Source: Fistulifera solaris
Taxonomy: Eukaryota
NCBI GenBank assembly: GCA_030295235.1
Contig: AP026169.1
Span: 310,001 to 374,000 of the forward strand
Direction: 5' to 3'
DNA: 64,000 bases
Of this stretch, positions 1 through 64,000 are shown one piece after another. A program made the translations under genes and the position numbers. Under the pieces are notes generated by a model. That model saw only the letters and a program-made list of their open reading frames with translations, was not told where the DNA came from and made no database searches. Position 1 is the stretch's first letter. The number at the start of each line of letters is the position of its first letter.

Positions 1-66
1 TTCGTCTTACCGTGCAAGGCACTTTTTTCAATGAAAAGACGAAACTCGTACAGTCCCCATGAACAT

Positions 67-1642
67 TTACATCCCAAAAAAGTCTTGTAATAAGCCTTCC
101 ATATTTCGTAATCGGACCTTCTCGGCAGAACCGCTAGCTTTTAGCACGTCATGAGGACTTCGCAAATCCGATCGACCTATTTCGGGTGAAGAACGCGCTT
201 CGACCTTTTCCGTGGGAGTGGCAGATCTTCCCGGCATGGCTCGCACCGAGCGGCCATCGTGATCATACTTTGAAAGGGAAGAATTAACATTTCAGACAAT
301 TATCAAATAATAGTACGAGTTTCGCACTGGAAACATACCTTTCGTTGCAACATCCGTCGAATTTCTTGCTCTTTGCGCATAACTTCTTCCATGAGTCGAT
401 TGTTCTTCGTCTCTTCTACTTGCACGAGATGTCTCCAGTGATTCCGATCGCTTTCCAATTGCTCCAACTGCTTGGCCCATTCTCGCTCTCGGGCTTCCAA
501 GGTGGCCTCCAATTGCTGCCGTCCCTGTGACTCGAGCTGCAATCGGGCTTCCAAGTCGCCGTGGACGCGTTCTAACTGTGCTAACCGGCGGTTTTGACTT
601 TCCAGAATGCGGGCGTATGATTTGATTTCATGTACCTCTTCTGTGACCAATCGTTCAAACAGAGGCGTCGGTGGGTTCATCGGTGGATCGTGGCGCGCAA
701 GGCTGATGCGATTGCTCACGGGCGGCTCTTGGTCATTCGTATTTGCGTAATCATCATTCTCCGCCGTGTGATTACGATCATTGTAGTTTCTTCTACTCAT
801 GTCTTGAGTCATCTCGGGAAAGTCGCACTGCAGTTTTTGAAGTCTGCGTATTTCCGCCTTTTCGCGTTGACGTTCCCGTTCCTTGTGCGCCTTTTCCGAA
901 TTCTTCTTTTCTTTTATCGATAATTCTTTCTTCCGTTTTCCGAATGGGTTATTTTTAATAGAGTTGGTTTGGAGAACCGAAGAAGACAAAGAAGAAGAAG
1001 ATATTCTAGACGGCTCGAAGGATTTTGCGACCGGGGCTACCAACGGCACTTCCGCCCCTCCGCTTTTATTCGGTTGCGGCCGAATCAGTGTTTCCTTTCT
1101 TGAATGGGCTGACCAGGAAAGAACTTGATTTCCTGTCAACAACGTTTCATTTGAAATGCAGAAACTGACGGCTTTATTCGAAAGTGAAAACGCAGCCGCC
1201 ACTTCTCGTTGTTGCAAGTTCACGGATCTTTTTTCGGGCGACGATGCTTTTGGCGGAGGCGGCGGCGCTGACCATCTGTCGTGAATGAATCAGTCACGTT
1301 TTTGCTTAGGGATTTTACCGTCCCTTCTTCAGCCAAGTTTGGAACATGGAGTCCGTTTTGTAAGCTTTCGCCATCTTTATTTTGATTACATGGAGGAAAA
1401 AGATGCTCTAACAGTCCACGAGAATATTCCGGGGCAGACGAGGATTGAAACACTTGATCATGGTGCTTTTGCGTCGACTTTTTGTCGAGACCTTTCGTGT
1501 CAAACGATGCAGAAAACGAGCTAGTTGTCTTTCTTGCAGAATCTTGCATGATTTTGTTAAGAATAACATTCGCTTTCAGAGTTTCTCTATCAGAGAATGA
1601 GCACCCAGTTCGCCGCCTCGTCGCCACTGGAAAAGGTGTCAT
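67..1642 (-). CDS. Hypothetical coiled-coil protein (spliced; probable homopolymer frameshift near 1230; true start uncertain)
   Basis: ORF 303-1223 has a long heptad/charged region (ESQNRRLAQLERVHGDLEARLQLE...). An intron follows ...MLQRK and a terminal exon ends ...LLQDFFGM-stop at 67. The upstream ORF 1220-1642 joins if one A is added to the A-run. Confidence 0.6.
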
Positions 1643-2257
1643 GTTCTCGAGACAATCAATTTCAAATAATCCGAGTGATTCTTATCGATCAGCTTCCTCT
1701 AACGGCAAGAAAATACAAAATGATGGTGAAATTGAAACGCAGTTCGAATAGAAACTTGGAAATCAATAACGATGGTGGAACTTCTTATTTCTTGTTTCTT
1801 CATTCTACGCATCGCCCAATAATCTATCGCGATGACCACCTTTCTGTCTTGTCTTGTCTTGAAAACTCGAAAAAAAGAATGTGAATACCTTTCCTTCTAC
1901 ACTCAATGTTACAGTCATTTTCAGTTTCACATATCATAGAACGTGCTAGACTTTTTACCTTATCAAGACTCACTTTATGTCATTTTCCATTTTCTGTCAT
2001 TTCAAATATCTCATTTGTCCATTTTGAGACACGTCACCGACGGGTGTCATATTGGTTCCCAACCAAGCGTTACAAGTACGGTACCTCGCACCATCTATTC
2101 AATAATTCATCGTTAAAGCAATGCTGAGAGAAGTCTTGAGCTTGCTTAGATTTTATATCAATGAAAAAATGCTAATACGCGGACTAAGTTGACGGATACG
2201 ATCGTATAGCTTCCAGTTTTAAGCAGTTGCAGCAAGAGGAACAAATTGCGGTAAGCT

Positions 2258-3991
2258 TCATCCAATCACCGCCCATATCTCTTTCGTTTCTGCGCAACTG
2301 CGTACTTTGTGCTTTCGACGCCAATCCAGAGTCAAAATGCGACGCTGTGATTCCCAATCGGCTTGGACTTGAGGATCTTCGCGGTAGGCAGCAATACCTT
2401 GACTCCTAATACGGCTTCCATCGCCTTGTGAGTAGAAAAAATTGACATATGCGTCTAGATCTTTGTCAGGAAAAGCGACTCCACGCCGAAAACGTTTTTG
2501 TATGGGTTCTTCATTCTCTATTTGCATAGGTTCCGCCAGAATTGACTCGGGTGCCTTTTTCTCAGTACTCTTGACAGGAAGGTGTACAATTGTTTCCGCC
2601 ACTGTCGGCTTTGGTTCTTGAACTTGAAATGAAAATGAGAAAGCACTTTGTTGGACAGGAACGCCGGTTGAAATGGATTCTGGCTCCCTGGACTCTTGCT
2701 CTCGATTTGCTTTGAACACCTGTTCCAATTTCTCCTGCTCGTATATCATTTCAGACATATCGTCTCCTGTCTTATTTTCAAAGTTCACATTGGACTCATC
2801 TTCTTCACTAGACACTATTTCCTCTCTACTATCGTCACCCCCTTTCATCTCCACCTCTTCATCCTCAGTCGTTGATCCTGACACCGATGGCTCTACGATA
2901 AATTTTTCGGATGACAACTGCGTCGGATCGAAACGGACCATTTGGCCCATCTCCGTCCAGCCCTTTCTCGTATCGCTGGATCCCTTCGGAGTCGCCGTTT
3001 CACTCTGACCTACTTCCGAGTGTGGTTTTTTTCCTTCCAAATCTGGAAAGATTTGCGCGAGAATGTTCAAATTGCTTTGGACATCTTCTGCTGATATTTC
3101 TTCGTGGTCCTCCTCCACTGAAGACGAATCGTCATGAATCTCATCCTTGGAAAGTACACTTTCCTCTTCCCTGGAAGTACTTTCCAGATGTGTTTTAGTG
3201 CTTTCATGTATCCTTTTTCGATCTTTATCGCTTGGTTTTTCTTTTTCATCGACATCATTTTCATCATCCGAGGAGTCCGACCAGACGTAGGCACCATTGC
3301 TTTTAATTTCTCGCACTTTGTTTTCCTTTGATGAGGCATTTGTCGAAGATGAAGAGGATTCGGTGTCAGAGACTTCGCTTTCTTCATCAGAAGCTGATAA
3401 TTCGAGGGAAGCTGGGTGGCTTAGTGGCCGAGAAAAAGCACCTTCTGCTTCTTTGAAACGAAGAAGAACGGCCCGGTTCCACGCAGATGAATTCAACGTT
3501 CGATTTTTCTTCTCCCTAGTTTTCGCTTGCTTTTCAATAAGCCGCGTCCTCATTTTACGAAACATTGACCAATCGGACACCTCGCACGGTTTCGTATCGA
3601 CTTTCCACGATTCTTCACCATACCCCCGTCGAATTTTCAAGTGCCTCGGAATCGGGACAGATTCTGGGAGTTCAGTTTCCTCTTCTTCAGCAGATACAAC
3701 CCGCTCTGCGCGTTCTTTCGCAAGTCGGTCCAAGTAGTGTGGCTTGGCAGCCTCAACCTTGAGTTTGCATCCTTTCCATTTCACGTTGTTGTAGAGCTTG
3801 CGAATTGTTTCCAAAGCGGATACTCCAGATTGTAGAGAGATTGCATTAAAATGACAATATGTTGATGAAAGGCACATATCTTGAAGCTCTACTTTGTCTT
3901 TGACATCGGCTGCAATTCGATGCATTACTTCCTCAACAGTCAAACGCGGAGGATCTACGCCGCCGACGTAGATTCGTTCCACTTCGACCAT
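2258..3991 (-). CDS. Nucleolar protein 8 (NOL8)-like N-terminal RRM protein
   Basis: N-terminal RRM-like segment (RIYVGG...YNNVKWKGCKLKVEAAKPHYLDRL), acidic low-complexity middle, and C-terminal W...R..LTLDWRRKHK motif. The extreme C-terminus reads KYAVAQKRKRYGR after removing one A. Confidence 0.75.
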   Translation of the reverse strand: MVEVERIYVGGVDPPRLTVEEVMHRIAADVKDKVELQDMCLSSTYCHFNAISLQSGVSALETIRKLYNNVKWKGCKLKVEAAKPHYLDRLAKERAERVVSAEEEETELPESVPIPRHLKIRRGYGEESWKVDTKPCEVSDWSMFRKMRTRLIEKQAKTREKKNRTLNSSAWNRAVLLRFKEAEGAFSRPLSHPASLELSASDEESEVSDTESSSSSTNASSKENKVREIKSNGAYVWSDSSDDENDVDEKEKPSDKDRKRIHESTKTHLESTSREEESVLSKDEIHDDSSSVEEDHEEISAEDVQSNLNILAQIFPDLEGKKPHSEVGQSETATPKGSSDTRKGWTEMGQMVRFDPTQLSSEKFIVEPSVSGSTTEDEEVEMKGGDDSREEIVSSEEDESNVNFENKTGDDMSEMIYEQEKLEQVFKANREQESREPESISTGVPVQQSAFSFSFQVQEPKPTVAETIVHLPVKSTEKKAPESILAEPMQIENEEPIQKRFRRGVAFPDKDLDAYVNFFYSQGDGSRIRSQGIAAYREDPQVQADWESQRRILTLDWRRKHKVRSCAETKEIWAVIG

Positions 3992-4406
3992 TATTGTATG
4001 AGCTGAAGCAGCTGCTTCTGTTGCGGAAGGACCAATGCTTCACAAATGGAACGTGTGGAGAGATAAATTTTTATATAACGACTCGTTTGAGGCGAAAATG
4101 ATGCTGGAACGAGAATGAAAGCATGCTTTTCCTGTCAAGGACTGTCAAGGAAAACGGTGCTTTTTTTTGTTGCAGATTTTTGGTTCGATTGTGTGGACCA
4201 GATAGCGGACGATGGACAAGCGCTAATGTTGCCCTGAACCCCTACGTTGAGCGAGTAGCTGTCAGCTATCACGATGATTGACCACATTAACCTAAAGAGC
4301 TATGAATAACCTCTTTCTTCTTCCACTATAAATGACTAAACAGTTACCAAATCGCCTTACGGCATAGACTTCACAAGACGTGAACGGTTATCAGCGATTA
4401 TGAGAT

Positions 4407-5138
4407 TTAATGTAACTGTTCTAATCGTTCCATTTTGTCACAAGCGGCATCACGGCACTGGCCCAAGATCTCGTAACACAAAAAAATGCTATCCACCTTA
4501 TTGTTCTCTTGTAACAAGTGAAGGTACGAATTCAAGGCAGCTATGGTTGAACACAAAAGACCAGTGTCAGAAGACCTCTTACGCCTCATGTCCAGGAATG
4601 AAAGAGCGGCCTTTTCAGAAAAGTGCAGGGCTTCTTTTGAAAATGACGACGTGTTCCCATGGCAAAATAGAGCAATTGCAAAATTGTGCTCTATGCTTGC
4701 AATTTCTTGACGGCGACAATGAGTGGGCCGCTTGTGTATTTGTATGAGAAATGAAATCAATGATGACGGAGCTGTTTCAAGAATGTGCTGTAAAACATCA
4801 TCGCGATGAGCGTGGCATCCAGATTGTTCATCATCATCGTTGCTAGTCTCTAAGACTTCTAAAACTAGTTGTGTCGACTTCTCGCGGTGCGGATGGGTAA
4901 TGTTGTGCCAAACACGGGCCATAGTAGTTTGTAAGTATTTGGTCGAAACCCCTTTGCCGAGGCCGACTCTTCGGATTAAAAAGTAAGCGTTTTGAAAAGT
5001 AACCACGGCCTGCGAGTAGCAGTTCTGCAGAAGGAACTGAATTCCGATGTTGTTGAAGAATAATGCTGCTTCGAGACATCGGCTTTTCGAAGCCGATGTC
5101 CTGTCGAGCCTTTCTAGCTTGGTACGTTCGAATTTCAT
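4407..5138 (-). CDS. Hypothetical TPR-like helical protein
   Basis: 243-aa ORF with TPR-like helices (ALFFNNIGIQFLLQNCYSQAVVTFQNA; IEHNFAIALFCHG). Confidence 0.55.
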   Translation of the reverse strand: MKFERTKLERLDRTSASKSRCLEAALFFNNIGIQFLLQNCYSQAVVTFQNAYFLIRRVGLGKGVSTKYLQTTMARVWHNITHPHREKSTQLVLEVLETSNDDDEQSGCHAHRDDVLQHILETAPSSLISFLIQIHKRPTHCRRQEIASIEHNFAIALFCHGNTSSFSKEALHFSEKAALSFLDMRRKRSSDTGLLCSTIAALNSYLHLLQENNKVDSIFLCYEILGQCRDAACDKMERLEQLH

Positions 5139-6033
5139 GATGATTATCGTGTATGAAAGTGTCTGCTTTTGCGCTCGTCTCTAAGAATAAAGACCACTCC
5201 AGCAGGTGAGGCGGTTCTTTATGCTTCTCGTCGTCAATTATGCTCGAGTCTTTTGTTTTCGTCCAATCTCTCTTTTCTCTCTGGAGAGCGTGAAGGTGAC
5301 TGAGAGAAAAATGTTGTCAAAAATCCAAAATGTACTCTCATTCGTACATAGTATTGTCAAATTCAAGTTGAACCCAAATTTGTTCTATACTAGACTTCAG
5401 TATAGACTATAGACTCCTGGTGAGCCTCAAGCTGGAAAGGAAAGTACTGTAGTAGGAAAAGAAGGATTGATACTTGATACTTATACATTGTACGCATTAC
5501 AAGAAAGTACACATGACTATGAGAACGGGGTACGTGTATGCAGTATGAACGTACGGAGAACAGAGAGAAGACTTCTTCGGGATTCTGGTTCATGGGAAAG
5601 AACTTTTCAACTTTAGCCCTAATTCTAGCTGAGATTGAGCCTCTTGTTTTTTGTTTTTGATTCGCGGTCGGATCTTGGGCCTTGTCGCCCGGTTGCCAGT
5701 CCCCCTCACCGAGTCAAAAAAGGAAAAGCTTGTGGAATACCAGGTACATTTGCCAAAATAGAGGCTTGAAACACGGGAGAAGTTGTCGTGCCGGTCGCCG
5801 ACTGATGGGTGACAACTCATTGTTGACAACTACCTCGAATAGAGACGTTGCGCGAAAGAGTTGATCAAGATTCTACGAGACGTTATTCCGAATGAAAGGA
5901 CTTCATCGGCTCGCTTAACCAAATTAACTCACAAATAGGACTGTAAGCTATATCACCATTGAAATGGCGATAAAAGGAGGTGCAGTTGCCGTCCAACCCA
6001 CCAAAATAACTTCTTCTAAGGTACTGGTATTTC

Positions 6034-6942
6034 TTACAATTCAAAGAAAATAGAGTGTAAACCAAAGAGAAGAAACAGAATTCCTCCCGACAACGCCACA
6101 GTTCGCTCCGAAATTCGAGCTGCCAACATTCTTCCACCAAGAACCGCCAACCCCGTACAAAAAAAGTGCCCCACCGAACAGCCAACTGTTACACCCCACG
6201 GATTGTGCGATGCAGCTAACGCAATTGTTGCTATTTGCGAACGGTCGCCCCATTCAGCGACAAATGTTAAAGTGAGCGACTGCACGGCAATCTTGTACCA
6301 AGGTGTGTGTCGTTTGGCTACATACTTTAGGCCCTCCTCTTCATCGACATCATCATCGTCTTCATTCTCTCCGTCTGCTTTTTTCTTTGATTGTAATCCC
6401 AGCTCTTCTTCAACTTCCTCGAGTTCTTCCGACGTTTTACCCGCGTTCATTCCCCGAGCTTCATACAGCAGCTTGCAGCCAAAATAGAGAAACAATATAC
6501 TTCCCAAAATGTGGGTGTATTTGCGCGGCAACACTTGCGGTAGGACCAGACCCATGGCAGTCGACAAAATGGTCATGATAACGAGAGCACCTATCGCCCC
6601 ACCGAACACCGCAGATCGACTGTGCTTCATGGATAAAATAGCCGCTATAAAGAACGTTTTGTCACCAATTTCGGTAGCCAGAATGACAGCAACGCCCGAA
6701 GTGAAAGATTTCCAGAACCGTTCATGCACTTGTTGTCCTTCTGAGGAAGATGGCCACCATTTGGGCTGCAGCAATTCGTAGCCAGCAATGAACTCTGGTC
6801 GGTCAATTGTTCCGTCGTGATTTTTGTCGATTTGTTGAAATAAGTCGTCGGCTGTATCGCCAGTGACCACTGCAGACACAGAAAGACATAACACAACCAT
6901 CCACCAAAAGGGGAGTCGTCTATTGGCAATTGAGTTCATCAT
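6034..6942 (-). CDS. GDT1: GDT1/TMEM165 (UPF0016) Ca2+/Mn2+:H+ antiporter with signal peptide and N-terminal EF-hand
   Basis: Both family motifs (EIGDKT and EWGDRSQ), about 6 TM helices, acidic central loop, and EF-hand loop DKNHDGTIDRPEF. Confidence 0.92.
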   Translation of the reverse strand: MMNSIANRRLPFWWMVVLCLSVSAVVTGDTADDLFQQIDKNHDGTIDRPEFIAGYELLQPKWWPSSSEGQQVHERFWKSFTSGVAVILATEIGDKTFFIAAILSMKHSRSAVFGGAIGALVIMTILSTAMGLVLPQVLPRKYTHILGSILFLYFGCKLLYEARGMNAGKTSEELEEVEEELGLQSKKKADGENEDDDDVDEEEGLKYVAKRHTPWYKIAVQSLTLTFVAEWGDRSQIATIALAASHNPWGVTVGCSVGHFFCTGLAVLGGRMLAARISERTVALSGGILFLLFGLHSIFFEL

Positions 6943-7302
6943 CCTTTATGGTAATGCGACAGACTCTTATTCAGAGATAATTTTTCTTTTAAGAAACGAT
7001 TAGTTCTTGCTCGTGCTTGGCTGCTCGCTCCTCATGGTGAAAAGTGTCCGTTCACTTGCGCTTGAACTTGCGTTTAGTCGTTCCAGTGTTCAGTGTTCAG
7101 TGTCCCTGGTAGGTTACACCAATTCTGAATTCCAGATTCCGTTTTTTTAACGACACAACATGTCGCATACGACAATTTGCAGTATGCGAAAAGCGAAAAA
7201 CTTGTGGTCACACGCTTACAAACAAAAAAGAGGGGCAGCTGCAACCGATGGTCATCCAATTGGTGCAACAATTCAATTTGTTCGTAGCACTCACCACTAA
7301 AA

Positions 7303-7594
7303 ATGATAGAGGTCATTTTGGACGACCGCCTCGGGAAGAAGGTACGCATCAAATGCAACGAGGATGATACCATCGGAGACGTGAAAAAGTTAGCGGCCGC
7401 GCAACTTGGTACGAGACCGGAAAAGCTACGTATTCAAAAATGGTACACCATTTACAAAGACCATATCACACTAGAAGACTACGAAATTCATGACGGCATG
7501 AGTCTTGAGTTGTAAGTTCAGCAAAATTTTCCATCACTCTTTTCAAACTGGAAGCGTACTCATAGATTCTCGACTTTTCAGGTATTACCAATAA
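7303..7594 (+). CDS. UBL5: Ubiquitin-like protein 5 / Hub1 (intron 7512-7581)
   Basis: [30 protein letters not shown]...[12 protein letters not shown]. Splicing of the GT-AG intron restores the terminal YYQ-stop. Confidence 0.97.
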
Positions 7595-8385
7595 AAATCC
7601 TTGCACACGGCGGATCTAGTACATCTTGATTGACGAAGAAATTCAGTTTCAATGTTAGTTACTCCGGAGTAGTTGACAACATATTCTAGTTTAGAATGAA
7701 CGAAGCATTTATCAGTATTCATTCGTCATGGTCAACTGATTCGGGTGACGGACAAGCGATGACGTCTTGCATCGCCGGGGCGTTTAAGGCGTGACAGTAC
7801 AAATTCTACTTATCTCATATTGAAAACCGGCATTAAATTTTTAGTTAGACATTTTTTTTTGAATAAGGACGTCACTTATGTAATTCCGCTTGCGTGCAAA
7901 GAATTTGGATGGACATTGTGACAATAAATATGATACTAGAGGCATGACTGGCGCGTGGATCCCATTTTCAAAACGTGGCCGCTGGCAACTCCTGCTCTCT
8001 TGGTTTGTTCTTTACCTATTCGTCGGTACAAAGTCTACAGAGCGGCTACGCCGTCGCGTCAGGGCTACAACACTGAGGAGAGCACATCGACGCGATTACG
8101 TTTTGCGTGACTTGCACCCTGTTACGAGGAAAGCATCCAACCTATCCTTTGCAAAGCTTTGTTGTTTTTCTTTTTCAAAATAAGAAATACAGCAGCGTTC
8201 AGCAAAAGGCTCGACTAGACCATCACTGTGCCACTGGAAGCTTTCGCCATTTAGAGTCAATCCTCTGCACGAATTATCACGTAGATCAGTGTGAAACCCA
8301 GTTTCTTAGAAAGGACTTTTCTTACCGACTCCAGTGACATCATAATCATTACAACGGTATTCCTTTCCAGTCATTTAACTGTATT

Positions 8386-11300
8386 ATGGAGAACGCAGAT
8401 CAAGAAAGCTCGGTCACTCGACCATCTTCGTTCACCCTCCAGATATCCAATCGAGACGCCGAGCACTTCCTCGACGCTTGCTCGGCAATGCGCACGCGAG
8501 CCGATGCGATGGGTGTCAAGTTTTCGTTGCCTTCGCCGGGTGAAGACAGCGGCTCAGGTGCTGTTTTTCATGAGAATCTCTATCAAGTGGCCATCAATTG
8601 TAAAAACCAGCAGGTCAAGCTTTTTCTCGAGCGAACGTCACAAGAATGCCAGGCCGACTTGAAAATGGGTTTGATTCTTTTCTGCGAAGCCAGCAAGGAT
8701 GAAAAGTTGCAATACCTTTTCTCGCATTTGTCGACTAGCGAAAAGCTTGGTGCATCCGAGCTGACGGCGTTGTTTCAAACCGTTCTTCTTTCGATTTCCC
8801 GTTGCACTTCCAGCATGGCAAACAAAGTTGTATTGGAAGGAAATCCCAGAGGCCAGCAGACCTCACCCGATAGGCTGATTAAGAAAGTAAAGAGAGAAGA
8901 TGATACGGTTTCTACAAATCCTCTCACCGAGTGCGGCGACTTGCAGTGCCAGTCTACCTCCTTTGATTCCTCTCTGGCAACACTACGAGACGAGGATGAA
9001 AAGTCTTGTGATATTTCATCACTGCAGGCAGAGATTACTGAATGGTCTCATTATGCAACGGATGCAGTCATTCATTTCTCAGGGACGTCACAAGTCGACT
9101 TCGCCCACTTTTTGAAGTGGTGCGACAACAAAGGAAGAGATGTTGCGCCTTGGCTCGAGTTTTTGGATCAGACACAGTGGAAGAGCCTAGCAAATATCAA
9201 ATCAGAAGCCGAACAAAAGACCACCGCCGTGGAATCTCCATCAAGTCTCTGGTCAGAATCATGTGATGTTCGCGCCATCCTTTCCTTTGATTTTAGCGAT
9301 CCAGCAGCTGCTAACCCAGCCATTGTCAACATTTCTGAAGACAACATTCTTGCCCTCAAGCATCTGGTGCAACGAACAGGTCTAAGCGAGCGTACACCGG
9401 AGGACTTGTGTCAAATTCTCATCACGATGTCATCCGGCGAAGACACCTTAAGTCGGAGCTCGTTCGAGGCCAACCACCAAAAGCTGTTTGGTGCTGGTGC
9501 GTTGTCTCGCTTGTCAAAATCAGAGAAGTCATTCTTCAAGGGCAATCTTCTTCACTTCTTTTCTGCTTTCGAGATAGGCGATAGTCGGAGTGTCAATCTG
9601 AGGGAGTTGGCTTTGGGATTCTGTCTTTTTCCTCGGGAAACAAGAGTACTAAACTCGCAATCGGATTTGAATTGATGGATTCCTCCCAAACTGGTTGCTT
9701 GTCAGAGGATGAGTTTCTTCGATATTTACGAGCGTACCTTGCTATGCTTGTAACTACCTGTCAACTCATCCCACTTTCGAAGAGCAAGACATTGCATGTG
9801 CCCAAGAAAATTTCTCTCCGCATGCAGTCGGCTGTTCACCGAGGAGCTGAATGGGCTTTTCGTCATTTTGTGAAAGCCATCTCACATTCTGATAGCCTCA
9901 CGTTTGACTCTTTTGCGAATTGGTATAGCACAGTTGGCTACAACGTCGCACCATGGCTTGAACTCCTCGACCTGAGTAAGGTATTTGCTCTTGTTCAAGA
10001 ACAAGATGCAAGCCCTTTCCGTCTCCCCTGCTTTGAAAGGCGCTTCGTTTACTGAGTCCCGTCCAATTGTGCGCGATCGTGTATCTTCTCTACGTAGGCA
10101 TCACTCCGTTCGGCGTGGGGCTAGTCCTCCAGAGGTTCTTTTACATTTCCGCTGGCAAACCGGCGCTCGCTGATTGTCCTCAAGGAAGATGCCACTTACG
10201 TGCGCCAAGTAGTTGAGCAACTGGGGCTGCTGTCAGTACGACCAGAGCATCTATGGGAGGCCCTTTCAAAAGCAGTAGAAGGTAGAAAACAGCGAGTTGT
10301 TTGTCATGAGGGGCCCGAATACGTAGACATGAAAACGTTCGTGCAGTGCGTTCAAGAAGCCTGCCCAAAAGTAGGTCGAAAGCGCTCCTGTCCATCTGAA
10401 GTGATGCCTATCAATTCTCCGTCGTCGGCAGAAGTCATCTCGAACTTCTTTCAATGTTTCGATCTTAACCGGACGGACAGAGTTGCGGTCGACGAGCTTA
10501 TGGGCGGCCTTTCCCTACTTTGCGGAGGAAAGAAGAGTACAAAGCTTTCCTTTGCTTTCAGTGTATTCGATACCAGGCCTGGCGCCCACGGTCGAAACAA
10601 GCCGAGGCATTTTGTCCATTCACTAAGCGGAGAAGACTTATTCCTGTTTCTACGGTCCGTTCTTATTGTCACTTTTTCCTGCTGTCGACAAAGTCTGGAC
10701 ATGAGTGACGAAATGGTGGGAAGATGCATAGCAGATACCGCGAACATGATTTGCAATGATGTCATGCGCTACCAATGGGAATCCAAAAAGATTGACAGGC
10801 TGGATTTTGACGAGTTTGGCCAGTGGTACAATGAGGGAGGATTTGAACGTGCGCCATGGCTTGAGCTGCTTGACCTTCATAAATGGGTGCTTGTCGACAA
10901 CTACGAAACTCTCGAAAGAAAGTTTCCAATGCGGCACCAGCTCCACTTGATCCTCCAGCATCGTTAAGGCTTCCGGAAAGCACTTTACCTCCACCGCCTC
11001 CGGAAGATGAGGTGGAAGGATTTTTGACGATAACGCTATCATGCCAATGGACAGTGTAAGTTTTGTGTGCCAGATTGTATCAACTACCGTGCGGACGCTC
11101 ACCGACGCTTTCTTTACACTAAAGATGGATGAAATGGATATAATGTTGATGGAACATTCCGACAAGAACTACGCTGTTCCCAGTCCGCATATGAATAATT
11201 TATACTTTGGATCTCCTGCCGATCATAGCTCGTTGAAAGGCAACACGCTTAAATTCCACATGGTGACCAACGAAAAGCACGGCGGTTACATGCTTTCCAT

Positions 11301-11994
11301 GAGTCAAGTGAGAATTAGTCATTTCAGATCACTCATTCTTCAAAGTGGTTTGAATCTTCTTGACCCAGAGACGGTGTGCAACGAAATACTTTCCAAGGCG
11401 TCAAGATCCAAGATTGCGAAACTTTCGTTTGACTTGGCTATGGAAGCGCTTTCGCCGAATCTGAAGAAGGAAGAGAAAACGATGCCTATATGGGATATTA
11501 TCACGGATATCTTTTCTGTGTTCGACCCTGACGGAACCGGTAGAGCTAATGCTGTGGCTGTCGCATGCGGCCTGACCTTATTATGTCAAGGCAAGAAGAG
11601 TGATAAGCTTGAATTTGCTTTCGGTGTTTTAGGCCGGAGCAAGCAGGGTCTCCTTTCGAAAGCTGACTTGACAGTTTTCTTGCAGTCGTTTCTTTCAGTT
11701 TTGCTAACGATTATTGCGTCTCCGGTGCTTCACAGCAATGGAGTCGATGACACTTTGTCTACCAGTAAAGGGAAGCCGTGCGACAACGCCCCAAAAACGA
11801 TTATGCGAGCCGTGAAGGCAGGAGCCCAGTGGGCTACCGACCATGCCTTTGCGGATATTCGACCGAATAGCACGTCTAAAAATCTCTCTATGTCATTCGA
11901 TGATTTCGCTTCGTGGTACACTGCTACCGGTTACAGCAGCATACCGTGGTTGGAGCTACTTGATCTTCACAAGTGGCTTCTGCAATCAGATTAA
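8386..11994 (+). CDS. Large EF-hand repeat protein (four calcineurin-B/recoverin-like modules), split by homopolymer indels and one intron (~11056-11124)
   Basis: Consecutive ORFs 8386-9675, 9672-10055, 10200-10967 and 11041-11994 each carry the module F..WY...G...(A/I)PWLE(L/F)LD..W and EF-hand loops (DSSQTGCLSEDE, DLNRTDRVAVDE, DPDGTGRANAVA). Confidence 0.8.
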
Positions 11995-12047
11995 ACCTGT
12001 CTCTAAAATATTACATGATATTTATAAATTTTTGTCGCCACAACCTT

Positions 12048-14100
12048 TTAAACTGCTTTCAGCCAAAGAACATCTCCATTAGCTACAGGTTCATTTAAGC
12101 CAGCCCTCTGTCCGTTTCGCATGATCTTTTTGTCGCTTAGATCGTCTGTTGGCTTAGTCTCCTCTACAACAGCAAGGGCATCTCGAACGCATGCATTGCT
12201 TGGCAGTGTGATCAAACCGCCAAATTGATCAGATTCATCCTCGCTACCCATGAAAACGTAGACATTTGCCTCCCTTTTCTTCGCCAAATGTAAAGCGTCT
12301 AGGTAAGATTTGCTCGGCATACGTTTTTGGTAGACGAGCGACTGGTCGGTGCTGTTTTGTTCATGTTCACCGCAGAAGGGAGTCGCGGTCGCCGATTCGT
12401 CAGAACAAGGTTTTAATAGTCTCGTTACGGGCGCCCTGTCGCTGCTTCCCAGTTTATAGCACCAGTGGCTGGCAAATCCATGTTCCGCTGCATCATGCAT
12501 CTCTACGCTTCGAATTTGCACCTCGAAGGGAATGTGGACTTGACCAAGGAGTGCGATTTCCGACGTATGATGGAGACTTTGATAACCATTTGGTTTAGGG
12601 TACTGAATATAGTCCTTTACTCGACTAACACCCCACAAGGCACCCAAACGATTTTGTATGTAGTAGCAAAGCAATTTCTCCCTTTCTCTTACCAGCTCAT
12701 CGTCTTCGTCATTACTCCACTTCCGTGCACCTACGATTACTCGAAGAGCAACAAAATCAAAAACTCCCGAGGATACCAATCCGGATGGATAGGCCAGTGT
12801 GTCGGTTGATTCCTTGTCAAAAACAGCCGGTGTCGATGAAACACGTGCATAATCTCCCAACACCAAAGCTCGTCCTCGGCTCTTTTTGATAAGTTTTCTC
12901 CAAAGAGAAAGAGGCTCTTTCACCCGCGTCTCTACCTCTAGATTTTCTACCAAAGCCATGAGTTTTTCATCGTGTTGAAGTGTCTGTATCGCTTCTGTCT
13001 GCAGATAGTTTGCCACAGTATTCATCAAAGGGCCTACTTCGCTGTAGTAGGAAGTGACAGCTTGATATTGCCGTCGGTACAGGACGCGAAATGCAGCGTT
13101 TTCGATTTGTTTCTTTAGTTGAGATAGCCCCAAACGCCCCGCTAAAATGGAATACACTTGCAAACCATCTTTCGCCAAACGGATCGTTTGAGGGGATAAT
13201 TTTTGTCTCTTCATTGGCTACACCCTGCAGTCGATACAGACATGCCACACATCGAATCATCAAGGCCCGAAAATCATCGGTTAGAGAAAGCAGGAGACCT
13301 TGTACTCGATCCGACACAGTGTGCGATGGCGACAGTATAGACTGAATGAGTAATTCGGCCCTTTTAATGCGAGCAGCCGCCATACAGATCGCTTCTACTT
13401 CATTGCGCATCCGTACGGAGGCTTGAAAAGGAACAATTGCCTTGCAATCGACTATTTCCGTAGTAGCTTTGGATTGCAATCGCAACAATGTGGTGTCTTT
13501 CGCAAAATTCTCTTGGTGATGAAGCAAAACTTCGTGGACGTCTTCCTTGACACATTCCAAAGCACCACTTTTTCGGACCAAAACACACTTGACATAATGC
13601 TGGATGGACGCTTGTAACACTGCGGAAGAGAGAAAGATGGAAGACGCCAATTCCGAGGACAACGAATCCATGTAAATGTGGATGAAATCCATGCATCCCA
13701 GCGCCACACTCCGGTCAACCCGTGCAATTCGATTGATATCTTGTACAATATGTGAGACTTGAAAATCGTCCCAGCCCAAATGATGCAGTCGTTTTTCTAA
13801 AGCGTCGACTTGTTGAGTGACATCGTCCCCGGTGGCGACTTCGTGCTGTGTCAGCCATGGAGGGAGCTTGGAAGAGGCATCGGTAAGCGGTTCTCTCTGC
13901 GAAAATAAGTGCACCGAATACTGTACTGGCCGTCTTTCTAGTGGCATCCAAGGAGTGAATCCGTTGACTGCCACGAGGGAAAGCAAGATGAAAAGAGATC
14001 GGCACGAAGGCAATTGTTTCTCTATCCTCGTTCCGTCGGGTCGTTTTCGCTTGACCCCTGACTTCGGCGGATGCATTAGTCTCCATAAATGTTCGCTCAT
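12048..14100 (-). CDS. RSH: RelA/SpoT homolog ((p)ppGpp synthetase domain plus TGS-like C-terminus), probably plastid-targeted; frameshift ~13203
   Basis: Synthetase motifs RVKEPLSLWRKL, DFVALRVIV, KDYIQYPKPNGYQSLH and EVQIRSVEMH..AEHGFASHWCYK. TGS-like end (NGQRAGLNEPVANGDVL). Hydrophobic LFILLSLVAVNG-FTP presequence. Start codon is 14100 or 14076. Confidence 0.88.
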
Positions 14101-14453
14101 GTCGTTCAGCGTTGTGTTTTTTTTTTCGGAGAAAATGAACAGACAGTGGAGAGTTGACAAGCAATAGAGACGAACAAATCTCTCTGTTGCACTCGCAAGG
14201 TTGTTTCTTCGGTTCGAAGTTTTTTTTGAAACCACGTAAGCCAGAAAGGACTCATTTCCAAATTCCAAACCCGAAGCTTCGTGACCCATGCACGCGGGAC
14301 TCATTCGCCTTTTACTTCTTACCCATTTACTGAATACCTCAAACAACAAATTTTTTTTCAATTGGCTCAACCTTGCACTGCAAACAATTTTGTATGCCCC
14401 CGCGCCGTGGCCCGCCATACGATAATAATAGAATATAACTTTAATCAACCAAC

Positions 14454-15138
14454 ATGAAGACCGTCCTCGCAGCCCGCGCCGTTATCGTCCCCGAGAATGG
14501 TAGGTCGACATCGCGCCACTTCGTTTGATTCTTGCGTTCGATTTTTTCTCACACATTCTTTATATTTTATGATGCTTTCAGTTGAAGTTTCGATCAATGC
14601 TCGTAGTATCAAAGTCAAAGGACCTTTGGGTGAACTCACTCGCGATTTCAAGCACATTGCCATGGACATGCGCATTTGCAAAGGTGCCGATATTATGGAC
14701 TTTTTGAAAGACCCCCAAGAGGACCGCAACTACGTCAAGGTCGATTTGTGGTTCGCCCACCGCAAGCAACTGGCCAGTTGCCGAACGGTGTGCAGTCACA
14801 TTGAAAACATGTTTGTGGGTGTCACTCGTGGATTCATATACAAGCTCCGTGCTGTGTATTCCCATTTCCCCATCAACGTGACGCTCAGTGGCAATACGGT
14901 CGAAATTCGTAACTTTTTGGGTGAAAAGCGTGTACGCAAAGTGGAATTATTCCCCGGTGTGAAATACGTACGATCTGAAACTGTGAAAGATCAGATCGAA
15001 TTGTCGGGTATTGATATCACCGCCGTGTCCTTGACGGCGGCCCAAATTCAACAGGCCACCAACATCCGTAATAAGGATTTGCGTAAATTTTTGGATGGTA
15101 TTTACGTTGCGGAGAAGGGAGCTGTACCGGAAGAATAA
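14454..15138 (+). CDS. RPL9: 60S ribosomal protein L9 (uL6); intron 14500-14581
   Basis: MKTVLAARAVIVPEN/VEV...VKGPLGELTRDFKH...YSHFPINV...IRNFLGEK...DLRKFLDGIYV. Confidence 0.97.
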
Positions 15139-15543
15139 GCTCATAACAATTAAGATTAAGAGACTTGTGTTCTGTAAAACTTGTATCCGTATTCAATGAT
15201 GTTGAGCTTTGATTAGCTATGTCGAAAGCTAAAGAGAAAGGAATATAGCGGTGCGACATCCGGGTAGTCTGGCTAGCAACCTACTCAGAGTACTGCGTAG
15301 CCGAAAGATTTAAGCATTGTTGACTGAGTCAGTCCCTGACGATTGACTGAGCTTTTATGCTGCGTGTTGGAAGGACAAAGAAAGTCCGCGCGACGAAAAG
15401 GAGGAGAGAACGAAACACAAAGACATTTCCTAGAGAGAGATCGAACAACTTTTCTTTCTTTTTAGAATCAACACTGTTCCCGAAAGAGCCGTTCATACCT
15501 CCATTTGTTGTAACCACGCATATATATATTATATACAACTAGC

Positions 15544-16383
15544 ATGGGCCACGACAACGAACGAACACCCCTCACCGCACGAACGGCCTTTCAAGACAAG
15601 AACGCCGCCGCGAGTCGTCAATACCACGAGTCTCGTTCTTCGGCCGTGAAAAGTGAAGAAGCACATCAACAGGGCGGTGGGATGCTCAAACCAATCATCT
15701 TTGGTGGTCTTGATGGAATTTTGACGTCCTTTGCGATTGTCGCCGGTGCGGCCGGTGGCCGTCTCGATCCTTCCGTGGTGCTCATTCTCGGATTCTCCAA
15801 TATTTTCGCGGATGCCCTGTCGATGGGAGTGGGTGAATTTCTTTCGAGTAAGGCGGAGAATGAGTGGATTCTGTCGGAGCGTCGTCGAGAGGAATGGGAG
15901 TTTGAGAATTATCCGGAAGGAGAAATAGAGGAGATGATTGAAATTTACGAATCGCGAGGCATGTCACATGAAGATGCCAAGCTGGTAATAAATACCATGG
16001 CAAAGTATAAAGACTTCTTCGTGGATGTCATGATGACGCAGGAGCTAGAATTACAGCCCCCGGAAGAAAATTATTTACAAGAGAATCTTCGCGAAGGCGT
16101 GGTCATGTTTTCTTCGTTTGCAACCTTTGGGGCCATGCCGTTGCTCGGCTACGTCATCATCCCCTCCGCCTTTCCCGATTTAAGTACCGACTATCTCTTT
16201 GCGTGTGCTTGTTTGATTACTGGAATGGTCTTGTTCCTGATGGGATCCGTCAAGAGCTTCTTTTCGACTCAGCATTGGTTTCGTGCTGGTATGGAGACTC
16301 TCTCTCTGGGCGGAGCATGCGCAACTGTAGCATTTACCATCGGCCAGGCATTGCAGGCCCATTTCGGAGTATCTGATGTATAA
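15544..16383 (+). CDS. VIT1: Vacuolar iron transporter VIT1/CCC1 family
   Basis: IIFGGLDGILTSFAIVAG and ADALSMGVGEFLSSKAE motifs, Glu-rich cytosolic metal-binding domain, 5 TM helices. Confidence 0.92.
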   Translation: MGHDNERTPLTARTAFQDKNAAASRQYHESRSSAVKSEEAHQQGGGMLKPIIFGGLDGILTSFAIVAGAAGGRLDPSVVLILGFSNIFADALSMGVGEFLSSKAENEWILSERRREEWEFENYPEGEIEEMIEIYESRGMSHEDAKLVINTMAKYKDFFVDVMMTQELELQPPEENYLQENLREGVVMFSSFATFGAMPLLGYVIIPSAFPDLSTDYLFACACLITGMVLFLMGSVKSFFSTQHWFRAGMETLSLGGACATVAFTIGQALQAHFGVSDV

Positions 16384-17067
16384 ACAAATAAAATTGATTC
16401 TTTTTACAGAGGAGCCGTTATCGGGTACTTTTCTATTTGTTGTGCATGTGTTGCAAAAGCAAAACGAGTTGTGCGTACAAAGTAAGAATGAATAATAGAA
16501 TCTGTAGAATCTGTACTGCGAGCTACAACGACGAGCTAGTCATAATGAGGTGCTTCGTCTCCGTTTTGAATTACGGTCTTTTTTTGTAACACACAGGCAT
16601 TACTTCTCGCGCGTTTGAAACAGTTATGAGACAAACGACGGATTTCTTCACTCTAGTTCGTGTGTCTCGGCTAGCATAAAGGCAAAAACACTGCAAACTG
16701 ACGAAAGAAGGAACGACGAAAAAACAATAGACTACTTGATGCATTCAGACAGCTTTTAGCCCAAGTGAACGCCAAGAAAAGCATCCGGATGGTCAAGAGT
16801 TTACGAATTGCATAGTTTATACGATCGAAATCGGATCATGCTTTTTCAGCAGTCACTGCAATCGTATCTGTCGATAACCAATCAAGCCAGTAGTCATGCC
16901 CTTAGGTCGGAGTAGGTATTTTTTTGCTTAATTTGGTTAATCCCAGGCCAACGCAAAGAAGAAGAACATCCGATGTCGCTTTAAAGACAACAAGTTTTAC
17001 TAATAGGAAAGACTACCACATTGCTGTACGTACGTTTTTGTGTTTCTGTATCACCTCTTCTCGTCCT

Positions 17068-17763
17068 TCACCGCACTGGTAACATTTTGCGATACCGTGG
17101 CAATTGAGCTCTCATTTCTTCCATGCACAGTTCTTGTTCTCCCTCGGGTGGGGCAAATACCAACGTGAGTCCTCCCTTGATTTGTTGCCGTTGCGGTTTA
17201 ACCAATTGCAACGTCACAGGTTCCGATAGATTCGTAGGCAACGCCGGTTGCACGATCAATTGCGGTTGCGGAATAATATCGGCAACGGGTGGAGGTGGAA
17301 GTAAAACGGGGGGTGCACCCGGAGGCAGTCCGCCCGGTGGTAACGGCGGCGGAGGAGGAGGCGGTGGTGGCGGAAGATTCACCGTGGGTGCTTCCGTCAA
17401 ACAATCTTCATCCAACACAAAGTTTTTGTAACCATGCGCATTCACCAACGCAAAGGCGGCGCGGCAGGCACAATCCATCGCCGCTTCACGTGTTTTCCCT
17501 CGTCCCCATCCGAGATCCGTCCCCCCGACCCGCGTCGAAAACACGAAAGGTTTTTCGGGCGTCACTCCACAACTCCATCGCACATAGGCCGCATCTAACA
17601 TTCGATGAGCTTTGGTGTATTTGACAAAGGCTTCCATGGACGGATAGATGCGTTCTGCCCGGTACTTTTTGACTGCATACGTTTCACCCGTTTCGAGTTT
17701 GATGCGTTTATTTTCCGCGGATAACTCGTCCGGCTGGTTGTTGTTGCGTTTCTTGCGGCCCAT
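17068..17763 (-). CDS. dsRNA-binding-motif protein with proline-rich linker and C-terminal GLEBS-like motif
   Basis: dsRBM-like PFVFSTRVGGTDLGWGRGKTREAAMDCACRAAF, poly-Pro tract, and C-terminal ELCMEEMRAQLPRY. Confidence 0.7.
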   Translation of the reverse strand: MGRKKRNNNQPDELSAENKRIKLETGETYAVKKYRAERIYPSMEAFVKYTKAHRMLDAAYVRWSCGVTPEKPFVFSTRVGGTDLGWGRGKTREAAMDCACRAAFALVNAHGYKNFVLDEDCLTEAPTVNLPPPPPPPPPPLPPGGLPPGAPPVLLPPPPVADIIPQPQLIVQPALPTNLSEPVTLQLVKPQRQQIKGGLTLVFAPPEGEQELCMEEMRAQLPRYRKMLPVR

Positions 17764-18154
17764 TACAGGAATAAGAAAGAAGGAAATGCGTCAAAAAAGG
17801 TCCAATGTGAAAATTCTACAACACTACCAGGTAACGATGCGTCGGCTGTCTTTTTTTTCGTGTTTGCGAGATTGTGCTGATTGATTGTGGCGACGACGCG
17901 AAGATGGGGCAGAAATCAGGCGAAGTAACACGGTTCATAAATATGTGCTTCAATGCCGTTTTCGACTTTTTGCGGTATTCGATTTCGATATGACACCTAC
18001 AATAAACGCGATAGTCTTTCGAGGGTCGATGCATCGGCGGTCCGGTCACAGCGCACCTCCACGCGGGAGGGGGACCATGACGATCATCAATTGAGCGGCT
18101 ACCGGTACCGCTTCTTTTCTGAATTGAAACAAGAATAGTATCTCCAATCCAGCC

Positions 18155-21100
18155 ATGACTACCCGTCCTGCCAAAAAGCCGAAAATTGAGGAACTCCCAT
18201 GGACCCGCGATCATCATTTGATCGGTAACACGATCACACGCACCGTCTTGGATCGTTCCTTCGATAACAAATATCAAAAAGTATCCACGAGTCTACCGAT
18301 TCAATACTTTCAACCCGAAGATGCGACAACACGGAAACCAGCATTATGGAGAGCGTTGTATTGTTCCTCTTCGGAGGCATTGGCGTGTGATGCGATTTCC
18401 GCTGATCTATTGCAATCATCCTCGACAGAAGCCGGAGATCTTTCCGCCGTCGTCAAACATCGTCTGCAAACGGTATTGTATCAACATGTCGTGCAAAACT
18501 GGATTCCTCCGCTAGTGATGGCCGCCATCTTGGAAGAATGTCAAGCTGTTTTGTTGACTCACATTCTCCGTCAACAGCAACAATCTCCGGCAACGAACGG
18601 TGCGGCATCGTCGTCCTTTCCGTATTATCATCAATCACCCAATTCGTATCTACCCACCACGAACGAGACACGGATGCTCGAGGATGGTTCCTCGACGTTA
18701 TTGCCGGTCAAACTGACACCGGGGCAATTGGTCGCACGCATTAAACAAGGCTGTGCGTTATTGTGGCAACAACAGGATCGACAGTCTGTTTTCTTGCCCA
18801 CAAACACCCGATCCAGTCGTCGCTTGGCGCAACAACAGCAGCCAACATCCGAAGAAACGAACGAAACGAATGAATTGTGGAAAGTGGTACCAGGTGGGAA
18901 AATTGCTACCTATCTTCAAGAACATTTGATCCATCGGGCCGACAATAGTCTCGAAGAGGAGGCTGACGATAACGGTGCGGAAGAAGAAATGGAAGACGAA
19001 GAAACCGATTTGTTGACGAACAATCCGTACTTGAAACTGCCCTCTGATGCTATCATGGAGTGGCTGGGAAAGAAAACAGCCAAGTTATTGTCTGCGAGCG
19101 ATTTAGAGGACGCCATGTCGGCACTCATATACAATACGCCGAAAGGAAAGAAAAAACCCAAGCTTTCGGGTCTTGACCTTTATCAGGCTGCTCCCCAATT
19201 AGACGATTCCTTGGCAAATCTCATCCCTCCGGCATTGTGGAAGTACATTTGTAACTTGGAGGATGCGAAGGCGCAAGACGATGACTGGCACGACGCCCGT
19301 TTGTCTTTGGTGAGTCTAGAAGACCAATCCGCGGATGCCGGGCAGATGAGTCGCCGTCCATTTCAAGTCAAAGTAGTGTGGGCTCCCGAGGTAGCGATAC
19401 GACGCAATGACCAGAATGCGGCGCAGTTGGCCGATGCGCAAGAAGAAGCCAAGAACGCGAGAAACTGGGCCACCTGGCGACATAAGGGAATTCACGGAGG
19501 CTACACAGTGTGGTCCTCTTGGTTGCAGGCTGTAGAGAAATGGCAAAACGAGCAGGACAGAGGGAATGGCGAGGTGACTTTGAACGGTACAGAGACCCTA
19601 TCGGAACCAAGTGCGGATCGTATCCCATCGGAAGGGGACACGGGGAAGACAGAAATGACCGACGAACAGATTGCCAAAGAACTAGAGGCAATGGCTGGGA
19701 GTCGGCGATCGAGACGATCTGAAAAAGGCGGAGGAGGAGGCATTTTTACGGAACACAATCCAACATGACTCCCAAACAAGTCATGGATGCTCTGCTCCGC
19801 TTAGTCTCCCAAAGTAAATACCAAACAACCGCGGCATTGATTGCTGCCGTTCCAGACGAAAGCTCGGATCCTTTGCGGAGAATTCGAGGCGCTATTGGGA
19901 AGCTTTTGTGGAAGCGTAACCAGTTGTCCAAACTGGAGGTCCAGACGGAATGGACCGATGCACCCGCCTGGGAGTCGCTGAAAGATGCTGGCCTGATCAC
20001 TATCGACAGCACCAAGATCATAGATGATAGAATCGATCCAAACGAGGTTACCGCATTGGTCAACTATATTCGCGAACTGCATCGAACAGAGCTGCGGTTA
20101 CGACGAATGTTGCTGGAGAATCTTACCGAGGTTCCCATCCCTGTAATTGCAACAGCGGCAGACGAGAAGGCGGGGTCCATGGAATCCATGGACGCCATGG
20201 ATTTCGAAGAAGAATCTGCTGCATCTATTCAGTGGTTGGCTTCAGGTCATGATTTGCTGGATAAAGTCATTTTCCGTCCTCCAGTGTCGTCGCAGATTGA
20301 TACCATCGCAGCTTGCGAATGGTTCCGTATTGTGGATTTCGCTGAAGTCGTAGAGTCCCCCCAAGTAGAAGACCCTTCGTTGCAGGAGAGGCCTCAAATC
20401 GGCCTAGCAAAAGAATCAAGGGTTGTAGAAAGACGCCGTCGATTTCATGCAGAGTCAGTTGATGGTGGGTCGTTCACTGAACGGTTGGTTTTGACCGAGG
20501 GGCAGGTCCTAGCAGGGTTGAAAGCAGCGCAGTTAGAAGAGAAAAAGAATGGCGGGGGATCCGGCATCTCCCTGACTACAAGGGTCCTCGCACAAATCCT
20601 TTTGCGGGTTCTAAATATCCAGAGATTACTCTAGTCGCTCCTGAGAACTTCGTTGCGCAGAATATATCGGGTGTTGTTGCTGCACACGACAGTAAAGTCG
20701 ATGCAAATGGTTCGCTAGAGCAACGAATTCTCGTTGTTCCTGACCATGGCAAGGAGTTCTGGGCAGCGCTTGTGTTTGCCGATAATGGGTCCATTATAGG
20801 CAGAATCGAAGGCGATAAAGCTAAACGCGACTACATTGTCCAACAGTTCGAATACCATTCGGGCTCGCAGGCTTACGAAGAGTGCAGGGCTATTGTAAAG
20901 TTTTTGGAACGCCATGCAAAAGCCGGTCCTTTCCTTGAACCAGTTGACCCTGTCGCGCTGAACATACCGACGTACTTTTCAGTCATCAAGAACCCAATGG
21001 ATATTTCGACGTTGTCTGCAAACCTGGAATCGGGGAAATATTCTACGATCCCCCCGAACCAAGCCCGAGGTCGAACCTCTGTGGCGCGAATGCTCAACGG

Positions 21101-22356
21101 CCCATTTCGTACAGATGTTGACCTAATATTCGACAATGCCGTAAGTCGTCGTGCGCTGTGTCGTGCTTACTGTTTAAAATCTGAAGCTTACCATCCTGTC
21201 CTCTACCCCAGATGCTATTCAATCCTCCTGGTGACTGGATTCACCAGGAAGCGTCTACATTAAAGAAAGCCGTGACAAGAAAATTCGATTTAGCCGTCAG
21301 TACTGCAGAGACTGGGGGTCGCTCGCAACCAAGGCAGAGTGTCTATTCCGAATATGAGTCCGACGTTGACATGTATGAGTACGAAAGCGACGCCGATGAC
21401 GACTTTGTTGCCTCGGGAAGATCGCGGCGAAAGCGAAATCAATCGTCGGCGCAGGCGCCAGTGAAAGAGGACGCCTCGTCCCGAGCTGTGGAACGACCTG
21501 TACGCCTACAAAGATTCTTTCCGAACAAGGAGTTCGTGGTTCTCTAACAAACATGCCCATATCCACGGATGTCTCCACCTTTTCTCTACCACCTGGATGG
21601 ACCTGCAGAGCGCGAATTGACGAGGGAGCTGCAGAAAATTCCGAGACGCACCTGGATAGCAATGGACTTGATGAGATCATCGCATTGCATGCAGCAATCG
21701 AGGAACAAGAGGCTAGCAATGTTCGACGCTCGACCAGGACTCACCAAGAGGATGATGTCCAAGAGAAGGGTAGCAACAAAAGTCGAAAGCTTGAGTTCTA
21801 CGACATGAGTTCGACCAGCTCGACTACCACCATCAAAAATCGTTTGCAGTTGGAGCTAGAATGTGAAAGAAATCACGAAACTCGATTTGCCAAAATGTAT
21901 CATAAGTTGCTGAAATTGGTTGATTGTTCGGAAGTAGGCCTGTACGCCGAAGGATCATTCCCACCGTATTTGGGAAGAGTGGTGCCTTTATCGACGAACT
22001 ACGATCTGAACGATGCCGGAAGTCAACAATGGGAAATTCGAGAAACTTATCTTGTACCTGCGTTGCGTTGGGTTCTTCGTGGGTTGATTCATTCGGAACA
22101 CGTACACGAATATGAATCGGTCGAAACGGCAAAGGACTCGGGCACGATTCTCCCCAATCATGTATACTATTTGGATCCTCAGCTAGAGCCACTGGATGTA
22201 GTGGACAGCAAAGAACTTACTCGCCGAAAGCGTGCTACCAACGCCGCCGCCGAAGAAAGCAGCGACGAAGACGTTGAATTGTCGGCCTATGAGAAAATGC
22301 GAGCGGAACGAGTGTCACGAAATGCGGAGCGTCTCAAGGCATTGGGCTTGGCTTAA
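18155..22356 (+). CDS. Large bromodomain-containing chromatin protein (frameshifts ~19745, ~20570, ~21510; intron 21141-21211)
   Basis: Bromodomain AGPFLEPVDPVALNIPTYFSVIKNPMDIST...DVDLIFDNA/MLFNPPG. C-terminal LSAYEKMRAERVSRNAERLKALGL. The ORFs join via single-base homopolymer corrections. Confidence 0.8.
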
Positions 22357-22437
22357 CTTTAGGGAAGTAACAGAAATGATTCAAAACAACATGATAGTAA
22401 TGCAGTTGGCTACAAAGATTACTCTTCTCCGTACCGA

Positions 22438-22738
22438 TTAGCCGTTTCCTGCCGCGCTGATTCTTGGGATATCGTTGTGTTCGGTCAAATTGGAAAGTTT
22501 TGAATTGAACTCTTCCACTCGTTCACGATGACTTTTCGAAGCCACCTTTTTCAATTCTTCGAGTTCTCTCTTTTCTTTACGTTTCTTAGCAGCTTTTTCC
22601 GCTTCTGTCAGATCGGGTTCCTTATGAGCCTTCAATTCATGTTTCGCGGATGCTTCGTCTTTTTTGTGGGCCTTCTTTTTCTTTTTTCTTCTTGTCGCCC
22701 TTGAACGACAAAGTCCCTCGCTTGAATTCCGGATCCAT
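22438..22738 (-). CDS. FAM32A: FAM32A (DUF1754) spliceosome-associated protein; frameshift in Lys-rich A-run ~22680
   Basis: MDPEFKRGTLSFKGDKKKKKK...ASKSHRERVEEFNSKLSNLTEHNDIPRIS matches the FAM32A pattern. Confidence 0.85.
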
Positions 22739-23303
22739 CGGGTCCTAGTTACGTTGAATGCTTTTCTGTTAAGTTCCTGCCTTTTATAAAATCAAAAGGT
22801 TAACAATGAAATGAACAAAGCAAAAGAGCGTTGCCGCGTGCGGCGTAAAGTGTTTTTCGACCACGTGACTGGATTCTAGCGCTTTCAAGGTTTGCTTCCC
22901 TCTCTGGGTATAAAAAAATACGGAGTAAGCATTTACTGTACACGTGTGGTCAAGAAGTTGTTAGTGTCGAAAAGCCACGTTTTCCTGGCAATCGGTAAAT
23001 ATTTACTAATTGAAATACAATAAGGTTAGGACGAAGTAGCAAATAGGCCTGGTGGTCAAGAAGTTGGTAGTAGAATTCTTGAACACCGGATCATGCGCCG
23101 GACGAAGACGAGGTCTTGCCGTTGCGGTTATTGCGCGTTGCGCTCCCGTCGAATGATAACAAGAATTTATGTCATCAGAATAACTTACAGCAGGATTATG
23201 ATGTTGTGAGTTGCAAAGTAGATGAGGCAACCAAGGAAAGAGAAAACAAAGCACCGAGGTCATGAATAACCTGAAGAAGTATTGACGAGGATTGAATGTT
23301 GCC

Positions 23304-24823
23304 ATGCCCCACCGATTATTGTTTGTTGCGATGATTCTTACAGCGCAAGCACCATTTGCATGGTCCTACGCCCCATTTTCTCCTCGATCGTCTTCGTCCA
23401 TCTTTCCATTATATGCCACGGATCAAAGTCATGACAAAATCACCCTCGCACAAGAGAATCTGCTATGTTCCATCCAAGATATTTTGCAAATAGACAAAGC
23501 CGACTGGAAAGAACGTCAAACGGCCATCATGAGTCGGATTGCCCAACAAATACAAGAGGATTTTGATGCATCGAATCTTGCCAAGGAAGACAAACAACTA
23601 GCGGCATCCACATTTGTCCACCCGCCGGACTTTGAATGGGTTTGTACCACCGAACCAGGATATCGTCTCGTAGCCCAATCGTTGCAGCCTATAATGGACC
23701 ACTCGGATGTAATAACATTACAGAACGAAGCCGAATCCGCATGGTGCACGGGACAAACATCGCGCTTTACGTATCAACGTCCGGGAAACTACGAAGTCCA
23801 TGTGACGGATCTTTCGACAAAAGCACAAGAAATAGTCAACGACTGCTTGCGAAACAGCATCTATCCCTGGATACAAACGGCATTTGGTCCTTTTCGTGAA
23901 ACCTTGCACGTCTATGATGCTCTGATTATCCGATACAATGCGACGGAAGCTATGCAGTCCGGTGCTGCTGTAGGAGCGGGGCAACCGTTGCACCGGGATC
24001 TAGGGTTAGTGAGCATCAACGTTATGCTGAATGAAGATTTTGTCGGAGGTGGGACGTTTTTGAAAATCAACTGGAAGATGAGGAGTCTTTTCAGCCTGTA
24101 AAACCATTGGGGGTCGGTCATGCCATCGCACACTATTCTTCGGAACGACATGCGGGCAGTGCTACGTTACAAGGAGTTCGCGATATTCTCGTCATTTTCG
24201 TATCTGGAAATGAAGCTGCTGTCAAGACTGCCATGTTAAAGCAATGCCGATCGATCTGTGAAGCTGAAAATGATGACGATATCGTTGGTGGAACCATGTG
24301 CCGAATTTGTCATCAGTTGATGGCTGTCGAACTAAGTCCCCATGACGGCGAAGCTTGGCAATATTTGGGAAGTTCTTTGATGGACTTTTCCACAATTCCT
24401 TTTGATCAAGCATCTCAAAAAATGGTACTGGCATGTGCATTGTCATGCTTCGACGCTGCTGTTCAGCTCACTCCTTGCGACTCGCGTAACTACAATAACA
24501 TGGGGGTTGTCAATGTCCGGCTGGCCAAATTTGCATCATCTGTTGATTTGCGCCATGAATATTTAACGAAAGCAGAGCTTGCGTACCAAAAAGGTTGGGA
24601 ACTTTTGACAAAATTCGAGCAAGTCGGCTGTGACGTTACTGCCGACTTCGACTATCTTACATTGAACTATGGTTTGCTGGTAGCAAATCAAGATCGGTTT
24701 GCTGAAGCCTGTTCCATCTTACAACTACTAGCTGCTAGCGTAGATGGGCGTTCAGATAGTCAAATTGCCAAGGATGCTTACATGCTATATTCTTTCTGCC
24801 AGAAGCACGTCCCACAACAGTAG
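23304..24823 (+). CDS. 2OG-Fe(II) dioxygenase (prolyl-4-hydroxylase-like) plus TPR domain, with signal peptide/plastid-type presequence; frameshift ~24060
   Basis: IIRYN...QPLHRD...SINVML...FVGGGTFF...RHAG..TLQGVRDILVIF gives HxD...H...R. TPR-like AWQYLG and NYNNMG. Presequence ...APFAWS-YAP. Confidence 0.82.
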
Positions 24824-25874
24824 CATAACGGTACTGTTCTTGTGAACCTATTAAACTTTGTAAAAAATATCAATGAGAGAACACTTCTAAAGTGGCTCAA
24901 GATTGTTTTCACTAGTTACCTTTGCAAATCTTTTCCTATAACACCCGTTGGATACCATAGATTCACAAAGTTAGGCGCAACAAGGTAACTCATTGAATTA
25001 AGACCCTAGATTGCCTCGACTGATTGTCTTCTTACAAAGTATAGAAAAAATTTTTTGGAATCAATTTCATTGGCTGAGACGACTGAACTAGACCTCATAG
25101 CCATTTTCTCCTTAGCACGATGAATCGCACGTGATTGCCTTTATTGTTTGCGGCTGTCGTCGTCGTCAAAGGTCCAAGGCTGTGCGGCGTGGTGTTTCGT
25201 GTTCCATCACCATGGCGTCTGTGTTCCCTACTGTCCCCAAATGAGTGCCGAGTGCGGAGTGCGGCAACTGATAAGACTGCGAAATGACGAACTGATAAAC
25301 ATCTATTTGTGTAGTCGAACGACAGTGGTAAACTTATAATAAAAAATTGTGGTTCGTTGTTCAAGTTCGGCATCGTATGTCATGTCTATACTTGATACTT
25401 GATCATTCCATAAGTCAGGAAATGACGTTAAAATTCTGCCGCCAGTACAAGATTCTACGTGGCGTCCACGACGGGGCAGGATTTTAACGCCGTTTCAGTT
25501 TCCAGACAGTAAGACTTCAAACTTCAAACGCACTTTCATGTCCGCTCTAAGCGCGTAGCGCTAGCCCTTATTCTCCGATCGTGATTTGCCTAATTAAGGG
25601 CAGATATTACGAAAATGTCTCAGGAACATCAAAGAGCAGAAAAGATAGGTGACTCCGCGAAAAATTGTTGCGGGGTTTAGAAATGGAGCTCGGAGCAGTG
25701 ACTCTCGCGGAACATCTGTGCCCCCTCGCCACTCGCTCCTCTCCCCCCGCTACAAGGTAAACCTGGTAACAAAAACTCGTTTAGCTGCGAGCATTACTCG
25801 CAGCAGGCTCATTTGGCAGCCAACAACTATCGTTGTTTCATCCCGGCAAAAGAAAACGAATTCAATTTAATATA

Positions 25875-27904
25875 ATGGTGTTGGCGATGAAGACGGAGAT
25901 AACAATGATCCGGAATGAAGCAGATTTCGAGGTGAATAAGAAAGCAGCGGATGATTCTCCCGATCAAACGAAAAAATGTTACAGTCGACAGGACCTGGAG
26001 GCGTTTAACCTTCTCAACCACCCGGTTTGGGTCTTTGACATACAAAACAAAGCCATGTGGTGGGCCAATACATCTGCTCTCAAGACGGTATGGAGCGCTG
26101 AATCACTGGATGCACTATTAGAACGAAATTTTAGCGACATGTCCGCGGCTACCGAACGTCGCCTGCTCGACTATTTAGATCGCTTCGAGAAAGGAGAGCA
26201 AATCACCGACTCGTGGACATTTTATCCCAAAGGAGGCGGACCGTGCACTGTTTATTGCACAATGAGCGGAATGTATGTGGAAAATGGCCGTATGGTTATG
26301 CTGAATGAAGCCGAACTGCGCACGACGACGGAAACCATCGACAAGGGTGCGGTGCGCGACACCGAGTTGTTGCGTCATTTGCCGGTTCCAGTAGGACAAT
26401 TCAATGCCAAAGGCAAAGTCATGGAGCAAAATCCGGAAGCACTCCACGTTTTTGGTGGAAACAAGTATTGCGACGGATCTTGTGAGCTCGCGGGGAAGGA
26501 ACGAAATCCTGGATGCAGTCTAATTGATCGATTTGTCGACAAGGAAGAGGGGAGACTGGCACTTGAAAAAGTGTTCAGTGACGGAGCTGATTACTCGAAT
26601 GAAATAGAGCAATACACCAAAACAGGCGTGCGCTGGTTTGCAGTGCAAATGAGGAGAGCAAAAGATCCTATCACGGGAGAGCATGTTGTTTTGTACAGTG
26701 CCCGCGACATTACAGCTCAAGTTGAAGCGAACAGTAATGCTATGGCGAGTGCGCTGGCGAAAAAAAGAAGCCGATGAAGCAAATATGGCGAAATCCGAAT
26801 TCGTTGCAGTAATGGGCCATGAAATGCGCACACCGCTCCATCACGTGCTTGGTTTTCTCGAATTAATAAAAGGGACAGAGCTGAGCCCCAAACAGGAAGA
26901 ATATCTGGGGCTCGCCGAAACGTCAGCATCAGCACTTATGGGAGTAGTAAATGATCTACTGGACTTTACCAAATTGGAAGCTGGAAAAATGCCCATGGAG
27001 CGACTGAGCACCAACATATGCGATGTGGCAACGGCTTCGGTGAAAGTAGTCGAATCCCAAGTGGCGGAGAAAGGCCTTAAGCTCAATACTTACATTGATA
27101 CCAGCATACCCCTCGTCATTGCCGATCCCGTTCGCATTCGACAAGTGTTATTCAACTTCCTTGGAAATGCCCTCAAGTTCACCAGTGAGGGGGGAGATAA
27201 CATTGTCCGTTCGAAGATTACCCAACAATGAAAATGACCGCGTGGTAATCCATTTCTCGGTACAAGATACTGGAATAGGAATTGATCCAGAACAGCAAAG
27301 CAGAATCTTCAGCAAATATCAACAAGCAAATCCTTCCATCGCACGCAATTACGGCGGTACTGGTTTGGGATTGGCGATTTGCAAAGTCATAGTTGAAACA
27401 CTCGGGGGAACGATAGGTCTCGAAAGTGACACTGGACGCGGCAGCCGCTTTTGGTTCCAGATATCGGTCGACCAAGCTCCTTGTGTAACGGAACACGTAA
27501 ACAGCACCAGCGAGAATGAAGAATACGCTTCGTTGCATGTATTAGTTGCGGAAGACAACAAAGTGAATCAAAAATTGATGGCTTCGTTCCTGAGACGCCT
27601 GGGTCACACTTTCACGATCGTCGAGAATGGGCTTCTCGCTGTTGAGGCCATCGAACGAGAGAAGTATGATCTGATCCTGATGGACATTCAGATGCCAGTA
27701 ATGGATGGCATAGATGCAACGCAACAGATACGTACAAATGGCTGGTCTATGGAAGCACTTCCAATACTGGGCTTGACCGCCGAGTTTCACACAAAAAATT
27801 ATGAAAAATTTCTCGCCATAGGTATGAACGACTGCGTGGGTAAACCCATCCGACTGGACAACTTGAAGAAATATCTCCAAGTGAAAGGAAAGAATCCACC
27901 CTGA
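25875..27904 (+). CDS. Hybrid sensor histidine kinase (PAS-like/PAS - HisKA - HATPase - receiver); frameshifts ~26763 and ~27190
   Basis: H-box EFVAVMGHEMRTPL, N-box QVLFNFLGNALKFT, G1 VQDTGIGI, G2 GGTGLGLAI, and receiver LVAEDN...LMDIQMPVMDG...KP. N-terminal PAS-like domains. Confidence 0.92.
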
Positions 27905-28318
27905 AAATGTTTTTGATTTGAAGCAACATCAGATCTGGATTAAGTGAATCAATTTTTCTGCTCTTCAAGCGTATGTGATACACCGCATCACGCCTTGGGA
28001 TCATCGTCCAGAACCAGTCGGAATACTCACGAAACGGAGCGCTTACACCCTGAAACCATGACAATCGGCACAATGCTCCACGCGCTGCAAAGTATAGACT
28101 TAATTTTACTTTGCAATGAAATTCTCACTTTTGGTAACAAGAAGTAAAAGAGATCATCCTAGCTAGGTAAGTATTAGGTACCGGTACCTGGTAGCTAACT
28201 GTTTCCCCAGTGAAGTGTGTTTTACTTTGGGCTTTGGCTACCTTTCTATCCGTGACTCGCGATTCAAGATTCAAAATTGCGCGTCAAACTATCATGCTTC
28301 GCTTTTCTGCGGCAGACG

Positions 28319-29664
28319 ATGCCAAAGAATTCATTCTTTCGACTAATAGAACGGCTGTCACCGACATCCAAAGTTCAACTTCATCACCAAGAATTAGCCG
28401 TGGCCATGATACCACCACATGAATGGCCCGATGAAGTAGTACAACAGTATGAAGCCATTCGACCCGTGGGAAAGGGAGGATTTGCGTCGGTCGTTTTGGC
28501 GAAACATAAAGATACCGGTCACAAAGTCGCGATGAAGATTGTGGTGTCAACGAATCGACAACAAATGGGATATTGCAATCGCGAACTGGATATTTTAAAA
28601 GAACTTCATCATCCGAATATCATGAAATTAATTGATCACTGGCAACCCAGCGAGTATTGTGCCGTCATGGCTCTCAGTTATTCTCCTGGTCCTACTTTGT
28701 TGCAATTGCTTCGCTATCGAGGAGCTTTGAATTTTGTTTTTGCTCGAGTAATTATAGCCCAACTCGTCGACGCCATTTTGTATCTTCATTCGCGTGCTGT
28801 TGTTCATCGTGACATTAAACCGGATAATCTAATTGTTAGCGGGGCGTCTCTCGAACAAGACGAAATATGGGACAGCAGTACTTCGGAAAGCGATTCAGAT
28901 TACAAAGTGCTAGTTCAAAAATGGCACCTGACACTGATTGATTTTGGATTTGCGCGTGCCCTTACTCCTGAAGATATCAAAAGAAGCCACCGAAAGAAGA
29001 TATTGCTCAACTTGATCTCGACGCTTCCTTTCGACGAAAACGAAAAACATTATCGACCGCGGATCCGGATCTCTCGGTGGGATCGACGCGATCAATGTCC
29101 AGTGACTTGAATCGATCCCGACATTTGATGCGGAAAATGAGCGCTCTGGGGAATCGAGCATTCGCTGCTCCAGAAATAACCGACCGGATTCAGGATCAGG
29201 ATTTGAGTCAACACGATGTCTTCAATGCGACCGACACACTCTCGAGTCATGTTTCGTACTACGGTCTGCAAGTTGACGCCTATGCGGTAGGACGCACAAT
29301 GATGTATTGCTTGACAGGTGCATCACCGAATGAAGACGTCAACGAATTGATTGCTCTCAACAATCAGCCTCTTTTTGTCATTTTTCGTATGCTTGGATGT
29401 TGCCGCACAAAAGAACAATCGGTTCGATATCGACGCGTGAGTCAAATTCCCGATGAACCGTTGCATCTTATGAAGGGATTGTTGTTGGTTGACCCGCAAC
29501 AGCGTAAAACACTACGAATGGCTCGTCAATTGCCTTACATTGACAATATTTTGCAGAACTTGGATCGCCCTAACGTGAAGAAAGAGATTGAATTTCTTTC
29601 CTTTGTAAAAATACATCCCGCCGAAGCCGCTAATGACAATCACAATTCAGAGGTTACTAGTTGA
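28319..29664 (+). CDS. Ser/Thr protein kinase; frameshift ~28982
   Basis: GKGGFASV, VAMK, HRDIKPDN, DFG, AAPE and DAYAVG motifs. Confidence 0.9.
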
Positions 29665-30177
29665 ATGCCAAAGGTGTACTTTTATGCCTTCATAAGGTCC
29701 TTTTTGTTAAATTTTAGTTCAATTTGTTTCTAAATTGCTATAATGCTACTATACTCTTAGAGTGTAAACGACCTTTGTCGTGACTTGGATGGAGTCATGA
29801 GTCATTATTGCTTTGGTGTGCGATTGGATTATTTCTCGCATCGTAACGATGGTCAGCATCTTTCTCTCAAAAACGAATTGTTGAGTTGCTTTACTACATA
29901 CTGCTAATTTGAAAGGCAGCCAACGCCTTGTCAACGTCTAGGAAACCACAATCGTTCGAGTACTTCAGTAGCACCGTTCGGCCCTTTATCCTGAACCCTC
30001 GCTTAGCACGTCCAAACGCAAAACGCAAAAATCCGCCGCAGAAATAGACCATGGCGACCAAAATCGGCAGCATTTCCCAGTCATCCCGCTTATTGACACA
30101 CCATTAGAAGAAACGCGGGCTCTTCTTCAGGATTGTTAGACAGTTGACTGCAGCTGATCAGCGATTCACATTCAAGG

Positions 30178-31275
30178 ATGAAGAATAGATCGCTAGCATG
30201 CACCCGAAAGTTGGGGACGCTTTGGTTCTTCCTTTCCTTTTCCCTACCACTAATCTGCACATGCTTGGCCAAAGTTCCGTGGCAAAAGACGTCGACCTCT
30301 GTTAAAGATGCACTGCTGTTTGAGGATCTCCCTCCCAACGTCTTTGCGCCGGGTGGAAGATTGTATTCCGTTGAAAAAGTGTTGCGAGCCGTTCACGACC
30401 CTAACAATTCTTGCAGCAATGTTGTGGTTGCCGTGTGTTACAAAGGGGGAGTGGTGATTGTGACGACGCTTCCTCAATCTCCTTACTTGTTTGTCGATGA
30501 TGCACCGTCTTCCGAAAATCTTAATCAGACCCAACCGAATGTTACGTATCGGACGAATGCCGAGATTGCAACCAGCACCTTGTTATACGATCCTAGCAAG
30601 AACCATCTCTATCATCCCTGTCCGTGGGTGCAACTCGATAGTCGGATCTTGGGTGTCACGGCTGGGCCCGTAGTGGATGGACAGATTTTAAGGCAGCGAA
30701 TGATGTTGGCGGCCCGGCAAACACGAGAAGCGCGTGGGAGTCTCCAAGCTTCTTGTCTCGCACGCAGTCTGGCCGATGCGTGTCAGATTCAATCTCAGAA
30801 AGCATCGGAAGGCAACTTGCTCGCTTGTTCGGGTTTATTAGTACAAGGGAATGAGCTTTGGCGTGTGGATCCAAATGGTCAATTTTGGAAATGTCATGGC
30901 ACAGTAGTCGGCCGTGGTGCGACAATGCGATCGGAAGAAGTCCTTTTCAACTTGTTAGCTCGTAGAAGCACCTTCGTGAATACTACAGACGACGAGTCTA
31001 ATCAAAGAATTTGGACCCGAGTTGAAATCCAGGAGGTGTTTGACCAAATAACAGAAGACGATGCGTTGGCAGCTGCTACGGAAACTATGCTACATGGTCT
31101 CTTCCAAAAAATGCAAAGTACAGCCGAAATAGACAAAGAGAAGGACAAGCTAAAAGATATGAAACTACTTGGAATGGTCATAGGTAGGTCGAAAGCTCGG
31201 TTTTTCTCGCACAAGGAGCTCATTGCGAATGTGGAGCATTCGCATGATAGGTACTTTGAGCCACGAATAAAGTAG
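30178..31275 (+). CDS. Divergent 20S proteasome alpha-type (Ntn-hydrolase fold) protein with N-terminal signal peptide
   Basis: VFAPGGRLYSVE (cf. FSPDGRLFQVE), VVAVCYKGGVVI, GVTAGPVVDGQIL and LWRVDPNGQF. Hydrophobic leader LWFFLSFSLPLICTCLA. Confidence 0.72.
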   Translation: MKNRSLACTRKLGTLWFFLSFSLPLICTCLAKVPWQKTSTSVKDALLFEDLPPNVFAPGGRLYSVEKVLRAVHDPNNSCSNVVVAVCYKGGVVIVTTLPQSPYLFVDDAPSSENLNQTQPNVTYRTNAEIATSTLLYDPSKNHLYHPCPWVQLDSRILGVTAGPVVDGQILRQRMMLAARQTREARGSLQASCLARSLADACQIQSQKASEGNLLACSGLLVQGNELWRVDPNGQFWKCHGTVVGRGATMRSEEVLFNLLARRSTFVNTTDDESNQRIWTRVEIQEVFDQITEDDALAAATETMLHGLFQKMQSTAEIDKEKDKLKDMKLLGMVIGRSKARFFSHKELIANVEHSHDRYFEPRIK

Positions 31276-31298
31276 AAAGAGTGTCCTAATCCAAAGAC

Positions 31299-32664
31299 CT
31301 AAAATAATTTATGCTGTCGCTTGAGTTTAGTTTGCTTCCACTTGGGAAATGAGTAAAATTCAGTCTTGTCAACACCAAATACTTGTGCAAATTCATCCTG
31401 GGACAAATATTGCTCTCGGTTGTTATAATCCAGATCGGCAACCATTTTGGCTCTTAATAAATCCACGGCAAAAAACGGCCCTGGATAATCCGCAAACTGC
31501 CCTGCAACCCCTGTAGTTTTTGTATTTGTTATTATTGCAGGTGCTGGCCGAAACGGAGGAGCTTCTACCGGGGTCGATGGTACAATAGTTCGCGGTCGAA
31601 CCGGTTTGGAATCATCTTTGATGGAGGCTGAAAAAGTAGCGGGAATTTTTTGTGGGGTAGAAGAAACAAGTGCGGACTTTGTTGCTGACTTCTTTTCCAG
31701 TTTTATAGATGGCGCTGGTTCGTTCACAACAACAGAAGCTTGTACAGTTTGATCTCCGTTTTCGTCATCGGCATGTTTCCTTGCTACCATCTTCTCCATA
31801 GCGGATTCTCGTCTGGCTTTTACTTTCGAGTTAAATCGTTTCTTCTCCTCTTTCTGCTTTAGTTTTGCCTCCTGCGCAGCAAGTCGGGCGGCGAGGACCT
31901 GTTCTTCAAGCTTATGAATTTCTTCTTCCATTCGCTTGGCTTCTTGCAGCGCTTTCAACTTCGCTTCGTCCTCGCGCTGTTGCATTTTCAGACGTCGAGC
32001 CATTTCTTCCGCTGCTTTCTCATTTTTTTGCTCGCTCGGCAGCCAGTCGACGAGCTTCCTCTTCTGCTTGCTTTCGCTTTTCTTCCGCTTGTAAGAGAAG
32101 CCGACGGTTTTCCTCGTTTTCTCTTTTGATGCGTTCGGTGGCTTCCTCGGCGCGGATTCTCGCCAGTCGTTCCTCTTCTGCTTTCCGATAAAGTTCTTTC
32201 TTTTCTGCCATTTGTTTTTCCAGCTCTTCTCTCTTTGCGAGCTTCTCTCGTTCCATTTCTTGTCGAAGTTGTATTTCCTTCTGTCGTTGCAGCGCCGCTT
32301 CACGTTCTCGTTCGAATTGTTCCTCTTCTGCTTTGATTCTAGCTTCTTCCGCTTCCAGCGCCTTTTGCACTGCACTCTTTATTATTTGTTTTTTCTTTTG
32401 CTGTTGACCGGAAGGGAGCACGACCGTGTCGCCCGCGTCGCTATCTTCCGCTCGATCAACCATTTCCTCCTCTTCATTTTCCGAGTCAAACGTCACTTCG
32501 GTAAAGTCGTCCTCTTCATTTTCAAGCACCTCTTCCTCATAATATTCCAAAAACTCTTCCTCATCTTCTTCGTCTATCACTATCTCCTCATATTCGTCAT
32601 CGTCATAATCATCATCAGGGACCGCAACGACATCATGATGATATCCATCGGCGACCATCGTCAT
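31299..32664 (-). CDS. Villin-headpiece domain protein with acidic N-terminus and long coiled coil; frameshift ~32025
   Basis: C-terminal REQYLSQDEFAQVFG...FYSFPKWKQTKLKRQHKLF, plus an E/K/R-rich helical region. Confidence 0.88.
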
Positions 32665-33155
32665 TACGCGCGAAGGAATTTCTGCAGATTAGGATATGAT
32701 TTAAGGCCTCTTGCAGGCGTTTGTCCAGTTTGCTATGCGACCAAGCCGATGAACCTTGTCGACTGGGTGATGGCGTAGCACGATCGACGTGAAAGAGATG
32801 ATGTTGCAGAGCAGGGACGCTTACTTGGAAGATAAAGGACGAGACAGGACGAGGTTTCAAACAAGATGGCAGATGACCGTGTTGGGACACGAATGTCTCC
32901 GGAAGTGTAGGCTGGGTGACCCATACTGGGTTTCACTGTTTCTGAAACCCTTATCCGGCATGCGTGAAGCCCATGTCTACTTATGAATGCGACATGATGG
33001 ATCGGTTCAAGACTACTAAGTAACTATGGTAGCAAATTTAATTAGAAAACATGATCACCTGTCTTCCAATACGGCGATCCAACACTTTGCCACATTTTTT
33101 TCTCGTTTTACTTCCTGTATTTTCTTTAGCCAAATGTCTTTGCTTCTCACATTCA

Positions 33156-34810
33156 ATGAAAAACCAAGACGAAAATCGAAGACGGAACAAAATCGAAAAC
33201 ACCAACAGCCAAGTGCTTATCGCCCGACGACTGGTAACCGACCTCCATGGAGCTTTGAGTGGTCATGACAGATTAATTGCTTTATATCACTTAACGCAAG
33301 GGGTCAGCGGAAAATGTGGAGATGCTTCCGTCATGGCGTTCTACTTGCTGGAGGAAAGGCTTCTACCGGCTCTCGTTCTTCATCTACATGCTGTTGTGCA
33401 ACGTTCGCAATCAAAAAGTGACGAAACGGCGCAAATTCTCCATCTAATGGATATTCTTCTCAAATTATGCCCTCGTCATCTGCAAGAACAAGTCAGTCTT
33501 GATTTGAATACACACTTCTTTGATTTTGCCTCTGCGGAACTTTTGCCGCAACACCGTGACTGCCAACTTCCGCACCTCTTGTTGATGCTGTCGGTGCTAC
33601 ACAGTTGTTCCGCAACCGCCTCGGGAAGTCAACAAATTTTACAATCACGGATAACACTCATGAGGATCATCTCGATCATGAAAATGAAGAAATTTCCGAT
33701 GACTGCCTCTTGGAGGCGCTCAATATCGTCAAGAACATATCTTATTTTGGTGAAAACCATCGGCTTTACTTGGTCAGTCTTCATGAATTCTTATCCAGCC
33801 TGAGTTCGTTGACCAGCCGATCCGTTTCAGAAAGCATACTGGAGCGTGTTTCCGCCGTCTTGCGAAACTTGGCGGTGGACCCCGAATGCCGAAAGCTCTT
33901 AACGCAATCTGCCGGAGTACTTCGTTCGCTGATCAAGATGATGGGAACGTGTTTCAATCATGTCATAATCAAAAACTGTTTGAAAGCGCTCATTTGTCTG
34001 GCAATGGAAACAGAATCGGTCGTTACCCTTCTGTATCATGGAAATGGTCAGCTGATGGATGTAATCAAACGACTGGTGCGAGTCAATCACAATCACACAA
34101 GTATCCGGAAAAGGGCGATGCGATTATTGAGACTGCTGGCCAAGCAGAAATCCGTTCACCTTGTTGCGTATGACAATGATCTCCTTGATTTACTGTCGAA
34201 TGTGGTAAAAGAAGATCAACACGATGAAATACGACAAGAGGCCATAGAGGCATTTACCAATTGCATCGCAGTTGTGACTTCCAGCGCCCCCAATTACAAG
34301 TCGGTATTGAATCAACTGGTCGAGTGGATCAACCAACGCAGCATATCACCCGAAATGTTCGCTTGTGTCATCAAGGATCAGGCTTCTTTTCCTGAAAATA
34401 GCTTTGTTTTGGCGGAACAAACCAAGATCATTGATATACTCAGCCAGATCGCCGTGAACGTCGATTCCCCACCTTCTGCCCGATACGATGCTTGTCACTC
34501 TTTATGGTTGCTTGCCAAAGAGAAAGAGAACCAGGTGAAGTTGATGACATCCCATTTCATTGTCGGCTCGTTGGTTAGAAATGCCGCCGATTTTCTGGAT
34601 GGTTTGGAAGAAATGGACAATTCGACTTCCTGTAGAGAAAGGGCCATTGAAACGATTGTGTACTTGGCACAATGCCGGTCAAATCGTAAAACGATGGTCA
34701 GCCATGACAAGCTTCTTCAAGTTTTGATCCAATTCGCATCGACAACGCATGACTATCGCATGAAAGACCAGGTAAAAGAAGTTATTCTGTGGCTTGTACA
34801 AGAGGCCTAA
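33156..34810 (+). CDS. Armadillo-repeat protein; frameshift ~33682
   Basis: ARM-like repeats (SAVLRNLAVDPECRKLL, ACHSLWLLAKEKENQVKL, AIETIVYLAQCRSNRKTMV). Confidence 0.75.
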
Positions 34811-34891
34811 TGGACGACATGTGATGATATTGTAGCTATAAGGTACCTGTAATCTTAACTTTATCCATCACTACGAAAGTTGGCACATCGC

Positions 34892-35443
34892 TCATAGATC
34901 GCATTCGGGGAAGAAGGAAGACTTGAATGCACGTCTTTTGAAGCAAGTCGCTAGGCAGTCTTCTTTATTGTTGCTCATGTCATAGTCCATGCTAATTGCG
35001 TCGTCCTTATCGACGTCACACTTTTATGACGAAAAGAAGGGCGCTTAGTGAGGCCGTGCGCAAAAAAACTTTAAAGCCACTAACGTCCGCCTTACCTTTT
35101 TCATCATTTTGTCCACGGAACCGAGAATCTTCAAGACACCTTGTGCATACCACGGCAACGAATCAATGGCCGCTTGAAGCTCGCTGCGATCCAATTTGTT
35201 ATTCTTGTTTGTGTCTAAATAAGCACCCGCACAGCGAATGATATGATCTCGGTCAGGGCATTTGGGATCGATAATGGGCTTTTCGGGTGGAGTTTCTACT
35301 TCCTCGGCTGCCGCTTCCACGACGGCGGCTTCTTGAATGCTCCCGTCCGCGGAGATCTCGACGTTTTCGACTGCAGCGACAACAACATCCCAGCGAAGCA
35401 CCGTAAGCAATGAACAAAGTTTTACAAAAGCATGGAACTTCAT
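34892..35443 (-). CDS. Small secreted Cys-rich EF-hand protein (intron ~35021-35095)
   Basis: Signal peptide MKFHAFVKLCSLLTVLRWDVVVA and EF loops DTNKNNKLDRSE and CDVDKDDAISMD. Spliced end ...CLATCFKRRAFKSSFFPECDL. Confidence 0.78.
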
Positions 35444-35966
35444 TTTTTTGAAAGTTATGATCAACTTACTGATGGCTTTGTCTTGTTGCAAGAAAGATGC
35501 ATTGCAAAATCCAAATGTTGCTTCTCATGTATTTTTATTTTCAACGTCAGTCACTTTGAATCCCACGTGCGGAGTTTTTGAGCAAGGCGCCGTTCAATCA
35601 CGGAGAAATATCAGGTACCGGTACCGGTAAGAGAGTAGCATACTTTTAGAACTGAGAACCGGGTCATTTTTCGCTGTAAAGGTGCCCACAGCGCACAGTC
35701 GAGGATAGACGAGGTGCGACAGAGGTTTTTTTCTTCGGGAAAACCTGCCTCGAGTCTTCGGTTATTGCTGCGATGGGCATCACCATTAAAGCCATTTGAA
35801 TGCTATTTTCCCAGCCCCGAACTGCCATATCTTGTAGTAAAACAGCAGATACACCCATCAAGGAATATCATCTGAAGCGAACGGTCTAGCGGTTGAAGAA
35901 AGTCATAGGATATATTGAACTCGCACTGTTTGTGCTTCGTATGATTCGGAAAGGAAACGCAGAAAG

Positions 35967-37073
35967 ATGCCAGCCAAAGTCGACGTCGCCAGTGATCAAT
36001 TACAAGGTATCATTTCTGCTCTCCGTTCCATAGGAATGAGTTCCGGTGAAGCGAGGAGTAAGGGAAAAAATATTGCGCAGGCTATTTCCGAGGGAAAAGA
36101 CGCTGGAGATGTCGAGGCTCTCCTCCAATCACTCTACGAACTCCAGCACGAAGCTCCCAAAATCATGGCTGCTCTACAGACTGCTGGGTATGTACGCAAA
36201 AATAACGAAGCTGTGGAACAATCTGCTGACGACGAGAATGACGTTGATGAATATTATGAAGAAGGAGAAGAGGACGAACCGAATAGTGACGAGGACGACG
36301 GCCCCGCTGTTGGTCACGGCATTTCGGACGACATATCCATCATGAGTGATTTGACAACTCCAACGGTTATTAGTGGCGATGTGAATGACGAGGAGCATTA
36401 TCACGAGGTTCCGCTTCCCCCCTATGCGATCGGAAATGAATCATATGAGGGCCACGCAATGGTGGTGAAGGCACCAAAGCAGAAAAAGTTTAATACAACC
36501 TGTAAAAGCAGGACAGAAAAATTCCCGAAATACGAATCAGACTCAAAACTTTGCGCCAGCGCCGCAATCGACTAAAACATTGCCGTCTGGAGGCGGAGCT
36601 GCTGCGAAGCGAAGAAATCAATATACACAAAAATGGCTCGGTTAGGTGTTGCAACGGAATTGCAACAAAAACCTTTACCTAACGTTACGAGAACGAAGAA
36701 AAAAGGCAAGAGTGCGCGATTTAGTTTTGACGACATTGCTGTAGAGAGAAGCGCGTGGAACTCGGATGACCTGAGTACGAACGCCATTGAAACAGCAATC
36801 TATGGAGAAGCACCAAAGTCGCCAGTTTTGCCGTCATCAGGACGAAGAATAGGAAAACTTCAAACACAAAGCTTGATGGATGACACGGATGACTTGTTCG
36901 AAAGCGGGTTTGACGCCTTTGTGCCGTTCACCGAGGGAGCAACTCCACTCACTGATTTCCGAGATTCGTCGTCATCACCAGAAAAGACAAACTCAAGAAA
37001 AGGAAAGAGTAGGAACTCCAAGTCAGAGTCATCCTTTCGACGGAAGCCCCCGAAGAAGCTAGCACTGTTTTAA
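35967..37073 (+). CDS. Hypothetical low-complexity protein (two probable A-run frameshifts, ~36486 and ~36630)
   Basis: ORFs 35967-36575 and 36633-37073 are joinable. Acidic/Ser-rich, with motif DDISIMSDLTTPTV. Confidence 0.6.
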
Positions 37074-37411
37074 ATAGACGCGCGTCATCATCATGTAAGA
37101 TGCCGTCGTTGCTATTGCTAGTGGGTTACAAAATTCACTCAGGCCTATCGGCAATTACAAATACAACTATAAGCAGATTTTAATACCTCATGTTTCGTTT
37201 TGGTAGCGTGTTTGTTTCCAAAAGAGTGTGAAACAATGTTCTATCACATCGCATGGAGCTAAAAATGCACGGAAGTTGCACCTAGTTCTAGAATTATCCA
37301 GTACCAGTACGATTTTCTCGCGAGACAGACCCTGCATTTTTCGCACTTTTTGTTGGCCTTCAACAAAGCGATGAATGAATTAGATAGCAGTTTGATAGGA
37401 ATGGCAAGGTC

Positions 37412-38459
37412 ATGGGCAAAAAAGACAAGAGAAAAGGTAGCACAACACGCGATGATGGCAAGGGACACAATAAAGAACTACAGCGGGGGCGAAAATTTCG
37501 GCAGCACAAGGGACGAAATTGGAAAGCGGATAAAAATGATCCCATTCGGAAAGCGGTAGAGGCGGGTACGTGCGCATCCTCTGTATTCCTTCAGCTGCGT
37601 GTATGATTCGCTTAAAACTAAAAACCTCACTTTCTTGGACGAGGTGCAGATGGAACACGAACTATCGTTGATATGTCTGCGGATGGAAATTGTTTGTTCC
37701 GTGCCCTATCGGATCAGGTATGTGCATGATTTTATTTGTGCCTTGGTAATACATTTTTACACTATTTATCTCAAGATGATGTTACACATACTCTAGATCC
37801 ATGGTGATTATGGAAACCAGCATGCGGATGTGCGTACGGAAGTATGTGACTTTATGGAACTTCATGAAGACGATTTTAAAGTTTTTCTAATACTCGACGA
37901 AGACGACGAGGATGCTGCTGATTTCGAATCTTACATATCTGCCCTGAGGGAAGATGGGGAATGGGGCGGAAATCTAGAACTAGTCGCCGCAGCGCGTCAC
38001 TATCGGTACGTTGAATTTTCCTTCGTGTCGACACAGCTCGAAATCCGTCTCAATACTCTCCTTGATTTAGGCGCAATATCGTGGTTTTCTCCGCAGAACA
38101 AGCTGTGTTTACAATACACCACGCAAATAAGGGTAGCCCATCAGGCCCTGACTTGTTGCTGAGTTACCATGACAACGACCATTACAATAGTGTGAGATCG
38201 AATGCATCGACATCCGCGCCGCACATTCCGGCGCCAGTACATCGTAACAGCGACAATTTCGTCAAAGACAAAGGGAAAAAGAAAAAACGTGAAAAGGAGT
38301 GATCCCTGCACGTGCGGAAGCGGCATCACATACAAAAAGTGCTGTTTCTCGAAGGAAACAACCCAGGCGCGGCATCAAAAGCAAACGAGAAATAAAAAGG
38401 ACACGTCGTCGGATGCTGGAGACTCATGGGAAGAGAACTTTAGGGTTATGGCGATATGA
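37412..38459 (+). CDS. OTU-family deubiquitinase (OTUD3-like) with C-terminal SEC-C motif; three introns
   Basis: Cys box DGNCLFRALSDQ (37682-37717), EWGGNLELVAAA, His box LSYHDNDHYNSV, and SEC-C DPCTCGSGITYKKCC. Confidence 0.85.
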
Positions 38460-39272
38460 ATAAAAAGCAGGTGGGGGTTGAAGTAATAGATATTAGCTAG
38501 GCAGCAATTTTGTTTAGCTTTCCTTCTGGTACTTGAGTGCCCTTAAAACTCGAAAAAGACTATTGAAAAAAGATTCATCAGTTTGTTCCTTTTCCTAGCT
38601 AGTTTATTGCGATACTCGGTACTAGAAAAGTATTAGTTTAGCAAATGGCGCAGAGGAAATAGGAAATAGGAAAGCATCCTATCTATTCGTGACTCAATTA
38701 ACTACTGGTCGTGCGTGCGCGCACGACGCGCGCGACACGTTTCCCGATCGAGAACGACGATGGACGACCCGTTCCCCCCTCCACCTCCACTGCACTCCAC
38801 GAAACACGCACAAAAAGCGCCACCCCTCTGTGGTTTCAAGAAAAAGTGCCTGACAACGCCCTCGTCGTCCGGACTCGTAAGAAGAGTTGCAATCGCAACC
38901 GTAAAAAAAGAAAAGTGAGTGAATGATGTTAAATATGTGCTGCTGCAACGTGCCCGATTCTTTTGAACGCAAAAAATTGAAAACCATCGGGAGGTTCAAA
39001 TTGGGCTCCAAAGAAACCCGGATGTGGCATTCTTTGTTCACTCGTTGCTGTGATTCCGATACTACTTTAATTTTGACAGTATGTTTGCCGGAATGTGGAA
39101 CGTTGAATACCACAAGTAAATCGTGGTGTTTCGTGAATAGATTCCAACCAAACAGGCCGATGCGTGAGCTTTGAAAACCAACATGCACCTCACACTCACA
39201 CATCTTCTCGTTGCCGCACCTCTTTCCAAATAATAGTAAACAGCTTTTCCTTTTCAACTTTTCGTTTGAATC

Positions 39273-41270
39273 ATGGCTTCTACTGCCCCTCCTTCCGTCG
39301 ATGCAAGTAACGAAACCGGTCCTGGTGATGTCGGCCTAGCTCAGTCGAACGTCGGTGATGCATTCCGCACTCCGTCACTTTACGTAGGTGATTTGGCTCC
39401 CGATGTGAACGAGAGTCTTTTGTTCGAGATCTTTAGTGCTCTCGGACCTGTCGCCTCGATTCGCGTCTGCCGTGATGCTGTCACTCGTCGCTCTCTCGGA
39501 TACGCGTACGTCAACTTTCACCAGATGGCGGACGCCGAGCGTGCTCTCGACACGATGAACTTTTCGATGATTAAGAGCAAACCTTGCCGTATCATGTGGA
39601 GTCAGCGCGATCCTTCTCTCCGACGCTCTGGCGTAGGAAACATCTTCGTCAAGAACTTGCACGAATCGATTGACAACAAGCAGCTTTACGATACGTTCTC
39701 GTTGTTTGGAAACATTCTCTCGTGCAAAGTCGTCACGGATCGTGAAACGGGAGGATCGAAAGGATACGGATACGTCCACTACGAGACTGCTGAAGCGGCG
39801 AATGCTGCCATCGAGAAGCTTCATGGTATGTTGATTGATGGTCAAGAGGTGCAGGTGGGACACTTTATGCGTCGCAATGATCGCCCCGATGTGAATGCTT
39901 GGACCAACTGCTACGTCAAAAATATTCCGTACGAGTGGGACGATAATCGTTTGGAACAGGAGTTTGCGCAGTTCGGAGAAGTCATTAGTGCAGCTGTCTC
40001 GAAAGGAGTTCGCAAGGTCAAGAAGCCGGCCTCGGAAACGAAAGAAGGTGAAGAGGAACCCGTCCCGGAGGATGAGCCCAAGGAAGGAGAGAATGCTGCA
40101 AAGAAAGAAGAGTCGCTCGGATTTGGATTCGTTAACTTTGCTGACCACCAAGATGCTCTCGCTGCCTGTGAGAACTTGAACGGCAAAGAATACACGACGG
40201 TCGTGGATGGAGAAGAGATTACCCAAGAACTCTACGTCGGACGCGCTCAGAAGAAGAGTGAGCGCGAACGTGAGCTTCGCTCCAAGTTTGAGGCTGAGAA
40301 GATGGACCGTATTGCCAAGTTCCAGGGAGTGAACTTGTACGTGAAGAATCTCGATGATTCCGTTACAGACGAGATTCTCCGCGAGGAATTTGCCACCGTC
40401 GGAACCATTACTTCGGCTCGTGTCATGCGTGATCCGAAAGACAACCGCTCTCGTGGATTCGGCTTTGTGTGCTACTCCACACCTGAAGAAGCCAACCGCG
40501 CTGTTGGTGAACTGAATGGCAAGTTGATTGCCAACAAGCCAATTTTCGTGGCCCTTGCCCAACGCCGCGAAGTTCGACGTGCTCAACTTGAAGCCCAGCA
40601 CGCTAACCGTGTTGGTGGACCCGGTCAACCTGGCATGATGCGCGGACCGATGGGAGGTCCAATGGGATATCCTGGTATGGCCCCCATGTACATGCAACGA
40701 CCTGGTCCTGGAGGTGCCATGCAGCCTGCCTACCCCATGATGCCACAGATGATTGCGGGTGGACGAGGTGCCCCTCAGCAACAACAACGTGCTGGTGTCT
40801 ACCCGATGCTTGGACAACAAGGTCGTGGTGGCTACCCTATGCCGTATGCTGGTGTCATGCAAGGACAGCCTGGACGAGGAGGACGAGGAGTCGCTCCGGT
40901 ACAAGGTCGTGGTGGCCGAGGACGGGGTCCCACTCCTGCTCCTGGGCAACAACCCATCAAGTTTAACCAACAGGCCCGAAATGCTGGCGGACCTCCCATG
41001 CATGGGCAACCCGCTGGACAGCCTCCACAATCGCTAACGGCTTCGGCTCTCGCGTCCGCCACGCCGGAGATGCAAAAGAATATGATTGGTGAACGTTTGT
41101 ATCCGTTGATCCATCAATCACAACCCGAATTGGCGGGAAAAATCACTGGTATGCTTCTCGAGATGGACAACTCCGAGTTGCTGCATCTCTTGGAGAGCCC
41201 TGATGCTTTGATTTCCAAAATTTCAGAAGCTCTTCAGGTTCTCGAGGCGCATCAACAAAACGAGTCCTAA
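39273..41270 (+). CDS. PABPC: Cytoplasmic polyadenylate-binding protein (4 RRM plus MLLE)
   Basis: SLYVGDL, RRSLGYAYVNF, four RRMs, and MLLE motif GKITGMLLEMDNSELL. Confidence 0.98.
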   Translation: MASTAPPSVDASNETGPGDVGLAQSNVGDAFRTPSLYVGDLAPDVNESLLFEIFSALGPVASIRVCRDAVTRRSLGYAYVNFHQMADAERALDTMNFSMIKSKPCRIMWSQRDPSLRRSGVGNIFVKNLHESIDNKQLYDTFSLFGNILSCKVVTDRETGGSKGYGYVHYETAEAANAAIEKLHGMLIDGQEVQVGHFMRRNDRPDVNAWTNCYVKNIPYEWDDNRLEQEFAQFGEVISAAVSKGVRKVKKPASETKEGEEEPVPEDEPKEGENAAKKEESLGFGFVNFADHQDALAACENLNGKEYTTVVDGEEITQELYVGRAQKKSERERELRSKFEAEKMDRIAKFQGVNLYVKNLDDSVTDEILREEFATVGTITSARVMRDPKDNRSRGFGFVCYSTPEEANRAVGELNGKLIANKPIFVALAQRREVRRAQLEAQHANRVGGPGQPGMMRGPMGGPMGYPGMAPMYMQRPGPGGAMQPAYPMMPQMIAGGRGAPQQQQRAGVYPMLGQQGRGGYPMPYAGVMQGQPGRGGRGVAPVQGRGGRGRGPTPAPGQQPIKFNQQARNAGGPPMHGQPAGQPPQSLTASALASATPEMQKNMIGERLYPLIHQSQPELAGKITGMLLEMDNSELLHLLESPDALISKISEALQVLEAHQQNES

Positions 41271-41699
41271 ACTGCTGCGCGCAGGTTGCTCGTTAGTAAC
41301 TGTAAAATAGAACCGATATCAATCAAGTTTACAAAGTGATTGTTCTTCCAATAGGATCGAATGTTTATGTTTACCCAACCCAATCCAGATGATGATTTGT
41401 CTTTGGGTTGTCCTAACTGGCGCCTGTACGCCATCCGGTTTGTTAAACCGCACGTACACCAATCATCCTTATTGTGCCACAAGAACGTTTAGAGTATGGT
41501 TGGAAAACGTTTAGAGTATTATTTAGAGCATTGAAACCACCCAATGGGTGTCTTACCGGCACGCCAACGTCCGCCGCGTTATTTCGTAATAACACACCTG
41601 CGCTGTTGATTGGCAAAACTAGGATCATAACCACCAACGTTGAGACATACGGTTGCTTTTTGAGAAAAAGACTGATATTTGGCGAATTAGGCTTGGAAA

Positions 41700-43634
41700 A
41701 TGAGTGAAACAAACGAATCGGGAAAACGAGGTCGGGACGAAGACGAAACAGAGGTGGAAGCACCTCCGCAAAAAAGCCACCAAAGCCGACGACAGCCACG
41801 AAACAGCTACGGAGGTCCCCGCAGCATCGGCCAAGGCTCCCGAAGAATTGAACGTACCATCAGAACAAACACCGAACGGAGCAACGGAAGAAACGGAAGG
41901 CAAGAATGAGGAAACTACTCAATTTATTGTCGATCGCAAGGGTGAGGAAGAGCGCCAGGAGGAAGCGAAAGAAGAGGCTCCGGCTACAGAAAGTACCCCC
42001 GTGGAAAGTAGCATCCCCCCTCAGATCACGTCTCCACCGACGAGTTACGGTACGCTCCCACCACCTGCCGTCAATCCGAGCATCCCAGCTACGGTGGTGA
42101 ATCCGGATCAAATAGTGGAAGAAAGGGGAGAAATCCCAGCTCTCTACGTGGGAAAAGTGATTGGCAAGGTAAGAATACGCACACTTCATTATGTCGCGTA
42201 CATGTGTAGTAGTATGCGTCTCACTGCTAGTTCAGGGCGGAGAAATGATTCGAGATTTGCAAGCACGTTCAGCCGCTCGGATTGATGTGGACCAGAATGT
42301 GCCGGCGGGCATGCCCCGAGGCATCACGTATCGCGGTACACGCGCGACCGTCGATTTTGCGAAATACTTGGTCGCCATGTTGCAACAAGAGAACGTCACG
42401 GAAAACGACTTGCCGTTGGGACAAGCGTCGCGACGATTCCTTGTCATTCCGGCGTCAGCCGTTGGCAAAATCATCGGTCGTGGAGGCGAAATGATTCGCG
42501 AACTTCAAACCAAGTCGCAAGCAAAAATTCAAATCGATCATTCGGGATCGACGGGTTTGCCCCGGATAAGAAACAAGTGTCGATTACCGGATCCGAGCAA
42601 GCTGTTGTGAAGGGCGAGGAAATGATTAATTTTCTCGTAGCCAATCCTCTAATGGAGGGCCTGCAGTCGATTGCGATGCTAGTGGAAGAGAAGGCGAGGA
42701 GTGGAACTCAATGGGGCAGCGGACCTCCTTACATGGGTCTTCCAAACCACGGAATCAACATGCAGCCGGATTCGGGAGCTGCCTATGGACATCAGGCGTT
42801 TTCGGCGGGTGGATACGGGCCCAGCACAACGCACCTCCCACCCATGCCCAGTCCTTACGGGAATCCCGTACCCCCAGTGCAACCGGCTTATGGAGGATCT
42901 ATACCAAGTTACGGTGGACCTGGTGGCGGTCAGGAAGTAACCATCATGTACGTTCAGAAGCAGTATATGGGACGCATCATCGGGAAGAAAGGCGTGACGA
43001 TCAATGATTTGCAACGACGCTCCAGTTGCGACATTCAAGTTAACCAAAATGTGCCGCACGGACAGGATTGCGAAATCACTATTCGAGGAACACCTCAGGG
43101 AATTGAGTCGGCCAGGCAGATGATTCGTGAGATCATTGAAATTGGACCACAACACCCCGTAAGTATCATGGTTTTCTCAGCCTGTAAGACGCCATAACCC
43201 AAACTCGCAACTAATTTATCATCCTTTGTTTGTCAATTTAGTACGCAGGAGGAGCTGAAAGTGGAGGCATGGCATTTCAACAGCAAGGATACGGTCAGTC
43301 TTACGGAGGCCAACAAGGTGGTTACAGGGGTGCGTACAGTGGAGGGTTCCAAGCCCAGCAGCAGTCGTTCGCGCAGCCTTCCTATCAGCAGCAACCATCA
43401 TACACCCAAAGCACCCCAAGTTATGGAGCAGCGCCGGTGGCGTATCCACCCGCGCAGGTGCAACTACCTCCTGCGTACAGTCAGCCGGTTCCTGCGCCTC
43501 AATATGGCTATGGGCAGGTACCAGCACCAGTCGTGTCCGAGTGGAAGTCGGCTACTTCACCAGATGGCCAAGTCTATTATTACAACGAACGAACCGGTGC
43601 TACGCAGTGGGACAAGCCAGCAGGTATGCTGTAA
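41700..43634 (+). CDS. KH-domain RNA-binding protein (3 KH, FUBP-like) with C-terminal WW domain; 2 introns, 2 frameshifts
   Basis: GKVIGK/GG, GKIIGRGG and GRIIGKKG KH loops. WW domain EWKSATSPDGQVYYYNERTGATQWDKP. Confidence 0.88.
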
Positions 43635-43978
43635 GGAATTTGCATGCGTTGCGCTGTCATCAGAGCATTTATTCCTGTTTGTCGATTGGGGATCTTGCAT
43701 TCTTGTATTCGTTGTGCCAGTTTGAAAGAGATTATCATTTTGCGAAGCAGGTTTGCTTGATGACTTGATGTTGATAGCAGCGTTTGCGTTATATTCGAGA
43801 TGCTCGGTGTTTATTGTCTTGAATGCGAATATCAATGTTATTTATGCTGTCTATCTCCATATAGTTCTATTTGTTGTTGGAGTTCATTATTGAAATTATG
43901 TTTTGTAGATGGCCCATAATTACTACAGAACGAAGTTTCTTTGGCGCGGCGCAAGACAAAAATTAACGACACTTGACG

Positions 43979-45392
43979 CTACCTATGATTGCGTTTATCT
44001 CTACTTCTACTGCGCCCATTGTATTGCTTCTTGGTGTTACTTTTGAAATCTTGCGGGGCGTGGTCTCTTCCTCGTGAATACCCTCCGGTATGTCTCGCGG
44101 TCGGTTCACCTTCACGCTTCGCCGAGAGCGGCCGATCCCGTTTCTTGATATACTTTCGCGATGACATTTCGTCGCTTACCGGTAAAATGGATCCCAAAAT
44201 CGAGTTCGTCGGCTCAAATGGAACAGTCACATGTGCCATCAATGTTCGGTAAGCCAGAGCGAATGCGCGCTGCACCTGCAAAAGTCAATAGCGTCAGATT
44301 GAACTGCTACAAGGCAATCAGTAAGGTACAAAGTTATTTAGCACATACGCACCATTTGGAAACGAAAGGATGGTTTCCCAACATCGGAGGATGGATCGAG
44401 TGGATTTTCGAGGGCTAACAGATTCGTGCGGCCATCGTTGCAGAATATTTCCTTGCGTTCACCTTTGGGAAAGAAAAACCCATCATTCCGCACAGAAATG
44501 ACCGTCGTAAAGTAGTTAAAATCCAGTCCGTAAAATTTGAAGAATTCGACCAGTAACAAGCCTAAATTGTAGACCGTTTGCTTCCGATAGTTGAACGCGA
44601 GACGCTCTCGATGTTGCAGGAACGCCACAATCAATAACTGCAACATGAACGAACCAACTCCACCAGAATACGGCTCGTTGAGCGCGCGTGCTGCCAAGAA
44701 GTACTTGAGCACGAACGTCAGCGGTCGGAGTACGGGCATGGCATTGAGATAGGTTTTCATAAGTACCGCAGCGGGTGGTCCCGAAGGTTGATCAAACGAT
44801 ACATCCACCGATATGTTACTCTTTTGTCGGTAAACTTAACGAGTGGTATCCGCGTGTTTTCAATGGCTTCCAAATACGATAATCGGTCGATCCAGTTGGT
44901 CTGCAGCTCATCGGCAAATCTCCGTAATGGTGTTGACACTGATGGCTCCCATGTTTGTTCCTCATCAGCTTCCACCGCTTCTGATTTCGTTTGCGTAATG
45001 ATTACAATATCAATATCCGACGTCGGTAGCAGCAGACCAGTCGCTTGTGATCCAAACACCTCTACTTCCGCAGATGTCCCAAACAGGGATTGCACGACAT
45101 CCTTGACTTCCTGAATAAGTTTTTCACGTTGCCGGAATTCCTCGGACATGGGCTCCATCAAGTGTACAAAATCCACAATTTCATTGTGTAAGCTGACTAG
45201 TGGATGTATTTGATTCATGTCAACAGAATGATCCATCCAAGGAGGTAATTGATACGGGTCCATTTTCGGGACAACATCTTCCTCCTCGTCTACTTCGCTT
45301 TCCGATAGGTCGTCGCTCGCCTTTGGTGCAACGAAAGCCAAGAAATCGTCATTTTTCCAGCCTTCCTCGTCATCAAACTTTGATTCGGTCAT
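43979..45392 (-). CDS. TRF4: Non-canonical poly(A) polymerase, Trf4/5 (PAPD5/TENT4)-like; intron 44276-44352, frameshift ~44823
   Basis: LHNEIVDF, FGSQATGLLLPTSDID nucleotidyltransferase motif, LNEPYSGGVGSF, NLGLLLVEFFKFYG and LALENP. Confidence 0.9.
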
Positions 45393-46003
45393 GTTTTACA
45401 ATCTCCTTCCTTGGCACCAACTATTCATAAAGGCCTTGTTTTATTTATCATGATGTCGTTCGCAATCTACTCCAGTTTGTCGTTTAATCATTGTCGATTT
45501 TTTTTTGTTATGCGGTCACCCAGTTGTGTGGAAAATTCATCACAATCACAAGGGTTCGAAATAGGTCTGTCATCAATAACCTTAGAAAAATTCTGCGTTG
45601 TCTCATTGGCAAAACCCATTTAAGTAACTTGTTTCAACGGAGATATGAGTATCGCCAGCTCGGATGCCTACAACGTTTTCCCTCTAATTAGAGGTCTATT
45701 TAACGATTAGTACGTCCGTTGAAAACGTTGAAAAGTTGTATAGTACTTTGTAAAGGTACTTGTAGTGTCCACGCATTGTTAGCAAAATGTCTTTTGCAAC
45801 TTTCCCACCCACAATCGACGACGAAGGGCTGAGATGCATTATACCCCGAGTTATATCATCAGCACTCATCATTCCAAATCCTCCGCAGCATCCTTTTCAT
45901 GCAATTAACGATTCGGATAAACTAGTTGAAGGAAAACGAGGCAAACGGATCCTGTTTTGGCGGCGGTGGCAAGTTTCCATTGGCTTTTGGTATCGCACGG
46001 ACG

Positions 46004-49000
46004 ATGTCTTCCCGATCATCATATTATGATGAGTTTCCTCGCGAGAAATATCACTCCAACCAAGCCGCGTGGTCGCCATCTTGGTTAACGAACGCTAGCA
46101 ATGGATCAACTTATGAAAAAGACTATAGAATTGGGGACGAGAAACGCATCGATCGAGGGGCTCCCCAAACGGAATTTCCCGTTACAACGGAAAGAACTCG
46201 TCATGTTAGTCACAATTTCCGCCACACAAACTATGATACAACAACATACGGCCCCCCTCAGGATGACTATCCCTTTCTTTTTAGTGATCCTGTCGATGGC
46301 GCAAGTGTACGGACGGGGATGAGTCAACAAGAATTGCTCCGTCAGAAAGCGAGAGAATCTAAACAACGGTACAAGAAATCCAAAACGAAAAAGCCCGTCG
46401 TACAAATCACCGGTTTTCTTTCTTCACGGAATGCGAGAAAGGTGACTGACGCGACTCGATTGGATGATCTCTCGACGGCAGAAACCACCGTGACGGATTC
46501 GTCGTTGCGACACCGTACGAAAAGCAATACTTCCTTTCCGTTGCGCGTGGTACTGGATGGCGGTGATTTAGTTCTTACGGCAAAGCAAAATCGGTTCAAA
46601 CCGGAGTTTACCAAGCGAGATGAGGATTTTCCTTTGCTCTCCCGAAGTGCCAGTGGCTCGTTTCAAATGGATTTTCTCAATCCAAGCGACTCCTCATCGG
46701 GGAGACGTTACGAACTGCCCAACCCTCACTCTATTGAGCGCGAGCGTTCTGCTGTTTATCGTGGGAATCAATTCCAGCAGGACTTTTCGAATGGCAAGAC
46801 AATACCTCGGACAAATTCTGCTGAGTTACGAAGTAATCAAAGCGACCAAAACTCGTCTTCTCGTGAGTGGCTTTTGCATTCAGCAGAAGGAAGGGCAAAG
46901 AAACAACATTCAAACCGATCCGTCCAATTTCGCGAAGAAATAGTTCGACCTGCATCATTTGATTCTAAACATAGTTCTCGGGAAATACTAAAGAATTGTG
47001 ACCAACAACCCAAGTCGATCCTACGCAAATCACGGTATCACGTTCAAAGTGGCGGAGTTCGGATGAGCTCAAGTCCATCCCGATTTATCATTCGAAAACC
47101 TGTAACACCCGAACGAAAAATTGGTCAACACTTGGCCAAGTCGGCTCCATCCTTATATTCACCGTCTGACGTTCTCGACGAAACCGGACGAATTTTCTCA
47201 CCTGTTATGCAAGACGCCGAGATCAGTGGATCTTCTGCATTCTCTGATGAGCGCTATCCGGACCCTCCTCTTGATAGCATCCCTGTAAGTACGCTGCAGC
47301 ATTCTGCAAGAATACATGATATTCTTGCTGATTCCTTTCTAACTCCACTGCAGATTGATGACGATGAAACAACGCTAGCCTCGAGGAATGACGCTTTCTT
47401 GGAAACAGTTGCTGCGATCGTTATTCAAACAAATGCTAGGCGATTTCTAGCGATGCGATACGTCGATAGGTTAACGGAGCAAATCGTAAACGAGATGCAT
47501 GCCAAGTATGTACGGCTCTACAAAAATGAGCACCGGATAAACGGGAACGTGGTGCATGAAATCACGCCCTCAACAAAGTCTGATACAAATCGCGCTCAAA
47601 CATCATTCAACGCAGTACCGGTATCTCCTCAGCGCACCGACCACAACCGAATATTAAAGGATGACATGCAACAGGAAATGGGGTATGATTTGTTCAATCT
47701 TGCTGCTATTCGGATCCAAGCGGCCTTCCGTGGATTCTGGGCGCGAGATTCGTTGGACGTTGAACATTTTTGCGCATCCCTGATCCAAAAATATGTTCGC
47801 CGGTATTTGTGCGAAACAAAGTACAAATATGGACATTATCATGTTTATCCTTATGCTGTTCGAATTCAAACCACGTGGCGTGGGGTATTGGCAAAGCAAA
47901 ACCTCCATCGATCGATAGGGGCAGCCATTCTCATTCAAGCGTACGCTCGAGGTTTCATTGAGCGCCTACCGAGCCAGAAAAGTGTGTTCAGCTATGCGAG
48001 GAGAACTGAATCGGGGCGTTATGCGAAGACTGAAAAGTTAAGGATGACTAATTCATCCGGCGACCCCTGGCAGAAAGGACTAGCCAATGACCTTTGGCAA
48101 GCACGAAAAAACAGAACCTCGGAAACCGACGACAAGAATGCCTTTCATCCACCACCGCATGTCATCAATAACGCCCCAACACATCCTACCATTCCTTCAA
48201 TGTCTTTTCGCAAGGAACAGAATCGATCAACGAGTTTCACATATCTGAGAGACCAGAGAACTGAAAGCAGTACAGCAATAGAACTGTCCCAGCCCTCTCA
48301 AGTTTCTGATGTGAAGGCACTAGCACCTCCTTATCAGCGGCCGGCCCCATCGAAGCTCGCCAATTTTGATCACGTGGCGGCCAATGAGATAATGGCAGCA
48401 ACCAAGATTCAAGCAAGGTACCGTACTCACACGTGCGAAAGAAAGCTGATTCGCTCGCTTGTCGATATCCTGATCGTACAAACTGTCGCTCGACGGTGGA
48501 TTGCGAGAAGACGTGCAGCTCGCCTCCGAACCTTGCGAGATCGTTGTCGCACTATTGTGGCGAATCGAGAGTCCGAGTCGAATAAATATAAACCCGCACC
48601 GGCTCGACTGGTCAGTCGTTCCGAATTTTTCCAGAATCGAATACTGCCCAAGGGACTCAATAGCCACCCTCAACTTGCAACCACACAGTCTGGGCCGTCC
48701 TTTGACGAGGATGAATATTATCAGTCCGAGAGGGAGCGAAGTGGTGATAGTCGTGACTCCTCTGTACATAGGGTGAAATCAATGGGTGGCAACAACCGAC
48801 AGAGTGTTAGTTACGGTGAAAGAGCAAGAGGACCAAGTATGGAGACAAGAGACCACCCAGTCTCGTCACAGCCCCCACAATGGGCCAATGTGTCACTTCG
48901 GTCAACCAAAAGCAAAGGTCCCGTCACAGTGAAGGAACGATCGGGGACAACACCCCAACTAATAGAGAGCTCAGGATCTGAATCTCGCGTTTATTCGATG

Positions 49001-49126
49001 CCATCTTACGACTCCGAAGCCACCAATGCGGCGATACAGAATGGGAGTTCAGCAAGAAGACAAGTTGTAGTAACACCGCCTGCTCTGCTCAAGAAGAATA
49101 CCGACAGAAAAGTGTTGCGACGATAG
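46004..49126 (+). CDS. IQ calmodulin-binding motif protein (probable in-frame intron 47285-47353)
   Basis: Multiple IQxxxRGxxxR motifs (IQTNARRF, IQAAFRGFWAR, IQTTWRG, IQAYARG, IQARYR) within a disordered Ser-rich protein. Confidence 0.82.
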   Translation: MSSRSSYYDEFPREKYHSNQAAWSPSWLTNASNGSTYEKDYRIGDEKRIDRGAPQTEFPVTTERTRHVSHNFRHTNYDTTTYGPPQDDYPFLFSDPVDGASVRTGMSQQELLRQKARESKQRYKKSKTKKPVVQITGFLSSRNARKVTDATRLDDLSTAETTVTDSSLRHRTKSNTSFPLRVVLDGGDLVLTAKQNRFKPEFTKRDEDFPLLSRSASGSFQMDFLNPSDSSSGRRYELPNPHSIERERSAVYRGNQFQQDFSNGKTIPRTNSAELRSNQSDQNSSSREWLLHSAEGRAKKQHSNRSVQFREEIVRPASFDSKHSSREILKNCDQQPKSILRKSRYHVQSGGVRMSSSPSRFIIRKPVTPERKIGQHLAKSAPSLYSPSDVLDETGRIFSPVMQDAEISGSSAFSDERYPDPPLDSIPVSTLQHSARIHDILADSFLTPLQIDDDETTLASRNDAFLETVAAIVIQTNARRFLAMRYVDRLTEQIVNEMHAKYVRLYKNEHRINGNVVHEITPSTKSDTNRAQTSFNAVPVSPQRTDHNRILKDDMQQEMGYDLFNLAAIRIQAAFRGFWARDSLDVEHFCASLIQKYVRRYLCETKYKYGHYHVYPYAVRIQTTWRGVLAKQNLHRSIGAAILIQAYARGFIERLPSQKSVFSYARRTESGRYAKTEKLRMTNSSGDPWQKGLANDLWQARKNRTSETDDKNAFHPPPHVINNAPTHPTIPSMSFRKEQNRSTSFTYLRDQRTESSTAIELSQPSQVSDVKALAPPYQRPAPSKLANFDHVAANEIMAATKIQARYRTHTCERKLIRSLVDILIVQTVARRWIARRRAARLRTLRDRCRTIVANRESESNKYKPAPARLVSRSEFFQNRILPKGLNSHPQLATTQSGPSFDEDEYYQSERERSGDSRDSSVHRVKSMGGNNRQSVSYGERARGPSMETRDHPVSSQPPQWANVSLRSTKSKGPVTVKERSGTTPQLIESSGSESRVYSMPSYDSEATNAAIQNGSSARRQVVVTPPALLKKNTDRKVLRR

Positions 49127-49597
49127 TGCTAGTAAAGCGAAGATGACACATTTTTTCGCAGAGACCATGAAGTTTTATGTTTCTCGTGTAGTCGCTAATG
49201 GTTGCTCGCAAAGTTACGTACAAGATTTTATTCTTTTGATGAAGACTCTTCGAAGCTATAGTTCACTCGTAGTCGTTTGATAGGATATAGGATATACGTT
49301 ATACTTCATGAGAACGAACTCATGTCGCATAGGTATATTTACTTTCATGTTAGGTATCCCGTCTTCCGTCTTGCTTGTTTCGCGAATATGAACACAATCG
49401 CCGGACCTGTCCGTTATGAGTGTTGTGATGCAGAATGAACAACTGCGGCCTGCGGCAAAGTGCGACCATGACAGACTTGCTTTGGCGGATCATTGAAAGT
49501 GACTTGCAAAAACTCGATCCGATCTTTTCATCTGTTGCTATTTTACTCTAGCGAAAAATAACCGAACAAAGGCTCAATAAATTGTAATAACTGGGAA

Positions 49598-51204
49598 ATG
49601 AATGGTGTTCAGCATGACGACGATGATGATGATGATACAAAACCAAGCCCGATGAATGCCGCAGAGATTATCCGCACAATAGATTCTGCTTACGCAAAAA
49701 TGAGTACAAATGTATTTAGCGCTGCCCGCGATGCCGAAGAAGCGCGTGAGAACGCAAGAGTAGCTTCAGCGGTTGTTCGAAGGTATGCTTCCGCATCTCG
49801 AGCACCCTCCACACCGGCACCTCCATCGCCTCCATCACGATCTCCCATAATACATCCACCTAGCCAACAACAAAACAAGCATCCACCACCCAAAGTAGTA
49901 TTTGGTAGAAAGAATAGGCCACCGCCGCCTCCGCCACCACCCCGAATACAACCCAACAAAAAAAGCAATCAACGCCGAGTGCCTGGAGGGTCAAGGGAGT
50001 ATTTCGTATGAAAATTTGTCCACTGATAAGAGGCCGATGGAGTCGGCTCCACGAACTCCCATCGGTAGTTATACACCGACGGAGCGGCTGAGCAATGCCA
50101 ATGCCGAAGAGATGTTAGCGCTTTCTCTAGAATTGGAAAGGACGAAGCAAATGCTCGAACACGAAAAAACGATTCACGAAGATACAAAAACGGCACTGGA
50201 GCATTCCGAAGAGAAAAATGGTAAATTGCAGCATGAAATTGAAAAATTGTTAAATGAACTGGAGACACAACGGCAGAATTATGGATTGGAGGTCGAGTCA
50301 CTGGAGCGCGATCTAGAAAAGTCTCGTCGTCGAGTTCAAGCCGCCGAAGAAGATGCTGAGGTAGCGTTAGATCTGGCGAAAGGGAATTCGGAAAGTAGAG
50401 AGCAACTGGAGGCTTGGCTACAACGGGCTTTTTATGAGATTGAAACGTTACGAGAGCGCTTACTGTTAACCGACGGAAAGCGCGAAGACATCAATGGAAC
50501 AGCCCAACCATCCGTTTCACCAGGGCTGGAAGCTTTGCATCATGCTCCCAAAAATATCAAGTCACAATCCCAGCAACGCGTGGTTCGTTTTGCCGACGAC
50601 GAGGACTCATCAGAGATGGTTCCATTGCCCTCGCGGCCTTCACGCAAATTAGTCGCCGCTGGACGACAAATTCTGCAACGATCTTTGGCACCTCCAAAGG
50701 ATGCCTCACCGATTCATCGAGTAGTACCTCCGGAACTTTCTGCAGATCGTCTGCGTCAGCTACGATCGCGTCTGACAACGATGAGTGTGTCGCAATCGCT
50801 TCCTCCTCCGCCTCCAGGGCTTGGGCCGATGCGCAAAGAAGAGCTTGTAGCTAAAGTGCAAGCAATCGATGTTTGTCGCAATACTGCTCGGATATTGAGA
50901 CAGAGCGGGAAAAAATTACAATTTACAGGAAAATGCTTTGATGCTGGAGTAAGTTTTGACGTTGCAGATGACTTTCATCTGGAGACACTGGCAAGACAAT
51001 ACTGCGCAGCTGCGGAGGTGAGTTGATGATATTAGTGTGGACATGCCGGATTGGTCCCAGTTTTCTTACTTAATTTCATATTTTTTTATTACTCAGGTAT
51101 CAATCGATAACCAGAGGAAAGAAATTTTAGGATTAACATCGCTCGTTTCATTATGGGAGCAAAGTTTGCCATCTGATACAAAGTCAATACATCCTCGGGA
51201 ATAG
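49598..51204 (+). CDS. Hypothetical coiled-coil, proline-rich protein (frameshift ~49960; intron ~51018-51096)
   Basis: ORFs 49598-50011 and 49902-51026 are joinable and contain a long coiled coil. A terminal exon at 51097-51204 follows a GT-AG intron. Confidence 0.65.
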
Positions 51205-53018
51205 AGAAGGAAATTATTTTGTTGCATTTGTGGCGATGCAAGTTCTGTTGGGACGGACTGTAAAATGAAGAAAAGGACGGACTACCGTATCGTGGGGATA
51301 CATCCTTGAGACGCCTCACGCGTATCCACGGAGGATAGATAGGATCCATGGTCACTTTTTCAAAAATATTGATTACCTTTCCTTTTGATAAAAATTGAAG
51401 GCTTGGGGTCAGCAATGCCATGGCAACTCAATGTCAATTTCGGTAATAAGTGGATCTTCGCCAGAAGCTTCCTGCTTCGTTAGCATATTTGGAGCCTGCC
51501 AATCACTGATCTCGACATACCGCGGCACTAGGACATCAGACCTTCCGAACTAAAGTTTACATTCATATGCAGCTAGCCTAAATGAGGCGGTACTGCGTTG
51601 CGACGTTATCTTGTTGTGGTGCTGTAAACAGCTGTAGAAAGGGATAGTAAGACGGTAGTCACAGCAAATCAAGCATCGATTAAAAAACAGCCTCGGGCGT
51701 ATATCAGTTTGAAGGTCTGGGACTAAATAGTCGGACCATTGACAAGCTTTCCCTTGACGCCTAGGTCAACGTTGAGGTGCTTCCTCGAAGCGATTTAGCA
51801 CCAAATAAAAATATTCTTCTTTGAAGTGGAGTAGTAAGTAGTAAGGACTTTGTGCTTATTAAACGGGAATGAAATCATTTTGAGTCGTCGGCCTTTTTCA
51901 AGCCAAGGGCTAACCGCGTAGCTTTGATTCTTGAGTCGTAATACGGAGTAAGGATTACGGTACTGGGGTAACAGATTCAATTGAAACACGTCCGTGCTTC
52001 GAATCCGACGCCAGCAGACAAATAATAGGAAAAAACCTCAACTTCAATACTTCGTAAGGACCATTTTTAAAGCGACGCAAAGTGAAGACAAGGAGACGAC
52101 AAAAAAGACAATTAAGAACTAACAAAATCGATCAAAAGTCGTTTTCATCTCTCTCTCCTCCGGTAAATTTGAGAGGTAGACAGGTATAGATAGTAGATAT
52201 AGAGGCTCGCCCTTGAGTGACTGGAGACCAAAACCCAGGAGAACGAGGAGTTTTATTAGGAAAATAACATTCCCCTAATATTCATTCCTTGTTTCCTAAA
52301 GTCAAAATGCAATTTTGACAATCGATTTCTTTTGTTTTCTAGCTACTAGATTCGTACCTTTGTATGTCGTGAAACCAAATCTACTTGTACATGTATCTGC
52401 TTCATTGGCAATTAGCACGCAAAAGCATCCAAGCCCTACCAGGTAGTACAGGAGAGAGAGAGAGAGCTAAGAGCTAGCTTACCACTTACCACGACCTCCG
52501 TAAGAGTAAGACAAGAGAGGGCTACAGTTTTGGCTCAAATTTCAAATTTCAAACCAACAGAAGTTGGATCTTATCAAAGGTTGGATTTTGTAAGGATGTC
52601 TTTTCCGTTGAAGTCTAGTCCTCACACGGGAATGTGTGTCTACTTTGTACAAAGAATGTGCTACGTAGAGCAAAATTTGGCTAGTTTAAGAAAAAAAAAA
52701 GATTACCGGTGTAACGATTAATTTTACTTAAAGACTGGGTACCGATGCGCATGAGTGAGAGACGAGCTAGGATGGTCATGAGTCAATTTAAACTCCGTGT
52801 AGGAATTTCATGTTGTTGTGTCATCGGGAGCTTTTTTTTTCAGAACATATAATGAATGATGATGATAGTTGTTGAGTGAAAGTATTCTCCTTTGGAGTAG
52901 TTTGTCGACTTCCGGTCGTTATCACCTCTAATACCTGGGAGACACGGGAACGCACCACTGCTTGGTACATTTCTCTACGGGGGCCTACGTGATTGTACAC
53001 TTTTTCCGGCACCTTGCT

Positions 53019-53054
53019 GGTACCGGTACCGGTACGGTACGGTACCGATACCGG
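53019..53054. repeat. (GGTAC/GGTACC)n palindromic tandem repeat
   Basis: GGTACCGGTACCGGTACGGTACGGTACCGATACCGG read directly. Shorter copies at 28176-28189, 35614-35629 and 55196-55218. Confidence 0.85.
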
Positions 53055-53066
53055 GAGGACGGAAAG

Positions 53067-53168
53067 CACCACGTGGTGGCTGGTGGCGTCCAAGTTGACG
53101 TCACAATTGACAGGCTTCACAAAAAAAACAAAAGCGCTCGGACACGAAGCGCGTGCTCAACACGTGCC
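53067..53168 (+). promoter_or_regulatory. Putative iron/bZIP/bHLH-responsive promoter module of the first FEA1/ISIP2a-like gene
   Basis: Palindrome CACCACGTGGTG (53067-53078), TGACGTCA (53096-53103) and ACACGTGCC (53160-53168), lying about 270-365 bp upstream of ATG 53432. Confidence 0.5.
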
Positions 53169-53431
53169 ACCGCATGCGACGAAGCCTCGACGGACCGTCT
53201 GTACGCCCTCCCAAGCGTCGGCGATGAACAAGATCCACGAAAAACTTCATCGGCATTTTTTGGACGCGAGGATGCGCGTGTTCACGGGATGTTGACAGAT
53301 CTTTTTTGTTGACGGATTTGCGTTCTCTTGTCAACAAGGCTGAGAGCTCGTTGCACGCACTGATGTCATAAATTGCATTTACCTCTCGCAGGCTGCACAA
53401 TTTTTACTTGTGAAAACTTGAACAATCCATC

Positions 53432-55065
53432 ATGTTGTTAACCTCGATTGCCCTTGCAGCTTTGCTTGTTGGCTGCGAAGCCAAGATTGGAGCTCGTAAG
53501 CTCTCTTACCAAAAGATCTACAAGTTCACACCCAAGACGCAGGTTACGGATCATGTAAGTTTCGGCGACCTTGCTGTTCTTCATCATACTGTCGTTAGTA
53601 CGACTCATTTTATACTTTATGACCTTATTTGATCAGGCTGCCATTGATCTGGATCAGCAAGAAATTGAGACTTTGTTGACCGACCAGTATCTTTGGTCCG
53701 CTGCCCAAGCTGTTTACGAAAATGGTGCTCACTCCAAGTCGTATGCCGAAGTCACTCTTTCGACGCCCTTGACCACCACTATGGCAGCAGATGTCGAGAT
53801 TTCGGGAGTTGCCTTAGATGGTACCACTGTGAACGGAAAGATTATGGAGGAAGCTGCCAGTGGATCGTCGGTCATCAAAGTTCAGTACGCGACTTCGGAT
53901 AAGCAAGAAAAGTATGTTGGATGCCAGGTTGGAGGAAGCTCGGAGCCTGTAACAACTGGATGTAAGGTGTCGCCATTCGTTTGCTCGACCTTTCTTTTAC
54001 ATGTAACATGTTCTGACGACTGTTTCTCTTTCAGGCTTCGCCGACACTGGATCGCTCTCCATGTCGGGAACCACCCTTGACTACACTGCTGTCGCCAACA
54101 AAAACGCCCGAACCATCAGGGGTTTCAGCACCAACGACGCGAGACACCGTGTTGAAAGCAACCCGGATCAGGCGTATTACAAGGACATGCAAATGTTCGT
54201 TGACTACTACGGATCCTCCGACTACGCCGACAAGTGGATCATGGCTGCCCTTGCCAACGGATCCACCGGATACTCTGGACTTGGTGAAACCAACTTCTCT
54301 ACCCTCGATGACACTGGTCGAAAAGAAGCCGTCGTCAAGGGAACTGTCTTCCTTGCTATCTTCATGTACGTCATCCGCGAGCTTGAGGACGCCATCGATG
54401 ACTGCGTCGTTCAGTGCGATGCCGATACCTGCAACGACGATCCCGTGCATGCATTGGATGAGGCAGTTGCTTTCTACACTGGATCCCTCCACCTTACTGA
54501 AGGATCGGACGGCAACCTTCTTTTTTCTTTGGCTGAAAAGCGTTGTGAGAACTTCCTAACCTGCGAAAACGGAGAAGCCGCTGTCAACAACAGATTGTTT
54601 GTTCTATTTAACCGCATGCAGAACCTTTTGCAGCAAGGAAAATGCGAGGAAGCCGCCACTGTCGTTTCAGATATCACCAACATCATGTACGTCCCCATGA
54701 TTCAGGGAGCTTTCCGTTACGCCTACAAGAGTGGTGAGCAGGATGATCAGACTCCCAAGTCGGAAGCTGAGGGAGCTACTTTCGCCGCCGCCGTCCTTCC
54801 CAAAGTCCACAAGTGCAATGCCGCCGACGCGCAACTTATCTACGACAACATGAAGGTTGGTAACACCGAGCCCGTGGACTGGCCTGCCGTCAAGAGCGCC
54901 TTTGAGCGAAACTACCGATGCATGGGTATCACTTGTGCCGATGTTGGTGGTCAGAGCGATGGAGAACTCTATTTTGAAGGAGCCGGTCCCTGCAGTTCCA
55001 GCTTCATGACCTATGTCGGCCTAGCTCTTGGTCTTGCCGCTGCTTCTCTTATAGCCTTCTTCTAA
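53432..55065 (+). CDS. ISIP2A: FEA1-domain / ISIP2a (phytotransferrin)-like iron-binding surface protein, paralog 1 (introns 53555-53636, 53962-54034); GPI-like C-terminus
   Basis: Signal peptide, RKL propeptide, TQVTDH/AAIDLDQ, YADKWIMAAL, MYVIRELEDAIDDC, VHALDEAVAFYTGSL and YRCMGITCADVGG. Ends in a hydrophobic tail. Exact orthology to ISIP2a is not established. Confidence 0.82.
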
Positions 55066-55930
55066 AGCATACATGTCAATAAATAAATGAATGTAGTAGA
55101 GAAACAGTGATTTGCTAATCCCATTGTTAGTCTGTATTAACTCGTCGAGACGTGTAGTTTGCTACAAGCGTGAATTCAAAAGAAGCACACCTGATACGGT
55201 ACCTGGTACCGGTACCGTTTTCTGGCAAATCATTGATTTTGACTAAGTGTACACGCGACCTTTCCAAACAGACACGGAGTACATTTCAGTCACGAGACAC
55301 TATTTTTCAAGACAGACGGCTACCTAACCTCTGTTTATTCTGCTCGACCGGTACACAACATTTGTCTTTATTACAGTGTATCTTCCTTTAACTGCCTTTG
55401 CAATGCACAAATCTCAAATCTATTTCTTACCTCGGAAATCCAGGCCATCCTTATCCTTGTACTCGGAGTAATTAATATGGACCCACTGTGTATGCGACCT
55501 TTGGCCACGACTGCGTTTCAGTCATGAATCGTGATGTCAATACCGACCGCTCTACTGGTACAGACCCATGAGTCACCTCAACTCGGTGTGCTAACTTGGC
55601 AGGCTACATTTTCTTTGTCACTATTCATGATGAATTAATAGTGGTCCAACGTTTAGATAACCACATACTCACGTGTAAAACCTTGTCAAAAAATACTAGC
55701 CGCATGAGTATCCCTAATCCTATTCGCGATTCGCTCTATATCTCTGTCAACCACAATCAACCATAAAGTTTGATAGAATGACCGTCACAAATTACGCACT
55801 ATGATCTTAAAAGTCTACAAGGGTGCAAAAGAGTCATTGCACTTTCCCATCGAGCCACCATAAAACATGCACCCAAATAGAATAATACGAGCAGGGAACA
55901 AAGACATTGCGATCAAAAGGAGAAACAACC

Positions 55931-57805
55931 ATGGCAGAGAATGATCGTCAACTATTTTCACTGAGTCAAGAGACTCTGGAAGTCCCTTTATATGAACCGA
56001 CTTTCAACTGGGCCAACGCGGTGAGTCCGAAAACGGCTTTTGCATCCCGATGCTGTTCTTGTTTTCGCTGATTTTAGTTCTCTCTCTTTCTTCAGATGAC
56101 TATCGATTTAGATATAGCCAAAATGAGTGAGCTCATGGCAAAGGGAACATTCGATGACTTTATGAAAGCGAAGCAAGTGTATGAGTTCGGTGCTTTTGCG
56201 TGGCCTTATGCGGAAATGCAAATTGACGGTGGTTCACCGGTCGAAGTGAAAAAAGGAACACCGGTGACGGGCTATACGATGCTGAATGATCCGGTTCATG
56301 GTTACGTGTTAGAGCATGTCAAACCACGACAAGGAAAATTTAAAATTGAATACGACATTGATAGTTTGTCGAAGCAATCGGCGACTTCGCAATGTTCCGT
56401 GGGAGGGAATCCAAATCCAAACTTCCGCAATTGTAAGTAATGCCGTGAAGGGACACAGCCAGTTAAAAAGAAAGTTCTAACCCACGACACACGCTCATGT
56501 AGGCTTTACAGAAAAAGGAGCTATACGGGTAGATGGAATTAAGGAACCCTTGCATTACGAATACAACAAAGAAGTGGATAACCGAAACTTTCGCACCATT
56601 CAACGTTTAAGTACACTAGCAGGCTCGAAAATGAAGATGTGTGCCAACTGTCAGTATTTTCACGACTTTAAGAAAGCCAACGACTATTTTCAACTTCCGT
56701 CGTATGCGGACGCGTGGATTACAGCGGCCCTGACGGGGACAGCGGTAGAAATTCCCGAAGGAGGAAGAGGAGGTGCTGATTTTTCGACCTTCAGTTTCAG
56801 TTCACGCGCTCGTAAGTACAGAAAACTCATTTGTTGAAGTGATTAGTAGCTGAAAGAAGCAGTACTAACGATCAACGTATTCGATTTACAGACGCGGTGG
56901 AATACGCCGCATCCTACATGGCAGTCACCCAATTTGTTCTCCGAGAGATGGAAGAAGCTTTCTATACGTGCCAAGCTGACTGCGACAATGGCACGAAGTG
57001 TTTCGAAACCGCTTTGCATCATGTAGACACGGCCGTGGCATTCTACACAGGCTCTCTCGTCCACACCAAGGGCGAAGACAAAGGGATACTATTGTATTCC
57101 CTAGCCAATCGAATGTGCACGAAATTCAAAACTTGCGGAAAGAACGGAAACAGCAATTACGGCACATCCGTTGTGAACAAACAAATCTTTGAGGAGTTCC
57201 ACAAATCGCAACAAGCAGCATTGCATGACCAATGTCCAACTGTTCGACAGGCGAAGGAGGCGATTGCTCATAAGATTAATGTTCCCTTGATTCAGGCTAC
57301 TTTGGAAGCTGCGTACAAACGCGATTCAATCACGGGAAAGGATAGTTCCCAAGAAGAAGAAGAAGAAGCGATTGGCGCCACCCTGGCAGCAACGGTCGAG
57401 CCGCTAGTCGCTGCTTGTAATCAAGCGGATTCCCAACTTATCCATGACAATCTCAAAACGGGAGCGGATAGTACGTCGTTTCTCGACGTAAAGAGGGCAT
57501 TGGAGAGAAATTACAAATGTATGGGTGTTACGTGCGAGATGATCGGTGCTTTACACAACAGCAGGACGGGGAAGCCGTATCCAGGTGCGGAAGCGTGTGT
57601 AACGCCCAGCGAAATGAAGGAAAAGCTGAAAACACATTTGCCGTGGGCTAGTATCACCTTCGTGCTGCTTGTGATATTCTCTTGGTGGTCCTACAAAAAG
57701 ATGCAAGCGAAGTGGAACGAGAGAAAGCGCCGTCTGAAGCGTATTGATGAAATGAATGACCTCTCAGATTCAGACGACGAAGACGAGCACATGATCTTTA
57801 CATAA
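55931..57805 (+). CDS. FEA1/ISIP2a-like paralog 2 (introns 56021-56095, 56433-56502, 56812-56891); TM plus acidic cytosolic tail; no visible signal peptide
   Basis: MTIDLD, YADAWITAAL, FVLREMEEA...C, HHVDTAVAFYTGSL and YKCMGVTCEMIG. TM LPWASITFVLLVIFSWWSY. Confidence 0.78.
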
Positions 57806-58624
57806 GTCACGAAGGACTCTCTAGTTTCCTGTGTAAGACACGGGTTTCTTACTTCGAATGGCAAGTTGTGTATCATTCCTTCATAAAACATCTACAAGTG
57901 ATATCTTTAGGTAGTTCTAGACTAAAACACTGCAAATAATATACTCTCTTGAACTACAATAAGGCAAATCCTAGAGTGAGTGAAACGTCGCGCACATTTG
58001 TCGATAGTTCGTCTCCTGGTAGCCCTAGACAATTATCTACTTTCTAGCTAGATAAGTGCATGTCGTGCTGGGTTACCAACGGGAATGAACCGTGCCCATC
58101 GCGCACTTCCCCAAGCCAATGCCTGTCAAACCGTAAAACGCACCTCTTTTTTTCGTTGGCAGCTAGACCTATCACGAATCACGACAGGCAATCAATTTTT
58201 AGACAAATGCACGTCAGAAACGGCAACTGAACTCAAGACCGAAGCGGGGGGCAATTTTGAAACAAGTGTGCGAGAACGAGTCACGCCCGAATTTCTTTGT
58301 ACAGTCATGTATCTCATCGGATCGGATCGTTGCTCGGAGACAGATATTTGGCAAAGGATTTCATGTACAATGTCACTCTTTGCGGGTTAGTTCATGGTAT
58401 TGAATCACCTAAGTAAGCTAAGACAAGAATTTTTCTCATCTAAGTAATTTTGGCAGACGCACAATAATTATGGCTTCATTTGTCTGAAAAGAGGGAGTAT
58501 CGTTCAAATGTATACGGCGGAACGACTCAACGGGGATCAACTGAAGAGTTTTTCATTTTCTTTTGCCTGCACTTCTTTTTCTCTTCAGAAACATCTTTAC
58601 CTTTTCATCATTGCTTTATAAACT

Positions 58625-60526
58625 ATGAAGATTATAGCTTCTCTACTATTAGGCTCTTTGACGTTGGCTCACGCTAGTCAAGCAGGACAAAGGCGTCTTG
58701 AGAAGGTACGTTTCGTGGGTGACCAACGACGCACTGTGGGGATCCTATCTTCTCACAACACCATTCTCTCAAAAGAGTACGCTGGCTGGATATCAACCCC
58801 AAACCCAAATTACAAATGAAGCTGCGCTGGATCTGGATCAGCAGATTCTAGAGGAACGCGCGGGTGTTGCCGATTTCGATCATGCGCAGAGGATCTACTC
58901 GAACGGAGGTCACTCGGGCAGTTTCGCTCTCATCACGCTCATTGCTCCCCCGGACAACAAATCCTACAAAGCTGGCACTACCGTCATGGGTTTCACGGAA
59001 CGAGGCAGCGATTTGATCGCCTCTTTGAAAGAAGACACCGAATGGGGAGTTGTCAACGGCGGAAACGTCACTATTGAAGTGCTGTATACCGTGTCGGACG
59101 AGCAGTCGCACCATGTGGACTGTATGGTGGGAGACTTGTTTGCCTTGGAAGCAGCGTATCGTGTCGGATGTAAGTAACAGAATCCGGCGGAAGGTCTTGA
59201 ATGTACCAGCGCTACAAAATATAGCTCATATTATTTTCTCTTTCAGGCTTGAAACCCTCGGGAGAAATCGAAATCATCCCCGTGACACCCTCCCAGACCA
59301 TCGACAAATTCACATACGAATACGACGCACGACTTGATAACATCAACTGGTTGACATTGCAAAGTCTCAGCACAAACGCCGAAACAACTATGAGAAGCTT
59401 GTCGGGTAGCTATTATAGTGACTTTCAAAAGTTTGTTGAATTTTACGGCGATACCAATTATGCCGACAAATGGGTTCTAGGAGCTGCCAATGGTGAAGAT
59501 ACTGCTTTTAGCAAGAACCGTGGAAACGCCAACTTCTCGGCCTTGTGGCACACGGGTGGTGGAAAAGGACGCGTCGAAGCGATGACTCATGGTGTCTGGT
59601 TGTTGAACGTATGGATGTATGTGATCCGCCAGATGGAGTATGCCATTGATTTGTGCAGTGTGGAGTGCACCGAAGCTACCAAGGATGCCTGCGAAGACCA
59701 TGCAGTCGCCGAATGGGACAAGGCGGTGGCGTATTATGCTGGGTCGTTGGCGGGTGAGAACGGTGATGGACACGGTGTTTTCCCCTACGCGTACGCCAAC
59801 ACCCGCGCCAAGGAATTCAAGACGACTGGATACAACAGTGACGACGTTTCTGGAGCATCCTATGTCAACTTGGAAGCCATCTATCTATTCCAGCGGGGAC
59901 AGGGCATTCTCATGGAAGACATTGGATCGGCCAGCCGTTGCGATTCGGCTAAGAATATCAAGAACTCGATCACCAATCTCATGAAAGTTCCGTTGATTCA
60001 GTCAATCTACCGCTTTGCGTGGATGCGTGAGTTTCAGACTAATTTTGATGAAAAGCACCAAGCAACTGCAGCAACGTACGCTGCTGCTCTCTTACCCTAC
60101 GTTCATGAATGCAAAGCCTCCGATTCTTCCTTCCTTTACGATCATATGAAAATCGGTGCCCATGCTGATAATGCCGAGGGTAGTTTCGCCAAAATTAAGT
60201 CTAAATTGGAGGGAATCTACGACTGTCTTGGTGTAACGTGCTCACAAATTGGTGGAATTTACGCGGACGGTGAATACGCGGAAGGTGCCGAACCTTGCAA
60301 GGATGGGTCGTTCGTGATTGACCGCACTCCGGAAGGAATGCGACAAAGTGAGGGTGCCCCACAAAATGACCGAAACCCAGTCGTCACTTTGGGAGCTATC
60401 GTTGCTGTATTCGCCTTGCTAGGACTGGCGGGTGTCGTCTATTTACGCCGGAAAGCACCCAAGGAAATCGAAGATACCAAGAATATTGCGGCAGTAACCG
60501 CCATTTCTGATGTCGATTTGGCGTAA
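58625..60526 (+). CDS. FEA1/ISIP2a-like paralog 3 (introns 58706-58775, 59170-59246); signal peptide, TM plus short cytosolic tail
   Basis: MKIIASLLLGSLTLAHA, RRL, GYQPQTQITNEAALDLDQ, YADKWVLGAA, MYVIRQMEYAIDLC, WDKAVAYYAGSL and YDCLGVTCSQIGG. TM VVTLGAIVAVFALLGLAGVVYL. Confidence 0.82.
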
Positions 60527-61260
60527 CCCTTGATATTGTGCTCTGAGGATGTCAGCGAGCCTCTCAGGTAACAGTTCACTTCTATGGATGACAAAAGCCT
60601 TTGTTGAATGAAGTCTCTTATGCATACCGTAAATTTTTTCATTTTTTTTTACAAAAATTTTCATTGAGAAAATAGCTTACACAACATGTCGAAAGCTACA
60701 GATCGAACACAAACACTGCAACAAAATACATCAATGCTTACGGTGTGATGAAGTCGAGGTACCCCTACCGGTGCCTTATTATACCCAGAGAAGATAAGAA
60801 GTTCACGATCGCCCTAGGTATAACCTTGCCTTTTACGTGATACGGAGTAATAAACCTTAAAAGTAGAAAAGTCGGTCCTTTCGTGACTCGATAGTAGAAC
60901 ATCCCCCAAAGTACGTTTTGGTTCCCAGTCACTACTATGCGCGGTCACAATAATGGTCCCAATTATAACTCCACAACAACATTTCCGCGTCGCGCGGTCA
61001 TGGGATGCTTTGCTATTTTTCTGTTTCACTCCTTTTGCATCCCATCACTGCGAAAATTGCCATTGGAAAGCAAAATTGCTTCTGGTGACGAGTCGGCACA
61101 CAAGTCGATGTTATATGCAAAGAGTCCGCTGGGTGGATATTGAATTTAAGATTTTGTAACGCTTCGAACGGTTCGCTTCTTCATCGCGCAAAGGAATTCA
61201 CGCACCTAAAAGGTTGACCGTCTACTTCTTCAGCAAGAAAATTCTTGGAACCAGAAAGCT

Positions 61261-64000
61261 ATGGCTTCGATGGAAAGGCTCGCAAAACCGTTTCGGCGCA
61301 AAAATCGAACTTTGAAATCACAGGATGATCTTCATATTTTCCGCTCATCGGATACGAGTTCTTCAGCAAATGTTATTGAGCGGAAAATGGTGCGAGACGA
61401 TTCTGATATTGGAAGAAATTCTCGCACTATCATCAGTGCTATGACGCCCAAATTACTTAGTCTGAAAACGGCACCCAAAAGGGGAACTCCTGGAAGAGCT
61501 CGACGAAGGAGACGAAACACGGACGACTCGGTGGATTCCAGTAGTGCTTCCACGCGTGCATCGATGATCGGACGGTTGTTCTCTCGAAAGAAAAACGGGA
61601 CACCCACGTCTTCCCGCTTTCATATAGGTCGAAGTGAATCAATCAGCAGCGGGGACGGTTCTATGGATAAGGATTTTGCTCGGGTGTCGATTGAAATGGA
61701 TGGCGTCCCCGAATTACCGCGGGGGATTCTCAAAAACTCACGCGGGCGTCAAGCTGCGAAACAGACACCGACAAAACTCAACGATCCAACACACACTCCT
61801 TATCAACTTGAGACGACTTCCGACCGGAACACGGCGGATGCCACGGAAAATGCCGAGGACGTGCAGTACGATTACGACGATACCGACCCTATGCCGCGGC
61901 GAACTCCCGGCGAACGTGCGCGCTACAGTGTTTATCATGGTCAAGTCAAGCGCAAGATGCGTGTGCGGCCGTACCATTTGTTCCCTCTCGATTTCAAAAT
62001 GACGGAAGAAGAAATCTATGCCGATAGTATGAAGCCATCGCAAAACTTTATCTTCCTTAAATCCTATCTGGCCCCGACTTCAAAGGAAGTTGAGAAGATG
62101 GATGCGCCTATAGCTGTGTCTCAGTTGTTTGGGTCACCACAAGAAGACGCACGTATTGGTGCTCTCAGGGTTGAGGTACTGGGATGCATCGCTCTGCCAC
62201 GGACAAAGCCGGATATAGCGGTGTATATGGTTTGCGGCGATGCAGCTTTCGCCTCTGACGTTCTTTCAGGCTACCGCTCACCTATCTGGCCGTCGCTTTC
62301 CAGACGAGCAGCGGTCTTTCCGCTGCACCACGCGTTTGCTCAACTTTATGTTGGAGTTTTTGATGTGCGAGCGAACAAGAATAAAGAGAATGACGTGTTT
62401 TGCGGGAGGGTTTCACTTGATATTGCTGCTTTGAGATCAGACACGGAGTACGACGTGACATTCCCTCTTCGTGCGTCTACTTTTGTTTACGATAGAAGAA
62501 AGCGAGGAGTAATTCGGTTACGATTTTCGGTTCATTGGTTTAGTGAGAGGGCTGCACTCGTTTCTTATTTCAAGAAACCAAAAAGTCTGACCTCTTGTGC
62601 GCCTTTGTATCACGGAAGTCCAACTATTCCCTGCGCAGACCCGAAGACTTTCCGCAATGTTGCTTTCACTGTATACGGCCAAGATCTTCCAGGAAAGTAT
62701 TCTCGAAATGCTTTCAAGTCAACAATGCGAGAATACACTCTCTACCAGCAGAACACAACTTTGCTGGCCCAAATGCTAGCTTTGGATGCAATTTTCTATG
62801 AGCGACCGCACATCTCTTTATATCTCTTTCTCTCTGGCATGTACTGTATTTCGTCGAATTCTATAAGTCTGGTACCCGCTGTATTTGTTGGGTACATCAT
62901 CATTTTGTTCATTGAGAACTACATGCATTACATCGACGGAACAAAATTCAATATGGGATACAGACCCCACACCTTGCAAGAAATTCTAAATGGTTTAATT
63001 GGCCATGCTTCCGGAGCTGGTGGATTTTTCGAACCGGCGCTGGTAGAGAAGAAAACGAAAAGGAAACGTGGGTACGAGTGCGACGCGAAAGACGACAAAG
63101 ACGAGGTTGAAATCGAGCCATTGGATCACCGCGAGTTTCCCTTCTCTGACCGCGATGCATATCCCAAATGGTCTGTTGAAGACGCTCTGGCACCAAGCTC
63201 AAATAAGAAAAATGGTAAGTGCATGAGCGGAAGCTTTGGTTGAATATTCTTTCTTTCATCTCAATCTCACCGCCTCGGATCTACCAACAGGAGGAAACAC
63301 GAGGCTTCACGGACGTCTGTCGGTATATTACACTGCTGCCCCACCAACAGGAGGAGACAAAGCTCGGGGCGAGGACGAGGACGATGCGAGTGAAGATAGC
63401 GAAAACGACGATGAAACTATTGACACAACAGACACCATGTTCAATCTTGATTATGACGTCGACGACGACCTTGACGAATCTGAGCACGAAACTCTGCACA
63501 ACGCTTACCAACACCAAGACAATCTTTTGAATCCAACCGTAACGAAAACTCGGTACAAACTTGGCCCGCCGCAGGACGTAGATAAAAGAGGAGCCAAGGT
63601 ACCCCCACAACTCCAGCTGCAAAAAACTGAACGAAGGATACACGACTATTCCTTCAAAATTGCGGTAGAGCCAATTTTCGCTCCTACAAATATTGAAACC
63701 GGCTTAGACGTCGGTATCACCAAAAACACTACAGTTGAAAGTCGAGAGATGATGATGTTGAACGATCAGAATTCCGCTTTGAAGAAGCGAAAAGCAGTCT
63801 ACGACGAATTCGATAAACTTCTTGGGTTGAAAAGTCGCTCTGCGAATCCATTGAATCGAATCATGTCGTCATTTCTTGGACCGCTAATGCGAATGTGCCG
63901 TATCAGTCTCTATGCATTCCGAATCTCCTACCATACCTTTAGCTGGAGAGATCCATTCTTCTCTTTCTGGTCTTGGTGGCGCTTTGCGCAGTTTGCCTTA
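61261..64000 (+). CDS. C2-domain membrane protein (intron 63215-63290); runs off the window end
   Basis: C2-like GALRVEVLGC...LYVGVFD...DVFCGRVSLDI...GVIRLRFSV followed by hydrophobic TM segments. The frame continues after the intron. Confidence 0.75.

Follow-up and report, generated by a model that had tools for sequence, protein, structure and literature searches.

ISIP2a/Fea1-family genes at the locus

We analysed a 64,000-nucleotide window from Fistulifera solaris (contig AP026169.1, positions 310,001 to 374,000), in which three same-strand spliced genes of the ISIP2a/Fea1 family, here g1, g2 and g3, lie side by side (Table 1). All seven introns modelled in the trio were seen as GT..AG joints in at least two of the three RNA-like runs (X2–X4), and none in the DNA-like run X1; the four runs come from one study, the run type is a guess, and contig depth is unfit for ranking the genes. 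The database record FisN_8Lh165 is 100% identical to g1, and the lengths and ends of records 8Lh166 and 8Lh167 agree with our models of g2 and g3. The first exon of g2 is an addition to the preliminary description of this DNA. A homeologous copy of the whole trio is present and intact, and comparison of homeolog with homeolog gave dN/dS values of 0.088, 0.072 and 0.056 for the trio genes. The genes are intact, transcripts arise from the locus pair, and each gene is under purifying selection. The g2 copy on C23 carries three one-base indels; a pseudogene reading of this copy was dropped because record P0176 is intact.

Table 1. Features of the g1–g3 cluster (positions are those of the window)
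Feature	Positions	Strand	Details
g1 (FisN_8Lh165)	53432..55065	+	492 aa; exons 53432-53554, 53637-53961, 54035-55065
ACACGTGC, low-iron promoter motif of Lommer et al. 2012	53160..53167	+	272 bases before g1 ATG; weak
GPI-signal-like end of g1	54994..55062	+	S470-S472 small triplet directly after last conserved Cys
g2 (FisN_8Lh166)	55931..57805	+	549 aa; exons 55931-56020, 56096-56432, 56503-56811, 56892-57805
g2 weak transmembrane helix (~495-513), basic stretch, acidic cluster ending xxFT	57638..57802	+	tail type kept in clade
g3 (FisN_8Lh167)	58625..60526	+	584 aa; exons 58625-58705, 58776-59169, 59247-60526
g3 L194 (R in putative site)	59351
g3 F224 (Y in putative site)	59441
g3 A313 (H in putative site)	59708
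g3 transmembrane helix (~537-558), 26-residue cytosolic tail	60380..60523	+	conserved NIAAV

The preliminary description had read the genes as clearly divergent paralogs sharing the motifs xDLDx, YADxW, RxxExA..C, Dx AVAxYxGSL and CxGxTC. All five motifs occur in each of the three proteins, the C-termini match those quoted there, and the pairwise identities are 32%, 35% and 30%, a similarity well above chance (BLAST E 1e-52 to 1e-80).

Family assignment and predicted fold

Assignment of the trio to the FEA1/ISIP2a family, as first proposed, holds through a Pfam match for g1 and through full-length homology and a shared predicted fold for g2 and g3. Exon 3 of g1 reached the Pfam Fea1 model (PF07692) with 27.1 bits at a cut-off of 25, as did the homeolog P0122 with 29 bits; the suggested HMM check was positive to this extent, and no match was listed for full-length g1 (P0001) or for g2 and g3, either as exons or as full proteins. 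Since full-length g1 is itself without a listed match, the Fea1 model is marginal for this group. By BLASTP, g2 and g3 match g1 over ~470 residues (E 9e-70 and 2e-80), and in the ESM Atlas the first matches of g2 and g3 were Fea1 clusters (features 0.92 and 0.96; TM 0.67 and 0.70).

The AlphaFold2 model of g1 (pLDDT 92.7) is built of helices plus a single beta-rich insert (residues 76–173). Foldseek returned no match to this model at E≤0.001, and the best structural match of g1 was weak (VIA Z 6.6, rmsd 3.9, 147 aligned), as was that of an insert-free domain from C46 (Z 6.9, rmsd 5.1, 218 aligned). One PDB sequence search gave no match and a second gave a single chance match (E 6.3). A likeness to EfeO/imelysin was rejected, being a single weak row (7wgu, E 0.19, TM 0.13). 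No transferrin was among the fold matches listed, which says nothing against a transferrin fold; according to PMC10372677, ISIP2a differs from transferrin both in its sequence and in its predicted structure.

Putative ligand positions

The phytotransferrin pTF/ISIP2a of Phaeodactylum tricornutum (Phatr3_J54465, B7FYL2) shares its family and ectodomain type with the trio, and its putative ligands, as given in a figure legend of 10.1101/806539, are D48, Y71, Y214, H294 and R183. These positions were mapped onto the trio indirectly, by spacing through a proxy, P0056, the sole protein examined that fits all five spacings. On this mapping, all five positions are kept in g1 (D47, Y68, R175, Y207 and H288) and in g2 (D36, Y59, R173, Y204 and H288), likewise in the homeolog of each, and g3 keeps two of five, with R>L, Y>F and H>A in both homeologs. 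Charges conserved elsewhere, at the equivalents of E292, R319 and E395, are lost in g2.

Close relatives of g3 share two of these substitutions where scored (H>A in 7/7, R>L in 5/5), and loss of R, Y and H together was found in only 3 of the 185 scored non-redundant homologs. The three residues are kept jointly in only 91 of these 185, so binding cannot be judged strictly by the putative site; within the g2 clade the His is present in 10/12 and is not invariant.

Signal peptides, anchors and tails

Signal peptides are predicted for g1 and g3, each with a hydrophobic core in the first 15 residues (9-residue KD 2.8 and 2.2, simple hydropathy). A GPI signal requires, besides the signal peptide, small residues at omega, omega+1 and omega+2 and an uncharged hydrophobic C-terminus of 17–31 residues. 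The C-terminus of g1 is uncharged and mostly hydrophobic up to the stop, with 22 residues after S470, and the hydrophobic stretch reaches the stop in both homeologs, leaving no cytosolic tail. A simple home-made omega-site rule, as opposed to a trained predictor, fits 11/11 g1-clade proteins examined and 0/2 controls (g2 and g3), and in those proteins the small-residue triplet is kept 19–24 residues from the end throughout the clade. The genome holds GPI transamidase genes, with two copies each of Gaa1 (E 1e-19) and Gpi16 (E 3e-15) above the cut-off. The GPI-signal-like end noted earlier on this paralog is borne out to this degree, although no linker separates the omega site from the conserved Cys before it, and g1 may have a simple transmembrane anchor without a tail in place of the predicted GPI anchor. 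The term ‘GPI-anchored’ was absent from the 20 literature matches listed, of 44. In genome searches that set a lower bound, g1 is the sole single-domain member with both a signal peptide and the full putative site among the trio and the C19/C20 copy.

For g2, simple hydropathy detected no signal peptide in either homeolog (best 9-residue KD 1.18). In-frame stops lie upstream of its start, and no splice joint upstream of g2 is among the listed RNA joints. A hidden signal-peptide exon, or splicing of g1 exon 1 to g2 exon 2 (for which intron position and phase are equal), has no supporting joint among those listed; the contigs cannot reveal a transcript start, so an unseen 5′ exon encoding a signal peptide is possible. 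The hydrophobic N-terminus of P0321 looks like intron read-through and was left out of the counts. The transmembrane helix of g2 is weak (KD 1.74; homeolog 1.45, below the 1.6 cut) and is followed by a 36-aa tail, and that of g3 is stronger, at KD 2.66 by simple hydropathy.

These termini bear on the relay proposed in the preliminary description, read here as all three proteins binding iron and a sheddable g1 scavenger feeding g2 and g3 as endocytic receptors at the surface. Consistent with a relay are the distinct and conserved C-termini of all three proteins, the five of five putative ligand positions in g2, and the signal-peptide-like hydrophobic N-terminus of broad-clade g2 relatives such as Amphora P0258. 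The role of endocytic iron receptor nevertheless sits poorly with g3, where the putative carbonate Arg, the His and one Tyr are all replaced, and with g2, given its missing signal peptide in both homeologs. As for the distinct sorting signals expected earlier, dileucine and NPxY motifs are absent from both tails, and the single YxxPhi match lies at the g2 membrane boundary. We regard the relay as improbable.

Clades, linkage and promoter

Ectodomain-only trees of 308 family homologs placed the paralogs in three separate clades: g1 (n=20, support 1.0), g2 (n=12, 0.999) and g3 (n=35, 1.0), each with an SH-aLRT of 99 in a tree of 60 of the 308. Monophyly of the trio had a support of only 0.498. 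Each paralog's tail type is conserved in its own clade, at 45% ectodomain identity, and all 30 NIAAV tails fall inside the g3 clade. GPI-like ends occur in 67/308 homologs, with at least 21 changes along the tree, and proteins with a transmembrane helix and tail are placed inside and next to the g1 clade. Since anchor variety is common in the family, three anchor types in one cluster are less surprising than first assumed. Contigs of equal size, compared by length and not by gene order, suggest that the trio may still be linked in diatoms only 45–57% identical. A metagenome scan of 73 candidate stretches gave one locus (L024), a distant homolog with no paralog in the 9 kb upstream; as a single distant locus near a contig end, it is uninformative on synteny. 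The separate clades, conserved tails, purifying selection and probable old linkage support the subfunctionalisation put forward at the outset.

Complementary losses, of the tail in g1 and the site in g3, raise an alternative: a two-part receptor in which tail-less g1 binds iron and enters paired with a disarmed g3 that supplies the sorting tail, g2 serving an internal step. Conservation of the NIAAV tail in 30 proteins of one clade is consistent with such pairing, as are the probable linkage in distant diatoms and the failure of the genome searches, a lower bound, to find a Phaeodactylum-type all-in-one copy. Yet the tail predates the loss of the site, since R, Y and H are together in 4 of the 18 NIAAV-clade members scored and P0129–P0132, the next relatives of g3, retain the Arg. 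GPI-like ends also recur over the tree, the g1 clade mixes tailed and tail-less members, and tandem linkage can last without interaction. This pairing appears unlikely.

The cluster could also be a leftover tandem duplication under ordinary retention, with drifting tails, a tail-less transmembrane anchor on g1, and g2 and g3 no longer in iron uptake but in roles that are unrelated to it or confined to certain conditions. Multiple ISIP2a copies are indeed found elsewhere: five in Pelagomonas, three of which are up in low iron (PMC9481584), two in Bigelowiella, and one paralog in Phaeodactylum. The diverged Dunaliella transferrins likewise show no iron response (PMC10372677). At the locus, the low-iron promoter motif is conserved at g1 alone, where the homeolog retains its core CACGTGCC; the window holds three ACACGTGC matches against 1.83 expected, and 27 of 100 shuffles reach three, which is not above chance. 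Opposing ordinary retention are the dN/dS values below 0.1 and the fixed position of the g1-clade small-residue triplet, and tails conserved per clade at 45% ectodomain identity are not drifting. We consider it rather unlikely.

A proposed division of labour

We favour, at a probability of about one half, an old cluster of ISIP2a/Fea1 paralogs with a divided job and g1 as the main iron binder. Each paralog is missing a different part: the likely iron-binding residues in one, the export signal in another, the internal tail in the third. From sequence, this pattern suggests that the job is shared out, and such a division is likelier than the three-receptor relay. Section 6 of PMC10372677 lends support, since Dunaliella transferrins split in the same way into conserved and diverged domains. 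Against it weigh, besides the points on the site and the g1 anchor given above, that the source calls the five ligands no more than ‘putative’ and that they were mapped indirectly; the crossing of a membrane by the 490-residue, Cys-rich g2 domain without a signal peptide lacks explanation.

Under this division of labour, g1 would be the genome's main binder of ferric iron, assisted by carbonate. It would be secreted, sit at the cell surface on a GPI anchor, and descend from a tailed transmembrane ISIP2a whose tail was lost. As adaptors could not be recruited through a tail, g1 may enrich iron at the surface, to be taken in by nearby uptake proteins or through bulk membrane uptake, a mode nearer Chlamydomonas FEA1 than Phaeodactylum pTF. 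The type I membrane paralog g3, its canonical site apparently lost, may be retained for a non-canonical role (another ligand, scaffolding or trafficking) linked to its conserved tail. The remaining paralog, g2, keeps the site positions; as it lacks a signal peptide and its tail carries an acidic cluster, it would most likely act at internal membranes. The three would work in parallel, with no mutual contact required.

A bolder extension, which we hold to be quite unlikely, is that in some pennate diatoms phytotransferrin is split over one conserved cluster, with g1 as GPI-anchored binder, g3 as disarmed tail partner and g2 internal; if true, this would be a ligand-plus-receptor system rebuilt from one gene family. 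More generally, our data suggest that a number of old subfamilies share the family label, among them GPI-like forms (roughly one in five of the homologs seen) and forms lacking the putative site; pooled counting could be misleading. Within a single culturable diatom, the trio offers a natural experiment: the contrast between g1 and g3 bears on the importance of the proposed ligands, and g1 on the need for a cytosolic tail in the family's iron uptake.

Comparison with known systems

A search that left most subscription papers outside its reach found no literature on this trio. According to 10.1101/806539, pTF comprises a signal peptide (1–18), an iron-binding domain (19–493), a transmembrane segment (494–516) and a tail (517–537). 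This whole design was found in none of the trio: with ligand positions compared by spacing, the cytosolic tail is missing from g1, the signal peptide from g2, and three of the five ligand positions from g3. Chlamydomonas reinhardtii FEA1/FEA2 share the Fea1 domain (PF07692), and in the FEA1 sequence of PMC8098128 (Table 1 there) the Tyr, Arg and His-x-x-Asp positions are, by eye, as in the trio. A role in concentrating iron close to transporters has been proposed for FEA1. It is secreted into the periplasm and apparently has no counterpart of the beta-rich insert of g1, whereas the trio is predicted to be membrane-anchored.

The transferrin expansion of Dunaliella (PMC10372677) is like the trio a family of algal surface iron proteins with site-conserved and site-diverged members; unlike the trio, these are true transferrins, all with a signal peptide and transmembrane segment. 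Ostreococcus Ot-Fea1 and multi-domain Fea1 proteins (PMC4855317) share with the trio growth by duplication, but their domains are multiplied within one chain, whereas the trio consists of separate single-domain genes with different ends. Multi-domain members of the family are also present in the F. solaris genome (C28/C29 and C46).

Gene structure, transcripts and selection

The three ISIP2a/Fea1-family genes g1, g2 and g3 were modelled by splicing from the sequence, and their products share 30–35% pairwise identity. All five core motifs that the preliminary description had quoted as common to the paralogs are present in each protein. FisN_8Lh165 of Fistulifera solaris is identical to g1; the clusters that g2 and g3 retrieved contain 8Lh166/8Hh166 and 8Lh167/8Hh167. 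All seven introns have GT..AG joints, each found in at least two of three RNA-like runs (X2–X4, from a single study, their RNA nature being the tool's guess), and these joints, together with poly-A ends at 55118, 57959 and 60657 in the RNA-like runs, point to three separate transcripts. Parts of g2 and g3 are covered by contigs that do not differ from the window sequence; the contigs listed for g1 bear homeolog letters and hence are not assignable to this exact copy.

Coordinates of the trio and of further Fea1-family genes (window positions for g1–g3; positions in genomic stretches, L, for the others)
Feature	Position	Strand	Description
g1	53432–55065	+	492 aa, 2 introns
g2	55931–57805	+	549 aa, 3 introns
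g3	58625–60526	+	584 aa, 2 introns
Single-domain ISIP2a-like paralog pair	L017:3153–5093, L018:3624–5710 (C19/C20)		signal peptide, TM, tail
Very large multi-domain Fea1 protein	L021:5486 to L022:4819 and L019/L020 (C29/C28)		C-terminal TM, acidic tail
Two-domain Fea1 protein	L023:4365–6644 (C46)		signal peptide, hydrophobic GPI-like end

The homeologous trio lies on contig C23 with ∼88% nucleotide identity to the window trio (G000:C24). Between homeologs, dN/dS is 0.088 (g1), 0.072 (g2) and 0.056 (g3), with dS of 0.30–0.35, indicating purifying selection on all three genes. The g2 homeolog (L016) has three one-base indels, matching window positions 56249, 56767 and 57695, that are probably assembly errors; its database record, P0176, is intact.

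The g1–g2 spacer (55120–55760) is longer than that of the homeolog, and one DNA-like contig skips 360 of its bases (55120–55481). Depth in the DNA-like run peaks at 1767 over a repeat element 5' of g1 (52300–53000), which has loose ends in the RNA-like runs, and the 3' UTR behind g3 contains an intron (60567–60674; runs X2 and X4). The flanking genes encode an IQ-motif protein (45926–49126, E 7e-18) and a C2-domain-like protein (61210–64000, below cut-off), and their profile matches showed no connection to iron.

Family membership and fold

The Pfam Fea1 search matched exon 3 of g1 narrowly above the cut-off (27.1 vs 25 bits), as well as the g1 homeolog, and listed no match for g2, g3 or full-length g1. 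Membership of g2 and g3 in the same family rests on their homology to g1 over the full length and on ESM Atlas matches, in features and structure, to Fea1 clusters. AlphaFold2, run on 148 sequences, models g1 as a helical protein (pLDDT 92.7) whose beta-rich insert spans residues 76–173; ISIP2a has been described as differing from transferrin in predicted structure (PMC10372677). This insert (approximately window 53739–54105) shows a weak likeness, with a VIA Z of about 6 and Atlas rows below the naming bar, to the barrels of phage baseplate J/gp47 and of translation factors.

Termini and phylogeny

At its C-terminus, g1 has a small triplet followed by an uncharged hydrophobic stretch. A simple omega-site rule for GPI signals, which is not a trained predictor, fits all 11 g1-clade proteins examined and neither g2 nor g3, and the genome encodes the GPI transamidase components Gaa1 and Gpi16. 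GPI-like ends are common, being carried by 49 of the 195 homologs that made up the first set and by 67 of the 308 in the complete one; on a tree restricted to ectodomain cores and covering 308 of the 311 candidates, they need 21 changes versus a shuffled mean of 61, near-duplicates included. The g1 clade (n = 20, support 1.0) comprises 14 GPI-like proteins, five with a TM plus tail and one unclassed. The g2 clade (n = 12, support 0.999) sits in a looser group of 28–34 proteins (support 0.54–0.88) holding 23 of the 25 acidic tails, and the g3 clade (n = 35, support 1.0) contains all 30 tails with NIAAV, a motif of the g3 cytosolic tail. This clade-wise distribution indicates that the tails are old and conserved. 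Quick IQ-TREE analysis of a 60/308 subset gave an SH-aLRT of 99 for each clade. The acidic cluster of g2 resembles furin-type CK2 sorting signals; scanning the tails for motifs gave one CK2-type match, with dileucine and NPxY motifs absent from the tails of both g2 and g3.

Signal-peptide-like starts are present on g1 and g3. The first exon of g2 is hydrophilic in both homeologs, with in-frame stops upstream in both, and no upstream splice joint was seen among those of the RNA-like runs. The conserved cysteines and the basic stretch after the TM suggest that the g2 ectodomain is luminal, an anomaly for a membrane protein modelled without a signal peptide. Broad-clade relatives of g2, such as Amphora P0258, carry an N-terminal hydrophobic stretch; we found no close full-length relative outside Fistulifera solaris.

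The putative iron site and a proposed division of labour

The putative ligands of Phaeodactylum tricornutum phytotransferrin (pTF; background in PMC7676907 and PMC7966952) are D48, Y71, Y214 and H294, with R183 as the carbonate residue (10.1101/806539). These were mapped by spacing, not by aligning pTF, through Cylindrotheca P0056, the one protein of the set matching all five spacings exactly. The corresponding g1 positions are D47, Y68, R175, Y207 and H288. Both homeologs of g1 and of g2 keep all five; g3 keeps two, with substitutions L194, F224 and A313, and is additionally altered at three nearby conserved acidic residues. Its close relatives show H>A in 7/7, R>L in 5/5 scored and Y>F in 5/7. 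Among the 185 scorable of 214 non-redundant homologs, a sample enriched for divergent proteins, 91 keep Arg, Tyr and His, 19 have lost Arg and His, and three, including g3, have lost all three. Because about half of the family deviates at some position, the putative site serves as a guide and not as proof of binding. By-eye comparison alone suggests that Chlamydomonas FEA1 (sequence in PMC8098128) keeps the Tyr, Arg and His.

Compared with the pTF design of signal peptide, ectodomain, TM and cytosolic tail, g1 is without the cytosolic tail, g2 without the signal peptide and g3 without the full putative site. Our main reading, at a probability of about 0.5, is a parallel division of labour, in which g1 would be a GPI-anchored iron binder at the cell surface, g3 a non-canonical membrane paralog, and g2 would reside on internal membranes. 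What the data show for the trio is its gene structure, the selection on it, its clades and its residue states; anchoring, binding, location and regulation are inferred. A two-part receptor formed by g1 and g3 appears unlikely, ordinary retention of paralogs that abandoned iron uptake slightly more so, and the relay of three iron receptors put forward in the preliminary description the least likely. Paralogs with conserved and diverged sites are reported among Dunaliella transferrins; those with a conserved site show the strongest response to low iron (PMC10372677).

Regulation

The low-iron motif ACACGTGC, reported 150–250 bases upstream of genes (PMC3491386), lies 272 bases 5' of g1, and its core is retained in the homeolog; comparison of window and homeolog found no conserved copy before g2 or g3. 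With three occurrences in the window against 1.83 expected, not above chance, the motif is a weak hint of iron regulation of g1. Contig depth (53657–60421) is high for g1 and g3 in X2 and low in X3, with g2 and the downstream C2 gene reversed; as contig depth does not rank genes, this pattern is only a lead towards g1/g3 co-regulation.

Linkage and other family members

The records of P0100 (g1 clade, 57% identity to g1), P0337 (g2 clade; its cluster representative P0222 has 46% to g2) and P0130 (g3 clade, 45% to g3) all name a Logan contig of 22,043 bases. Further equal-sized contig pairs measure 9,907 and 4,439 bases (g1 and g2 clades) and 29,220 and 24,744 bases (g2 and g3 clades), and contigs of 44,469 and 18,852 bases, from near-identical strains, have all three types. 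The identical sizes suggest that clade members share contigs, with a presumed order and adjacency.

The trio, whose functions are predicted, is real and more sharply defined than first described, a variant inside a known family. A literature search of incomplete coverage found no published account of it or of a GPI-anchored ISIP2a. Five ISIP2a copies are reported in Pelagomonas (PMC9481584), two in Bigelowiella (PMC7883536) and a paralog in Phaeodactylum (PMC9792268).

Genome searches, giving lower bounds, revealed additional Fea1 members: single-domain on C19/C20, multi-domain on C28/C29 and C46. The C19/C20 genes form a fourth single-domain ISIP2a-like pair, and in its C19 member Leu replaces the putative carbonate Arg. 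No homeolog of the C46 protein was found in these searches. The C29/C28 protein is frameshift-broken in this assembly, and its domains are without the beta insert; multiplied domains are already known in the Fea1 family (PMC4855317).
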